From Synergistaceae bacterium (GTDB taxonomy: Bacteria > Synergistota > Synergistia > Synergistales > Aminobacteriaceae): a stretch of 50,347 nucleotides of DNA. The translations under genes were made by a program, and so were the position numbers. The stretch is from NCBI GenBank assembly GCA_017448685.1, contig JAFSKY010000124.1, positions 1 to 50,347 on the forward strand, read 5' to 3'. Positions 1-50,347 of the stretch are shown here, one piece after another. Under the pieces are notes generated by a model. The model was not told the origin of the DNA, did not search any database, and worked only from the letters and a program-made list of their open reading frames with translations. How positions within the stretch are numbered: the stretch's first letter is position 1; each line of letters begins with the position of its first letter.

Positions 1-630
1 ACATACGGGCTTGCACCACCGCTAGCTTTCGGTGTCCCGGTGAATGTGGCCTTGCGGGCTGTGGTTGCGGGAATGTCGCCTTTGACCGTCGTTTGCGTAA
101 CCTTCACAGTATATGACTTAGTCCCGGCTGCCCCGTTCTTATCCTTGGCTTTAACGGTGAAATTGAACGTTCCAGCCTTTGACGCTGAACCCGTAATTTT
201 CCCGGTGGAGGTGTTGAGCTTCAAGCCATCGGGCAATTTCCCAGCACTTACGCTCCACACATATGGACTCGCACCTCCTGATGCTTTTGGCGTTCCTGTA
301 AATGTGGCCTTGCGGGTTGTTGTGGTAGGAATGTCGCCTTTGACCGCTGTTTGCGTAACTTTCACGGTATATGCCTTAGTTCCAGCAGCCCCGTTCTTAT
401 CCTTTGCTTTTACCGTGAAATTGAACGTCCCAGCCTTTGACGTTGACCCCGTAATTTTCCCGGTCGACGTATTGAGCTTCAAGCCATCTGGCAATTTCCC
501 TGCAGTCACGCTCCACACATACGGGCTTGCACCACCGCTAGCTTTCGGTGTCCCGGTGAATGTGGCCTTGCGGGCTGTGGTTGCGGGAATGTCGCCTTTG
601 ACCGTCGTTTGCGTTACTTTTAGCGTGAAT
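1..630 (-). repeat. Tandem 258-bp (86-codon) He_PIG repeat units within the partial gene
   Basis: nt 1-98 recur exactly at 517-614 (offset 516 = 2 x 258). The unit between them is a close variant. Confidence 0.85.
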
Positions 631-3600
631 GTCCTCGTATCCTCCCCAGCTGAGTTCACAGCCTTAATGGTGAATGAATATTCCCCAGCCTTTGACGGAA
701 TCCCGGTTATTTCGCCACTCTCAACGAACGAAAGCCCATCAGGTATTGCCCCATCCTTCAGAAGCCATGAAACACCAGCTCCCTCAGCACTAAGTTTCAC
801 TGAATATTTCTGCCGCCTTGAAACTGTAGGAAGCTCCGTATTTGTCGTAATGTCAGGAACCTCAGAGCCACCAATCTTCAGCTTGAAGCTCTGTGAACGA
901 CTCCCAGCAGTATTTGAAGCCTCAGCGTTGAACGAAAATTCCCCTTCCTCTTCTGGAACGCCTGAGATTACCCCCGATGATGAAAGCTCAAGCCCCTTCG
1001 GTAGCATTCCGCCTGAAAGTTTCCAGTATATTGGCGCAGAACCAGAAGCAATGAGTTCAGCGTGGTATTCACGTCCCTTTTTCCCGCCGTCAAGCTCTGC
1101 CGAGTCCATCCAGGGAGCCCATATGTTGTTGCCTACGTTCACGCTAATACGAGCTGTCTTTCCCGCATACTTGGCTGTCAACACCGAAGTTCCTTCGATG
1201 AGGGCATGTATGACTCCGTCATCATCCACATATGCCACAGCGTAATTTGATGAATCCCATACAGTTCCCATAGCTGTTGAGGAGACATCGAAAACTGTAC
1301 CATCTTTTGTGCGCGCATAAAGCCCTGCTACTATGTCTGAGCCTAATTCCGCAAACCTAACTCCACTGTCCCCGGCGAAATAAAGCTCCTCAACGTCTGA
1401 ATTATTCGCGGTGGCTTTTATGGCGAGGCGGGCTGTGTTGGAGATGTAAAGTTGCTCACCTTCACCGTAACTGAAGCAGTAAACTTTAGCGAAGCCAGCA
1501 TCAGTAGAAGCGAACTCAATCGATTTCGTGAAGTTCTTTCCGTCAGTGCCGTAAGCCGTGAAAATCCTATCGAGACCATCTTTCTGAATTACGATATAGA
1601 CATCCGCGCCGTTAGTTATTTTTTTGCTGGACGTGGCTTTTACCTTGAGGGTTGCATTTCCGCCCTTCACATTCAATGTTGCTGGTTCAAGCTCAATCTT
1701 GAATTTTTCCGCGTAGGCTATATCAGGGTTATATTCTCCGTCATTGCCAGCGTCAGAAGGAAGAGCAGATTTCGAGGATGGCAGCGAGGATTTTGCCGAT
1801 GATGACAGCTTGGTGAAGGTCTTGAACGCGCTTTTAGGGCCTTTCAGCTTTGAGACAACATCATTGCCTATGTCATTCTGCTTGCAGATTGCGAGGTGGT
1901 TATACTGGAAGAAGCCTGTCCTGCCTAATGAAGCTCCTGATAGATCTCCTGCGGCACTGTTCTTTGAGACGCAAAAATCATGCTCATCATTCAGGAAAAA
2001 TGCCTCATTGATGACTGTGGGAAGCTGTTCGGCGAGACTTTTCGCGATTCCTGCTGGAGATGTTGAAAGCACAAGCTGCACTGCCTGAAGTATTGACGTG
2101 AAAAGGGGGTGAACTGGCGCGGCATGTGAGAACAAAGAGAGGCTTTTGTCGGAGAGGTCAAGGTCATCCTTGAACTTGTCGAGGTAATCTATGTATTCAT
2201 TCGTGCCAGAATATTTTTCCGCGTATTTGCCGCCTGTCTTCAGGAATGTAAAGAGGTCATATGCTGCCATGAAAGTGTCAATATCTCGCTTCACTTGCCC
2301 ATATATAGAATACATAGGCACGTTCACAGGATATGCGCCGCCCGTAACAACGCTGTTGAACGCCATATCCTCCCATGCAGAGTCAGAGTTTCTTCCGCCA
2401 TTCATGAATTGCTCGACAGCCCTTTTGATTACAGGTTCAGCAATCATTAGCCAACCTGAAACGGACATGGCCAGAAAATTTATGTTCGTGTTGATTGCGC
2501 TGAAGTCTTTGCAGAAATAGCTTGCCCATGGGCTACCTTTGTTAGGCACGGCAATATCGACAATCCTCCGCACCATTCCTTGCTTGTAGGATCTGAACGT
2601 GTAATAGTTGCCATCATATGAAGCCTGCTGTGGGAGGCAGAAATATCGCGCTACAAGTCCTCCCATGCTGTAGCCGACAATATCAGCCTTTGTGCATACG
2701 ATGCCTTTCTTCCTGTACTCCTCGAAGGCAAGCACGAGCGTTGAGAATAGCCCGTTATAGTCATTCCTGAGCAACACTGAAGGGCCTTTTGTGCCGTCAT
2801 AGTTCCACCATGACACGTTGAATTTCGCGTCCTTCAGCTTACGGTAAACTCCTATGTTTTCGTTGATGCCGAATGTGCTTTCAGCGTTTGCGCCACCTGA
2901 GAAGCCATGCAGCAGCACAACGGGAGCAGCGTGAAGCTCAAGCTCTATGTCCTCCTCAATGATTTTCTCTTCATCGGGGATTTCTTCATCGGTTTCATCA
3001 GCCGTAAATTTCACGTGGACGGTGAATTTGTCCTCCGGAAAACTCCCTTTCTCCGGGAATCTCTCAGGAGCAACAATTACCGCTGAAGCCTGGTAAAATT
3101 CCGTGTTTAGCTTTGTTGCCGTTACAGTGGATGAAGCTGTTAGTTTCGTGCGATCCGTGAGCTTTTCGAGTGTTGCGCCTATATCATTCTTGAACGAGAA
3201 CGCGACATTACCCGGCCTGTTTGTCTGGACTCTAACGATGAGCCGGGAATTTCCATCAGCCGCAAAGCCCTTCATGCCGTATTGCCTATCAGAATACCCA
3301 GATATTGAGCTTTCAGTGAGAGCATTTCCGCTATAATCGAGATAATTCTTGTCATTGAGGCCGTAAATGATGTTCTGTATTGGGCCGTTACGCTCAATCA
3401 CAGCTGTGTTCATGGAGAACTTCACGACAACGCTCATCATGTCATTCTTCGGGGAATGAGTGTTGTAGCGATAATAGAATGATTGCGGGCGGTAATTGAG
3501 GAGGACTGTTTGCTTTTCGCCGTCATACCTGAGAAAGCTGTTGTTCTGTGTGAGTGAGGTTACGTCAATATTCTCAGGCTTTGAGACGAGGTCTTTCAGG

Positions 3601-4532
3601 TTGATTTCGTAGCCTTCCGCTGTGAGTTTGTATGTCAGTCCTGTGGCCCGCTGATTTTCGCAGTAAACATTCTGCAATGAGGTACATCCACTTAGGTCAA
3701 GTTCCTTCAGGGCGTTATTCTGGCAACTGAGGATCCTCAGAGCTTTGTGGTTCGTCAATTTAAGCTCGCTAATGCCTGTCTCCCTGCAATCGAGTATTTC
3801 GAGGTTCGTGTTGTTGCTGACATCGATTGCGCCAATTGGGTTATCCCAGCAATACAGCTCGCGGAGTTTGGGATTTGCGCTTGTGTTGAGCGATATGAGT
3901 TTGTTGTTGCTACAAGTCAATGTCCGTAGCTGGCCATTGTTCTGTACGTTGAGTTCCGTCAAGCCGTTATTGCTACAGTCGACAATCTCAAGATTTCTGT
4001 TGCCGCTGATATTGAGTGAGCCAAGTGGGTTACGCCAGCAGAACAGGTAACGCAATCTGGAATTTGCGGTAACATCGAGCTGTGTCAGATTGTTGTTGCT
4101 GCACACAAGAGATTGTAATGCGCCGTTGCTACGTACATTGAGACTCGTTATCTTGTTGCCATCGACATCAATCGATATAAGCCGAGTATTTGCGCTTCCG
4201 TTAAATTCCGTCAAGTTGTTGTGCAGGGCGTAAAGTGAGGTCAGCATTGGGAAAAATTCCAGCCCCTTGAACGATGAGACTCCGTTAGTGATGAACCTCT
4301 CAATCTGGTTGGTTTCCTCAGCGGCTAAAATTCCGTCATTATCGCCGATTATGTGCCTATAGCCGTCAGAGTCCATCACTTCCCATCCTGTATCACATTG
4401 TGAGGCATACGCTCGAAAAACGGAATCCGGGAAATTGCCCTCGTTTATCTTCACGTCTCCCCATGCCACAGAAACGAGCAACACGCAAAGCAAGCCGCAT
4501 ATGAATACGACAAAACGAGCTGTCTTTTTCAC
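1..4532 (-). CDS. Giant secreted LRR + lipase-like alpha/beta-hydrolase + He_PIG (putative Ig) repeat protein. The C-terminal end runs off the window. Paralog of 4660..9012.
   Basis: Absent from the ORF track because no stop lies in the window. Hand reverse-translation from GTG 4532 (AGGAGG 8 nt upstream) gives the signal peptide VKKTARFVVFICGLLCVLLVSVAWG. It continues with GWEVMDSDGYRHIIGDNDGIL and LRR units. At 2641-2700, in frame, it reads VCTKADIVGYSMGGLVARYF (GxSxG elbow). All of this is colinear with the 1450-aa neighbour. The plus-strand ORFs 40..1245 and others here are antisense shadows. Confidence 0.8.
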   Translation of the reverse strand, partial: MKKTARFVVFICGLLCVLLVSVAWGDVKINEGNFPDSVFRAYASQCDTGWEVMDSDGYRHIIGDNDGILAAEETNQIERFITNGVSSFKGLEFFPMLTSLYALHNNLTEFNGSANTRLISIDVDGNKITSLNVRSNGALQSLVCSNNNLTQLDVTANSRLRYLFCWRNPLGSLNISGNRNLEIVDCSNNGLTELNVQNNGQLRTLTCSNNKLISLNTSANPKLRELYCWDNPIGAIDVSNNTNLEILDCRETGISELKLTNHKALRILSCQNNALKELDLSGCTSLQNVYCENQRATGLTYKLTAEGYEINLKDLVSKPENIDVTSLTQNNSFLRYDGEKQTVLLNYRPQSFYYRYNTHSPKNDMMSVVVKFSMNTAVIERNGPIQNIIYGLNDKNYLDYSGNALTESSISGYSDRQYGMKGFAADGNSRLIVRVQTNRPGNVAFSFKNDIGATLEKLTDRTKLTASSTVTATKLNTEFYQASAVIVAPERFPEKGSFPEDKFTVHVKFTADETDEEIPDEEKIIEEDIELELHAAPVVLLHGFSGGANAESTFGINENIGVYRKLKDAKFNVSWWNYDGTKGPSVLLRNDYNGLFSTLVLAFEEYRKKGIVCTKADIVGYSMGGLVARYFCLPQQASYDGNYYTFRSYKQGMVRRIVDIAVPNKGSPWASYFCKDFSAINTNINFLAMSVSGWLMIAEPVIKRAVEQFMNGGRNSDSAWEDMAFNSVVTGGAYPVNVPMYSIYGQVKRDIDTFMAAYDLFTFLKTGGKYAEKYSGTNEYIDYLDKFKDDLDLSDKSLSLFSHAAPVHPLFTSILQAVQLVLSTSPAGIAKSLAEQLPTVINEAFFLNDEHDFCVSKNSAAGDLSGASLGRTGFFQYNHLAICKQNDIGNDVVSKLKGPKSAFKTFTKLSSSAKSSLPSSKSALPSDAGNDGEYNPDIAYAEKFKIELEPATLNVKGGNATLKVKATSSKKITNGADVYIVIQKDGLDRIFTAYGTDGKNFTKSIEFASTDAGFAKVYCFSYGEGEQLYISNTARLAIKATANNSDVEELYFAGDSGVRFAELGSDIVAGLYARTKDGTVFDVSSTAMGTVWDSSNYAVAYVDDDGVIHALIEGTSVLTAKYAGKTARISVNVGNNIWAPWMDSAELDGGKKGREYHAELIASGSAPIYWKLSGGMLPKGLELSSSGVISGVPEEEGEFSFNAEASNTAGSRSQSFKLKIGGSEVPDITTNTELPTVSRRQKYSVKLSAEGAGVSWLLKDGAIPDGLSFVESGEITGIPSKAGEYSFTIKAVNSAGEDTRTFTLKVTQTTVKGDIPATTARKATFTGTPKASGGASPYVWSVTAGKLPDGLKLNTSTGKITGSTSKAGTFNFTVKAKDKNGAAGTKAYTVKVTQTAVKGDIPTTTTRKATFTGTPKASGGASPYVWSVSAGKLPDGLKLNTSTGKITGSASKAGTFNFTVKAKDKNGAAGTKSYTVKVTQTTVKGDIPATTARKATFTGTPKASGGASPY

Positions 4533-4581
4533 AGCTAATTCCTCCTTTTGAATATGTATTGACGGGGTATGAAGTTGAATG

Positions 4582-4590
4582 ATTATAGCA
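4582..4590 (-). promoter_or_regulatory. Extended -10 (TGCTATAAT) for the partial surface-protein gene
   Basis: The minus strand reads ttcTGCTATAATcat about 50 nt upstream of GTG 4532. The same motif precedes the paralog at 9061-9069. Confidence 0.5.
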
Positions 4591-4614
4591 GAATTTGAGC
4601 GCATAAAAATTCCC

Positions 4615-4648
4615 CCTCGGCCATGACAACCAAGGGGGAATGCGTCTG
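4615..4648 (-). terminator. Intrinsic terminator after 4660..9012
   Basis: On the minus strand a CCCCC...GGGGG hairpin is followed by a T-run. Confidence 0.6.
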
Positions 4649-4659
4649 ATTACCGTGAA

Positions 4660-7600
4660 TTATTCGGAGATGATGTAGAGTTCCTGTGATTCTGTTTCGC
4701 CGTTGGAGGACTTGACACGCACCCGGAAATCGCCACTCGCAATTCCGGCAGGAAGTGTGAACTGGCCTTCCTCTGACACTGTAACGCCGTCTATATGTTC
4801 ATCATTGACATGCACGGCCAAATTTGAAGCGTCAACCTCCCATCCACCTGTGAAGAATCTCAGAGGCAATCCAGCATTCACCCTCACAATATCGCTGTCA
4901 GCACCATCAAATGATTCGAGTATGTCAGAGCTTGCGACATAGAGATACGGCGCAGGAATGGAACTCGTAACGCCTGCTGATTCTGTTAGGGGTTGAGGGT
5001 TCATGGCCGGGAGTGAGTATGTGTTGTTATGTGTTTGCGTTGTGGGTGTGGAGTCGGGCTTGGTTTCAGTGGTGGAATTTTTAGCGACTGTTGCTGAAAC
5101 TTTCACGGTGAATGATTTTGTCCCGGCAGCACCGTTTTTGTCCTTTGCCTTAATGGTGAAGGTGAATGTCCCGGCCTTAGTTGTTGTGCCTGTAATTTTT
5201 CCCGTTGAGGCGTTAATCTTGAGGCCATTGGGTAATTTCCCTGAGCTTACTGACCACGCATAGGGAGATGTCCCCCCGGAGGCTTTGGGGGTTGCGGTGA
5301 ATGAGCTACCTTTTGTGGTGTTGCTGAAAGTCCCTGTTACTTTGGTTTGTGTAACCTTGACGGTATAAGCCTTTGTGGAAGCTGCGCCGTTTTTGTCCTT
5401 AGCTTTCACGGTGAATTTAAATGTGCCTGCTTTACTGGGATTGCCCGTGATTTTTCCCGTTGACGCATTAATCTTGAGGCCATCGGGTAACTTGCCTGCG
5501 CTGATTGTCCACACATACGGACTCGCCCCGCCTGATACTTTCGGCAACCCAGCGTATGATGCCCTGCGAGTCGTTGACGCTGGAATGTTGCCTGTTAGAG
5601 TGGTCTGCGTAACCTTGACGGTATATGCCTTTGAGGATGCCGCCCCGTTTTTGTCCTTTGCTTTGACGGTGAATTTGAACGTTCCTGCCTTCGTGGGATT
5701 GCCCGTGATTTTTCCCGTTGACGCATTAATCTTGAGGCCATCAGGTAACTTGCCTGTGCTGATTGTCCACACGTAAGGGCTTGCCCCGCCCGTAACTTTT
5801 GGAGTCCCCGTATATGTTGCCCGGCGTGTAGTTGACGCTGGAATGTCGCCCGTGAGTGTTGTCTGCGTAACCTTTACCGTGTAATCTTTCGTTGATGCCG
5901 CACCGTTTTTATCCTTGGCTTTGACGGTAAATTTGAATGTGCCTGCTTTGGTGGGATTGCCTGTGATTTTGCCTGTTGACGCATTAATCTTGAGGCCATC
6001 GGGTAACTTGCCTGCGCTGATTGTCCACACGTAAGGGCTTGCCCCGCCCGTAACTTTTGGAGTCCCCGTATATGTTGCCCGGCGAGTCGTTGACGCTGGA
6101 ATATCTCCCGTTAGTGTTGTTTGCGTTACCTGCAACGTAAATTCCCTCGCATCATATCCCCCGTCATTTTCGGCCAGCAACGTAAATTTATACGTCCCGG
6201 CCACTGTTGGAGTCCCCGTGATTTTCCCGGTAGAGGCATTAAGGGAGAGTCCTACGGGCAATTCTCCATTCACGATGCTCCATGACGTTACAGCACCATC
6301 AGCTTTGAGCGCGACTGAATACGATTTGCGCCTTGATACTGTTGGGAGGTTAGCGGCTGTTGTGATTTTGGGGGATGAGGAATTTGTGTCCTCAAGCGAA
6401 AACATATTGACAGTGTTTGAAACGTAAAGACTCTCGCTGTTATTCGGATTGCGCGAGAAGCAGAAAACATTGAACGTTCCTCTGTCCTGAGCTGTGAAAG
6501 TTACCTCCGCACTGAAATTCTTTCCTTTCCCGTCAGTATCAGGAATCATGAACAGCCTGTAGTCTTTTCCGTCTCCTATAGCACAATATACATCAGAGAC
6601 CGGGCTACCTGCATTTAGCGTGAATTTTGCTGTCTTTGTCTCTACGTCCGACACCATGAAAACAGCAGGCTGAACATTAAGCCTCATGTCCTCGATAAGC
6701 TGCAATTCCTCGTCTACGTTTGAGTTGGTGATAGTCCCTTTTTGGGAAGGAATAGCGGATTTTGTCCCTGCTCCGAACGTCTTGAACATATTTACAGAGC
6801 CTTTGAGCAGGCTGACTACCTTATTGCCCGTAATATCTTGATGGCAATTATTAGTGTGCATATAGTCCCAGCCTTTATAGCCGGTCTCATAGCCTATGAA
6901 ATCACTAATTGCGCTGGAAATTGATACAACTATGTCATGTCCTTCCCCGTGAAACATGCCCTCATTAACGAAAACGGCTATTGATGTACCAGCAGCAGCA
7001 CCAGCAGCAATAGCAGGAAGCATCAAAACTGGGAACTTAGGCAACTTTTGCACTACGAATTTTCCCGCTCCCACTGCCCCTAATAAGGCTAATTGTGCTG
7101 TCAGTCCTTCGGATATATCCCCGTATATTGAGTACATTGGGACATCAGCCGGGAAACCGTAATCCCTTGGAGCGGACACTCTCAAATCGATGAATGCGCT
7201 TGTACAGTCTTTGCCGAAAACTTTTCCTGCTAGCTTAGGGTGCGCAAGTGCAAATTCAGCAAACGGGCTTCCTCTGTGAGGAGTCGCAACAGTAACAACC
7301 CTTCTCACCATACCTTGCTTATATGAGAGTACAGACCAGTTATTGCCATCTCCGACATCTTTAGCAGCCTCATTAAGATATTTCCGCGCCATTAGTCCGC
7401 CCATGCTATGACAGACAAAATCAGCCCTCGTGCAGACAATTCCGCGCTCAGCATAATTGGTGAACACATTTTTCAGTGCTGTGTAAAGACCATTTTCGTC
7501 GCCCAACCCCGCAAGTATGTCTTCAGGGCCTTTTGTTCCGTCATAATCCCAGTGGTATACGTCAAATCCGGCTTTCGTGAGGCAGTGCCATATCCCGGAA

Positions 7601-9012
7601 TTTTCGCCTATGCCGAATGTGTCTTTTCCTTTAGCGTTCAGACCATGAATCAGCATTACGGGAGCAGCCTCGATTTTCAGCTCTAAGTCATCCTCTGTGA
7701 TTTCGCCGTCCTCATCCGTTAATTTCACATGAACTTTGAACGTATCAGACGGAAAATTTTTGTCCTCTGGGAATCTTTCAGGCGCAACAAGTACAGCTGA
7801 CACCTGATGTGTTTCAAACAGCCAATCTGAGAATTGTGTTGTGCTGAGCTGGTCTGAAGGTGATAGCTCCCCACGTGAAAGCGATTCGATTTTTGCGCCA
7901 ATGTCCTTATTGAAACTGAATGACACAGTTCCGGGCTTGTCGGTCTTAACACGAAGAATTAGGCGGGAATTTCCGTCAGCTGTGAGTCCTATTTTGCCGT
8001 AATCGCTGTAGCTTAAGTCGCTTATGTATGACTCGGTGAGCTGGTCGCTGTAGTGCAGGTAGCCGTTCTCTGTTATGTCGTGGATTATGCCGTATATGTT
8101 AGAGCCTTCGCGTTCAATGGCATTAACGCTTATGGCATTGGTTAACCTAACAGGCATGAAGATGTCGCCATCTGAGCGCGTCAAATGAGTATTGTACCCA
8201 TATTTTAGTGATTCAATCGACCCATTGAATACAGCAATTCCAGTTCCTTTATTGTAGGAAAGCAACTGAGGGTTATCTATGTACGTGATATTCTCAAGGT
8301 TAGGAACATAATCTTTCATGTTGACTTCGTAATGACCCTCTGAATTTCTCTTCAGCTTCAGCCCCCTAACTTTTTGCCATAAATTACCGTTGGTGTCGCT
8401 AAAGCTGAGGGCTTTGTTTTGACTCAAATCAAGTTGGGTCATCTGGTTAGCAGCACATTGCAAGTACTCTAAAGCATTACAACCACTCAAATCAAGCTCC
8501 GTAATCGAGTTATTGAAACAGTCAAGAGTCTTTAGGGCAGTACATCCACTCACATTAAGTTTTTCCAGATGACAGCCATTAAATCGCAAAGTTTCGAGGG
8601 CAGTACATCCACTGACGTTAAGACTCTTCAGACTGTCGTTGTTATAGCCCACAATACGAGTCAGCTTAGGATTGTTGCTTGCGTCAATCGCAGTAAGATC
8701 CGAACCACTGCAATCCCAAGCGAGATATGTCAGAGTGGTCAAAAGCTCTGTACCTTTTATTGATTTCACGTTGCTTCCGAGATAAAGACTCTTTACCTGC
8801 GTTAATTCTATGTCGCTCAGTATACCGTCATTATCGCCAATCCTATGAGCGTAGCCATCTGAATCGTACACAATCCACCCAGAATCATAACCACTCATAA
8901 TTCCGCGCAATCCAAGATCAGGGAATACACTCAACGAAATGCTTCCCCATGACCGCCCCGCCATTAGCCCGACAACGCATAAGCATACGACAAAACAAGC
9001 CGCCTTCTTCAT
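4660..9012 (-). CDS. Giant secreted LRR + lipase-like alpha/beta-hydrolase + 5x He_PIG repeat protein (1450 aa)
   Basis: ATG follows AAAGGAGG. The signal peptide is MKKAACFVVCLCVVGLMAGRSWG. LRR units include LNVSGCTALETL, LNVSGCTALKTLDC and LDLSGCNALEYLQC. Hydrolase motifs are VMLIHGLNAKG and FVCHSMGGLMARKYL. Five units match the He_PIG pattern (Y.G.P...GGASPY.W....G.LP.GL.....TG.I.G.P...G...F). A T/P-rich linker and a ~100-aa C-terminal domain follow. Confidence 0.85.
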   Translation of the reverse strand: MKKAACFVVCLCVVGLMAGRSWGSISLSVFPDLGLRGIMSGYDSGWIVYDSDGYAHRIGDNDGILSDIELTQVKSLYLGSNVKSIKGTELLTTLTYLAWDCSGSDLTAIDASNNPKLTRIVGYNNDSLKSLNVSGCTALETLRFNGCHLEKLNVSGCTALKTLDCFNNSITELDLSGCNALEYLQCAANQMTQLDLSQNKALSFSDTNGNLWQKVRGLKLKRNSEGHYEVNMKDYVPNLENITYIDNPQLLSYNKGTGIAVFNGSIESLKYGYNTHLTRSDGDIFMPVRLTNAISVNAIEREGSNIYGIIHDITENGYLHYSDQLTESYISDLSYSDYGKIGLTADGNSRLILRVKTDKPGTVSFSFNKDIGAKIESLSRGELSPSDQLSTTQFSDWLFETHQVSAVLVAPERFPEDKNFPSDTFKVHVKLTDEDGEITEDDLELKIEAAPVMLIHGLNAKGKDTFGIGENSGIWHCLTKAGFDVYHWDYDGTKGPEDILAGLGDENGLYTALKNVFTNYAERGIVCTRADFVCHSMGGLMARKYLNEAAKDVGDGNNWSVLSYKQGMVRRVVTVATPHRGSPFAEFALAHPKLAGKVFGKDCTSAFIDLRVSAPRDYGFPADVPMYSIYGDISEGLTAQLALLGAVGAGKFVVQKLPKFPVLMLPAIAAGAAAGTSIAVFVNEGMFHGEGHDIVVSISSAISDFIGYETGYKGWDYMHTNNCHQDITGNKVVSLLKGSVNMFKTFGAGTKSAIPSQKGTITNSNVDEELQLIEDMRLNVQPAVFMVSDVETKTAKFTLNAGSPVSDVYCAIGDGKDYRLFMIPDTDGKGKNFSAEVTFTAQDRGTFNVFCFSRNPNNSESLYVSNTVNMFSLEDTNSSSPKITTAANLPTVSRRKSYSVALKADGAVTSWSIVNGELPVGLSLNASTGKITGTPTVAGTYKFTLLAENDGGYDAREFTLQVTQTTLTGDIPASTTRRATYTGTPKVTGGASPYVWTISAGKLPDGLKINASTGKITGNPTKAGTFKFTVKAKDKNGAASTKDYTVKVTQTTLTGDIPASTTRRATYTGTPKVTGGASPYVWTISTGKLPDGLKINASTGKITGNPTKAGTFKFTVKAKDKNGAASSKAYTVKVTQTTLTGNIPASTTRRASYAGLPKVSGGASPYVWTISAGKLPDGLKINASTGKITGNPSKAGTFKFTVKAKDKNGAASTKAYTVKVTQTKVTGTFSNTTKGSSFTATPKASGGTSPYAWSVSSGKLPNGLKINASTGKITGTTTKAGTFTFTIKAKDKNGAAGTKSFTVKVSATVAKNSTTETKPDSTPTTQTHNNTYSLPAMNPQPLTESAGVTSSIPAPYLYVASSDILESFDGADSDIVRVNAGLPLRFFTGGWEVDASNLAVHVNDEHIDGVTVSEEGQFTLPAGIASGDFRVRVKSSNGETESQELYIISE
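5344..6117 (-). repeat. Three near-identical 258-bp tandem repeats (core of a five-unit He_PIG array, ~5090-6375)
   Basis: Unit boundaries fall at 5344, 5602, 5860/5861 and 6119 (exact 258 period). Long stretches are identical between units. Confidence 0.9.
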
Positions 9013-9060
9013 GGCTGACTCCTCCTTTAATGTGTGTGTGTTGGGATATGAAGTGCGATG

Positions 9061-9069
9061 ATTATAGCA
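9061..9069 (-). promoter_or_regulatory. Extended -10 (TGCTATAAT) for 4660..9012
   Basis: The minus strand reads ctcTGCTATAATcat, 50 nt upstream of the ATG and downstream of the rpsI terminator. Confidence 0.5.
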
Positions 9070-9084
9070 GAGTTATACGCGGGC

Positions 9085-9115
9085 AAAAAAAATTCCCCCG
9101 CCGTAATGACAGGGG
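9085..9115 (-). terminator. Intrinsic terminator after rpsI
   Basis: The minus strand has hairpin cccctgtcattacggcggggg followed by aaTTTTTTTT. Confidence 0.75.
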
Positions 9116-9136
9116 AAAATCTCTCTTCCTTCGTGA

Positions 9137-9532
9137 TTAACGCTTCGAGTACTGCCTCTTTCCTCTTGCGCCTTTTTGGCCGAACTTCTTGCGCTCAACC
9201 ATTCTCGGATCTCTGGTGAGAAGTCCTTCCTTCTTGAGGGCTGGACGGTAATCGGGATTGAGTTTCGTCAGGGCTCTTGCGATTCCCATTCTGACAGCTC
9301 CTGCCTGACCTGTGAGTCCTCCGCCTGAAGCGTTCACGAACACGTCAACGCGCCCTTCAACGCCTGCCGTTTTCAGCGACTGGTAGACCTGAGTCTGCCA
9401 CACAAGGCGCGGGAAATACTCTTCAACCTCGCGGCCATTGATTTTGATTTCGCCCGTCCCTGAGCAGATTCTCACGCGGGCAAGAGCGTTCTTCCTGCGT
9501 CCTGTTCCCCATATGTATTTGTCTTCTGCCAT
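9137..9532 (-). CDS. rpsI: 30S ribosomal protein S9
   Basis: 131 aa ending GARGKRQYSKR, with GGGLTGQAGA, directly downstream of rplM. Confidence 0.95.
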   Translation of the reverse strand: MAEDKYIWGTGRRKNALARVRICSGTGEIKINGREVEEYFPRLVWQTQVYQSLKTAGVEGRVDVFVNASGGGLTGQAGAVRMGIARALTKLNPDYRPALKKEGLLTRDPRMVERKKFGQKGARGKRQYSKR

Positions 9533-9547
9533 GATGAATTTTCCTCC

Positions 9548-9979
9548 TTAAATCTCAAGCGTTATGGGATTCTGCGCCGAATGGGGATGTGATGACCCTG
9601 CGTAAACTTTGAGCTTGCTATCATATTTCAGCCTGTTGCGCGGGAGCATTCCTTTTACGACGTGGCGGAATAATTCTGCGGGCTTTGACTTCACGAGGTC
9701 GCCCCATGTCCGAGACTTGTAGCCGCCGGGGTGGCCTGAATGGTAGTGCCATGTCGACTGGGAAGCCTTATGCCCTGTGAGTTTGACTTTATCCGCGTTG
9801 ATGACGATTACATAGTCGCCTGTGTCAACGTGAGGGGTGTATGTGGGCTTGCTTTTGCCCGTGAGTATGCGCGAGATGACCGCCGCGAGCCGTCCTATTG
9901 AGCGGTCTGACGCGTCAATGACGTACCATTTTCTTTCAACCTGGCCGGGCTTGGCCAAGTATGAGCTACTGCCTGTCAT
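9548..9979 (-). CDS. rplM: 50S ribosomal protein L13
   Basis: 143 aa with WYVIDA...GRLA...LTGK..P.YTPH.D.GD.V.VINA. Confidence 0.95.
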
Positions 9980-10041
9980 GATGTGTGATTATCCTTCCTG
10001 CAAAGATATTACTGCGGACGGGGGCTTTGTCCGTGTGAACG

Positions 10042-11070
10042 CTATTTTACCCTAATAAGCCGCCTGTTTTCAAGAACGCCCGGAAGCCTTCCCCTTTTGG
10101 CGATTGGTTTCCCGGCAACCTCTTTCAAGTCCATAGTCATATCCATAGGCACAGCATGAGCGATGTAGCTTCCAACTCCGAAAATGTCAGCTCCGGCCTC
10201 AGCAAGCAACTTTATGCGCTCAGGATTGAGTCCCCCTGATACAACGATTTTGACGCGCTCGAAGCCCTCATGATTGAGCCTGTAACGCATTTCACGCACA
10301 AGATCAGGCGTAACTCCTCCCCTTTCGCCGGGAGTGTCAAGCCTCACAGCACCAAGCCTATCACCCATAGCCCTCGCAAGCCTCAAAGCCTCTTCGCATT
10401 CGTCATGGAACGTGTCAACGAGGAACGTACGACCGACTTCCGGGGGCATAACAGCGTCATATGCTTCCGCAAGTTTGAGAGTGTCGCCCATGATGAGAAC
10501 TGCGGCATGAGGGATTGTGCCAGAAGGTTCACGCCCGCAGAGCTTTGCGCCGAGAATGCAGCTTGCCGCCGAACATCCTCCGAATTTCACGGCCATGCTT
10601 TCCATCACGGGAGCTATTGCCGGGTGAAGATGCCTCGCGCCGAATACGAGAACGGGTTTACCGCCAGCCGCCTCGACACATTCACGGGCTGCCGTTGCCC
10701 AAGCACACGAGCTTGACAGGATGCCGAGCAGGTTCGTTTCATGATAGCCGAATGCACCGTAAGGCCCTCTGATTCTCATCACGACTTCTTTCGGGGAAAA
10801 ATACTCACCTTCGGGCAATGCTTCAACAGTTACGGGAGAATCTTTGAGGAGTTCGAGAACCTCGCCGAGTCCCGCGAACATTCCTGTTGTGCGCGTGAAT
10901 ATCTCAGCTGTAACTTCTGTGTCAAGCATATTCACGGAGGCTAATACGTCGCGTGTGTTGATGAAGTATATATCTGTTGTTGCGCCTGATTTGATTTCGT
11001 CATGGGAGGCACTGCGGAGGCGTTCAGGATTGACCTTCAGGGCTGTAACATCTCTGAGGGAATTTAACAC
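10042..11070 (-). CDS. Nicotinate phosphoribosyltransferase-family protein
   Basis: 342 aa with TDIYF near the N-terminus, a type II PRTase-like barrel (GARH.H, GT.PHA, RLDTPGERGG, VSGGL) and a C-terminal GVGS. Confidence 0.65.
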   Translation of the reverse strand: MLNSLRDVTALKVNPERLRSASHDEIKSGATTDIYFINTRDVLASVNMLDTEVTAEIFTRTTGMFAGLGEVLELLKDSPVTVEALPEGEYFSPKEVVMRIRGPYGAFGYHETNLLGILSSSCAWATAARECVEAAGGKPVLVFGARHLHPAIAPVMESMAVKFGGCSAASCILGAKLCGREPSGTIPHAAVLIMGDTLKLAEAYDAVMPPEVGRTFLVDTFHDECEEALRLARAMGDRLGAVRLDTPGERGGVTPDLVREMRYRLNHEGFERVKIVVSGGLNPERIKLLAEAGADIFGVGSYIAHAVPMDMTMDLKEVAGKPIAKRGRLPGVLENRRLIRVK

Positions 11071-11091
11071 TGTGATTTGCTCCTTTGCGTG

Positions 11092-11313
11092 TTAGTTCAG
11101 GAATACGATGAAGAATGAAGTCAGCATGAAGATTACTGAGAGGATGATAGTAGTTTTTGTGAGTCCCGTGAATCTCTGCCACTGGCCTGTATCAGCCTGA
11201 GTTCCTCCGCCGAAAACGCCTGAGAAGCCTCCCTGTTTGCGTTGCTGAATGAGGACAGCGAATATCAGCATGACTGATACGACGATATGAATCACCGACA
11301 AAATTGCGCGCAT
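11092..11313 (-). CDS. secG: Preprotein translocase subunit SecG
   Basis: MRAILSVIHIVVSVMLIFAVLIQQRKQGGFSGVFGGG plus a second TM. I chose ATG 11313 (AGGAGG 11 nt upstream); the ORF-track start at 11322 is TTG. Confidence 0.85.
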   Translation of the reverse strand: MRAILSVIHIVVSVMLIFAVLIQQRKQGGFSGVFGGGTQADTGQWQRFTGLTKTTIILSVIFMLTSFFIVFLN

Positions 11314-11799
11314 GTAAAACAATTCCTCCTGTTTAATGTTATGCGTATGAAAACGTGGTGAACTACTCCGCCTGTAGAGGCTGGAGCTTCCTAATTCAAC
11401 GAGACTGCACCGCGATGTTCTGCCAGCGTCTTACATTCTCTCCAAAGGCGTTAATTTCCTACGTCCCATAGGTATTTGTTTCGTTGAGTGCTTTCTTCCT
11501 TCATAGACGGAGCGTTCTGCTGTCCTAGCGGCTGGCTTGCGGTTTAACGGGCATCTCCAGAAGCGTCAATTTCCTTGCTGACTCAGTGGTATCTTGTTGT
11601 GTTACGCTCTTGTATGTTTCTGCTCTACCCAAATATTTTCTACACGTGCCGCCCCGTATATTTGGTTTACGTGAACATTAATAGAATTATACGACACTTA
11701 AATTAAATTGGCGCAATTCATCTTACACCTAAAGAGATGGGAGTCTTTTTGCGCGTTATGATAAACAATGAGAGGGGAATTTACAAACGTTGAGGCATG

Positions 11800-11830
11800 A
11801 AAAAACCCCGCGAACGAATCACGGGGCTTT
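11800..11830 (-). terminator. Intrinsic terminator after tRNA-Gly
   Basis: The minus strand reads aaagCCCCGtgattcgttcgCGGGGTTTTTTc. Confidence 0.75.
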
Positions 11831-11845
11831 GTTGTCTTCATGATT

Positions 11846-11920
<75 letters not shown>

Positions 11921-11959
11921 AATATGCGTTGCACATCCGCAAAGTTTGACCGTGAAATT

Positions 11960-13735
11960 TTAGCGCAGGATTGATTTTTCCGCAAGCAGGAACACCCCAA
12001 GAATGAACAGGCCAATAACCCCGGCGAATGACTCACAGCCTCCTCTACCGTTGTCAATGTTATTAGGCGTTGGCTCTGGCTCTGGTGTTGGTGTTGGTTC
12101 TGGCTCTGGCTCTGGCTCTGCTGAAGCGGGGTAGAAGTTCCATTGATAGACTGTTGGGTTGTCGGGGGTCTCATAAGTGGTCAGCCTTACACGTAGACGC
12201 TTCATTGTGCTTAGGGGCTGAGGGGTTTCAAGAGTGTATGTGCCTGAAGTGCTATTGCTTGCTGTACCAACGTTATATGAATTTGCCGGATCCAGCTTTC
12301 TATCAGTACGGTAAATTCTGAAGTTGAAATCAGTCCTGTATGAAGGCGTTATTGCTGTTGATGTGTCAGAGGACGTAACAATCTTGTAATTCAGTGCCGT
12401 GATATATCCATCCTTGCTGACAATCTCAACATACGGTACTCCAGAGGCAAGCTGCTGTGTCGTGGTCTTGAAGTTTTTGATTACCCCGCTGCCGTTCATG
12501 TTGAGTTCTGTCGGGAATGTCCATGTTAAAGTTTTGCCGGGAAGACTCGCCTCTGCCCCTTCAGCAAACTCTAAGTATTCTCCGTTACTGTCAGCAGCTT
12601 CATATTCCAAGTAAGTATCACCGATATTTGCGCCACGATATATCTTCAGCGGAAATGTCCTGTCAGTGCCTGCTGCCACATCCGAGATAACCGCGCCAGT
12701 ATCAGAATATTTCAGCGTATACCCGCCTCCGGGAACAACAATTTGTCCTTCGCTCGTGAAATGTCTGTTTTCGACTTGTACAGTGTTTTCGGTCTCCACA
12801 TCGAAGAATATATCTGAGAATTTCGCGGTGCTATAGTCGGATTTTCCGTTCACGAGTGAGGCATTTGACGCATGATGATTCCAGAGATACAGCTTAGGCT
12901 CTGTAGCTTTGCAGTAATCCCAGTAATGACACTTGCCTATTTCACCAGCGGCTTCATCATCATACGTGTAAAACTTTGTCCTCACGCGCCATATGTCCGA
13001 TTCCTTTATGGGGCTGTCGAATGTCAGAGTACCTTCCAGAGTCTGCCCCGCTTCCATGTAAAAATCCGGTCTGAGGTTGACTATTCTTTCCTCGTCAAAA
13101 TTCCATATCCTGAGCCTAATAAAATTCACAGGATAGCTCAGAGTTAATGCTGTTGATGTGTCAGACGCTTTCACCACACGCCAGTTTATTCCCGTTACGT
13201 TTTCTCCTGAGCGTATGAACTCGAAATACACAACGTAATTTTCAAGCTGTTGCGCTGTTGTCAGGAAACTCGGTAATGTGCATGACCCGTTAAGCGAGGT
13301 CATCGTGGGAAAATTCCAGCTCATTGTTACTCCGTTAAGCCCGCTGTCAGCTTCAACCCCTAAGCGAAGATTTCCGCCCGCGTCTGTGAAAGGATAAAAT
13401 TCAGCGTTATCCCCTAATCCCGCCGAAGTCGGTAGCCTGAGTCCGAACGTCTTTTGAGTCCCTGATACTTTCTCAAGCTCTGTACCGTTCCAGAATGAAT
13501 ATCTGCCTCCTGAGATTGTAAGGTTGCCCGTGAGATTCATATTCTCCGCTGTAACTGTCAGCCCTGTGTCCTTAACTGCCAAAAGCATATGGCTGAAACG
13601 AGCGTCAGAATAATCCGCTTTGCCGTCCTTCAGAGTTGCCAGCGAATAATGCTCAGGCTCTAACCTCACTCCAGCAAACGCACACCCCGCCGCCAGCATA
13701 ACCAGCAGCATACACGCCAACAATTTTTTGACCAT
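11960..13735 (-). CDS. Secreted two-fold-repeat surface protein with a PE/PT linker and a Synergist-CTERM-like sorting signal
   Basis: I chose ATG 13735 (AAAGGAG upstream), giving MVKKLLACMLLVMLAAGCAFA. There are two homologous ~270-aa halves (LKDGKADYSDARFS vs LVNGKSDYSTAKFS; TTAQQLENYV vs TTTQQLASGV). The C-terminus reads EPEPEPEPTPTPEPEPTP...GRGGCESFAGVIGLFILGVFLLAEKSILR. Confidence 0.8.
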   Translation of the reverse strand: MVKKLLACMLLVMLAAGCAFAGVRLEPEHYSLATLKDGKADYSDARFSHMLLAVKDTGLTVTAENMNLTGNLTISGGRYSFWNGTELEKVSGTQKTFGLRLPTSAGLGDNAEFYPFTDAGGNLRLGVEADSGLNGVTMSWNFPTMTSLNGSCTLPSFLTTAQQLENYVVYFEFIRSGENVTGINWRVVKASDTSTALTLSYPVNFIRLRIWNFDEERIVNLRPDFYMEAGQTLEGTLTFDSPIKESDIWRVRTKFYTYDDEAAGEIGKCHYWDYCKATEPKLYLWNHHASNASLVNGKSDYSTAKFSDIFFDVETENTVQVENRHFTSEGQIVVPGGGYTLKYSDTGAVISDVAAGTDRTFPLKIYRGANIGDTYLEYEAADSNGEYLEFAEGAEASLPGKTLTWTFPTELNMNGSGVIKNFKTTTQQLASGVPYVEIVSKDGYITALNYKIVTSSDTSTAITPSYRTDFNFRIYRTDRKLDPANSYNVGTASNSTSGTYTLETPQPLSTMKRLRVRLTTYETPDNPTVYQWNFYPASAEPEPEPEPTPTPEPEPTPNNIDNGRGGCESFAGVIGLFILGVFLLAEKSILR

Positions 13736-13761
13736 AATAACCGCGTCTCCTTTCAGACACA

Positions 13762-13806
13762 AAAAAATCGCCCCCGCATTCAGGAATAACTCCCAAACAC
13801 GGGGAC
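13762..13806 (-). terminator. Terminator/attenuator hairpin about 28 nt upstream of the surface-protein start codon
   Basis: The minus strand reads tCCCCGtgtttgggagttattcctgaatgCGGGGGcgaTTTTTTTg, followed by the RBS. Confidence 0.55.
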
Positions 13807-13856
13807 GTTGGTCTCATTCTTCAACGTTTCAGCATATTTCAGGCCATAATCATAGC

Positions 13857-13891
13857 GTGGTTCGTGGTTCGTGGTTCGTGGTTCGTGGTTC
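13857..13891. repeat. Heptanucleotide tandem repeat (GTGGTTC)x5
   Basis: Five perfect copies. On the minus strand the context is TATAAT-c-(GAACCAC)5-gcTATGAT. Confidence 0.95.
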
Positions 13892-14009
13892 GATTATAGC
13901 CGCCGAATTGCACCTTGTCTACACTCCTTCTGCTGAAATTTGAGAGATTATATCACGAAATTTTCTCCAATGAGTCCGCAAGCCCCGCAAGATATTTCCG
14001 CAAGCATAT

Positions 14010-14984
14010 TCATGTGTGAGAGTGAATGTGCGTTTTGCTGCCTATGTAGTGATTATGAGGGTGAGAATGCTTCAGGGTTATCCCGCCGAATGTGTGTACA
14101 TGTTCATGCTCATGCGTCAGAATCAGCGTGTCCATCACAACAAGCACAGTCCCCGCAATCATCACCGCCAGCGCAACGACATATGCTCCCGAAATACTCT
14201 CACGCAGCATCACGAACGATAGCAATACTCCGATGAACGGAGCCGCCGAATAATACGCACTCGTCCTCGCCGCGCCGATAGTGTTTTGCGCCCTCACGTA
14301 GAAGAATATGCTCAACCCATACGCCACAAACCCCAGCAACATAGCGCACACCGCCTCAGTCAGTCCCGGTAGCCTCTCACCGCAAATCACCGCCACGACC
14401 GCCGACCCAGTCCCCGAAAATATACCCTTTAGCGCAACAATCTGGTACGTACTCTTTGAGGCTATCATCCTCGTGCAGTTGTTCTCCAGTCCCCAGCAAG
14501 TTGCTGCCAGTAACACCAAGACTGACCCCCACGAGAATCTCAGGCTATCAGCTCCCTCGAACGTAAGAATGATTCCCGAAAGTGTTATCAGCGACATTGC
14601 CAGCCATAACCTACGAGAAACTTTTTCCCCGAAGGCAAATACAGCAATTACTGTTGTTGCGACAATCTCGAAATTCCCAAGCAACGAGGCATTCGATGAC
14701 GTACCAAGCTCGATGCCCTTCATCAGGAAAATCGGGGCGGCTATGTCTAACACAATCATTCCCACAACGAACGGAAAATCACGCCTCGACAAGGAATTTT
14801 CCCTACCGGAACGCCTCATTAGTGATGTCGCTGATATTCCTACACCCGCGCCAAGATACAGCAACGAGGCCATGAACACAGGAGATATGCTCCTCATGAG
14901 AATCTTTGAGGCCGGGACGTTCACCGCGTAGAACACAGCCGCCATTAGTGCGAGGATTATCGCCGTGATTTTCGGGGGCATCAT
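14010..14984 (-). CDS. EamA/DMT-family transporter with a His-rich C-terminal tail
   Basis: ~10 TM segments and two EamA-like halves. The tail reads LTHEHEHVHTFGGITLKHSHPHNHYIGSKTHIHSHT. Confidence 0.7.
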   Translation of the reverse strand: MMPPKITAIILALMAAVFYAVNVPASKILMRSISPVFMASLLYLGAGVGISATSLMRRSGRENSLSRRDFPFVVGMIVLDIAAPIFLMKGIELGTSSNASLLGNFEIVATTVIAVFAFGEKVSRRLWLAMSLITLSGIILTFEGADSLRFSWGSVLVLLAATCWGLENNCTRMIASKSTYQIVALKGIFSGTGSAVVAVICGERLPGLTEAVCAMLLGFVAYGLSIFFYVRAQNTIGAARTSAYYSAAPFIGVLLSFVMLRESISGAYVVALAVMIAGTVLVVMDTLILTHEHEHVHTFGGITLKHSHPHNHYIGSKTHIHSHT

Positions 14985-14987
14985 CGC

Positions 14988-15791
14988 TCAAATTCTGCTC
15001 AGAGAACCCGCGAGGCCGTCAAGATATTTCCCAGCGTCAGACTCCTCAATCCGTCCCGAGTCACACAGCTCAGCAAGCCCAGGCATAATCGGAATCTCTG
15101 ACGTTATCGCCAAATCTGACTCAGCCTTCCCGAAAATGTAGTGCCTTTTCCCGCAATCAGGACACTCAAAATACGCCATATTCAGCGCAATCCCCAACAC
15201 AGGAATGTTCATGATTTCGGCCATGTTCACAGCCTTGCGCACAATCATGTTCACCAACTCTTGCGGTGTTGCAACGATTATTATCCCTTTGAGCGGCAAT
15301 GACTGGTACACCGTCAAAGGAACATCGCCAGTCCCGGGAGGCATATCCGCAAACATGTAATCGACTTTCCCCCATTCGACTTCCTCCCAGAACTGTTGAA
15401 GCACTCCACCCAGCACAGGACCGCGCCATACTACCGGCTGTGTTTCATCTGGCAGACACAAATTCATGGATACAATCTTCGTTCCGTTCTTGCTGACTGC
15501 TGGCTGTATGTAATGCCCATCCGAAAGAAGTGAGCCATGAATCCCAAACATCTTGGGGATTGAAGGCCCGGTAATGTCCGCGTCAAGTATGGCAGTCTTG
15601 AAGCCTCGCCGAGTCATTTCGCAGGCAAGTAGCCCTGTAACGAGGGATTTCCCGACTCCGCCTTTACCGCTTGCTATGCCGATTACGTTCTTGATGTTGC
15701 TGGCGGGGTTGTTCGCGAACATTAGAGACTCTGCTGTGCGCTCTGAGCATGAAGATCCGCAGTGTTCGCAGTCGTGGTTGCATCCAGACAT
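14988..15791 (-). CDS. Mrp/NBP35 (ApbC)-family ATP-binding Fe-S cluster carrier
   Basis: N-terminal Cys cluster CNHDCEHCGSSC, Walker A SGKGGVGKS, and CPDCG. Confidence 0.85.
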   Translation of the reverse strand: MSGCNHDCEHCGSSCSERTAESLMFANNPASNIKNVIGIASGKGGVGKSLVTGLLACEMTRRGFKTAILDADITGPSIPKMFGIHGSLLSDGHYIQPAVSKNGTKIVSMNLCLPDETQPVVWRGPVLGGVLQQFWEEVEWGKVDYMFADMPPGTGDVPLTVYQSLPLKGIIIVATPQELVNMIVRKAVNMAEIMNIPVLGIALNMAYFECPDCGKRHYIFGKAESDLAITSEIPIMPGLAELCDSGRIEESDAGKYLDGLAGSLSRI

Positions 15792-15843
15792 GATTATTCC
15801 TCCTTATGTATTTGTGTTACTGCTGGTAACTGGAATGTTCTGC

Positions 15844-16167
15844 TTATTCAGCCGCTGGGTTAGCATCGAGCCTACCCTGAAGAAATAATCTCACTGCCTC
15901 GTCAGGACTGCCTGAGACACCTTCGCAGAGCCTTATTCCTTTTCTCTTGAACTCGTCCCGTAAATTTTCTGGAACTTCCCAGCATATCAGCACGCTAACT
16001 CCCTCACTTTCGAGGAAACCAGCCCAATCAGTGCGCCACTTCCTTAATGGGGTGGTTGTCGAGGCATATATGAGTTTCTTGTTCCTGAAATCATAAATCC
16101 TTACGTCCCCAGTCCGCATGAATTTCTTGGCTATGCTACCTTGATCGTAATCCACAGCAATTTTCAT
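15844..16167 (-). CDS. NifX/NifB-type dinitrogenase FeMo-cofactor-biosynthesis-domain protein
   Basis: 107 aa with the size and pattern of this domain, at the usual position upstream of an Mrp-like ATPase in anaerobes. Confidence 0.55.
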   Translation of the reverse strand: MKIAVDYDQGSIAKKFMRTGDVRIYDFRNKKLIYASTTTPLRKWRTDWAGFLESEGVSVLICWEVPENLRDEFKRKGIRLCEGVSGSPDEAVRLFLQGRLDANPAAE

Positions 16168-16173
16168 GTATTG

Positions 16174-16932
16174 TTATTCCCCCTTCTTGTCATATTCTAT
16201 CAGCGATGACAACGCTTTAACCGCAACTCGTATTCCCCGCTCTGTGTCGAAATTGTCAGGGTCAATCAATCCTGCTGCTTCACGCTCCTGATTCCATATC
16301 ACATTGAGGACACTCCCACATTTAACGCCCAATGATGACGCAACGACAAAGAGAGTCGCCGATTCCATTTCGCTGGCCAAGACTCCGAGACGTTTCCATG
16401 CGTCCCACTTGCGGAGAAGCTCATCATGCACGGGCATTCTTTGCGGGGCATGTTGTCCGTAAAATGAGTCCTTGCATTGTACGATCCCTGCGTGCCAACG
16501 TTCTCCGAGATCTTTTGCGGCGTTGACGAGGGCATTCACGACTCCGAAATCAGCCGAGGCGGGGAACTCTATCGGGGCATATTCGCGCCCAGTGCCGTCA
16601 AGCCTTATTGCGCTCGTGGCTATCACTATGTCTGAGCTTCTCACTTTCATGTTGATTCCTCCGCATGTGCCTACGCGTATGAACGTCTTAACGCCTGTTG
16701 CGGATAACTCCTCCATTGCTATAGCTGCTGAGGGGCCGCCTATGCCTGTTGAGGTTGTGAGCACACGCTCACCGTTGAGAGTCCCTGCCCATGTGGTGAA
16801 CTCGCGATTGTCCGCGACAAATTGAGGGTTCTCGAAATGTTGCGCGATTTTCTCACAGCGCTTAGGGTCGCCGGGAAGTATGCAGTATTTCGCTGACTGT
16901 GATTCGTCAATTGCTATGTGAAACTGTTTCAT
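16174..16932 (-). CDS. udp: Uridine phosphorylase
   Basis: Motifs [41 protein letters not shown] and [10 protein letters not shown] chose ATG 16932 (GGAGG upstream). The track ORF extends spuriously to 17187. Confidence 0.85.
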
Positions 16933-17083
16933 GTTGAAGCCTCCTGTATTCTGGTGATAGTGTGAGTATACTCCCGATTTATCACATAAAATACAACAGA
17001 AGAAGCAATATTGTTGCGACAAAAAAAATCTCCTACACCCTTCTTGGGCATAAGAGATTTCGTAGTGTTCATGCTTAGTGCTG

Positions 17084-17701
17084 TTACTTCGTGCGAGTTT
17101 TCCGGCGTTTTGTCTCATATTGTTGCAACATGTCGGAAAGCCTGCTGTCAGTCTCAGTATTGCCTTCAAAGCGCGGAGATTGTTCATCTTTCCTCATGCT
17201 AAGGTCTTCGGATAAGACTGTGTTTTGCGAGACATAAGACTTGAAGATAGTACCTGCCTCGACAACCGCGTTCGTCCCCCTGAAGAATATAGCCAGCGGT
17301 GAAACAAGAAGCGCACCTGCCACAACTGCCCCTGTGCTGTTACTGCCATCACTTTCCTTGCTTGCCGTGAGCGGAATAACTTTCCCGTTATAGGCCTCAA
17401 CAGAGTCAACAGTGAAGGCTAATTCTCCGCCAGTGCCGAATAACCCCGCCTGAGATGCTTTCGTTACAGTGGCATAAGCAAACGCACCCTGCTCAATCAC
17501 CGTAAAACCATCCTCATTCTTCACGGCTCTCTCTACAATTAACTGTATCGTCTGGCCTCTGGAAATCTTATTTGACTTTATCCGTTCCATGACCTTAACC
17601 AGAACTTCAGTTCCTCTCTTCACAGAAATATCTTGCGCAAAGGATACAGCGGGTACAAGAATAACCAGCAACAAAGCAGGCAACAGCAGACACCTTTTCA
17701 C
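17084..17701 (-). CDS. Secreted hypothetical protein
   Basis: Signal peptide [24 protein letters not shown] recognise no family. Confidence 0.6.
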
Positions 17702-17781
17702 AGGATAACAGCTCCTCTTTCTGAATTTATTGTGAGATAGCGATATTATATCAAGCGTAAAATATTTATCGTACTAGCAGG

Positions 17782-20133
17782 TCATATCACCGCAAGCATG
17801 ACCCATCGCGTAATCATGGCCGCAATCCACGCTATAACACACTGCCACACGACAACGCCAAATGCCCATTTCCCGCCCATCTCACGACGAATCGAAGCCA
17901 CAGCCGCCGCGCATGGAGTGTACAGTAAGCTGAACACGAGCAGAGATGCCGCAGACACAGCCGGAATCACAGACGCAACATTGCTCCCGAAAAGAACCTC
18001 AAGAGTTGACACAACACTTTCTTTTGCGAGGAAGCCACATATTAGTGATGTGCATATCCTCCAATCCCCAAGCCCTAAAGGTTGGAACAATGGCACTATT
18101 ATTCCTGACACAGCCGCGAGAATGCTCCCGTCTTGATTGGCCGCAAGCCTCATGTGAAGGTCAAAGCTCTGCAAGAACCATATCACCACCGTAGCCACGA
18201 ATATCACAGAGAATGCACGCTGTATGAAGTCTTTTGCCTTCTCCCACATTAACATTGCAACAGTCCTCGCGCCGGGCATACGGTAATTCGGAAGCTCCAT
18301 CACAAAGGGTACAGCCTCGCCACGAAATAGCGTATTTCTGTACAGTAGCGCAACAAGAATCCCCATGACGATTCCCAACACATAAAGCCCCGTCATGATT
18401 AGCCCTTCATGCGCAGGGAAAAACGCATCGACAAAGAACGCGTATATGGGAAGTTTTGCGGTGCAGCTCATGAACGGAGTCAGTAATATCGTCATACGGC
18501 GGTCGCGCTCACTGGGAAGGGTTCGTGTTGACATTACAGCAGGAACTGTACAGCCGAATCCTATCAGCATAGGGACAATGCTACGACCTGAGAGTCCGAT
18601 TTTGCGCAACAACTTATCCATGAAGAACGCTACACGCGCCGTGTATCCTGTGTCTTCAAGAATCGACAGGAAGAAGAACAGCGTGATTATTATAGGTAGG
18701 AATGAGAGTACGCTCCCAATTCCGGCAAAAACGCCGTCAATAATGAAGCCGTGAATGACATCATTGACTCCCATTGCCGTCAAGAATGAGTCAGTATGTT
18801 CCGTGAGAGCCTCAATCCATCCTTCAAGGACTTCCTGAAAGTATGCGCCAATAACCTCAAACGTAAGCCAGAATATTCCGGCCATGACAGCAAGAAACAC
18901 AGGGATTGCCGTATATTTCCCCGTCAATATGCTGTCGAGCCTCTGACTCCTCAAATGTTCGCGACTCTCTTGTGGCTTCACGACAGACTCAGCGCACACA
19001 CGCTCAATGAATGCGAATCTCATCTCGGCTATTGCGGCGTTGCGGTCTAATCCTCGCTCATGTTCCATCTGAACGATAATATGCTCTAACATTTCACGCT
19101 CGTTCTGCTCAAGTTTGAGGCTCTGAATCACAAGCGCATCATTCTCTATCACCTTGACCGCCGCGAAACGTAACGGGATATTTGCGCGTTCTGCGTGATC
19201 CTGTATGAGGTGTGATATTGCGTGAATTGCACGGTGTACCGCTCCTCCGTGATCGTTCTCGTTGCAGAAATCATAGCGGGAAGGTTTCTCCTGATACTTT
19301 GCAATGTGTACAGCGTGATTCACGAGTTCGTCAACGCCCTCATTCTTTAACGCCGATATAGGCACAACAGGAACTCCAAGCAAAGACTCCATGCGGTTAA
19401 TGTCAACAGTTCCTCCGTTACCGCTCAATTCGTCCATCATGTTCAAGGCTATCACTGTTGGAATTTGCATCTCCAATAGTTGAACGGTCAAATACAGATT
19501 GCGCTCAATGTTCGTTGCGTCAACGATATTGATTACGGCTTTGGGCTTCTCGTTGAGTATGAAGTTACGTGAGACTATTTCCTCGCCGCTGTAAGGGGAC
19601 ATTGAGTATATGCCCGGCAAGTCTGTAATGAGCGTATCAGGATGCCCGCGTATGATTCCGTCTTTGCGGTCAACAGTAACGCCCGGAAAATTTCCGACTC
19701 TCTGGCTTGCTCCTGTCAGCTGATTGAAGAGTGTAGTTTTGCCGGAATTTTGGTTGCCTGCCAGCGCGAATGTGAGAGTTGTTCCTTCAGGGAGTGGCTC
19801 AGATTCTCCGGGAACGTGATACTTGCCTTCCTCGCCTAGTCCGGGATGCTCTATGCTGTGAAGGGCGTTGATGAATCTCCCGGCAGCTTCCGTGTCATTG
19901 GCTGGCCTAACTGTGATTCTTGATGCGTCCGCAGCCCTCAGTGTAAGCTCATAGTCATGTATCCTGAACTCTAGCGGATCTCCCATAGGTGCGGGGCGTA
20001 TCATCTTGACCCTTGCGCCGGGTATTATCCCCATGTCCAAAAGGTGCTGGCGTAAGTGGCCTGAGCCGCCTACAGAATCGATAATTGCACTCTCGTTGAC
20101 GTTCAAGTCGCGGAGAGTCATAGCTTCGTTCAT
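17782..20133 (-). CDS. feoB: Ferrous iron transporter, FeoA-FeoB fusion
   Basis: An N-terminal FeoA-like domain (LRDLNVNESAIIDSV...GIIPGARVKMI) is followed by the G-domain GNQNSGKTTLFN, DLPG, NMMD and a polytopic C-terminus. I chose ATG 20133. Confidence 0.9.
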   Translation of the reverse strand: MNEAMTLRDLNVNESAIIDSVGGSGHLRQHLLDMGIIPGARVKMIRPAPMGDPLEFRIHDYELTLRAADASRITVRPANDTEAAGRFINALHSIEHPGLGEEGKYHVPGESEPLPEGTTLTFALAGNQNSGKTTLFNQLTGASQRVGNFPGVTVDRKDGIIRGHPDTLITDLPGIYSMSPYSGEEIVSRNFILNEKPKAVINIVDATNIERNLYLTVQLLEMQIPTVIALNMMDELSGNGGTVDINRMESLLGVPVVPISALKNEGVDELVNHAVHIAKYQEKPSRYDFCNENDHGGAVHRAIHAISHLIQDHAERANIPLRFAAVKVIENDALVIQSLKLEQNEREMLEHIIVQMEHERGLDRNAAIAEMRFAFIERVCAESVVKPQESREHLRSQRLDSILTGKYTAIPVFLAVMAGIFWLTFEVIGAYFQEVLEGWIEALTEHTDSFLTAMGVNDVIHGFIIDGVFAGIGSVLSFLPIIITLFFFLSILEDTGYTARVAFFMDKLLRKIGLSGRSIVPMLIGFGCTVPAVMSTRTLPSERDRRMTILLTPFMSCTAKLPIYAFFVDAFFPAHEGLIMTGLYVLGIVMGILVALLYRNTLFRGEAVPFVMELPNYRMPGARTVAMLMWEKAKDFIQRAFSVIFVATVVIWFLQSFDLHMRLAANQDGSILAAVSGIIVPLFQPLGLGDWRICTSLICGFLAKESVVSTLEVLFGSNVASVIPAVSAASLLVFSLLYTPCAAAVASIRREMGGKWAFGVVVWQCVIAWIAAMITRWVMLAVI

Positions 20134-20281
20134 GTTTGATTCCCCCAAAAAGTTGTGATGAATGAATTATATCGTTAAATTTGCGGATTCGTTGCGGGAA
20201 GCAAAACACCCCCTAAGTGCGTATGTTTAGTGTCGTATGCTTTTGCGCGTAACAAAATCTGAATATTACGGAGGCAGCTTC

Positions 20282-21241
20282 ATGGAAGATAATCACGATA
20301 TATTTCGCGAAGTAAGCGAAGGAATCCAGAAGTCAGACATTGGCGAGGCGGAAAAGAAAAAGGTCTTTGACATCCTGCTTAACATGCGCAATCAGAAAAT
20401 CAACCTCATGATTACTGGCGGGACAGGCGTGGGCAAAAGCTCAACCATCAACGCGCTTTTCGGGCGTGAGATTTCGAGGGTAGGCATTCACGCAGAGCCT
20501 GAGACGATGGAAATCAGCAAATACGAGCTGAACGACAAAATCACTTTGTGGGACTCTCCTGGACTCGGCGATGGAATGAAGGACACTGAACACGCACGGA
20601 AGATTGTTGACCTTCTTCACCGCAAAGACTCTTCAGGCGCGTACATGATTGACCTTGTGCTTGTGATAGTTGATGCCGCGTCAAGGGATTTGGGAACGAC
20701 ATACAGCCTAATCAGTGATGTGATTGTGCCGAATTTGGGCGATGATAACGACAAGAGAACGCGAATCATTGCCGCCCTCAACAAATGCGATGCTGTAATG
20801 CCGAGACACTGGGACTACACCAACAGCAGGCCGGACGCGAAACTCACAGCGGAGCTTGACAGCAGGGCAGACACTTTCAGGCGTAGGGTCAAGGAGACGA
20901 CCGGTGTTGACGTTGACACGATGTACTACTCAGCGGGCTACAAGGAGGACGATAACGGAGAGCAAGATAAGCCGTACAACCTCGCAAAATTATTGTCGCT
21001 CATACTCAATCACACCCCCGACAAGAAACGCCTTGTGCTGATGGATAACGTTTCAAGGGACAAAGAAGCATGGAAGAGTAATGACAGAGATTACAGCAAA
21101 GACATTCGGGACTCAGTGAGCAAAGGCATCAGAGCCACAGCAGGAGCTGTAACGGGCGCGAAAATAGGAGCTACGATAGCCGGACCTATTGGTGCTGTTG
21201 TTGGAGGCATTATAGGCGGTATAGTTGGCTGGTTCTGGTGA
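20282..21241 (+). CDS. Small TRAFAC GTPase (YfjP/YeeP-like) with a C-terminal glycine-zipper hydrophobic tail
   Basis: GGAGG RBS. G1 is GGTGVGKSS, G3 is WDSPGLGD and G4 is NKCD. The tail reads GAVTGAKIGATIAGPIGAVVGGIIGGIVGWFW. Confidence 0.8.
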   Translation: MEDNHDIFREVSEGIQKSDIGEAEKKKVFDILLNMRNQKINLMITGGTGVGKSSTINALFGREISRVGIHAEPETMEISKYELNDKITLWDSPGLGDGMKDTEHARKIVDLLHRKDSSGAYMIDLVLVIVDAASRDLGTTYSLISDVIVPNLGDDNDKRTRIIAALNKCDAVMPRHWDYTNSRPDAKLTAELDSRADTFRRRVKETTGVDVDTMYYSAGYKEDDNGEQDKPYNLAKLLSLILNHTPDKKRLVLMDNVSRDKEAWKSNDRDYSKDIRDSVSKGIRATAGAVTGAKIGATIAGPIGAVVGGIIGGIVGWFW

Positions 21242-21247
21242 TGTAAC

Positions 21248-21922
21248 ATGCTCAGGGAGTACAGGCTACATGACATTGACAGCAGGCTTCACAGAATGGG
21301 GGCGCGTCCTCTTGACGTGATGTTAATCGGCGGAACTGGCACGGGGAAATCCACAACCCTCAACGCAATATTTCAGACTGACACGGCAAAAGTAGGTCAT
21401 AGCTTCGCGCCTGAAACTATGAACGTCAGCGACCACATGCTTAACGACATTTTCCGCCTTTGGGACACACCGGGCCTCGGCGATGGTTTCGACAACGACA
21501 AATCACACGTCAGGAAAATCACGGAGCTTCTGCACAAACCATACGGCAAATACAACGAGTACGGGATAATCGACCTTGCGCTTGTTGTGGTTGACGCAAG
21601 CACGAGGGACTTGGGGACAGTCTATAGCCTCATTGCTGACGTATTGCTCCCTAACATCAACGCCGACAGAATATTGACGGTCATCAACCAATGCGACATG
21701 GCCATGAGCGGACGACACTGGGATTTTTACAGCAATACCCCCGACTCCGCGCTAAAAGCCTTCCTTGATGAGCAGGCAGAGTCAATCCGCAGACGAATCC
21801 GCGAAACTACAGGCGTGAATATCATCCTCCCGGTGTATTACTCAGCGGAATACGGCTACAACATCGAGAAGGTGCTTGACCTGATTATTGACCATATACC
21901 AAAGGAGTGCAGAAAATTGTAG
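21248..21922 (+). CDS. Small TRAFAC GTPase, paralog 2
   Basis: Motifs GGTGTGKST, WDTPGLGD and NQCD. It starts 6 nt after the previous stop. Confidence 0.8.
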   Translation: MLREYRLHDIDSRLHRMGARPLDVMLIGGTGTGKSTTLNAIFQTDTAKVGHSFAPETMNVSDHMLNDIFRLWDTPGLGDGFDNDKSHVRKITELLHKPYGKYNEYGIIDLALVVVDASTRDLGTVYSLIADVLLPNINADRILTVINQCDMAMSGRHWDFYSNTPDSALKAFLDEQAESIRRRIRETTGVNIILPVYYSAEYGYNIEKVLDLIIDHIPKECRKL

Positions 21923-21935
21923 GGGCGGTGAGGCT

Positions 21936-22700
21936 ATGAGACTATCAGAATATAGGCTTCAGGACATTGAAGACAAAGTGCAAAGAATGCAGGCGCGTCC
22001 TCTTGACGTTATGCTAATCGGCGCAACAGGTACAGGCAAATCCACGACTCTTAACGCGCTCTTTGGGAGTGAACGTGCAAAAGTCGGTCATGGCTTCGAC
22101 CCTGAGACAATGAGCATATCAGAACACAAGCTGAATGAAGTTATGCGTCTTTGGGATACTCCCGGGCTTGGCGATAATGCAGAAAAGGACAAAGAGCACG
22201 TGAAGAAAATCGTTAGCAAGCTCCGAGAAACATTTATGGTCTCATTTGAACAGGGATTCAGAGAAGCAGGCAGGTATTTGCATGATGGAGGACACGTAAA
22301 CGATAACTTTTTCGACTTGCTTTGCGGAACATATGGTCTTATTGACTTGGTGCTTGTTGTCATTGACGGCTCAACGCGTGATTTGGGTACGGTCTATAGC
22401 CTCATTGTAGACGTGCTTTTGCCAAACATTCAGGCCGACAGAATCCTGACGGTCATCAATCAGTGCGATATGGCCATGAGCGGAAGGCACTGGGATTTTT
22501 CCCGCAACACCCCCGACTCCGCGCTAAAAGCCTTCCTTGATGAGCAGGCAGAGTCAATCCGCAGACGAATCCGGGAGACTACAGGCGTGAATATCATTCT
22601 CCCTGTGTATTACTCAGCGGAATACGGCTATAACATCGAGAAGGTGCTTGACCTGATAATCGACCATATACCACTGGAACGCAGAAAGCTCACGCGTTAA
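21936..22700 (+). CDS. Small TRAFAC GTPase, paralog 3 (with an internal ~27-aa insertion)
   Basis: Motifs GATGTGKST, WDTPGLGD and NQCD. The C-terminal half is almost identical to paralog 2. I chose ATG 21936. Confidence 0.8.
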   Translation: MRLSEYRLQDIEDKVQRMQARPLDVMLIGATGTGKSTTLNALFGSERAKVGHGFDPETMSISEHKLNEVMRLWDTPGLGDNAEKDKEHVKKIVSKLRETFMVSFEQGFREAGRYLHDGGHVNDNFFDLLCGTYGLIDLVLVVIDGSTRDLGTVYSLIVDVLLPNIQADRILTVINQCDMAMSGRHWDFSRNTPDSALKAFLDEQAESIRRRIRETTGVNIILPVYYSAEYGYNIEKVLDLIIDHIPLERRKLTR

Positions 22701-22806
22701 TTTGATGGTTTGAAGCATGAGGGCTTCCCGGAATTTTACGGGGAGTCCTTTTTGTTTTGGGATGCCAAGCCAGAACCTTAACGCCTCAGAATTTGCGCAT
22801 TACCAC

Positions 22807-22839
22807 AAAAAAATTCCCCCAAGCCTTCAAGCCCGGGGG
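22807..22839 (-). terminator. Intrinsic terminator after the truncated surface-protein remnant
   Basis: The minus strand has hairpin CCCCCgggcttgaaggcttGGGGG followed by aaTTTTTTT. Confidence 0.65.
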
Positions 22840-22858
22840 AAAATCAAATCGCCTGCTG

Positions 22859-23572
22859 TTATTCCGCCGTGATATAAAGCTCCTCAGATTCTGTTGCACC
22901 GTCAGAGGATTTCACGCAGACTTTGAAGTCCTCTCGTACAAATTCCGCTGGAAGGATGAACGTTCCATCATCAGAAATTTCGATACTCTTTGCGGGTACA
23001 TCGTCAACGTAAACAGCAGCCCCGGATATTTCCGCGCCTAGAATAAATGTAACGGGCATTCCAGCTTTCACGGTGATTTCGCCTGTCTTGGTACTAATCT
23101 TGAGTCCGTCAGAGAGCAAGCCTCGCGTCATCGTCCATTTGCGTGTGGTTGTTCCGCCCAAGCCTGTTAGCATGAAGCTATAAGGTGCGCGGCGTGTTGC
23201 GTCTGGGATATTCTCGGTGAAAATTGTGGGCTTGCTGACTTGTGGAAGTTCGCCGTTGTAAGCGATTGCAATATTGTCCGGGCAGCCTATGAGATCGATT
23301 CCGTTGAGGCCATTTCCATTGCAGATAAGCCCCATAAGGAACTTGCCCCCGCTAACATTAAGCTCGGCAATTTGGTTTGATTCGTATTCTAGGTTGTATA
23401 TAGCCGTGCATTTGCTGACATTGAGAGTAGTTATTCCATTACTCCAGCAGCCCAATATTGTCAAAGCCGCGTAATTATTCATGTCAAGGGCTTTTATCTG
23501 AATGTCATAGCAATACAGCTCGGTTAAATACGTGTATTTGCTTGCGTCAAGAGCAGTGAGCTGGTTAAAGTA
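22859..23572 (-). pseudogene. 5'-truncated remnant of an LRR / He_PIG surface-protein paralog
   Basis: The frame is open from 23572 with LRR sequence (YFNQLTALDASKYTYLTELYCYDIQIKALD) before the first ATG. There is no signal peptide or RBS. One He_PIG unit is present. The C-terminal domain (...DFKVCVKSSDGATESEELYITAE) matches the end of 4660..9012 (...DFRVRVKSSNGETESQELYIISE). Confidence 0.7.
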
Positions 23573-23636
23573 TCACTGCAAGGAAACAAAGACGACAAAT
23601 AGTGTGCTGTGCTGTGCGATTGTAGGCGACATTGTA

Positions 23637-24083
23637 TTATTTCTTTCTGCGCAAACTCTCTCTTGCCTTCCTGAATTTTTCGGGAATCTCTGAGTCTGGA
23701 AGATCTTTGAGTCCTGAGTCGCTTCCACGCTGGCAGGCTGTCTCATAGTACCAGCATTTATACTCCATGACATCGAGAACGCCTTTAAGCCTTTCAAGCT
23801 CCTGCTTTAGAATCTCGCGGCGTTTACGGAATATCTCAAGCCTTCCCGTTAAAGCTCCTTCTTTGCCGTCCATGTCTATGAAGCGTTTTATGTCCTTGAG
23901 TGAAAGCCCTGAACGTTTGAGGCAGTCAATCAGCCTAAGTTGCGCGCAATCCTCCTCAGTGAATATGCGAGTGTTGTTCATGTCGCGTTTGAGATGTGGA
24001 AGAAGCCCCTGCTTGTCATAATATCTCAATGTTGATGCAGGAAGCCCGGTAAGCTCTGAGATGTCTTTTATCGTGTAAGGCAA
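23637..24083 (-). CDS. MerR-family transcriptional regulator
   Basis: N-terminal HTH YTIKDISELTGLPASTLRYYDKQGLL followed by a coiled coil. Confidence 0.9.
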   Translation of the reverse strand: MPYTIKDISELTGLPASTLRYYDKQGLLPHLKRDMNNTRIFTEEDCAQLRLIDCLKRSGLSLKDIKRFIDMDGKEGALTGRLEIFRKRREILKQELERLKGVLDVMEYKCWYYETACQRGSDSGLKDLPDSEIPEKFRKARESLRRKK

Positions 24084-24226
24084 AATGTTTATCCCTCCGC
24101 TTTATGTTGTGGAATAATTTTACCGCCTTATACTAGCTTCAATGCACACAATATCTTTTGTGGAGATTAACTATATTCGCCTAACTGCTATAATCATGCG
24201 ATTATCACAACTGGAGGTCTTGTTTC

Positions 24227-25630
24227 ATGTCAGAAAAACCGCGTGAGACTTTTGCCAGCCGCTTGGGATTCATATTCATCTCAGCAGGTTGCGCAATAGG
24301 TCTCGGAAATGTATGGCGCTTCCCCTTCATCACAGGGCAATATGGCGGGGCGGCGTTCGTCCTCATCTACATATTATTCCTGCTTGGATTGGCCATGCCG
24401 ATAATGTCTATGGAGTTTGCTGTAGGCAGGGCATCGGGAAAAAGCGTATCACGTTCATTTGCTGTGCTGAGTCCAGAACATAAAGCGTGGTCATTATGGG
24501 GCTATGCTGCGTGGGCTGGGAATTACGTCCTCATGATGTTTTACACGACTGTAACGGGCTGGATGCTGGCGTATACGTACTATTCAGCGGCGGGGACTCT
24601 CTCAGGGCTTGACGCTGAAGCTACCGGGAAATTCTTCGGTGATCTCCTCGCGAATCCGAATGAGCTTGTGTTCTGGATGGCTCTCACTGTCATAATCGGA
24701 ACGCTTGTATGCTGGATGGGACTCAGGACTGGAGTTGAGCGCGTAACAAAGTTCATGATGTGCGGGCTTCTCCTCATAATGATAGCTCTTGCGGCGCGTT
24801 CAGTAACTCTTGACGGCGCGGAGAAGGGACTCGAATTTTACCTCAAGCCCGATTTCGGCAAGCTGATATACGATGAGTCCGGCGCGGTGTCATTCAAGCA
24901 GCTCGGCACGACATTATACGCGGCATTAGGGCAGGCATTCTTCACGCTCTCAATCGGTATAGGCTCAATGGCTATTTTCGGAAGCTATATCGAGAAGGAT
25001 CGCTCATTGATGGGTGAGAGCCTCATAGTTACGGGGCTTGATACGTTCGTGGCACTGACAGCGGGATTAATCATATTCCCGGCGTGCTTTGCATACGGCA
25101 TAAATCCCGGAGCCGGTCCAGGGTTAATCTTCGTTACATTGCCCAACATATTCAGCCAGATGCCAAGCGGAAAAATATGGGGAGCATTGTTCTTCCTGTT
25201 CATGAGCTTTGCAGCACTCTCAACGGTTATAGCAGTGTTCGAGAACATCGTAGCTTGCTTCATGGATCATTTCGGATGGTCGCGCAAAACTTCCTCAATC
25301 ATCATGGGCGTTACTGTGCTGATTCTGTCAGTACCATGCGCATTAGGCTTCAACGTTTGGTCAGACATTCAGCCTTTGGGAGCTGGTTCAGGCGTTCTTG
25401 ACCTTGAAGACTTCATTGTGAGCAACAACCTTCTTCCTATTGGCGCGTTAGTGTACCTACTTTTCTGCGTAACTCGTTACGGCTGGGGTTGGGACAAGTT
25501 CATAGCTGAGTCTGACCAGGGTGAAGGGCTGAAATTCCCGGCATCATTGCGCTTCTATTTCACGTGCATTGTGCCTCTAATAATACTCGTGATTCTGTTC
25601 ACGGGATATTGGCAGACGTTCAGCAAATAG
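24227..25630 (+). CDS. Sodium-dependent transporter, neurotransmitter:sodium symporter (SNF) family
   Basis: AIGLGNVWRFPF motif and ~11-12 TM segments. Confidence 0.9.
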   Translation: MSEKPRETFASRLGFIFISAGCAIGLGNVWRFPFITGQYGGAAFVLIYILFLLGLAMPIMSMEFAVGRASGKSVSRSFAVLSPEHKAWSLWGYAAWAGNYVLMMFYTTVTGWMLAYTYYSAAGTLSGLDAEATGKFFGDLLANPNELVFWMALTVIIGTLVCWMGLRTGVERVTKFMMCGLLLIMIALAARSVTLDGAEKGLEFYLKPDFGKLIYDESGAVSFKQLGTTLYAALGQAFFTLSIGIGSMAIFGSYIEKDRSLMGESLIVTGLDTFVALTAGLIIFPACFAYGINPGAGPGLIFVTLPNIFSQMPSGKIWGALFFLFMSFAALSTVIAVFENIVACFMDHFGWSRKTSSIIMGVTVLILSVPCALGFNVWSDIQPLGAGSGVLDLEDFIVSNNLLPIGALVYLLFCVTRYGWGWDKFIAESDQGEGLKFPASLRFYFTCIVPLIILVILFTGYWQTFSK

Positions 25631-25677
25631 CGCGGTTTATGCTATAATTGCGACAAATCAAAGAGGGAGGAATAACG

Positions 25678-25833
25678 ATGAAGTATGTTTGCACGGTATG
25701 CGGGTATGTGTATGACCCCGCGGCAGGAGACCCCGATAACGGAGTAGCCCCCGGCACGAAATGGGAGGATGTCCCAGAGGATTGGGTATGCCCTCTCTGC
25801 GGAGTCGGCAAGGATCTGTTCGAGGCTCAGTAG
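25678..25833 (+). CDS. Rubredoxin
   Basis: [14 protein letters not shown]...[13 protein letters not shown], with GGAGG RBS. Confidence 0.92.
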
Positions 25834-25861
25834 GATCTGAACGCACAACGAAGACAACAAC

Positions 25862-25897
25862 GCCCCCGGCTGAAACATGGCCGAGGGTGTTTTTTTG
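25862..25897 (+). terminator. Intrinsic terminator after rubredoxin
   Basis: A GC-rich hairpin is followed by a T7 run. Confidence 0.65.
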
Positions 25898-25951
25898 TGC
25901 GCTATGAGGGGTTAATGTGTGAAAATGCTCATGCACTTTAGCCCGCGATTT

Positions 25952-26110
25952 TTGCGTTATCGTTCAACCTGTGCTATATTTCAGCGTAACGGCTCTCCTG
26001 CACGACTCAACATGTCGTCGGGGAACTAAGAAGCCTACACTCTGAGTCTATATCCATAACGCATATAACAGTCAGGGTCAGGCTTGCACGATGAGCCGCC
26101 CTGATTTTTT
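25952..26110 (+). promoter_or_regulatory. infC operon promoter plus leader with an intrinsic terminator (L20-leader-type attenuator candidate)
   Basis: TTGCGT, 17 nt, then TGcTATATT (25952-25980). The ~120-nt leader ends in hairpin TCAGGG...CCCTGA plus T6 (26072-26110), 50 nt before infC. Confidence 0.5.
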
Positions 26111-26161
26111 GTTGCGCCAATCATCACACGCTGCGGCATATCTTGAAAGGAGGAGGAATTT

Positions 26162-26701
26162 TTGCCCGGCAACGAAGAAAATACCCCGCGCATTAATCAC
26201 GAAATCACATCACCACAGGTCTTATTGGTTGATGAAAACGGGGTCAAAGTCGGAATCACAAGCACAATCGAAGCCATACGAATGGCACAGGAACAATCAC
26301 TTGACCTCGTGGAGGTAGCACCACTCGCACAGCCGCCCGTATGCAGAATCATGGATTACGGGAAATACCGCTATCAGCTCCAGAAAAAAGAAAAGGACGC
26401 TCGCAAAAAGCAAAAAGTCCAAGAGCTGAAGGAAATCAAAATGCGTCCCAAAATTGATGACCACGATTTTGACTTCAAGACCAAAGCGGTAAGAGCATTC
26501 CTCGAAAAAGGGCATCGCGTGAAAGTCTCAGTATTCTTCCGTGGAAGGGAAATGTCATTCCTCGATAGGGGAGAAGAAGTACTGAATCGCGTTCTCGCTG
26601 AATGCGCTGATGTCGGCAAATGCGAGTCAAAGCCCGTCATGGAAGGAAGGTACATGAGGCTCATGCTTACGCCTATTTCAGGTGGAGGAGCTTCAAAGTA
26701 G
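26162..26701 (+). CDS. infC: Translation initiation factor IF-3
   Basis: INHEITSPQVLLVDENG...DLVEV....PPVCRIMDYGKY. TTG start after AGGAGGAGG. Confidence 0.93.
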   Translation: MPGNEENTPRINHEITSPQVLLVDENGVKVGITSTIEAIRMAQEQSLDLVEVAPLAQPPVCRIMDYGKYRYQLQKKEKDARKKQKVQELKEIKMRPKIDDHDFDFKTKAVRAFLEKGHRVKVSVFFRGREMSFLDRGEEVLNRVLAECADVGKCESKPVMEGRYMRLMLTPISGGGASK

Positions 26702-26728
26702 TAACAGGAAGGAGAAGAATTATCAGCA

Positions 26729-26932
26729 ATGGCAAAACAAAAACTCAAATCACACTCAGGCGCGAAAAAACGCTTCTTCAAGACAGCATCAGGCAAATTC
26801 GCGTACAGGAAGTGCAGCAGGTCGCATATCCTCGTCCACAAAAAGCCCTCACGTATGCGCCGCCTCAAGGAAACTGGCTACGTAACGGAGACTCTCACCG
26901 AGCAAATGAGGCACTTACTGCCCTATGACTAG
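26729..26932 (+). CDS. rpmI: 50S ribosomal protein L35
   Basis: MAKQKLKSHSGAKKRF....G. Confidence 0.93.
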   Translation: MAKQKLKSHSGAKKRFFKTASGKFAYRKCSRSHILVHKKPSRMRRLKETGYVTETLTEQMRHLLPYD

Positions 26933-26948
26933 AAAGGACTGACACACT

Positions 26949-27299
26949 ATGAGGGTAAAAGGCGCATCACAGAGCAACAACAAGCGCAAAAAGCTATTCA
27001 CCATCACAAAAGGCTATTGGGGTCAGCGCAAGAACGTTTACCGCCGTGCAAGAGAAGCATATTTGGCGGCACTCTCACGGGCATACAATGACCGCAAACG
27101 CAAAAAGAGAGATTTCCGCCGTCTTTGGATTACGAGAATTAGCGCGGCAGTAAGGGCAGAAGGCATGAGCTATAGCGTATTCATGAACGGCCTCAAGAAA
27201 GCAGGAATCAACCTCAACCGCAAAATGCTGTCAGAACTGGCTATCCATGACGCAAAAGCCTTCAGCGAACTCGTTGCAAAGGTAAAGGCCGCTTTGTAA
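26949..27299 (+). CDS. rplT: 50S ribosomal protein L20
   Basis: MRVKGA....RKK......KGYWG. Confidence 0.95.
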
Positions 27300-28348
27300 T
27301 GCCGGAAGATATGAACATTAACGCTGTGAGGGATTCTTTCACCGAGTCCCTCGCAGGGGCTTCAACCCTTCAGGAATTAGACGAAATACGCGTAAAGTTC
27401 ACAGGCAAAAAAGGCACATTAACCCAGCTCCTACGCTCATTAGGAAAACTCCCTCCCGAAAAACGCAAAGAAATAGGCCAATCCCTTAACACCCTACGTG
27501 ATGAAATCGAGAACGAATTAGACCTTGCCGGACGCAGAATCCGCGACTCTGAGAATGAGAAGCAAGAGATCTCAGAGCGTATTGACGTTACGTTGCCGCA
27601 AAAAGGCAGAATCTCAGGGGCATTCCATCCTGTATTGCAGACAATGCACGAGCTTGCTGACATAATGCAGGGACTCGGCTATTCTGTTGCGTCAGGGCCG
27701 GAAGTCGAAGAGGATTACTACAACTTTGAATGCTTGAACGTCCCACCTTGGCATCCCGCCAGAGACATGCAAGATACATTCTACTTCCCTGACGGAAAAT
27801 TGCTGAGGACTCACACTTCTCCCGTTCAAATACGCTCAATGCTCCAATACGGCGCGCCATTGAGAATCGTTTGCCCTGGTAAAGTCTACAGGCGCGACAA
27901 TGACACAACACACTCCCCAATGTTTACCCAGATGGAAGGGCTGTTAGTCGACAAAAACGTCTCATTCAGCATGATGAAAGGCACAATGTCGGAAATGTTG
28001 AACGCGTTTTTCGGAAAAAGTTTGCGCTACAGATTCCGTGCAAGCTATTTCCCATTCACAGAACCTTCAATGGAGCTGGATATGGAATGCGTAGAATGTT
28101 CCGGCCATGATGCACACTGCCGTGTGTGTCATGGAACAGGCTGGCTTGAGGTCGCTGGGATGGGCATGGTTCATCCGAATGTAATACGCGCAGGCAAGAT
28201 TGACCCAGACGAGTACAACGGGTTTGCGTTTGGGATTGGGCTTGACCGCATGGCCATGCTCAAATACGGTATAGGGGATTTACGGCTGTTCTTTGACGGC
28301 AATATTTCATACTTCATGTCAGGCTTCGGAGGTGCGGAAAAATGTTAA
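27299..28348 (+). CDS. pheS: Phenylalanine--tRNA ligase alpha subunit
   Basis: Motifs HPARDMQDTFY, FRASYFPFTEPS and GFAFGIGLDR. Confidence 0.95.
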   Translation: MPEDMNINAVRDSFTESLAGASTLQELDEIRVKFTGKKGTLTQLLRSLGKLPPEKRKEIGQSLNTLRDEIENELDLAGRRIRDSENEKQEISERIDVTLPQKGRISGAFHPVLQTMHELADIMQGLGYSVASGPEVEEDYYNFECLNVPPWHPARDMQDTFYFPDGKLLRTHTSPVQIRSMLQYGAPLRIVCPGKVYRRDNDTTHSPMFTQMEGLLVDKNVSFSMMKGTMSEMLNAFFGKSLRYRFRASYFPFTEPSMELDMECVECSGHDAHCRVCHGTGWLEVAGMGMVHPNVIRAGKIDPDEYNGFAFGIGLDRMAMLKYGIGDLRLFFDGNISYFMSGFGGAEKC

Positions 28349-30759
28349 TCTCATGGGAACTCCTGAAGAATTTTATCGACATTGAGCCGCTCAATCTCAC
28401 TCCTGAAGAATTAGCTGAACGACTCACATTCTCAGGCTCTGAAGTCGAAGGCATAACCTATTGTGCCGGAAAAATGAAGAGTGTTATCGCCGCAAAAATT
28501 GCCTCACTCGAAACGCATTCAGCTGACAGTAAGTATTCAATCGCTCACCTTGACACAGGTGCAGGGATTCATGTCTGCATAACCAGCGCACATAACATGA
28601 AGGCCGGGGATATGGTCTTCTACGCTGGCGAGGGAGCAATATTGCCGGGCGGAATGGAGTTAGGCGCAAGGGATTTTCACGGGGTAATGAGCTATGGAAT
28701 GATGTTATCCGCTGAGGAGCTTGGGCTTCATGATGTCGATGATCCTTCCGGGCTGTTAATCCTCCCCAATGACGCGAGGCCGGGCGATAAAGCTGAGAGC
28801 CTCTATCACATTGGCGATGTAATTCTCGATGTCTCTATCACTCCTAACAGGGGCGATTTGCTGAGTCATTTGGGCATGGCGCGTGAAATCAAAGGCTTGT
28901 ACCCCAAATCAACGCTCAAATTCCCGGAATGGATGAGGCCGCTTAAACAGGACAAAGAATGGTCAGAGGATTTCGGGAAAATCTCATTGCCGGATAAAGG
29001 TTGTTACGCCTACAGGTTAGGACTCGCCACAGGGGCAAAGATAGCAGACTCACCACTCACCGCAAAAGTTGACCTCGCTCACCTGGGAATGCGTCCCATC
29101 AATAACGCTGTTGACGTTACGAACTATGTAATGCTCATGTTAGGCCAGCCCTTACACGCGTTTGACCTCAACACGCTTCCAGCACGTGAAATCACAGTTA
29201 GGGCTGCTCATGATGGCGAGCATATGATGACGCTTGACGGTAAAGACAGGGCTTTGACCGAACGAGACATGCTCATTACGTCAGGAGGCGAGGCAATAGC
29301 CTTAGCGGGAGTCATGGGCGGTGAACAGACTGGCATTAACCCTGACACGACAACAATCGTAATTGAGAGCGCAAGTTTCTCACCCGTGAGAGTGGGACAT
29401 ACTTCAAGGAGGCTAGGCATAAACTCTGAGGCAGCATTCAGATTCGCAAGGACTGTTGACCCTGCGTTGAGCAAATCCGCACTCATGGCCGCGTCTGCTC
29501 TCATGTGTGAATGGTGCGGGGCTGATGTAAGCTACAAGCCCTTGTCCGCCGAGAATGAGATACATTCCCCCAAAGCCGTAACTCTGACACGTAAAAAGCT
29601 GTCAACATATCTCTCATGGGACAACATGAACGATGCCGCAAAAATCCTTGAGGGCTTCGGGATAACACAGCTCAAGGGTGGCGATGATGAACGCGAATTT
29701 ATGCCGCCAACCTCACGACCTGACATTACGATTGAAGAGGATCTAATTGAGGAGATTGGGCGTTTCAGAGGGTATAACGAGACTGAAGAGAGATTGCCCG
29801 GCGAAATGCCAAGACGCGCCGACATTGGGCAGTCTATGAGGCTCTCAGCGTTTGTGCGCAATACCCTAATGGCTAGGGGCTACACTGAGGTATTGACGTA
29901 TAGCTTCCTCCCTGAAGATTTCCCCGAAAAGCTCAGGCTTCCTCCCGATGATATACGCGCAAAGCCCTTAACCCTCGCTAACCCCATAAGCCGCGAACAA
30001 ACTGCAATGCGTACGACTCTTTTGCCGGGACTTTTGGCGGGCATGAAGACGGCTATAGCTTCAGGATGGCGCGAACCTGTGAGGATATTCGAGCAAGGAA
30101 GAGTCTTCATCCGTGAGGGAGATTCACACATTGAGCCGGAACATGTCGCAGGACTCATCTTCAACGGCATGGATATTCGCTCCCCTTCAGGCAATCGCAA
30201 TGAGGATTTCTACACCGTCAAGGCCGATATTGAGTCGCTCATCACAGCTAGGGGATATAACCCTGTGTTTGTGCCGGGTCATGAGACTTTCACACACGCC
30301 GGGCAAACTGCTGACATTCTCGTTGACGGCGCGAAAATTGGATTTGCCGCAAGACTCAAACCAGCGATTGAGCAGGAACTTGACGTTGTCGGAGTGTATG
30401 TGTTTGAGCTTGACATGACCAGCATAGCCGAGTCGAGGAAGCCAGAATTTTCCCCAGCAAGCTCTTTCCCAGCGTCATTCAGGGATATATCCATCATGGC
30501 CGCCAATGACAGACGCAATGACGACATAATGACCGACATACGCGAGTCAGTGAATGAGGCCGGAAATGATGACATTCAGCTTGATGGATTGAGGCTGTTT
30601 GACGTTTACGCGGGTAAAGGAATCCCGGATGGCTTCAGGAGTATGGCGTATAGCATGAGCTATCGTTCACGCGTGAAGACTCTCACGGTTGATGAGGTTG
30701 AAACACTGCATAACGGAGTCCGCGAGGCCATGAAACGCAAAGGCTATGTGATACGCTGA
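28342..30759 (+). CDS. pheT: Phenylalanine--tRNA ligase beta subunit
   Basis: 805 aa, beginning MLISWELLKNFID, with B3/4, B5 and FDX-ACB-like regions. It overlaps the pheS stop. Confidence 0.93.
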   Translation: MLISWELLKNFIDIEPLNLTPEELAERLTFSGSEVEGITYCAGKMKSVIAAKIASLETHSADSKYSIAHLDTGAGIHVCITSAHNMKAGDMVFYAGEGAILPGGMELGARDFHGVMSYGMMLSAEELGLHDVDDPSGLLILPNDARPGDKAESLYHIGDVILDVSITPNRGDLLSHLGMAREIKGLYPKSTLKFPEWMRPLKQDKEWSEDFGKISLPDKGCYAYRLGLATGAKIADSPLTAKVDLAHLGMRPINNAVDVTNYVMLMLGQPLHAFDLNTLPAREITVRAAHDGEHMMTLDGKDRALTERDMLITSGGEAIALAGVMGGEQTGINPDTTTIVIESASFSPVRVGHTSRRLGINSEAAFRFARTVDPALSKSALMAASALMCEWCGADVSYKPLSAENEIHSPKAVTLTRKKLSTYLSWDNMNDAAKILEGFGITQLKGGDDEREFMPPTSRPDITIEEDLIEEIGRFRGYNETEERLPGEMPRRADIGQSMRLSAFVRNTLMARGYTEVLTYSFLPEDFPEKLRLPPDDIRAKPLTLANPISREQTAMRTTLLPGLLAGMKTAIASGWREPVRIFEQGRVFIREGDSHIEPEHVAGLIFNGMDIRSPSGNRNEDFYTVKADIESLITARGYNPVFVPGHETFTHAGQTADILVDGAKIGFAARLKPAIEQELDVVGVYVFELDMTSIAESRKPEFSPASSFPASFRDISIMAANDRRNDDIMTDIRESVNEAGNDDIQLDGLRLFDVYAGKGIPDGFRSMAYSMSYRSRVKTLTVDEVETLHNGVREAMKRKGYVIR

Positions 30760-30821
30760 CACACATAAAAATATTCCGTCCCCCTGCACACAACGCGGGG
30801 GGATTTTTTTTGCCGTAAATT

Positions 30822-30950
30822 TGCAAGAAAAACTGACGGCACTCTTGAACATGACCGCGCATTTGTCCGTGCGTATCAAAAGACTCTCATGGTTGATGAG
30901 GCTGAAGCGTTGAGGCCATGAAGCACAAAGGCTATGTGATACGCTGACAC
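30822..30950. repeat. Degenerate duplicated mosaic: a fragment of the downstream gene (cf. 31101-31170) fused to a fragment of the pheT 3' end (cf. 30675-30762), plus a second terminator copy
   Basis: I aligned the segments by eye. The terminator-like hairpin + T-run occurs twice (30781-30810 and 30950-30980). Confidence 0.8.
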
Positions 30951-31013
30951 CTGCACACATAGCGGGGGGATTTTTTTTTTGCTCTGCTACAATACAGCAG
31001 GGTGATTTTTTTG

Positions 31014-31241
31014 ATGGCAGTGAATCTCAATGACGCAGAATATTTTGCTGACACAATCATGAACCGCGTAGAGCAATTACTGAATGAGCGCGACATTTTA
31101 CGCCGTGAACTTGCAAGAAAGACTGACGGAACTCTTGAACATGACCGCGCATTTGTCCGTGCATATCAAAACAGCGTAATCGACAGTGCAGCAGCCTCCG
31201 AGAAAATAGCCAGGCTTGAATATATGCTCTCAATAAGGTGA
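31014..31241 (+). CDS. Coiled-coil hypothetical protein upstream of zapA
   Basis: Heptad-like sequence and conserved position. The alternative start is GTG 31002. Confidence 0.5.
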   Translation: MAVNLNDAEYFADTIMNRVEQLLNERDILRRELARKTDGTLEHDRAFVRAYQNSVIDSAAASEKIARLEYMLSIR

Positions 31242-31245
31242 TGAC

Positions 31246-31488
31246 ATGAGGACTTCACGCGATGTATTTCTCACAATAGGCAAAGGAAGCTACACAATCC
31301 ACACTCCTCTTGAGAATGACGAAATCGACAGGATAAAGGCTCTAATCGATGAGGCTTGCGGTGAAATCGTCAAAGGAGCTAAGCAGGAAGATATGCTCAT
31401 GCTAACGTGCTTGAAGCTGGCGTATTCTCTTGATGCCGTGAATGAAAAGCTCAGGAAGATTCTTGAGAGGATTGACGGCGAAAACTGA
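31246..31488 (+). CDS. zapA: Cell division protein ZapA
   Basis: 80 aa, V.L.I.G..Y.I....ENDE..I..LA pattern, located after pheST as in Firmicutes. Confidence 0.6.
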   Translation: MRTSRDVFLTIGKGSYTIHTPLENDEIDRIKALIDEACGEIVKGAKQEDMLMLTCLKLAYSLDAVNEKLRKILERIDGEN

Positions 31489-31505
31489 CGCAAGGAGGTT
31501 TTGAC

Positions 31506-31634
31506 ATGGCCGGAATAATTTTCGGAGCGTTCGTAATAGCAGGGATATATTTTGCGCTGAAATATCTCAGGGGCAATAAGCACTGCAACCACAATTGCCG
31601 CGAATGCCGCCACCCCTGCAAGGCAAGAATATAA
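31506..31634 (+). CDS. 42-aa TM + Cys-rich mini-protein (FeoB-associated Cys-rich membrane protein type)
   Basis: Not in the ORF track (<60 aa). AAGGAGG sits 7 nt upstream. Sequence: MAGIIFGAFVIAGIYFALKYLRGNKHCNHNCRECRHPCKARI. Confidence 0.5.
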   Translation: MAGIIFGAFVIAGIYFALKYLRGNKHCNHNCRECRHPCKARI

Positions 31635-31689
31635 TCTCCCGGGCGTGATATGATTTGCGGGTCAATTCCACGAAGGGAGATTTACATTC

Positions 31690-32142
31690 ATGAAAGTGAT
31701 ACTGAAATCGGACGTGAGCAAACTCGGCAAAGCTGGCTCACTCGTTGAGGTAAGCGATGGCCACGCAAGGAACTTCCTCATACCTAGGGGACTCGCAATT
31801 GAGGCTACACCCGGCAAGCTCAACGAATGGAAGAATGAGCAAGCCCGCCTCAAGGCCAAAGACGAAAAAGACCGCGCACAAGCATTAACCCTCCAGAAAA
31901 CACTTCAGGGCAAATCCATAACAGTTGAGGGCAAAGCAGGCGAGAACGGAAAACTTTTCGGGAGCATAACCGCCGCCCAAATCGCCGAAGCTCTCGAAAC
32001 ACAGCACGGGCTGAAGGATTTTGACAGGCGCAACATCAAACTTGACGACACAATCAAGCAGCCCGGTAATTTCCCCATATCGCTCAAACTTTATCCCGGC
32101 ATACAGGCTGATATGACACTCACAGTCAAGGCCGCTCAGTGA
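31690..32142 (+). CDS. rplI: 50S ribosomal protein L9
   Basis: MKVILKSDVSKLGKAGSLVEVSDGHARNFLIPRGLA. Confidence 0.95.
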   Translation: MKVILKSDVSKLGKAGSLVEVSDGHARNFLIPRGLAIEATPGKLNEWKNEQARLKAKDEKDRAQALTLQKTLQGKSITVEGKAGENGKLFGSITAAQIAEALETQHGLKDFDRRNIKLDDTIKQPGNFPISLKLYPGIQADMTLTVKAAQ

Positions 32143-33497
32143 TGGATTACAGGCAGCCTCAGCCCCTCCCAAGTAGCCGAGAAGCTGAACGCTCCGTTAT
32201 TGGCGCGTGCATGATCTCAAAGGAGGCACTAGACAGCGCAATAGAGATTCTCAGGCCGGATGATTTCTACGACCCAGCTTGCCGCATAATATTCAACACG
32301 TTGTCAGCGATATACCTTGCGGATAAGCCAGCCGACCTCGTTACGGTGTCAGATGAGCTTAAAGCGCAGGGTGAATATGACCGTCTCGGTGGCATGGTGT
32401 TTCTTGCCGGGCTGATGTCGTCAGTAGCCACAACCGCAAACGTAATCACACATGCCGAAATCATCAGGGATTACGCCGTAAGAAGAAGGCTCATTGACGC
32501 GGGGAACAGGATAGTTGCCCTTGCATATCAGGCAGACAAAAGCGTTAAAGAAATCACAGAGGAAGCCGAAAAACTCATATCCGAAGCTGCCCACAACAAA
32601 AGCTCCGATGATGTCAGGCATGTCCGCGAAATCATAGGGCCTGTGTTCGTTGAGGTTGAAGAGAGGATGAAACGCAACGGCTCAAACCTCACGGGATTCG
32701 AGACAGGATTCGCCGACCTTGACGCGTTCACAGGGGGATTACAGCCCGGAAGCCTCACGATTATTGCGGCTCGTCCGTCAATGGGGAAAACAGCTTTTGC
32801 CGTCAACATAGCTCAATTCGGCGGGGGTAAAGGCAACAATATTCCCGTACTGATATTCAGCCTCGAAATGCCAGCGGAACAACTCGTGCTGAGGATGCTA
32901 GCGGCTGAGTCTATGGTGAACCTTTCATCACTCACGGCAGGAACGTTTGACACTGACGGCTATAGAATGGTGAAGGAGGCTTGCGCTGTTCTGGCGAAAC
33001 GCGATATTTACATCAGTGATACTAGCGAGCTTTCTGCGATTGATTTCCGTACACGTTGCAGGCGATTCAAGACTCACCATCCTGATTTAGGGCTTGTGAT
33101 TGTGGATTACCTGCAATTGATGAGTTCAGGCGAGAAGCGTGGTTCTGAGGGAAGGCAGCAAGAAGTCTCTGACATTTCGCGAATGTTGAAGGCTACAGCG
33201 AGGGAGCTTGAATGCCCGGTAATAGCCTTGTCGCAATTGTCGCGGGCTGCTGAGAATAGAACGGAGAAGAAGCCGCAACTCTCAGACTTGCGCGACTCTG
33301 GAGCGATTGAACAGGATGCGGATGTTGTGTTGCTGATGTTCAGGGAAGACTATTACAGCGACAACGAGAATAACGACCTCACTAACAGCCAGGCAGATAT
33401 ACGAGTCGCCAAGAACAGGAACGGCGGTACAGGGATATTTCACCTGACGTTTGAGCGTGAGTTTACGCGATTCAGGAATCATGGCGAGGAGTTTTAG
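32139..33497 (+). CDS. dnaB: Replicative DNA helicase DnaB
   Basis: PSSREAERSVIGA, Walker A ARPSMGKTAF, and LSQLSR. Confidence 0.95.
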   Translation: MMDYRQPQPLPSSREAERSVIGACMISKEALDSAIEILRPDDFYDPACRIIFNTLSAIYLADKPADLVTVSDELKAQGEYDRLGGMVFLAGLMSSVATTANVITHAEIIRDYAVRRRLIDAGNRIVALAYQADKSVKEITEEAEKLISEAAHNKSSDDVRHVREIIGPVFVEVEERMKRNGSNLTGFETGFADLDAFTGGLQPGSLTIIAARPSMGKTAFAVNIAQFGGGKGNNIPVLIFSLEMPAEQLVLRMLAAESMVNLSSLTAGTFDTDGYRMVKEACAVLAKRDIYISDTSELSAIDFRTRCRRFKTHHPDLGLVIVDYLQLMSSGEKRGSEGRQQEVSDISRMLKATARELECPVIALSQLSRAAENRTEKKPQLSDLRDSGAIEQDADVVLLMFREDYYSDNENNDLTNSQADIRVAKNRNGGTGIFHLTFEREFTRFRNHGEEF

Positions 33498-33504
33498 CCG
33501 GGAC

Positions 33505-33545
33505 GCAAAAACGGGGGGCAGCATGAACCACACAACCCCCCGCTG
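33505..33545. terminator. Hairpin between convergent dnaB and the permease gene
   Basis: CGGGGGGcagcatgaaccacacaaCCCCCCG. The flanking U-runs are weak. Confidence 0.45.
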
Positions 33546-33551
33546 TAATTC

Positions 33552-34772
33552 TCATTCCGTCCTCAATGCGTCTATAGGGTCAAGGTTTGAAGCCTTCCAC
33601 GCAGGCCAGAACCCAAACACCACTCCCACGAACGCCGAGAACCCCGCCGCAATTACGACAGATTGCCCGGAAATCAGAGTCGCCCATCCGAGAAATGACG
33701 TTACAGCCTTTGATATTCCCACGCCCATTGAGATACCTATTGCCCCGCCCAATAATGACAACACTACAGCTTCCGTCAGGAATTGCACTCTCACATTTGA
33801 CGGCCTCGCGCCTACTGCCATTCGGATACCGATTTCACGAGTACGCTCACTCACTGACACCAACATGATATTCATGATGCCTATTCCGCCAACAAGCAAC
33901 GAGATTGACGCAACAGCCCCTAGCAACATGCTCATTACGTTTGCTGTGCTGGCCATGCTCTCTTGAATCTCCGTGAGGTTGCGAACGTCAAAATCATTCT
34001 CGACTCCTTCCGTCAATCTGTGGCGTTGACGTAACAGCGATATTGCTTCATTCTCGGCAGGGGTCATTGAGTCGCGGTCTTTTGCCTGAACGTTTATGCG
34101 CCTCACGCTGTCAGAACGTGTACCCATACGGACAAGCCGCCTTTGAGCCGTTGTTACTGGCACGAGGACAAAATCATCCTGATCCTGACCCCATGAATTT
34201 GCGCCCTTCTTCGTGGTCATCCCGACAACCCTAAAAGGTATGCTCTTGATTCTGATTGTCGCGTCAATAGGGTCTGAATACCCAAATAACTCCTTCGCTA
34301 CTGTTTGGCCGATTATGCACACTTTTGCGCCCGAACGAACATCCTGCTCCGTGAACATTCCGCCGCTCTCGATTGTCCAGTTACGCACCTGCAATATATC
34401 CGGCGTGCTTCCTGTAATGCTGGTGTTCCAGTTTGAATTGCCGTATATCACCTGCGCTGAAGTACTCACCTCCGGGGCTGTACGAGCAATATAGAATGTC
34501 TCATCGGCTAGGGCGTATGAGTCATCTAGTGTGAGTGATTCCCCTGAACCTGCCGCGCCTCTTGCACCCGTTGAATTTGGCGGTGCTGGCATCACTATTA
34601 GCATGTTTGAACCGAAGCCGGCCATTGCGCTTTCAACTTGCTGTGAAGCCCCGCGACCTATTGCGACCATCGTTATCACAGCTCCAACGCCGATTATTAT
34701 CCCCAGCATTGTCAGAAGGGAACGAGTCCTATTGCTGAGGAGTGAGCGTAAAGCTGTCCTGATTATTTCCAT
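33552..34772 (-). CDS. ABC transporter permease, MacB/FtsX family
   Basis: MEIIRTALRSLLSNRTRSLLTMLGIIIGV, a large periplasmic loop, and a C-terminal FtsX-like 3-TM region. No adjacent ATPase gene. Confidence 0.85.
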   Translation of the reverse strand: MEIIRTALRSLLSNRTRSLLTMLGIIIGVGAVITMVAIGRGASQQVESAMAGFGSNMLIVMPAPPNSTGARGAAGSGESLTLDDSYALADETFYIARTAPEVSTSAQVIYGNSNWNTSITGSTPDILQVRNWTIESGGMFTEQDVRSGAKVCIIGQTVAKELFGYSDPIDATIRIKSIPFRVVGMTTKKGANSWGQDQDDFVLVPVTTAQRRLVRMGTRSDSVRRINVQAKDRDSMTPAENEAISLLRQRHRLTEGVENDFDVRNLTEIQESMASTANVMSMLLGAVASISLLVGGIGIMNIMLVSVSERTREIGIRMAVGARPSNVRVQFLTEAVVLSLLGGAIGISMGVGISKAVTSFLGWATLISGQSVVIAAGFSAFVGVVFGFWPAWKASNLDPIDALRTE

Positions 34773-34920
34773 GATGCATAACAACTCCTTTGCGAATTTT
34801 GCGGGCAATTATAGATTATTCTGCGACTATGCATTTAATGAGGAGCGCGAAAATTTTAATGTTATAATAGCCTCACTCACAGAAAATTTTATGCCTACAA
34901 GGGAGGAAGTTTTTATCGTC

Positions 34921-35469
34921 ATGGAACCGTTCTACAAGACCTACAAGCCCGCATGGAAAAGTTTCTACAAGCTGCTATTTCTCGCATTGTTGCTGCTCAT
35001 ACTCGCTGGAATCGGAAGCGTTTGGGGGCCATTAACTGAGGGCGCAAAAAAAACTTGGATGTGGATTGCCGTTATCGTGATTGACGTTCTCATACTCTTT
35101 TACGTAGTCGTCAAACGCTGGACAATGTCTCTTGTTCTCCGCGACAACCCTGACAAAGCTGAAGACCAAGAAGTAGCCTTCATCGAATGCGACCCCTTAA
35201 AGCCGTTCAGCTCCGATTTCCGCAAGTCAATCGAAATTGGCCTCGCTAACATCATACACATCAAGGTCGGTCAAACGATGATGCAGACAATCCTCAACAT
35301 TGGCGATGTCATCATAACGTCATCAGGAACAGGGGCAGAAGAGATTTTTGCGCACAACATCCCCGACCCTAACGCCGTACGCGACGAGATACAGATACAC
35401 GCCAGGAAATACACCATGCCGGCAGGGTCAGCGAGTTCATCATCATCAGAGGCCACGCCGGGAATTTAA
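34921..35469 (+). CDS. Membrane protein with a bacterial PH (YdbT-like) domain
   Basis: Two TM segments are followed by ...VGQTMMQTILNIGDVIITSSGTGAEEIFAHNIPDPNAVRDEI. The track ORF start at 34531 is antisense shadow. ATG 34891 is an alternative start. Confidence 0.45.
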   Translation: MEPFYKTYKPAWKSFYKLLFLALLLLILAGIGSVWGPLTEGAKKTWMWIAVIVIDVLILFYVVVKRWTMSLVLRDNPDKAEDQEVAFIECDPLKPFSSDFRKSIEIGLANIIHIKVGQTMMQTILNIGDVIITSSGTGAEEIFAHNIPDPNAVRDEIQIHARKYTMPAGSASSSSSEATPGI

Positions 35470-35500
35470 CCCACAGCACCCTTACACGCAGACAACAAAC

Positions 35501-35538
35501 GGGAGCTTCTGCCGCAATGACGTTAGCCCCCGTTTTTA
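35501..35538 (+). terminator. Intrinsic terminator after the PH-domain gene
   Basis: GGGAGCT...AGCCCCC followed by gTTTTTa. Confidence 0.55.
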
Positions 35539-35543
35539 TTTGG

Positions 35544-35613
35544 CCACTATCCACTATCCACTATCCACTATCCACTATCCACTATCCACTACCCACTACA
35601 CACTACACACTAT
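35544..35613. repeat. Heptanucleotide tandem array: (CCACTAT)x6 then 4 degenerate units
   Basis: Six perfect copies (35544-35585), then CCACTAC, CCACTAC, ACACTAC, ACACTAT. The last unit overlaps the kinase stop codon. Confidence 0.95.
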
Positions 35614-37463
35614 TTTTTGTTGAGGCAAGCCTTCAGGATTTTCATCATCTCCATACTCTTAAACGGTTTTGGCAGAAAATCATCAAAGCCAAGCCCCTTG
35701 TATTTCTCCCTAGGATTACCCTCAGTGTTGGCTGTGAGGGCAATGAATGACGTGTTGACGGCGAAATCTCTTGCGCGTTGAAGTGTCTCTATACCGTCCA
35801 TACCCGGCATCTTGTGGTCAAGAAATACTATGTCGTAATGTTCCGCCTTCATCATCTCTAACGCTTCCTCACCTGATTCAGCCGTGTCAACATGTGCAAG
35901 TGAGTCTTTCAGCATTCCTTGTGCCACGACCAAATTCACAGGCGTATCATCAACCACGAGTATTTTCGCATCCGGCCATGTCGAAGGCCCTTCATCCTCT
36001 TGCGCTTCAGCAGGTGCAGACATCCTCATGAACTCTTCATACTCCTCAAGCGTGATATTTTCCCCCCGTGATATTCTCTGAGGCACAGCAAATGTTACCT
36101 TTGTCCCTTTGCCGTATTCGCTTTCAAGGCTGATACGTCCGCTCATGATATTGATGATGCTCCTTACCAGCGACAACCCAAGCCCCGCCCCGGATATATG
36201 CCTCGTTTCAACGATATTCGCCCGCTCGAATGGCTCAAATATCTTTGCGCTGTCCTCCTCACGCATTCCGATTCCAGTATCCTCAACCGTAAACGTCAGC
36301 ACTATACCCGGATTGCTCCCATCAACTACGCTCCCTGATACCGTGAGAGTGATTGCTCCTTTCTCCGTATATTTGGCGGCATTGCTGAGTAAGTTCGTCA
36401 ATACCTGTTTCAGCCTCAAAGAATCCCCGTACAAATGTTCTGGCATGGCCTTATCCGCGTTAAGGACGAATCGAAGTTCCTCTTTGCCCGCAGTCATATC
36501 AGCAACAAAGCTCTCACATTCCTTGAGGATTTCCCACAAATGATAATCGCTCTCAAACAGTTCCATTTTCCCGGCCTCAATCTTTGAGATGTCGAGAATG
36601 TTGTTGACGATGTTCAGCAGGTGTTCTCCGGCATTCTTGATGTCGTTGGAGGCATCTCGTGTTTCAGGGTCTTTTGCGGCGTTGAGTAGCATCTCATTGA
36701 TTCCGAGTATGGCATTCATCGGTGTGCGTATCTCGTGTGATGTGTTGGCTAGGAAGCTGCTTTTGGCGTGATTGGCGGCTGTTGCCTGACGCACTGACTC
36801 TTCCGTTCTGAGGCGGGCTTCTTCCGTGTCATGCTGGGCTGTAATGAGCTGCCTGTATGTAGGTGCTTCAAGGTAGAAGAATGTGAATACGAGCATCATT
36901 GTAGCGACCGTGTAAACCAGCGGCATATTTTGACGGAAGAGATATTGCAGGATGAATGAGTCAATCAGCATGATAAACAGCAAATTCATCACGATAAACT
37001 GACCATTGCCGTAATATTCCTGATACACAAGCTGAAGTATGAATCCTTCTGCCACAAAAAGAACCGCGAACCCTGGCGAGAATATCATGTAGATTCCATC
37101 ATCCCCGCTGAACATGAACAGCAGTACCACGCTCACCACAAGCGCGAGAAAATGAACGTCCGTGAATCGTCTGCTTATTGTCCTTGTATACGCCGCAACA
37201 TAGCACATGAGGCAGTAAGCGTTGATATTGATTATGGCGTAAAAGACTTTTGTCCAGTTGCCAGCGTATTTCATGCCTGTAGTGATTTCGAGTACTGACT
37301 CGAAGAAGGCCGCCGCTAATGTCGATATTACGAGGAACAAGAATCGCCGATTGATTTCGGATTTTGTCGCCATCCTTCCGCCGAGAAACGCAGAAAGCAC
37401 AAACAGAAATGGAAGCATACTAAGCTCCAAGAATACTTCACTGATATTTGCCGTAGCAGTCAT
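35610..37463 (-). CDS. Hybrid sensor histidine kinase / response regulator with a polytopic N-terminal sensor
   Basis: H-box [13 protein letters not shown] boxes, and a receiver with [13 protein letters not shown] chose ATG 37463; the track ORF runs to 37601. Confidence 0.88.
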
Positions 37464-37603
37464 ATGGAAATGCACATCCCTTTTTGGTGAGTTGTGTGTG
37501 TTAAGTGTTTGATTGCGTTCAGAGTATAGCGCCCTTTTGGTGAGTAACGCGTGATATAATCGCCTCAAAACATCCCAAATCACAAAAGGAAAGAACATCA
37601 AAA

Positions 37604-39031
37604 ATGTTTTTCGTCATCGATTCTGAAAGGCGTCTCAAACGTAGCCTTACCCCGTTAAATGTTTGGTCATTAGCTTTTGGTTGCGTAATAGGTTGGAGCG
37701 CGTTCGTAATGCCTGGTACAGTTTTCCTCAACAACGCCGGGCCTCTTGGAACTCTAATAGCTATGGAAGCTGCTACACTGGTCATGCTGATAATCGCCTA
37801 CAATTACAGCTACATGATAAAGAAATTCCCCATGACTGGCGGAGAACTTATCTATGCAAAAAAGGCATTTGGCGTGATTAACGGCTTCATATGCGCGTGG
37901 TTCTTGAGCCTGTCATATTTATCTGTCATACCCCTTAACGCGACTGCACTTAACCTGATTATGAGGGCTGTAGCTGGGGATATGTTCCAGTTTGGATTTC
38001 ATTACAATGTTGAGGGCTATCACGTTTACGCTGGTGAAATGCTGCTTGCTATAGGCGCGTTGTTCTTCTTCATGGCCATAAGCTCATTGGGCGTAATATT
38101 CACGGGGAAGGTTCAGACGTATCTTGTGATGATTCTTCTTGGTGGGATAATGCTTGTGTCATTCTCGGCATTACTGAGTCCGCAAGCCTCATCCGCAAAT
38201 CTTCATCCTATGTTCCATCCTACAGACGCGTCATTCACTAAGGGCATCTTAGCGCAGATACTAGCAGTAGCTGTTACGGGGCCTCAATCATTCGTGGGAT
38301 TCGACACAGTGCCACAACTTATGGAGGAGGCAAAATTCTCGTCAGACCGCGTGAAGGTCGTAATGGACACGAGCATAGTTTGCGGGGGATTCGTATATAT
38401 CACTCTGACAGTTCTGGCCTGCTCAGTATTTCCGGCTGTATATTCGTCATGGCCTGAGTACATCAACGCTATAGGTAATCTTGAGGGTATTGCGGCATTC
38501 CCGACGCTGAACGCCTCACAGATGATACTGGGCGACAAAGGTCTGTGGATAATAACGGCTTCAGTAATAGCGGCGATGTTGACGGGGATAATAGGTTTCT
38601 ACACAGCGACAAGCAGACTTCTATATTCAATGGCGAGGGATGGAATGATTCCCGAATGGTTTGCGTACCTCAACAAGAACGGAGTCCCTTCACACGCCGG
38701 GTTATTCTGTACCGTGATTTCCGCGCTGACCTGTCTTCTTGGACGTTCAGTAATGGGCTGGGTTTTCGACATGGCCTCTATAGGTGCGTCAATAGGCTTT
38801 GCGTACACGTCATTATCGGCGGCAAAATATGCACTTCGCGAAAAACGCACGGACATACTCATATTCGGTGTGATTGGGTTCATTCTGTCATTGGGCATGG
38901 CGATTCTGCTTCTTGTGCCTATACCGGGTCTTAACGTTTCATTAGGTGTGGAAGCATATACTCTCCTGTTAGCATGGGTAATACTCGGTGTATTATTCTA
39001 CGTAATTCGGCGTAAATGGGGGGGGGTATAA
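37604..39031 (+). CDS. APC-superfamily amino acid permease
   Basis: 12 TM segments. Paralog of the next gene. Confidence 0.8.
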
Positions 39032-39037
39032 GTAAAG

Positions 39038-40459
39038 ATGGCAACGGTAAAATTACGGAAATGTCTGACAGCGTTTGAAGTGTGGTCAGTAGCATTTGGA
39101 GGTGTAATAGGTTGGGGTTCATTCATGATGCCCGGCACAACGTTTCTGAGGCAGGGAGGGCCTGTAGGGACTCTCGTAGCTATGGAGGTTGCCGCGCTGA
39201 TAATGCTGATAATCTCCTACAATTACGCCTACATGATAAGGAAATATCCTGAGTCTGGCGGGCAATTCATATTTGCGGAAAAAGCCTTTGGGAGGACTCA
39301 CGGTTTCATATGCGCGTGGTTTCTTGGGCTGTGCTACATAATGATAATCCCCATGAACGCCACCGCATTATGTCTGATATTCCGGGCGTTGTCGGCTCAT
39401 AACGTGCTACAACTTGGCGGGCATTACAGCCTTGCGGGATGGGATATATATTCCGGTGAAGTGATTCTTGCTGTTGGGGCATTATGGCTTTTTGCGTGGG
39501 TGAGCAGTTCAGGCGCGAAAATGGCGGGGCGAATGCAGTCGTTATTTGTGGTGTTATTGCTAGCTGGAGTGCTTTTGATTGTCGGCGGAGCATTCTTCAG
39601 CCCTCATGCTGACACGTCAAACCTTCAGCCTATGTTCCATCCTGATTACGCCGGACGCGGGAATCCTTTTGCGCAAGTCATCTCAATACTAGTAGTTGCG
39701 CCGTGGATGTATGCGGGGTTTGACACAGTGCCACAAATGGCGGAAGAGTCATTATTCCCACCATCGCAGGCAAAATTCATCATGGACACCAGCATATTAT
39801 GCGGATGCTTCGTGTACACAGCGTTGACCCTAACGGCTGCAGCTGGGATTCCTGAAGGCTATTCGGGCTGGGTTGAATATGTTGATGACCTTCCGAATCT
39901 GACGGGTCATTCAGGGATTGCGGTATTCTCTGCGGCATATAACATTCTCGGCGACATTGGGATATTCATTGCAGGTGTTGCGGCGTTAATGGCCATGCTG
40001 ACGGGGATATTGGGATTCTACACGGCCTCATCGCGTCTGCTGTACTCAATGGCGCGGGATAATCTTCTGCCTTCATGGTTTGGGAAGCTCAACGCTAACT
40101 GCGTGCCGTCAAACGCTGTGAAATTCTGTATGTTCGTGTCATTCTTTGCGCCTTTTGTGGGGCGTAACGCATTGGGATGGACGGTTGAAATGTCATCAAT
40201 TGGCGGTGCAGTAGGATTTGGGTATACGTCATTGGCGGCGATGAAGTTTGCTCATGCTGAGAGACGTACGGACATAATGATATTTGGCGGGGCTGGGCTG
40301 ATATTTTCGGCGGTGTTTGCGTTCCTACTGCTAGTGCCTGTGAAGGGGCTTAACTGCTCGCTTGAATTACCATCGTATATATTGCTGCTATTGTGGGTGA
40401 TTATGGGGGCTGAGTTATTTTCGAGGATGTCAGGCAGGAAGGCGCAAAAGACGAGATAA
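39038..40459 (+). CDS. APC-superfamily amino acid permease (tandem paralog)
   Basis: Colinear with 37604..39031. Confidence 0.8.
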   Translation: MATVKLRKCLTAFEVWSVAFGGVIGWGSFMMPGTTFLRQGGPVGTLVAMEVAALIMLIISYNYAYMIRKYPESGGQFIFAEKAFGRTHGFICAWFLGLCYIMIIPMNATALCLIFRALSAHNVLQLGGHYSLAGWDIYSGEVILAVGALWLFAWVSSSGAKMAGRMQSLFVVLLLAGVLLIVGGAFFSPHADTSNLQPMFHPDYAGRGNPFAQVISILVVAPWMYAGFDTVPQMAEESLFPPSQAKFIMDTSILCGCFVYTALTLTAAAGIPEGYSGWVEYVDDLPNLTGHSGIAVFSAAYNILGDIGIFIAGVAALMAMLTGILGFYTASSRLLYSMARDNLLPSWFGKLNANCVPSNAVKFCMFVSFFAPFVGRNALGWTVEMSSIGGAVGFGYTSLAAMKFAHAERRTDIMIFGGAGLIFSAVFAFLLLVPVKGLNCSLELPSYILLLLWVIMGAELFSRMSGRKAQKTR

Positions 40460-40481
40460 TACCCGTAATCCTTCATGTAAA

Positions 40482-40853
40482 GAGACGCACGGACATAATG
40501 ATTTTCGACGGTATTTGTGTTCCTGTTGCTTGTGCCTGTGAAGGGGCTTGACTGTTCGCTTGAATTGCCATCGTATATATTGCTGCTTGTGTGGGTGATT
40601 ATGGGGGCTGAGTTGTTTTCGAGGATGTCAGGTAGGAAGGTGGGACGGACGAAATAATACCCGCAAGCCTTCACGTAAAGAAACGTACGGACACAATGAT
40701 TTTCGGCGGTGTTTGCGTTCCTGTTACTTGTGCCAGAATTACCCTCGTATATATTGCTGTTATTGTGGGTGATTATGGGGGCTGAGTTATTTTCGAGGAT
40801 GTCAGTCAGGAAGGCGCAAAAGACGAGATAATACCCGTAATCCTTCATGTAAA
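40482..40853. repeat. Two extra degenerate tandem copies (~198 and ~174 bp) of the last ~220 bp of the permease gene plus its 3' flank
   Basis: Unit starts are gagacgtacggaca (40261), gagacgcacggaca (40482) and gaaacgtacggaca (40680). Each ends ...taatacccg.aa.ccttca.gtaaag. The copies carry out-of-frame indels. Confidence 0.9.
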
Positions 40854-40863
40854 GTGAAAATAC

Positions 40864-40892
40864 TTGACAGCAAAAAGCCCGTTTCATATAAT
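40864..40892 (+). promoter_or_regulatory. Consensus sigma-70 promoter of the ylxM-ffh operon
   Basis: TTGACA, 17 nt, TATAAT. The -10 ends 7 nt before ATG 40900. Confidence 0.7.
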
Positions 40893-40899
40893 CGGCATC

Positions 40900-41256
40900 A
40901 TGATTGACAGCGCAAATAATGACAACGAAATATTATCCCGTAGAATACATTACAACCTGCTCTATGATTTCTACTCGCCACTGCTAACGGAACGGCAGAG
41001 GAAAGTTTACGAGACATTATGCTTCTCTGACCTCACACTCTCAGAGGCTGCTGAAATCTTAGGCGTAAGCAGGCAGGCGGTATATATTCTTGCGCGTAAT
41101 GTCATGGACAAACTTGAAGGCATTGAACGTGATTTGCGTTTGGCCTTCAGCACGAGACAACTTGAGGACAGAATCAAGGTTCTTGAGGCGGAAAATGAGT
41201 CGTTGCGCAAAAAATTGAATGAGAAGGAGACTGAGCGGCCATGTTTGACGCGCTGA
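40900..41256 (+). CDS. ylxM: YlxM/UPF0122 putative HTH protein upstream of ffh
   Basis: LLYDFYSPLLTERQRKVYETLCFSDLTLSEAAEILGVSRQAV. Confidence 0.85.
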   Translation: MIDSANNDNEILSRRIHYNLLYDFYSPLLTERQRKVYETLCFSDLTLSEAAEILGVSRQAVYILARNVMDKLEGIERDLRLAFSTRQLEDRIKVLEAENESLRKKLNEKETERPCLTR

Positions 41257-42575
41257 AGGAAAAACTTTCGGCAATGTTCTCAAAACTTGGGGGCAAAGGC
41301 AGATTATCCCCTGAAGACATTGACGCGGCCATGCGAGATTTGCGCCGTTCACTTCTTGAAGCTGATGTAGATTTCCGCGCAGCAAAGGACTTAATCGCAA
41401 AGGTTCGTGAAAGAGCCACATCCGCAGAAGTCTTGCAGTCAATCACACCAAGCGAGCGTATATCCGCAATCGTCTATGAGGAGCTAATATCCCTCATGGG
41501 TAAGCCCGCTCCCCTCACGATTTCGCCAAAGCCCCCCACGGTTATACTCATGGCCGGACTTCAGGGTTCAGGCAAAACCACCACAACCGTAAAACTTGCG
41601 CGACTCCTCAAAGATTCGCATAAGCCTCTTGTAGTGGCATGTGATTTGAGGCGGCCTGCTGCTGTTGAGCAATTGAGGGTTCTCGCTGATGGGGCAAAAG
41701 TAGCGTTTTTCGGCCCGGAAAAGCCCGGAGATTCTGACGTTCTCGCAGTCGTCAAAGGTGCGGCAAAATACGCCGAGGGACATTTGAACGATGTCATAAT
41801 CCTTGATACGGCTGGAAGGCTTCACATTGACGATGAGCTTATGACGGAGCTAAAGCGCATAGCTGAAATCCTGCCACCCCACGAGAAAATACTTGTTGTT
41901 GACGCTATGACAGGTCAAGAGGCTGTGAACTCGGCAAAAGCATTCCATGAGCTACTCGGCCTCACAGGACTTATACTCACCAAACTTGATGGCGATGCTC
42001 GCGGAGGAAGTGCGCTCTCAATCAGAGCCGTAACAGGTATCCCCGTGAAATTCGCCGGGACTGGCGAGAACACAGACGCTCTTGAACCGTTCAACCCTGG
42101 ACGCATGGCCGGAAGGATTATGGGGATGGGCGATATACAGGGGCTTGCGGAAAAAGTCAGGGCGGCAGGAATAACTCAGGAAGAAATCAAGTCTCCCGGA
42201 AAAATCGCAAAATCATTCGACCTAGAAATGTTGCTGAAACAGTTTGAGCAGCTCGAAAAACTTGGGCCGATTGAGAAAATTGCAGGAATGATTCCGGGCT
42301 TGGACAAGATTAAAGATTTCAGGGCTGAAGATGCAGACGCAAAAGCATTAAAGCGTAGTAAGGCCATAATCCAGTCAATGACCCGCGAAGAGAGACGCAA
42401 TCCGAGAATAATAAAGGGCTCAAGACGGCGGAGAATTGCGGAAGGCTCTGGGACTTCAGTCCAGAATGTGAACCAGTTGCTTGCCCAGTATGAGCAGATG
42501 AAAAAAATGTTCAAGTCATTCACCGGCTCAGGAGGAAGCAGAAGGCTCAAATCGCTTTTCGGTTTCGGCAGATAA
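41241..42575 (+). CDS. ffh: Signal recognition particle protein Ffh
   Basis: Motifs [15 protein letters not shown] and [10 protein letters not shown], plus a Met-rich M domain. Confidence 0.95.
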
Positions 42576-42609
42576 CAGCGTAATACTAACAGGAGGTGCA
42601 GATTCAAGA

Positions 42610-42876
42610 ATGGCGGTAAAGATTCGTTTGTCGCGTCAAGGCAGGAAGAAAGCTCCATTTTACAGGCTTGTCGTAGCGGATGAGCGTTCCCCTAGGGATG
42701 GGAAATTCATCGAACTCATAGGCACGTACAACCCTATGACGGATCCGGCTGCGGTAAGCATAAACGAGGAGCGCGCGCTTCACTGGCTGAAAAACGGCGC
42801 AATACCTTCAGACACGGCACGCGGGCTTTTGAAGAAGCAGGGAATCTGGGACAAGTTCAAGTCAAAGGAAGCGTAG
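42610..42876 (+). CDS. rpsP: 30S ribosomal protein S16
   Basis: [24 protein letters not shown]. Confidence 0.95.
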
Positions 42877-42956
42877 AAAGACTGCGCATTAACACAAGTA
42901 ATCAGCATCAAAATACTTCATCGTAGACCGCGAACAAAACAGGAGGTGCCACTTTA

Positions 42957-43199
42957 ATGGTCAATTACAAAGAGCTAGTAGAGTTTATCGTCAAACACCT
43001 TGTAACTCAGCCTGACTCAGTTGGAGTTGAGGACAGTGAAGATGATGGCGGGAACAAAATCCTGATACGGGTTGCCCATGAGGACGTGGGGCGGGTAATC
43101 GGGAAGAGGGGAGCAACGATCAACGCTATCCGGCTGTTGGCCAAAGCGGCAGCAGTGAAGGCCGGAGAAAGGGTTGATGTTGACATCATCGAGGACTAG
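42957..43199 (+). CDS. KH-domain RNA-binding protein (YlqC-like)
   Basis: VGRVIGKRGATINAIR, at the conserved position after rpsP. Confidence 0.85.
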   Translation: MVNYKELVEFIVKHLVTQPDSVGVEDSEDDGGNKILIRVAHEDVGRVIGKRGATINAIRLLAKAAAVKAGERVDVDIIED

Positions 43200-43201
43200 C
43201 C

Positions 43202-44338
43202 ATTAACGCGAGCATAATTACGGCATTCCCGGAGCTGTTCACCGAGTTTCTTCGCACAAGCATTCCGGGAAGAGCCGCGGCAAAAAAACTTGTCGGCGTA
43301 AACGTCATAAATCTGCGTGATTTCGGCAAGGGAAATTACAGGCAGCTTGATGATTACGCGTTTGGTTCTGGCGGAATGGTATTTGCGGCTCCACAATTGA
43401 AGGACGCTTTAGACTTCGCAACAGCAAAATTCGAGGGCATTAGGCCGTATGTGGTTTACCCATCACCGCAAGGGGCGTTAATCAGCCAAGAGACAATAGA
43501 GACTCTCGTAAGCCATGAGCATGTGGTCATAATATGCGGACATTACGAGGGAATTGACGAGCGTTTTGTGCAGAAATATGTAGACCTTGAAGTGTCAGCA
43601 GGAGATTTCGTGCTTACAGGCGGTGAGATTCCTGCAATGCTTATAGTTGATGCTATGTCGAGGCTAGTTCCTGGCGTTGTGGGTAAAACAAAGGCCGTAA
43701 TCGAGGACTCATTCTATCGCGGAATGCTGGACAACCCCAATTACACCCGTCCGGCATTGTGGGAAAGGCTTGAAGTCCCTGAACTTCTGACAGGCGGAAA
43801 TGAGCGCGATATTACCCGGTGGAGGCGGCGCGAATCAGTGAGGAGGACTCTGACTCGCAGACCTGACCTTGTAGCGAGAGCCTCAATACGCGAATACGTT
43901 TCAGGCGCGAACATCGCAGTTTTTGCGGGCAATGAGAATGTGAATCTCTCAGGATTACCGGAACTGTGCGAGGCATATAACCTAGGCAGGCCGTACATCA
44001 TCGCCAGAACTCATGAATTGCGCGAGGCCATGAAGGAGTCATATCCGGCGGCAAAAATATTAGGCGACATCCGCAGAGTGTATGAGGTTTTTGGCGGTGG
44101 CGGCGACATCCTCACGGTGAAAGTGTCAGCTATTGCGCGGAAAAACTCCATGCACAGCCTTGAAGCAAAAAGGAAATGCCTCGAACATGGCGGAAATGTG
44201 CTTTTCGTGTTCGCCGAGGATTATGGCATGATTGAGAGCCTTGAAGGGATTTGCAGCTACCTTTACGCGGATGAAGTGAATATCCCGCTGAATGTGATGA
44301 TAGGCGCGGGGCTTGACAGGTTTTTGGGTAAGCGTTGA
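43202..44338 (+). CDS. trmD: tRNA (guanine37-N1)-methyltransferase TrmD with a 154-aa C-terminal extension and a probable ATT start
   Basis: The track ORF starts at an internal ATG (43376, inside the GSGGMVF motif). The same frame is open from 43184 and encodes [13 protein letters not shown]...NLRDF...[10 protein letters not shown], the TrmD N-terminus. There is no in-frame ATG/GTG/TTG. ATT 43202 aligns with the usual Met, and GAGGA lies 6 nt upstream. Confidence 0.75.
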
Positions 44339-44360
44339 TTTAACGGGAGGAAAAATAAAG

Positions 44361-44723
44361 TTGAACGCAGTAGATTTAGTGCAGAAGAAATACTATAGGG
44401 CAGAGCCGTTACCTGATTTCAGGCCGGGCGACACGCTCAGGGTTCACGTGAAAATCAAGGAAGGCACAAGAGAGCGTATACAGGTCTTTGAAGGCATCGT
44501 GATAGCCAAGCAGCACGGCGGACTTGATGAGACATTCACGGTGAGGAAGATCTCAAACGGTGTAGGCGTGGAGAGAATATTCCCGGTACATTGCCCCAGC
44601 ATAGACAAAGTAGAAGTACAGCGCAAAGGCAAAGTCAGAAGGGCGAAGCTGTATTACTTGCGCAAACTCAGCGGGAAGGCTGCGAGAATCAAAGAGCGCA
44701 GGAAGTTCACCGAAGCTCAGTAG
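44361..44723 (+). CDS. rplS: 50S ribosomal protein L19
   Basis: I chose TTG 44361 after GGGAGGA. Sequence includes [29 protein letters not shown]. Confidence 0.93.
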
Positions 44724-44740
44724 AGAGAGCGAGAAAGAAT

Positions 44741-44775
44741 CCCCTGTCATTACGGCGGGGGATATTTTTTTTTTT
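44741..44775 (+). terminator. Intrinsic terminator after rplS
   Basis: Hairpin cccctgtcattacggcggggg followed by a T11 run. The 21-mer is identical to the rpsI terminator hairpin. Confidence 0.8.
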
Positions 44776-44848
44776 GCCTAAATCATATCATGTAATCAGT
44801 AAAATTACGGTTGTAAAAAAAAATGGTGTGAAAATCGTACAAATTTCC

Positions 44849-45994
44849 ATGAAAGGAGTTTTTCGCGTGAATGTTATAGCGTTCCTGTTTGCGATTATCG
44901 GTGCTACCCTCAATATGTTTCAGCCAGTTATACGCACACCGGCTTCTGGATCAACTTTCACTGGCTCAATGTTTGATGCTGTCGGGACAATCATGACAAG
45001 CAGCTTGCCAGGTGAAGGAGGTACTGTCTTAGCGATTCTGATCTTGGCAGTGCTGTGTCTTGTTCCTGTGGTTGCGGCTGTTACGGGGCTGTTTATTCCG
45101 TCAAGCGAACGTGATAGGACTGTGATAATTCTTTTTCTCTGTGCGCTTGCAGATGGTCTAGCTGCTTGGGAAATTTATCATCTCTCTTCAGAAAGTTTTA
45201 TGTCCCCATTTCTCACAAATTATATTGTTCCATATGCGCAGAAGGTTTCGTTCATTGCTCCGGCTATATGGGCTACGTGCTATCTGATTGCCAGTGTTTT
45301 GGTTATGATTATGATTCTGAAAACGAAGCCAATGGATTCTTCAAAGACTGTTTATAAGTCAGTAGTATTTGGTCTTGGCTGGAGTAAGAAAACGAACTCA
45401 AAGTGTGATTTAGATGCCTGTGCTTTTCTTTTTGCTACTGGGGAATGTATCTTGAGTGCGGATGATGACATAATTTATGGTGGTAATACAAAACTAGAAG
45501 AATATCCGTTAGGCCCGATAGTGCATGGGTCAAAGGCGGTGTGGTTAACTGGTGATAACACGAGCGGTAACACGAAGGAAGGAAACGAGAAGGACGATTT
45601 AGAACAAATTATAGTCCTGCTGGACAAAGTCCCACCGGAAATACACAAAATTGTATTTGCCGTTACAGCTGTCAATTGCAGATTTAGACACGCCACAAGT
45701 CCACATGTCCAGCTTGTGGATATGGTGGATGTGGATGAAGACCATATCAAGGATAAAACGCTGAAGTTCGATCTTACACAGATAGGAAGAAATCTTGATT
45801 CGGATTTGGGAACTTCTACGTTGCAAACCTCAAAGGAGGGAGAAAGTCTGTCAGACAAGGATGCCCTCATTGTTGCGGAAATCCACAGGACGCCTAAGGG
45901 AGGCTGGGGCTGGAACAAAATCGAGGAAGCTAGGGACGGCGGATTTGACTCGCTATGCGAATATTACGGTATTCCGGTTCAGAGTAGGAGGTGA
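44849..45994 (+). CDS. Membrane-anchored TerD-domain protein
   Basis: About 4 N-terminal TM segments are followed by a TerD pattern: VFGLGW....CDLDACAFL, GDNTSG, DDLEQIIV.LDKVP.EIHKIVF.VT, IVAEIHR...GGWGWNKI. GTG 44867 with an AAAGGAG RBS is an alternative start. The track ORF start at 44591 overlaps rplS. Confidence 0.75.
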   Translation: MKGVFRVNVIAFLFAIIGATLNMFQPVIRTPASGSTFTGSMFDAVGTIMTSSLPGEGGTVLAILILAVLCLVPVVAAVTGLFIPSSERDRTVIILFLCALADGLAAWEIYHLSSESFMSPFLTNYIVPYAQKVSFIAPAIWATCYLIASVLVMIMILKTKPMDSSKTVYKSVVFGLGWSKKTNSKCDLDACAFLFATGECILSADDDIIYGGNTKLEEYPLGPIVHGSKAVWLTGDNTSGNTKEGNEKDDLEQIIVLLDKVPPEIHKIVFAVTAVNCRFRHATSPHVQLVDMVDVDEDHIKDKTLKFDLTQIGRNLDSDLGTSTLQTSKEGESLSDKDALIVAEIHRTPKGGWGWNKIEEARDGGFDSLCEYYGIPVQSRR

Positions 45995-46002
45995 TAATTT
46001 CC

Positions 46003-46170
46003 ATGTTTGAAGCTATAGGTGAACGTGTCAGGGAGTACTTTGAGGAACACTCAGAAGAGATGCTGAAAACCGTAAAAAATCTCGTGCTGGAGAATTTACC
46101 TGAAATTATTGATTTAGCGGGTAAAGTGGCAAAGGAGATAGGGAAGAACGCAAAGATATTCTTGAAGTAA
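46003..46170 (+). CDS. 55-aa helical hypothetical protein co-transcribed with the TerD gene
   Basis: Not in the track (<60 aa). AGGAGG lies 8 nt upstream. Sequence: MFEAIGERVREYFEEHSEEMLKTVKNLVLENLPEIIDLAGKVAKEIGKNAKIFLK. Confidence 0.5.
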   Translation: MFEAIGERVREYFEEHSEEMLKTVKNLVLENLPEIIDLAGKVAKEIGKNAKIFLK

Positions 46171-46190
46171 GTGTGAAAATTTCAGGATAC

Positions 46191-46229
46191 GGCGTAAGAG
46201 TTGTGTATGCTTCTTGCGCCTGAATTTTT
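46191..46229 (+). terminator. Intrinsic terminator of the TerD operon
   Basis: GGCGTAAGA...TCTTGCGCC followed by tgaaTTTTT. Confidence 0.6.
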
Positions 46230-46249
46230 CCAGACAGACAATATGCTTC

Positions 46250-46279
46250 TTGACAAAACAAGAACTCATTGCGTATAAT
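46250..46279 (+). promoter_or_regulatory. Consensus promoter of tRNA-Ala
   Basis: TTGACA, 18 nt, TATAAT, 19 nt before the tRNA 5' end. Confidence 0.7.
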
Positions 46280-46296
46280 TCTCGCCGTTGCGCATT

Positions 46297-46373
<77 letters not shown>

Positions 46374-46544
46374 GAATATAATACGGTGAAGACCGTTGAA
46401 AGATAAAAATCCGCTCACAAGGCGGTTTTTCTGTTATTATTACTCCGTTAAACACCGAGCAAAACCCACTAAAACCAAAATAACACCGTGTAAAGAATCG
46501 TAGAAATGCAAGCCGTGAAAATCTTTCTACGGTAAATCCCAAAA

Positions 46545-47698
46545 GTGAGGTGCGTACAGGAGTTGCAAGTCAAGAACATCAAGCCCAAAGATAAGCCCTA
46601 CATGCGCCGAGATGACCGGGGGCTGTACCTCAGAATTGACCCATCCGGGCGAAAGTATTGGATTCTTCGTTACTGGGAGCAAAAAAAGAACATCAACTAT
46701 CACTAGGACCGTACCCAGATTTATCGCTGAAAGATGCCCGACTCAAACGGGATGAGATTCAGACTGACCGCGCAAAAGGTAAAAGCCCTTCCATGAGGTC
46801 GGCGAATATCCCGCAAACATTCTCAGAGGCCGCCAGCGAATGGCTCAGAGTCCGCATGAAGGATAAAGCTCCCGGCTACTTGAAGACCATTCATTACCGC
46901 CTGAACAAATACATACTCCTGGCACTTGGGGCATTCCCCCTCCGGGACATAACGTCAGGGAATATCCTGCACATTTGCCGCAGAGTTGAGGATACTGGCC
47001 ACGATGAGACCGCAAAGAGAGTCAAAACGATAATCGGGCAGGTATACCGTTTTGCTATTGCGGCGGGCTGGGCTGACAGTGATCCGACATCCGCGCTACT
47101 GGGAGTGCTCCGGCCACGAATTAACCAGCACTACGCAACCCTCACGAATCCTTCAGACATAGCAATCCTGATGCGAGCAATGAAGGCGTATCCCTACACA
47201 GTGATACGGTGCGCGATGCTCTTCTCTGTGTATACTGCGGCGCGTCCCGGTGAAGTTCGTTATGCGGAATGGTCTGAGATTAAGGCTGACATGTGGGATA
47301 TACCTGCGGAAAAGATGAAGATGAAACGCCGACACATAGTCCCGCTGTCCTCGCAGGTGAAAGCCGTCCTTGAGGAACTGAAGCCAATTACAGGTACAAG
47401 CCGCTGGTTATTTCCCTCACCGCGTAATGACGGGCATTGCCTGTCAGAGAATGGTATACGGGTAGCTTTACGCACAATCGGCTTCACGAAGGAGCAAATT
47501 ACCCCTCACGGCTTCAGGGCTATGTTCTCGACAATCGCAAATGAACACGGCATTAATCGCGATGTTATCGAACGGCAATTAGCACATGTTGAGCGAAATT
47601 CCGTACGCGGGGCATACAATCACGCCGAATATTTACCCGAAAGAGTCAGGCTCATGCAGTGGTGGAGCGATTATCTTGACGGCCTCGCAAGGGGATAA
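46545..47698 (+). CDS. P4-like tyrosine integrase. The reading frame shifts by -1 at the A7 tract 46681-46687 (frameshifted, slippage-dependent, or a sequencing error).
   Basis: Frame 1 (GTG 46545 or TTG 46563) encodes ...VKNIKPKDKPYMRRDDRGLYLRIDPSGRKYWILRYWEQKK and stops at 46704. The -1 frame continues KEHQLSLGPYPDLSLKDAR..., then the catalytic region R...HGFR...LAH...Y. Confidence 0.8.
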
Positions 47699-47725
47699 AA
47701 AAACGGCCTCCCGTTAAAGGAGGTC
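47697..47725 (-). terminator. Intrinsic terminator of the amidoligase operon
   Basis: The minus strand has GACCTCCtttaacgGGAGGCC followed by gTTTTTTT. Confidence 0.7.
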
Positions 47726-47770
47726 GCTATCAAGCAAAACGCAGTACACGAGTGAGCGTTCGCGTATCTG

Positions 47771-48241
47771 CTAACGAGGCTTTAACCTGTCGAATGACTC
47801 AGCTAATGCCCCAGCAAGAATTTTATCATCAAAGCCGAATGCCTCATATCCCGCTTTTATCAACGAATAATAACGCTTGTCGGGAATGCATATCTTGATT
47901 CTGAGCTTCACGGCTTCAGGTGTCATGATATAGGCCATAGCTGAAATGTCGCCCAAATCCACACCATCAAGGGAGGTTACCCGGACATTCAGAGTCCGCT
48001 TGATGTAAAAATCCGGGTAGCCCTCGTAGCTGTCAAGATTCTTTTCATCCTCTGGCGTTATCTTCCACACTAGCACAGGCACGGTATATCCCTTGCGTTT
48101 TCTGATTGTGGCGTATTTGCGGAATAACAGTCGCCAGCCTTCCAGCACAGCAATTCCAGCAATTTCTGCGCCGGGTGTACGCACTTTCATTTGCTCCGTT
48201 GAAAGGTTGCTTCCGTACGCAAGATAGTAGCGCGTATTCAT
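47771..48241 (-). CDS. AIG2-like / gamma-glutamylcyclotransferase-family protein
   Basis: YLAYGSNLSTEQM...LEGWRLLF...VLVWKI...LDSYEGYP..Y. Confidence 0.8.
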   Translation of the reverse strand: MNTRYYLAYGSNLSTEQMKVRTPGAEIAGIAVLEGWRLLFRKYATIRKRKGYTVPVLVWKITPEDEKNLDSYEGYPDFYIKRTLNVRVTSLDGVDLGDISAMAYIMTPEAVKLRIKICIPDKRYYSLIKAGYEAFGFDDKILAGALAESFDRLKPR

Positions 48242-48247
48242 GGCCTG

Positions 48248-48478
48248 TTACCCGTCATAGCCGCCGATAACGGAATCGCACGGCATTGTTCCATCATCCT
48301 CGCGCCCGTCATCTATCACTTCTACCGTTATTCCATCGTAGTCGTCAAACTCATCAAGAATAATCTCAGTGTTCATGACCGCGTCCCTTGCGCGTTGTTC
48401 GGCATCCTCTTTGCTTCCAGCACGCACGGAAACCGCCTTGCGGCGAGTCTCCGTTATTGCGACTGTGTAGATATTCAT
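48248..48478 (-). CDS. Small acidic protein, DpnD/PcfM-like
   Basis: MNIYTVAITETRRKAVSVRAGSKEDAEQRARDAV.N.EIILDEFDDYD. Its ATG overlaps the amidoligase TGA (ATGA). ATG 48487 is an alternative start. Confidence 0.5.
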   Translation of the reverse strand: MNIYTVAITETRRKAVSVRAGSKEDAEQRARDAVMNTEIILDEFDDYDGITVEVIDDGREDDGTMPCDSVIGGYDG

Positions 48479-49410
48479 CTTCTCCATGCTCCATTTCCCT
48501 CCATATTCTGTAGCAGGATTGTTCTTGCTGTCTTGAACTCCTCACCGATAAATCCCAATCTCAGCAACCAGCAACGGAATGCGTATTTTTCGTTCTCCGT
48601 CTGCTGTGGCTTGGGGCTGGCGTATTTAAGCTCCTTTGCAAGCTGGCTCATTGCCAAGCATAACTGAATGTACGCTTTGAGTTGCCCGCAATGGATACCG
48701 CCCTTTTTGCCGTCATGAGGCTCATCAAACTGGAACAACCTAAACTCGATTGTACCCTTTGTGAACACCGCATGAAGGTTCAGCATGTGATAGCGGCTGA
48801 AATTGTAGTGGTCATTCCTGGCGTAATCGCACCTGTTGCCCTGATACCACACATCCGCAAGCTGTTCCATCGTTTGAGGCTTTTCAGCGTTCAGCCTTGC
48901 GAGAAATTCGGGGTCAACTGTCATGCAATAACGGACTGTCCTGTCATAATCGATTTTGATTGCCCTGCCGATTTGCTCCTCATGAGCCGCCATTATGTTT
49001 GCGAGATTCCTCAGAGTCTGGGGCGTGTGGTCGCTCACTCCGATGTGTATATGTACCCCGCATCCACGTGAAGGACTGCTCTGCGCTCCGGCCTTCCTCA
49101 ATGCCCGCAACAATCCCTGCAACGTTTCTATGTCGGCGTAATTGAGGATTGGCGTAACGAGTTCGCATTTCTGGTTGTCCGGGCCTTCTATGCTTCCATC
49201 CCGCTGGAATTTCCATTCGCGCCCGTCATTATCCCACGCTGAATATGCCTGATAGCCATTGCGCCCAGCTGTGTCCCCATAACGGTGTGTCCCGAAATAT
49301 TCGCCCGCTATTTTCGCCGCATTCGTACGGGTTATACCGTTCATTTCCACTTCGACTCCGATTGTCTGATTCTTCATTGCCGCTATTTGATGCTCTGTTC
49401 TGCTTGTCAT
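48475..49410 (-). CDS. Putative amidoligase (Amidoligase_2 family)
   Basis: Motifs GVEVEM, WKFQRDGSI, CELVTPIL, GCGVHIHIG and GTIEFRLF. Confidence 0.8.
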   Translation of the reverse strand: MTSRTEHQIAAMKNQTIGVEVEMNGITRTNAAKIAGEYFGTHRYGDTAGRNGYQAYSAWDNDGREWKFQRDGSIEGPDNQKCELVTPILNYADIETLQGLLRALRKAGAQSSPSRGCGVHIHIGVSDHTPQTLRNLANIMAAHEEQIGRAIKIDYDRTVRYCMTVDPEFLARLNAEKPQTMEQLADVWYQGNRCDYARNDHYNFSRYHMLNLHAVFTKGTIEFRLFQFDEPHDGKKGGIHCGQLKAYIQLCLAMSQLAKELKYASPKPQQTENEKYAFRCWLLRLGFIGEEFKTARTILLQNMEGNGAWRR

Positions 49411-49500
49411 TTCCGTTTGCTCCTTCGTGATTGTTACTGCGTTTTTGCTTTATGAACGTAGTATAACTCTTAGCGCGTTAAATGCAAGTCCTATTTTATT
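49411..49500 (-). promoter_or_regulatory. Promoter + leader module, copy A (upstream of the amidoligase)
   Basis: The minus strand has TTGCAT, 16 nt, TATACT, then a ~50-nt leader ending GAAGGAGcaaacggaaATG. It is ~90% identical by eye to 50186-50275. Confidence 0.6.
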
Positions 49501-49523
49501 TCTTTTTACGGAGAAATGAGCCC

Positions 49524-49546
49524 AAAAAACAGGGGGATAACCCCCC
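49524..49546 (-). terminator. Intrinsic terminator after the 84-aa gene
   Basis: The minus strand has GGGGGttatCCCCC followed by tgTTTTTT. Confidence 0.65.
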
Positions 49547-49547
49547 A

Positions 49548-49802
49548 CTATTCAAGCCTCATAAGGAAGGCCGGTGATGGCACAACCTCGAACGTGTTAA
49601 TGTCGATGTCCGTTCCTATGACCTGTGTAAGCCCGATAAGTTTTGCGCCGTTCGCCTCATACACTGCAAGCGTCCGTGTCATTCCGCATGAACCGTCCGA
49701 AATCGTAAACTCCTTCACGCCTGAAGCCCTCATCCTTTGCACTATTTCGTGTATATCTTTGTCCCAGCCTGACCAGCTAAGATTTGGCCTGTTCTCTGTC
49801 AT
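49548..49802 (-). CDS. Hypothetical 84-aa protein, paralog of 49841..50185
   Basis: AAGGAGG RBS. It shares the EFTIS...GLT.V...SPAFLM(R/K)(L/I)E end with its neighbour. Confidence 0.6.
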   Translation of the reverse strand: MTENRPNLSWSGWDKDIHEIVQRMRASGVKEFTISDGSCGMTRTLAVYEANGAKLIGLTQVIGTDIDINTFEVVPSPAFLMRLE

Positions 49803-49840
49803 TTTCTCTGCCTCCTTAAATGCAGGGGGATAACCCCTCG

Positions 49841-50185
49841 CTATTCAATCTTCATCAGGAACGCGGGTGAAAATCCCGTTTCGCTGTATTTGTCCCTCAC
49901 GCTTGTGAGGCCCGCTATGTTGATGTCGAAATCGCTGAACGCATCGAGGATTTCCAGAATGTTCGATTGATGGCTCGAAATCGTGAACTCCGTCATGCCT
50001 GCGTCCTTAAGCGTTGTCGCAATCTGCACAACATCTTCAATCCAGATTACTCCGTTGAACTCGACAAGCGGTTTCATTTCGTCCCGGTAAGCGTTGTATG
50101 CCTCGCTGATTGTCCGATTGTCCGTTGACCTGTCGTATTTGCGCTCCCTGCTGTAGATTTCCTCGTATTTCGTGATGATTATCAT
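49841..50185 (-). CDS. Hypothetical 114-aa protein, paralog of 49548..49802
   Basis: Same C-terminal module, ending SPAFLMKIE. Confidence 0.6.
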   Translation of the reverse strand: MIIITKYEEIYSRERKYDRSTDNRTISEAYNAYRDEMKPLVEFNGVIWIEDVVQIATTLKDAGMTEFTISSHQSNILEILDAFSDFDINIAGLTSVRDKYSETGFSPAFLMKIE

Positions 50186-50275
50186 TTTGCGTTTGCTCCT
50201 TCCTGATGATTACTGCGTTTCCGCTTGATGAACGTAGTATAACTCTTAGTGCGTTAAATGCAAGTATATTTTATT
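50186..50275 (-). promoter_or_regulatory. Promoter + leader module, copy B (upstream of the 114-aa gene)
   Basis: Near-duplicate of 49411-49500, including the TTGCAT/TATACT elements and the leader. Confidence 0.6.
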
Positions 50276-50319
50276 CATGTAAGGTGATAAAATGCGGGCA
50301 TTAAAGGAGGCAAATCGTA

Positions 50320-50347
50320 ATGGACATATCAGACCTCATAACAGCAG
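50320..50347 (+). CDS. Start of an unidentified gene (partial)
   Basis: AAAGGAGG lies 8 nt before the ATG. Only MDISDLITA is visible. Confidence 0.3.

Follow-up and report, generated by a model that had tools for sequence, protein, structure and literature searches.

The locus analysed here raises the question of what three small GTPases, encoded in tandem and carrying no recognised effector domain, might do for a Synergistaceae bacterium. In the window, by which we mean the whole stretch of 50,347 nucleotides that was analysed, all three genes lie on the plus strand: i) g1 (20282-21241; 319 aa from an ATG start), the "long" GTPase, which, besides its G domain, has N-terminal helices, a conserved linker motif (W-x3-D-x2-Y) and a tail of the glycine-zipper type, ii) g2 (21248-21922; 224 aa), a "short" tail-less paralog with which the long subunit is canonically paired, and iii) g3 (21936-22700; 254 aa from its ATG), a second short-type GTPase. 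A Shine-Dalgarno-like GGAGG, read from the sequence (20270-20274, plus strand), is located 7 nt 5' of the g1 ATG, and GGTGAGG precedes that of g3; an alternative start at 20237 is possible for g1 and would give 334 aa, and the mechanical ORF of g3 opens at a TTG (21888) 5' of the preferred ATG. An earlier note on this DNA had described tandem genes spaced by 6 bp (g1-g2) and 13 bp (g2-g3), which both ORFs and sequence bear out, and in 9 independent metagenome contigs gene callers predict these three genes as well. The terminator that the note assigned to the cluster was also found, as an intrinsic-terminator-like hairpin (22719-22760, plus strand) of 12 pairs, 7 of them G-C, followed by the T-run TTTGTTTTGG, which ends the three-gene operon. 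FeoA-FeoB are encoded upstream of g1 on the opposite strand (17782-20148, minus). On the 3' side, the supposed decayed surface-protein gene turned out to be an intact 207-aa gene call (22859-23482, minus strand) with no Pfam or PADLOC match. A phmmer search of g1-g3 against all reading frames of the window returned no further copies.

To judge which part of this cluster is the functional unit, 80 related loci were surveyed. Clustering is kept in the relatives and the genes are not typically solitary; the conserved unit, however, is not the triad but a pair, in which a ~330-aa long GTPase, ending in a glycine zipper, precedes a ~228-aa short paralog that has no tail. About 70 of the 80 loci, from many phyla, contain such a pair. 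Under strict pair criteria 61 loci qualify, with the short gene directly downstream in 58 of them, and the median gap within pairs is 3 bp; about 10 of the 80 loci contain modified pairs and about 7 a solitary long gene. Long and short subunits co-diverge, as the correlation of their distance matrices (Mantel r 0.68) lies far above the top of 999 permutations (0.29), and natural short+long fusions exist (P0013-P0019 and P0241). When one fusion, P0017, was aligned, MAFFT matched its short-type domain with the long homologs. Neither neighbour clustering of the 80 loci nor a Pfam search with the 134 nearest neighbours, which spread over 127 Pfam families, revealed a conserved third partner gene, and the long + short + short arrangement of the window occurs in no other locus of the 80. 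With high confidence, we regard the conserved entity as a long + short module of the septin/Toc34/AIG1-GIMAP/IRG superclass.

In the window, g3 is a lineage-specific extra copy that represents a distinct short subtype and whose 3' end has been partly homogenised with g2. The two tracts concerned (21698-21901 in g2 and 22470-22673 in g3, both plus strand) share 94% DNA identity, in comparison to 70% in the rest of the genes. The insertion of about 27 aa that had been noticed after G3 of the third protein is indeed present (22236-22316, plus strand; approximately residues 101-127). It follows the helix behind G3, and part of it is predicted to form helix (H104-116, H125-129; pLDDT 64-74); other family members (L009 and P0133-P0136) carry an insertion at the same site with a different sequence.

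All three proteins contain complete G1 (GGTGVGKSS in g1, GGTGTGKST in g2, GATGTGKST in g3), G3 (WDSPGLGD in g1, WDTPGLGD in g2 and g3) and G4 motifs (NKCD in g1, NQCD in g2 and g3), in agreement with the first reading of the DNA, and a switch-I PETM and a G5-like YYSA were also found in the window GTPases. The residue following the G3 glycine is hydrophobic (DxPG-L-GD), i.e. there is no catalytic Gln at this position, and an Arg in (S/T)RD(L/M)G after strand 4 is kept by 90% or more of the long and short proteins that were aligned. AF2 models of g1 (pLDDT 75.9, pTM 0.79) and g3 (pLDDT 80.6, pTM 0.82) consist only of the G domain and short terminal helices. In databases such proteins go by the name "50S ribosome-binding GTPase", which originates from a generic Pfam MMR_HSR1 match and would make them ordinary ribosome-assembly or housekeeping GTPases. 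This assignment is effectively refuted: against the housekeeping models (Era/Der/HflX/YlqF/YqeH/YsxC/RsgA/MnmE) all three proteins score 14-32 bits, compared with NCBIfam equivalog cut-offs of 100-483, and Pfam gave generic P-loop/G-domain matches only, with no KH, S1/OB, zinc finger or other RNA- or ribosome-binding domain. The patchy distribution, the carriage on plasmids and the glycine-zipper tail also speak against it. Classification by profile and Foldseek searches instead points to uncharacterised non-housekeeping GTPases, with IRG, Toc34, GIMAP/AIG1, septin and LeoA proteins as the nearest relatives by sequence and fold and not Era-like ones; several of these relatives have to dimerise for GTPase activity. 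Known anti-phage systems were considered as well and rejected, as PADLOC-DB v2.0.0 yielded only partial LeoA/LeoBC and weak mad8, PtuA and HerA P-loop matches. Full-text literature searches, whose coverage is incomplete, found no paper characterising the module family, and term searches in a few recent defence-discovery papers gave nothing relevant to it. On sequence grounds, the module appears to match no housekeeping or known defence family and to be uncharacterised.

The tail of g1 (21143-21238, plus strand; residues 288-319, GAVTGAKIGATIAGPIGAVVGGIIGGIVGWFW) is predicted to be a membrane-associating or membrane-inserting segment. It comprises six overlapping GxxxG motifs, reaches a maximal Kyte-Doolittle 19-residue mean of 1.88 and gives sub-threshold matches to the glycine-zipper models C19orf12, PdsO and YiaD; the last 19 residues of g1 have an AF2 confidence below 50. 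Since g2 and g3 end without a glycine zipper, the hydrophobic Gly-rich tail is limited to the first protein, as the earlier note had stated, and its conservation in the family is likewise restricted to the long subunits. In these, Gly-Gly co-occurrence peaks at lags 4 (0.17) and 8 (0.14), compared with 0.01-0.09 at other lags, and the tail end has W/F in 98% of cases. Most tails of the family are borderline hydrophobic, with a median Kyte-Doolittle 19-residue mean of 1.44, and 30% reach 1.6. The tail could be a peripheral anchor instead of a pore former.

Based on these data, we interpret the locus as a three-gene elaboration of a widespread mobile pair, which would act as a membrane-acting, hetero-dimerising GTPase switch, probably in defence or conflict; to this interpretation in its entirety we assign an even chance. 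It retains the earlier idea of a membrane-anchored GTPase that forms hetero-oligomers with soluble paralogs in conflict or defence, which is a reasonable reading. In the proposed mechanism, g1 would be a TRAFAC-class GTPase whose ~40-residue (GxxxG)n zipper attaches to or inserts into the cytoplasmic membrane, g2 its obligate tail-less partner and g3 a second, diverged partner copy. Binding of GTP would cause the G domains of long and short subunits to hetero-dimerise or oligomerise on the membrane, with the short subunit serving as co-GAP or regulator. This GTP-driven assembly is proposed because of the hydrophobic post-G3 residue, the conserved Arg and the dimerising Toc33/34 and Irga6. The assembly state may in turn control the clustering of the glycine-zipper tails, so that triggered oligomerisation would allow the tails to permeabilise the membrane of the own cell in an abortive-infection-type response, and the extra short variant g3 may broaden or tune the regulation. 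For TelE, the membrane-destabilising toxicity has been shown to need a C-terminal glycine zipper (PMC10434224).

The module is horizontally mobile and patchy across phyla. Relatives at 42-52% identity were found in Synergistaceae, Bacillota, Gamma-, Beta- and Zetaproteobacteria, Campylobacterota, Desulfovibrio, Fibrobacter and spirochaetes, identity rises up to 67-86% in related Synergistaceae MAGs, and at 50% identity the family falls into about 200 clusters, counting those with E <= 1e-30. Culturable carriers include Aliivibrio fischeri, Clostridium carboxidivorans, Moraxella bovis and Vibrio alginolyticus. A phage origin was rejected, given 0 matches among 50,697 phage records and one marginal locus in a scan of IMG/VR. 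Plasmids that are mobilisable or conjugative also carry pairs, with IS and toxin-antitoxin genes alongside. As cargo of mobilisable plasmids, where it adjoins IS5 and RelE/ParE genes, and with tightly coupled genes and co-diverging partners, the pair might also be a toxin-antitoxin-like addiction module, in which the long subunit is a latent membrane toxin that the short subunit neutralises by heterodimerisation and which thereby stabilises mobile DNA; membrane toxicity is possible for glycine-zipper C-termini (PMC10434224). We consider this explanation improbable, as both partners retain full GTPase motifs that a simple antitoxin does not need, the solitary long genes in the survey would be lethal if the short subunit were an essential antidote, and the position of the module beside feoAB is vertically stable in Synergistaceae.

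The gene neighbourhoods bear on the role of the proposed switch. In the window and its closest relatives (L006-L008) the module adjoins feoAB among housekeeping genes (infC-rpmI-rplT-pheST, secG), and no defence genes are found near it; the surmise of a defence island does not apply to the window itself, but relatives elsewhere do have defence genes nearby. On a Vibrio alginolyticus plasmid the pair is placed within a type I R-M operon (hsdM-hsdS-[GTPase-GTPase-PD-(D/E)XK]-hsdR) with AbiEii adjoining, and on a Photobacterium toruni plasmid it adjoins csm6-cas1-cas2 and a GTPase plus dynamin-family gene. In raw counts, recurrent neighbours are pVip (6 loci, 226 bits), Cas1 (5), NB-ARC-TPR (6) and WYL/WCX regulators (5-6), and in addition kinase-STAND-TPR giants (3 loci) and MkoA-, mad- and Cas13d-type matches. 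Several of the pVip and kinase loci are not independent observations, because they share one related sub-clade. Many other loci have ordinary neighbours, e.g. PBP2, acyl-CoA synthetase, flagellin or a histidine kinase.

These numerous non-defence neighbourhoods and the stable housekeeping-type site by feoAB in Synergistaceae are also in line with a non-immune function in membrane remodelling or repair. Here the tail-anchored GTPase and its soluble partner would tether, fuse or stabilise the cytoplasmic membrane when the envelope is under stress, a function that has been proposed for bacterial dynamin-like proteins, and the accessory distribution would reflect niche-specific stress. The kinship by fold and sequence with the membrane-acting GTPases LeoA, IRG, septin and Toc34 fits such a function, as does the often moderately hydrophobic or amphipathic tail. 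However, the window proteins lack the stalk, paddle or helical bundle that dynamin-like proteins use for remodelling (224-319 aa versus LeoA profiles of 532-601 positions), and the patchiness at ~45-50% identity, the plasmids and the embedding among R-M, CRISPR and pVip genes fit conflict genes better, so that we regard remodelling or repair as unlikely, albeit as an explanation that deserves some weight. For the proposed hetero-dimerising switch a role in defence or conflict appears plausible, with a chance only slightly below even. Going further, the long + short pair may represent an unrecognised, widespread prokaryotic immune system, i.e. a minimal IRG/GIMAP/Toc34-like switch with a glycine-zipper effector that kills or depolarises, which would be the bacterial counterpart of the eukaryotic membrane-targeting immunity GTPases and might be related to them by evolution; the extra short paralog of the window would then be a case of regulatory-subunit diversification. 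We put this forward tentatively, as the chance that all of it holds is about one in three.

Multi-GTPase membrane systems such as Eleos/LeoABC of bacteria and IRG, GIMAP and Toc34/159 of eukaryotes belong to the defence and membrane machines that are least understood, and the module is a pared-down form of them with two G domains and a ~40-residue glycine zipper. If the defence role is true, it would introduce an effector logic that is new, namely a glycine-zipper membrane lesion gated by a GTPase, and would make the connection of bacterial with eukaryotic immunity GTPases stronger. If not, the pair is still a compact model for the mutual regulation of paralogous GTPases at a membrane. The window also gives insight into diversification of the module at the DNA level, as it combines a tandem second regulatory subunit with partial gene conversion.

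In comparison with known systems, the kinship to the YfjP/YeeP/YkfA GTPases of E. coli CP4-type prophages suggested by the earlier note holds only as distant homology of the G domain. The hhalign probability with YfjP is 97.7% over 139 columns at 28% identity, and BLASTP aligns g1 at 36% over 109 aa and g2 at 24% over 165 aa. Both have an R-x-L motif behind strand 4, and YfjP, too, has a hydrophobic tail whose terminus is aromatic (…VARAVWDFFF); it is located in the defence-rich island CP4-57 beside abpAB and rnlAB. In contrast, only 139 of the 287 residues align, covering the G1-G4 region and not the C-terminal half, SQSD replaces N(K/Q)xD, the tail is non-glycine and lacks a zipper, and the adjacent gene is not a short paralog but yfjQ (DUF932); a DUF932 gene is absent from the recurrent neighbours of the window and the 80 related loci. 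With such partial alignments and a different gene context, membership in this group was rejected, and no DNA-level match to the module was found in 5,426 E. coli genomes.

The dynamin-like anti-phage system Eleos (LeoA/LeoBC), compared here together with ETEC LeoABC, also has two or three paralogous GTPases that are membrane-associated, encoded in one operon and active in defence (bioRxiv 10.1101/2022.12.12.520048). The G-domain N-termini of LeoA/LeoBC are the best PADLOC/NCBIfam matches of g1-g3, and LeoA (4aur) ranks high in Foldseek. These matches amount to 20-43 bits over ~70-95 residues around the P-loop, whereas the LeoA profiles span 532-601 positions and the PADLOC LeoA/LeoBC profiles 559-601, and the NCBIfam model NF041922 (LeoA/HP0731) gives 20-37 bits against a cut-off of 325 and no full-length match. 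The window proteins have at most half the length of LeoA and in the AF2 models no stalk, paddle or helical bundle; the effector element of the module is likely the glycine-zipper tail instead. Septins, which are membrane-associated hetero-oligomeric GTPases too, provide the best PDB profile match of the short subunit (septin-3, E 4e-8, followed by IRGB10). The Pfam Septin scores (PF00735; 23.5, 24.9 and 23.4) are all below the cut-off of 26.2, and there is no sign of the septin unique element or of filament interfaces in the module.

Toc34 and some GIMAPs have a C-terminal hydrophobic anchor, a second paralogous GTPase as partner and an Arg in the G-interface. Toc34/Toc33 is the best size-matched fold of the module: in Foldseek, the best matches of g1 are Toc34 (top E-values 1e-7), Irga6, LeoA and IRGB10, those of g3 are Irga6 and Toc34/Toc33 (TM up to 0.60/0.62; TMq 0.55-0.60 and TMt 0.55-0.62 for Toc33/34), and g3 resembles Toc34 over the whole protein. 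Nevertheless, sequence identity is only 12-18% and the module has no translocon link. Pfam AIG1 (PF04548) gives borderline scores, with 27.4 for g1, 26.2 for g3 and 23.2 for g2 at a cut-off of 27. The Arg in (S/T)RD(L/M)G may be equivalent to the arginine finger in the Toc34/GIMAP G-interface, which we infer rather than read from an alignment, because the PDB profile alignments end before strand 4. Considering that Toc33/Toc34 (TM 0.57-0.62) are C-terminally anchored and work with a second GTPase, and in view of weak TIGR00993 (Toc86/159) and SRPRB matches, the pair could be thought of as two GTPases that serve as receptor or targeting factors when proteins are inserted or translocated, like Toc34/Toc159 or SRP/FtsY. 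This is very improbable in our estimation, since no conserved third gene or cargo accompanies the pair, translocon components are not linked to it, and its distribution is sporadic and not lineage-wide.

The IRG proteins include regulator and effector paralogs. The best PDB profile matches of the long subunit are IRGB10 and Irga6 (IRG E 2e-8). Pfam IIGP (PF05049, cut-off 24) scores 27.5 for g1, 27.0 for g3 and 15.6 for g2, covering only positions ~4-110 of the 375 of the profile, and 50.1 for a third-type paralog in Clostridium carboxidivorans; past position 110, which includes the IRG C-terminal helical domain, the profile is unmatched in g1-g3. The alignment with the IRGs (Irga6/IIGP1, IRGB10, Irgb6) spans the helix before G1 through G3. 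PDB entry titles record G-domain dimers of Irga6 (5fph), dimerisation of Toc33/Toc159 as important for GTPase activity, and a dimerisation-deficient Toc33 mutant (R130A). IRGs act at membranes and dimerise via their G domains, but attach by myristoylation or an amphipathic helix, whereas the module has a C-terminal glycine zipper, is bacterial and operonic and, with 224-330 aa, is 100-190 residues shorter.

The three tandem GTPase genes of the window, which we call g1 (20282-21241, 319 aa), g2 (21248-21922, 224 aa) and g3 (21936-22700, 254 aa), are co-directional on the forward strand, and ORF calls together with the sequence confirm the gaps of 6 bp and 13 bp that an earlier note on this DNA had described. 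Good Shine-Dalgarno sequences precede g1 (GGAGG, 20270-20274) and g3 (GGTGAGG, ahead of 21936), and a terminator-like hairpin with a 12-bp stem and a T-run (22719-22750) lies 3' of g3, in agreement with the proposal that the cluster has its own terminator. As also reported there, each protein carries complete G1 (GxTGxGKS[ST]), G3 (WD[ST]PGLGD) and G4 (NKCD or NQCD) motifs; a switch-I PETM and a G5-like YYSA are likewise common to all three. Only g1 ends in a hydrophobic, glycine-rich tail (GAVTGAKIGATIAGPIGAVVGGIIGGIVGWFW; Kyte-Doolittle 19-residue mean of 1.88), and the insertion noted in g3 comprises 27 aa, lies past the helix that follows G3 and is predicted with moderate confidence to be a helical element (AlphaFold model). 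Automated gene calling recovered the identical trio from nine metagenome contigs of this organism, each time with feoAB on one side and, on the other, a 207-aa ORF, an SNF transporter and a MerR regulator, with infC-rpmI-rplT-pheST further out.

Among 5.8 billion proteins, g1 has 2,851 relatives and g2 1,810, and where these bear a name it is "GTPase", "predicted GTPase" or "50S ribosome-binding GTPase"; when representatives of 50%-identity clusters were searched exhaustively, 205 clusters matched at E <= 1e-30. A scan using one genome per species gave 80 loci, with identities of 67-86% in related Synergistaceae MAGs and of 42-52% across many lineages, including Synergistaceae, many Bacillota families, Betaproteobacteria, Zetaproteobacteria, Campylobacterota, Desulfovibrio, Fibrobacter, spirochaetes and, among the Gammaproteobacteria, Aliivibrio fischeri, Psychromonas, Moraxella and Methylococcaceae. 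The GTPase genes are indeed clustered in these relatives, but the conserved unit is a pair and not the trio: 61 of the 80 loci carry a long gene (~330 aa, tailed) and a short one (~228 aa, tail-less) on the same strand, 3 bp apart in the median, and the short gene is downstream in 58 of these 61, whereas the order long, short, short does not occur in any of the 80. Of the remaining loci, about ten hold modified or disrupted pairs, two are truncated where their contig stops and about seven have a solitary long gene. The distance matrices of long and short proteins are correlated (Mantel r 0.68, with no more than 0.29 reached in 999 permutations), and natural fusions of short and long proteins exist (P0013-P0019 and P0241). 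A glycine-zipper tail is near-universal in long subunits and found in no short subunit; it consists of 25% Gly, with spacing peaks of 4 and 8, and has W or F at its end in 98% of cases. One long subfamily of ~445-459 aa (P0070, P0082 and the proteins of loci L032, L054, L057, L063, L065, L076 and L084) carries, past the zipper, an additional Cys-rich C-terminal domain of ~110 aa (GGCYITTAxCEExGKPDDCYELTxFRxFRDxWL…) that has no Pfam match. Long-type GTPase domains are also fused to other N-terminal modules (P0278, P0313, P0338, P0249, P0356), namely DUF3944 with a hydrophobic segment, a coiled coil with a Gly/Ala-rich membrane region, or an unassigned domain of ~150 aa, and this variety suggests a modular, membrane-associated GTPase cassette.

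The origin of the third gene can be approached through related Synergistaceae, which have two short subtypes, one g2-like (locus L008) and one g3-like; some of the g3-like proteins (L009, P0133-P0136) bear an insertion of different sequence at the same site as g3. One MAG contains two separate pairs (L007 and L009), and the window has both short subtypes in tandem after a single long gene. The 3' tracts of g2 (21698-21901) and g3 (22470-22673) share 94% DNA identity over 204 bp, compared with 70% for the rest, a pattern that indicates probable recent gene conversion between tandem paralogs. Judged from these sequences, g3 would be a second partner subunit that this lineage acquired or produced by duplication and that later underwent partial gene conversion. 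The module has multiplied repeatedly and with varying composition, since triads in other lineages consist of a long gene, a short gene and a second glycine-zipper GTPase of ~315 aa (L029, L031, L042, L063, L076) and one locus (L045) holds five such GTPase genes.

No third gene is conserved beside the pair, whose 134 nearest neighbours are spread over 127 Pfam families. The recurrent neighbours nevertheless have a defence flavour: in raw counts, prokaryotic viperin (pVip; PADLOC, 226 bits) occurs in six loci, type I-C Cas1 in five, NB-ARC-TPR STAND proteins in six, WYL/WCX regulators in five to six and 1,400-aa kinase-STAND-TPR proteins in three, accompanied by MkoA-, mad2/6-, Cas13d- and type I methyltransferase-type matches, integrases and Mor. 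A number of the pVip and kinase loci come from a single related sub-clade, and ordinary neighbours are found at many loci. The signal is clearer in annotated plasmids. On a conjugative plasmid of Vibrio alginolyticus (NZ_CP014052.1, 4188-12816; L089), hsdS and hsdR of a type I R-M operon are separated by the inserted pair together with a PD-(D/E)XK nuclease gene, and a gene for an AbiEii toxin lies directly upstream. In Photobacterium toruni, a plasmid (NZ_AP024856.1, 6947-14771; L087) has radical SAM and HD-domain genes upstream of the pair and, after it, one small hypothetical gene, then csm6, cas1 and cas2, and finally another GTPase and a dynamin-family gene. A Comamonas plasmid has the pair between a RelE/ParE module and an IS5 element. 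In three loci of Synergistaceae and Selenomonadales, a large Ser/Thr-kinase-AAA protein is encoded on the same strand after the pair, with ~1,400 aa and TPR repeats in two of them (L015; L025, 2170-6345) and 660 aa in the third (L043, 7708-9687). L015, where the genes concerned lie at 1921-2772 and 4807-9012, also has a pVip gene (PADLOC, 226 bits) upstream, and the whole may be a larger composite island. Small membrane proteins with DUF697 (PF05128), a domain associated with GTPases elsewhere, lie beside the pair in five loci (L060, 409-783, and four others). The GTPase family has no match in 50,697 phage genomes and is all but absent from IMG/VR.

In the window and its nearest relatives, the module is stably placed among housekeeping genes, next to feoAB. 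A single protein of 783-788 aa combines FeoA and FeoB (17782-20148, reverse strand), and this fusion also adjoins the module in related Synergistaceae (L006-L008). The feoAB-GTPase block is flanked by two reverse-strand genes of ~205 aa without Pfam or PADLOC match, so that neither database bears out the decayed surface-protein gene of the note: the 207-aa ORF at 22859-23482, which by eye has LRR-like N-terminal repeats and is followed by a terminator-like hairpin (22841-22814, reverse strand), and a gene at 17084-17701 whose product appears lipoprotein- or signal-peptide-like.

Concerning the family, Pfam returned only the generic MMR_HSR1 domain and weak IIGP, AIG1, Septin and Dynamin_N matches, and no NCBIfam model came close to its cut-off for g1-g3. 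Housekeeping GTPases (Era, Der, YlqF, YqeH, YsxC, HflX, RsgA, MnmE) can be rejected, their models scoring 14-32 bits where 100-483 would be required; g1 matched best to the LeoA/HP0731 dynamin-like model, over its N-terminal ~90 residues and with 36.6 bits for a cut-off of 325, and PADLOC v2.0.0 gave only partial LeoA/LeoBC P-loop matches. Against PDB sequences, the long-family profile is closest to IRGB10 and Irga6, in an alignment that takes in the helix before the P-loop, and the short-family profile to septin-3 and IRGB10. The AlphaFold models of g1 (pLDDT 75.9, pTM 0.79) and g3 (pLDDT 80.6, pTM 0.82) are usable as predictions and best match Toc34/Toc33, Irga6, IRGB10, GM4951 and LeoA, with TM-scores of 0.57-0.62 between Toc33/34 and g3. 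From these results, g1-g3 belong to the septin-like/Toc34/AIG1-GIMAP/IRG superclass of TRAFAC GTPases and do not qualify as members of the septin, Toc34, AIG1-GIMAP or IRG families. The likeness to the YfjP/YeeP/YkfA proteins put forward in the earlier note reflects genuine G-domain homology (YfjP: BLASTP, 36% over 109 aa; hhalign, probability 97.7%, 28% over 139 columns) but is distant. In E. coli YfjP, N(K/Q)xD is replaced by SQSD, the hydrophobic tail is not a glycine zipper and a partner paralog is absent. The note was accurate on the three genes, and its interpretation is supported in part. In the E. coli K-12 island CP4-57 (L001, 1-6574), yfjP is directly downstream of the rnlAB toxin-antitoxin and anti-phage abpAB genes, and this distant relative likewise resides in a defence-rich island.

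How might such a pair work? In G3, Leu and not a catalytic Gln follows the glycine, and at least 90% of the aligned long and short sequences conserve the Arg (R135 in g1) of an (S/T)RD(L/M)G motif downstream of strand 4, presumably at about the position where AIG1/GIMAP and Toc34 place their G-interface arginine. The nearest structural relatives dimerise via their G domains, as in the head-to-head dimer of Irga6 (PDB 5fph), and in Toc33/Toc159 this dimerisation is important for GTPase activity (PDB 2j3e; dimerisation-deficient Toc33 mutant R130A, PDB 3def). Because, in addition, all nucleotide-binding motifs are kept in both subunits, we infer that the long and short subunits assemble in a GTP-dependent way on the cytoplasmic membrane, as a pseudo-symmetric heterodimer or oligomer; the glycine zipper would keep the long subunit there, with the short subunit as a putative co-GAP or regulator. 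In membranes, glycine zippers drive the packing of helices against each other. Since the T7SS effector TelE moreover requires a C-terminal glycine zipper for its membrane-destabilising toxicity (PMC10434224), clustering of the tails upon oligomerisation is plausible as the effector step, which could lead to depolarisation and abortive infection. The tail is only modestly hydrophobic in most family members (median Kyte-Doolittle mean 1.44), which leaves open that it serves as a peripheral anchor, and such an anchor would fit a module engaged in membrane remodelling or repair. A role in defence or conflict is the leading, if tentative, hypothesis for the module.

A full-text literature search, including recent defence-discovery papers, revealed no publication on the long and short GTPase family, although it may have been named recently. 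The window locus is best regarded as a triplicated form, specific to its lineage, of an uncharacterised, widespread GTPase pair with one glycine-zipper-tailed and one tail-less member. In its proposed mode of action it resembles membrane systems built on two GTPases, namely Toc34/Toc159, GIMAP2/GIMAP7, the regulator and effector paralogs of the IRGs, and Eleos LeoA/LeoBC, for which homology to GIMAPs has been noted (bioRxiv 10.1101/2022.12.12.520048). It does not qualify as a member of the Eleos, Toc34/Toc159, GIMAP or IRG groups: it has neither stalk nor paddle, lacks the IRG helical domain, and its Pfam scores are below threshold or restricted to part of the profile. The locus is a new variant among the membrane-associated, dimerising multi-GTPase systems.

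Follow-up and report, generated by a model that had tools for sequence, protein, structure and literature searches.

A phage-borne amidoligase and cyclotransferase-like gene pair at the tRNA-Ala end of a rumen Synergistaceae prophage

The window analysed here (the whole stretch of DNA, an entire contig of 50,347 bp whose end falls inside the element) carries a three-gene operon that, with modest confidence, is read as a phage-borne two-enzyme gamma-glutamyl module, a ligase plus a gamma-glutamyl cyclotransferase (GGCT), most plausibly for host takeover or counter-defence. For this pair the analysis shows the families and fold of the enzymes, the conservation of their catalytic motifs, their gene order and co-occurrence, and their setting in phages; what the enzymes act on, in which direction they are used and what they do for phage or host we infer. 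A temperate phage has integrated at a tRNA-Ala in a rumen Synergistaceae, and the region is its accessory ('moron') end near the integrase; the cassette is a modest variation on an already described gene pair. The features named in the initial annotation were all found at or adjoining the places it gave them, as follows.

46298-46373, plus strand: tRNA-Ala(GGC), into which the element integrated (attL side); ARAGORN, and Rfam tRNA at 70.1 bits
46348-46373, plus strand: putative att core covering the 3' part of the tRNA (T-arm and acceptor end), from assembly break points
46545-47698, plus strand: P4-type tyrosine integrase, frameshifted; Pfam Arm-DNA-bind_3, Phage_int_M and Phage_integrase
47702-47723, no strand assigned: bidirectional terminator-like hairpin separating the integrase stop from the end of the operon; T-runs on each strand
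47771-48241, minus strand: GGCT/AIG2-like gamma-glutamyl cyclotransferase, 156 aa; Pfam GGACT 2.5e-12, AIG2_2 1.5e-6
48248-48487, minus strand: DpnD/PcfM-like acidic protein, 79 aa; Pfam PF14207 2.5e-11
48475-49410, minus strand: Amidoligase_2 (GS/GCL-fold carboxylate-amine ligase), 311 aa; Pfam 2e-52; PHROG 2443
49411-49489, minus strand: promoter-like element and ligase 5' leader; 80-nt direct repeat
49532-49546, minus strand: terminator-like hairpin past the DUF7698 genes; GGGGGGTTATCCCCC then TGTTTTTT
49548-49802, minus strand: DUF7698 protein, 84 aa; Pfam PF24753 3e-14; PHROG 21141
49841-50185, minus strand: DUF7698 protein (paralog), 114 aa; Pfam PF24753 1e-18; PHROG 21141
50186-50265, minus strand: promoter-plus-leader element, copy 2, upstream of the DUF7698 genes; 90% identical to the ligase copy
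50320-50347, plus strand: first part of a divergent HTH_17 (excisionase/MerR-like) gene that runs off the contig

The assignment of the first operon gene to the amidoligases, made in the initial annotation from the motifs GVEVEM, WKFQRDGSI, CELVTPIL, GCGVHIHIG and GTIEFRLF, is confirmed: all five are in the translation, and the Amidoligase_2 profile matches with 179 bits, where 22 would suffice (all three operon proteins exceed their own Pfam cut-offs). Conservation reaches at least 97% at each of residues E20, E22, E83, H120, H122, E222 and R224. In its AF2 model (pLDDT 85) the ligase is predicted to have the glutamine synthetase/glutamate-cysteine ligase (GS/GCL) fold; the best solved structures in Foldseek are the gamma-GCL domains of GshF (probability 1.0), E. 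coli gamma-GCS (GshA) and glutamine synthetases, with modest TM-scores of 0.4-0.5 and 10-14% identity across the alignments. A sequence-profile search with the ligase returned no solved homolog, and membership of the GshA family had no support from sequence. The AIG2/GGCT-like call for the last gene also stands, on the GGACT and AIG2_2 profiles and a YGSNL motif at residues 9-13. This protein matches PHROG 2520 (4e-37), and its best solved match is human GGCT 2PN7 (E 2.8e-5), with which both YGSNL and the Glu equivalent to E98 align; across 154 loci, YGSNL and E73-G74 both show conservation of at least 97%.

The best structural and sequence matches of the two enzymes therefore lie in the gamma-glutamyl cycle (GshA or the GshF N-domain, with GGCT 2PN7), in which two enzymes make and cleave gamma-glutamyl amides and jointly form 5-oxoproline. 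A set of auxiliary metabolic genes could act as a truncated cycle, reshaping host glutamate, nitrogen or 5-oxoproline pools or draining ATP to the benefit of phage replication or the lysogen. Such a reading suits the category of PHROG 2520 ('moron, auxiliary metabolic gene and host takeover') and the moron position of the window cassette with its own promoter-like element, and phage amidoligase and GGCT genes have been read as metabolic in PMC10945688 and PMC11318856. The published claims, however, rest on annotation, and the neighbours of the pair in most phages are DNA methylases and packaging genes rather than metabolic genes. The cycle ligases are also roughly at least 500 aa long, against 311 aa in the window, at the 10-14% identity of the Foldseek alignments, whereas the window ligase has no glutathione synthetase partner and bears an additional C-terminal helical module (about 67 aa, residues 244-310) common to a 'virulence-related protein'. 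Because this conserved module is also present in a catalytically dead ligase paralog, it suggests macromolecular interactions, which again argues against a metabolic role, and we regard that role as unlikely.

In the two-enzyme gamma-glutamyl module preferred here, the most likely ligase reaction is ATP-driven: the gamma-carboxylate of L-glutamate would be converted to an acyl phosphate and then linked to a primary amine, with gamma-Glu-NH-R as the product. On the GGCT-like enzyme the glutamyl alpha-amine would then attack the amide, releasing 5-oxoproline and regenerating R-NH2. The pair could thus place and remove a gamma-glutamyl mark, or mask an amine and later unmask it; with both enzymes active at once, glutamate and ATP would be turned into 5-oxoproline with the amine as carrier. 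Making a product and undoing it again would seem futile unless ligase and cyclotransferase act at separate times or places. The GS/GCL fold includes enzymes that activate other carboxylates, such as PafA, which acts on a protein-terminal Glu, and therefore it is from the partner enzyme that we infer glutamate as the donor. A comparable logic exists in E. coli, in which the GS-fold ligase PuuA forms a gamma-glutamyl amine and a second enzyme, PuuD, cleaves the gamma-glutamyl amide. The actinomycete GlnA3 is likewise a GS-fold gamma-glutamyl-polyamine ligase (PMC11841054). The window ligase has its fold in common with PuuA and GlnA3; the removal enzyme of the polyamine route is a GATase-like hydrolase acting after oxidation, whereas that of the window is a cyclotransferase.

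In 161 of 167 loci the ligase gene has a GGCT homolog behind it, on its own strand, in constant order and usually after a gap of 80-100 nt; of the six exceptions, five stop no more than about 450 nt from the ligase and in the sixth (L075) the match reaches the contig end. Of the 102 loci that extend 8 kb or more downstream, 83 have TerL, portal or capsid genes. The pair is annotated in complete Heliusvirales phage genomes and is very common among phages of gut anaerobes. Most of its relatives belong to gut siphophages of Heliusvirales type, with the pair between DNA methylases and the large terminase. The pairing of Amidoligase_2 with AIG2/GGCT in Firmicutes mobile elements and phages was reportedly described by Iyer, Abhiman, Burroughs and Aravind in 2009 and is said to be recorded in the Pfam PF12224 note; it is catalogued as PHROGs 2443 and 2520. 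In the known pairs (Orf22/23 of C. difficile Tn6164, the C. clostridioforme LM41 prophages and Ca. Heliusvirales phage NatCom_991) families, order and strand are as in the window, with 66-78% ligase identity. The window differs in its DpnD/PcfM gene inserted between the enzyme genes, in lacking the upstream dead ligase paralog (which precedes the pair in 130 of 161 loci and is absent from the window's clade) and DUF4314, and in its position beside an integrase with a promoter-like element of its own rather than between methylases and TerL. Its host is also Synergistota, a Synergistaceae MAG, and not Firmicutes; the 90%-identity clusters of the window's TrmD and L19 contain members named Synergistaceae.

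Ligase homologs 66-78% identical to that of the window lie on contigs assigned to Synergistota, Bacillota and Pseudomonadota, and therefore the amine is probably one common to many hosts (such as a polyamine or amino acid, or else a conserved protein's lysine or N-terminus) and probably not a phage-specific partner. The same spread speaks against modification of the envelope for superinfection exclusion, in which the ligase would amidate or glutamylate a peptidoglycan or teichoic-acid precursor and block adsorption, since monoderm Bacillota and diderm Synergistota and Pseudomonadota have differing envelopes. While a prophage moron position is compatible with lysogenic conversion, and PMC11318856 cites Iyer et al. 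2009 for such a role of the phiEco32 amidoligase, there are no co-conserved membrane or secretion genes and most phages hold the pair in a late-type block beside the terminase; this explanation appears highly improbable.

The Heliusvirales-type pair is flanked by SAM-synthetase-like, ParB-N6 methylase, PAPS-reductase-like and C5 methylase genes, with Nmad4 also present in one phage. Such accessory neighbours, DNA methylases and SAM synthetase among them, make host takeover or counter-defence the most plausible role, ahead of housekeeping metabolism. For counter-defence, gene neighbourhood is the sole line of evidence. PADLOC, whose library covers defence and not anti-defence systems, gave no match. 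These neighbours could also point to DNA or nucleotide hypermodification, with the ligase adding glutamate to an amine-bearing modified base or processing an intermediate against restriction, and amidoligase-family and thymidine hypermodification genes co-occur in viral metagenomes (PMC8989533). Yet the neighbourhoods showed no gene for a 5-hmdU kinase, aGPT-Pplase, dUMP hydroxymethylase or TET/JBP enzyme, the cassette of the window's clade lies apart from all DNA-modification genes, and a glutamyl-stripping cyclotransferase would reverse a stable DNA mark, so that hypermodification seems very unlikely. Proteobacterial phages carry an amidoligase with a glutamine amidotransferase, with or without ATP-grasp and GGCT, the partner enzyme being able to cleave gamma-glutamyl amides (PMC3890496; PMC10945688). 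Ligases of LUZ24-like phages, Pseudomonas phage tf and Phage-ZRK32 belong to the window's ligase superfamily (Foldseek BFVD); however, the proteobacterial-phage ligases are less than about 25% identical to it, the partner enzymes differ, and those clusters are found in lytic podoviruses whereas the window-type pair is in temperate siphophages. The literature searched reports no experimental function or data for the pair, in agreement with the initial annotation.

The small acidic protein between the enzymes is 76 aa long, as first described, from an ATG at 48478 that overlaps the TGA stop of the ligase, and its DpnD/PcfM identity is borne out by Pfam; it has a pI of 4.14, with 20 Asp/Glu and 9 Lys/Arg. 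It had been proposed as a partner in a possible peptide-tagging system. In that reading the ligase would attach this protein, or Glu onto it, to targets during island transfer, with GGCT as eraser in the manner of Pup, PafA and Dop. Pupylation likewise joins a GS-like ligase to a small acidic, partly disordered protein, and in the window the ligase adjoins a translationally coupled 76-79-aa protein of pI 4.1 with a Gly-rich tail. The small gene, where present, is always exactly between the enzymes, and the tails of one sub-clade end in ...KGG..E. The gene is nevertheless found there in only 44 of 167 loci, or 38 of 161 non-redundant ones (about 24%); in the other 123 the enzyme genes lie 80-100 nt apart. 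The claim that three genes are conserved together thus holds for the ligase-cyclotransferase pair and fails for this one. The protein is never fused to either enzyme (120 of 120 best homologs stand alone). Its tail varies in length and its C-terminal residue may be G, R, S, A, E, D, K or Y, so it is not an obligate tag, in contrast with the obligatory Pup and its invariant C-terminal GGQ/GGE. The pupylation eraser is a ligase paralog, not a cyclotransferase. GGCT/GGACT chemistry depends on the alpha-amine of the glutamyl group being free, as it is not in a Glu at the C-terminus of a protein, and the carrier is a phage. Tagging is therefore quite unlikely, and the PcfM-like protein is an optional accessory of one sub-clade rather than an obligate substrate. 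Its model has no significant structural neighbour. The trio also resembles the three-part logic of butirosin biosynthesis, in which, as Llewellyn, Li and Spencer reportedly described in 2007, the ligase BtrJ acts with the acidic carrier BtrI and the AIG2-like cyclotransferase BtrG removes a protective gamma-glutamyl group. BtrJ, however, is an ATP-grasp enzyme, BtrI is a phosphopantetheinylated acyl carrier protein whereas the PcfM-like protein matches PF14207 only, and the window cassette has no other co-conserved biosynthetic genes.

The carrier itself had been described as an island whose cargo might act during element transfer, and a conjugative island is not borne out. On two contigs identical to the window (100%) across the 7,347 bases compared (L001 and L002), the sequence upstream holds HTH_17, holin, GH108 endolysin and XkdX genes and genes resembling those of tail fibres, and no relaxase or type IV secretion families are recorded in the 10 kb upstream on window-matching contigs. 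The carrier is therefore a temperate phage to which element transfer in the conjugative sense does not apply. The tRNA-Ala(GGC) beside the integrase is verified by ARAGORN and Rfam, and two metagenome contigs (L175 and L176) terminate within it at about 46347. A second copy of the att core was not found in any fetched locus, and attR was not located because every assembly breaks inside the prophage. The P4-type integrase has its three Pfam domains, although its reading frame is split in two by a frameshift at an A7 run (46681-46687): frame 1 corresponds to residues 2-46 of an intact 381-aa relative (P0144) and frame 2 to residues 45-379, at 92% identity. Four other metagenome assemblies (L001-L004) have the identical A7 run. 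This prophage copy may thus have lost mobility, and the beneficiary of its cassette may by now be the host instead of a mobile phage.

The three genes lie in the order ligase, DpnD/PcfM, GGCT/AIG2 opposite the integrase, as noted initially, with the overlapping stop and start followed by a gap of 6 nt. The expected terminator is present as a minus-strand hairpin at 47723-47707, CCTCCTTTAACGGGAGG then a T-run. The promoter claim held in part: a sigma-70 consensus scan called no site upstream of the ligase, while a promoter-like element with TTGCAT (49487-49482), TATACT (49465-49460) and an AAGGAG ribosome-binding site forms part of an 80-nt promoter-plus-leader pattern, CTTGCAT-N11-AGAGTTATACT...AAGGAG, with two copies in the window. 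The motif recurs at the same two positions in four sister prophages (L009, L010, L168 and L170), and the operon leader is unstructured. Sister elements keep holin, HTH_17, DUF7698, ligase, PcfM, GGCT and integrase as one block, adjoining tRNA-Ala(cgc), tRNA-Val, tRNA-Ser or tmRNA. The HTH_17 gene is complete in L001 (110 aa; HTH_17 E 3.6e-8), and this divergent gene and the two DUF7698 genes are part of the same block as the operon.

The cassette near the right end of the window consists of three tightly packed minus-strand genes, which encode an Amidoligase_2 protein of 311 aa (the ligase), a small acidic DpnD/PcfM protein (the PcfM-like protein) and a GGACT/AIG2_2 cyclotransferase of 156 aa (GGCT). 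Their distribution among 167 fetched loci containing ligase relatives, 161 of them non-redundant, separates a conserved core from its optional additions. A GGCT homolog lies downstream of the ligase gene on the same strand in 161 of the 167 loci; of the six others, five stop within ~450 nt of the ligase gene and in L075 the match reaches the contig end. The PcfM-like gene, searched for with an iterated profile, is present in 44 of the 167 loci (38 of the 161 non-redundant). These frequencies make the enzyme pair the system, and the PcfM-like protein an optional addition specific to one sub-clade. Thus, the ligase-cyclotransferase association put forward in the initial annotation is borne out, whereas conservation of all three genes across genomes is not. 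The same association was reportedly noted in Firmicutes-type elements by Iyer et al. in 2009, and is said to be stated likewise in the Pfam note. The recognition of the PcfM insert as a clade-specific variant is new, and the two-enzyme core can now be separated from the optional PcfM, DUF7698 and DUF4314 genes.

Features at the integrase end of the element (window coordinates)
46298-46373, tRNA-Ala(GGC) (ARAGORN, Rfam)
47723-47707, hairpin with T-run at the end of the operon
47771-48241, minus strand, GGACT/AIG2_2 (GGCT), Pfam E 2.5e-12
48248-48487, minus strand, DpnD/PcfM, Pfam E 2.5e-11
48475-49410, minus strand, Amidoligase_2, Pfam E 2e-52
49548-49802 and 49841-50185, minus strand, two DUF7698 paralogs
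50320, a divergent HTH_17 gene begins, truncated where the window ends

The family assignments made from sequence alone stand, as all three profiles score above their Pfam cut-offs and all of the quoted motifs are present. The ligase matches PF12224 with 179 bits (cut-off 22), its residues 13-254 covering profile positions 1-244 of 245, and it belongs to PHROG 2443 (5e-108). The cyclotransferase scores 47.8 bits against GGACT (cut-off 22.8) and 29 bits against AIG2_2 (cut-off 27; PF06094, PF13772), and falls in PHROG 2520 (4e-37). PHROGs thus already covers both enzyme families, and published phage genomes carry annotations of the pair; the literature searched yielded no experimental work on it.

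No solved homolog of the ligase was recovered by sequence profile search. Its AF2 model (pLDDT 85, pTM 0.87) has as top Foldseek matches the gamma-glutamylcysteine ligase domains of GshF (3LN7/3LN6, probability 1.0), E. coli gamma-GCS (1VA6) and glutamine synthetases, with TMq of 0.4-0.5, and is also matched by many models of phage 'amidoligases'; the ligase is thus predicted to adopt the glutamine synthetase / glutamate-cysteine ligase fold. Residues E20, E22, E83, H120, H122, E222 and R224 are conserved at 97% or more across 154 loci, and, by resemblance of motifs and not by residue-level superposition, they may correspond to the metal, ATP and acyl-phosphate residues of the glutamine synthetase catalytic site. 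The best solved match of the cyclotransferase is human GGCT (2PN7, E 2.8e-5), with YGSNL aligned exactly and E73 on the column that separates the wild-type human enzyme from the E98Q entry 3CRY, which is the column of the catalytic Glu. Both YGSNL and E73 are conserved at 97% or more across the 154 loci, in which median identity to the window copy is 41% for GGCT versus 68% for the ligase. The identities of the two enzymes to the window copies are uncorrelated across loci (Spearman 0.007), a value that is uninformative on co-variation because nearly all of the ligases lie at 66-70%. Gene callers start the GGCT gene 19 codons late in several assemblies (137 aa), losing YGSNL; the start at 48241, giving 156 aa, is the one consistent with the family. 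On the antisense strand of the amidoligase gene, an open frame of ~380 aa, longer than the gene itself, occurs in about 49 loci (e.g. L059:2791-3933, minus), while the longest such frame in the window is 129 aa; the long antisense frame is probably an effect of codon composition.

Enzymes of the GGCT fold cleave gamma-glutamyl amides having a free alpha-amine and release 5-oxoproline, and the highest-ranked Foldseek enzymes of the ligase fold activate the gamma-carboxylate of glutamate. Because of these two properties, the simplest reading is that glutamate is added by the ligase and removed by the cyclotransferase, the substrates and the purpose being presumed. The ligase would use the gamma-carboxylate of free glutamate to form a bond with an amine in an ATP-dependent reaction, and the cyclotransferase would then remove the glutamyl group as 5-oxoproline; together the two would turn over glutamate and ATP to 5-oxoproline, as in a truncated gamma-glutamyl cycle. 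The chemistry would thereby be narrowed to gamma-glutamyl amide formation and its cyclising removal, and what had been a vague 'tagging system' becomes a short list of assays.

The variant in which the small acidic protein itself serves as a tag for the ligase fails. The PcfM-like gene is missing from about three quarters of the loci, and where present it always lies between the two enzyme genes and nowhere else in 20 kb. The protein matches PF14207 with 43.9 bits (cut-off 25; residues 7-52, profile positions 1-45 of 46). The second ATG of its gene overlaps the TGA stop of the ligase gene and relatives begin at the equivalent Met; the 76-aa length originally given is that of the product from this second ATG. 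The best 120 database homologs are all stand-alone proteins of 76-88 aa. A core of ~55 aa is conserved in the PcfM-like protein, while its tail differs in length and in its last residue, which is G, R, S, A, E, D, K or Y. An invariant, Pup-like C-terminal Gly-Gly-Glu/Gln is absent from the PcfM-like proteins, and this variable terminus argues against a tag, as does the absence of a free alpha-amine from a protein C-terminal Glu. Fusions of PcfM to GGCT, hinted at by long GGCT reading frames, were dismissed, since domain-level matches place the PcfM-like frame always apart. The AF2 model of the PcfM-like protein is of moderate confidence (pLDDT 66.6) and gave nothing significant in Foldseek (best E 2.1), and a literature search on PcfM, DpnD and DUF terms returned only unrelated acronyms.

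Among the accessory modules that gut and rumen phages carry, the enzyme pair is one of the more common. A word-filtered search returned more than 8,000 ligase protein clusters (90% identity) at E <= 1e-5, the best 120 all being at least 70% identical, and 4,643 representatives of 50%-identity clusters reach E <= 0.001. At least 387 matches were confirmed in species-representative reference genomes and at least 563 in IMG/VR viral contigs. Loci with ligases 66-78% identical lie on contigs assigned to Synergistota, Bacillota and Pseudomonadota; among them is that of the isolate Succinimonas amylolytica DSM 2873, where the phage layout is complete. This layout, derived by clustering neighbour proteins and annotating cluster representatives, runs from a D5-like primase, SNF2 helicase, sigma-r4/DUF1492 regulator, HNH and small terminase through a SAM-synthetase-like gene, ParB-N6 methylase and C5 methylase to DUF4314, ligase, GGCT and a zinc-ribbon protein, followed by the large terminase, portal, ClpP and capsid. 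TerL, portal or capsid genes occur in 83 of the 102 loci having at least 8 kb downstream. Complete genomes with the layout include Acutalibacteraceae phage NatCom_991 (Ca. Heliusvirales), whose annotation already reads 'amidoligase enzyme' and 'gamma-glutamyl cyclotransferase'; Ca. Heliusvirales has been reported as widespread in the human gut in a paper that does not mention the pair (PMC11283538). The pair appears in the same order in module B of C. difficile Tn6164 (2012, PMC3485107) and in C. clostridioforme LM41 prophages (2024, PMC11318856). PADLOC defence models gave no match. The company of methylases, together with PMC8989533, could be read as a role of the pair in DNA hypermodification, but known genes of such a pathway are missing, and in the window clade, for which this reading fails, the cassette is detached from any DNA-modification gene.

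The commonest third partner of the pair, a new finding, is a second relative of the ligase. In 130 of the 161 loci, a gene of 216-290 aa lies 1-2 kb upstream of the ligase gene on the same strand; in some phages its product is called 'virulence-related protein'. Examples outside the window are:

L182:7993-8670, dead paralog
L185:4584-5234, dead paralog

The protein has no Pfam match and is placed in PHROG 2443 together with the ligase, with residues 93-318 of which it aligns in hhalign profile-profile comparison (probability 99.75%, E 2.4e-27). It lacks the ligase segment at ~160-215, and GVHIHIG is replaced by cISMP and IEFRLF by VSFPWF; because of this deletion and these replacements it is a catalytically dead, internally deleted amidoligase paralog. 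It retains a C-terminal helical module of ~67 aa with 46% identity to the window ligase (NEKYAFRCFLLRLGFIG.E.K..RK.LL..L.G..AF). Javan phages of Streptococcus have the dead paralog in the slot between the methylases and TerL, a stretch in which no gene is annotated as amidoligase or cyclotransferase. It is absent from the integrase-proximal clade of the window, for which at least 9 kb upstream was covered in four loci. A metabolic (AMG) function of the pair, proposed earlier from annotation (PMC10945688), is possible, but leaves the dead paralog, the common C-terminal module and the DNA methylase neighbours unexplained.

The reading favoured here is that an amine of broad distribution undergoes gamma-glutamyl modification, reversibly or transiently, and confidence is moderate as regards this chemistry; a role in host takeover or counter-defence is likewise favoured, with low confidence. 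In its most specific form, the ligase (with or without the dead paralog) and the cyclotransferase would make up a counter-defence or host-takeover device that transiently gamma-glutamylates a universal host amine, such as a polyamine, an amine-bearing immune signal, or a Lys or N-terminus of a conserved host protein, with PcfM-like and DUF7698 proteins standing in for the dead paralog as adaptors in the Synergistaceae clade. This full version is improbable, although if true it would represent a new class of phage-encoded reversible small-group modification. The pair is worth assaying because it is so common.

The element in the window is a prophage in Synergistaceae, whose integrase end runs on into lysis and virion genes, and this assignment in a Synergistota host is new. 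The flanking TrmD and L19 fall in 90%-identity clusters with members named Synergistaceae. An identical amidoligase sequence occurs on nine further contigs; two of the fetched loci, L001 and L002, are 100% identical to the window across the 7,347 bases compared, and L001 continues for 10 kb with HTH_17, an 84-aa gene, a holin, a GH108/PG_binding_3 endolysin, XkdX, proteins of 417 and 1005 aa and a Gp53-like tail-fibre gene. In the 10 kb upstream in L001 and in the sister elements L168 and L170, the recorded Pfam annotations include no relaxase, coupling protein or type IV secretion component, several products having no Pfam match at all. Phage genes are recorded in these same stretches instead, against a reading of the island as an integrative conjugative element.

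The description of a P4-type integrase adjoining tRNA-Ala(GGC) was accurate: the plus-strand gene begins 172 nt past the tRNA and carries the Pfam domains Arm-DNA-bind_3, Phage_int_M and Phage_integrase, which provide the arm-binding, SAM-like and catalytic parts. Related proteins from its 90%-identity cluster are 381-383 aa long. When an intact 381-aa relative is compared, its residues 2-46 correspond to the frame of 46545-46703 and its residues 45-379, at 92% identity, to that of 46658-47695, with the switch of frame in an A7 run at 46681-46687. This run is identical in four other metagenome assemblies; the frameshift is therefore probably not the error of one assembly, and this lineage may hold the prophage in an immobile state. 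The window copy is an ordinary member with a degraded integrase, and the variant is unsurprising to a specialist.

Sister prophages adjoin tRNA-Ala(cgc), tRNA-Val(cac), tRNA-Ser(tga) and tmRNA. At the window site, two contigs from other samples break within the tRNA at ~46347, and a third departs ~130 nt beyond it into different integrase-side sequence; these breaks and this divergence are consistent with the att core lying at the 3' end of the tRNA and with a population that is heterogeneous at the site. A second copy of the tRNA 3' end (attR) was found in none of the fetched loci, the window and all matching contigs ending inside the element, and the tmRNA-associated sister element L170 showed no att-like direct repeat. 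No clean empty site was seen, as contigs with identical L19 have the prophage, stop within the tRNA or pass into another integrase variant. Just before the tRNA, the host gene at 44591-45994 specifies a TerD-domain protein, the N-terminal half of which is long and hydrophobic; in the variant contig L181 the tRNA lies ~150 nt after rplS, without room for this gene.

In the sister prophages the end block has the order holin, HTH_17, one to three DUF7698 genes, ligase, PcfM, GGCT and integrase. Also new is that the cassette has moved to the integrase end, where a repeated promoter element precedes it. The element is an 80-nt unit composed of CTTGCAT-N11-AGAGTTATACT, a conserved leader, AAGGAG and ATG, and its two minus-strand copies, 90% identical, lie upstream of the ligase gene (49411-49489) and of the DUF7698 genes (50186-50265). 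The motif recurs at both equivalent positions in the sister elements L009, L010, L168 and L170, the ligases of which are ~76-77% identical at the protein level. Of the 10 occurrences of the motif across the 5.2 Mb fetched, nine belong to these elements. Of the regulatory signals proposed initially, the terminator is present as the hairpin with T-run, while the operon's own promoter corresponds to this repeated promoter-like element, which a generic sigma-70 scan did not call. A riboswitch or structured RNA in the 5' leader was rejected, there being no Rfam match and no stability beyond that of shuffles; a GCGGAAACGC mini-hairpin occurs in most leader copies and is not stably folded.

DUF7698 proteins (PHROG 21141) end in a conserved SPAFLM+IE motif. 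Their genes turn up close to the ligase-GGCT pair in either genomic context, frequently as two or three tandem copies, and also lie between GGCT and TerL in many Heliusvirales-type loci (e.g. L078, L038, L183). In one phage (L183:8188-9239) two tandem GGCT paralogs follow ligase-PcfM, and are succeeded by DUF4314, an AAA_21/RloB pair, DUF7698 and an Nmad4 gene, all of which precede TerS and TerL.
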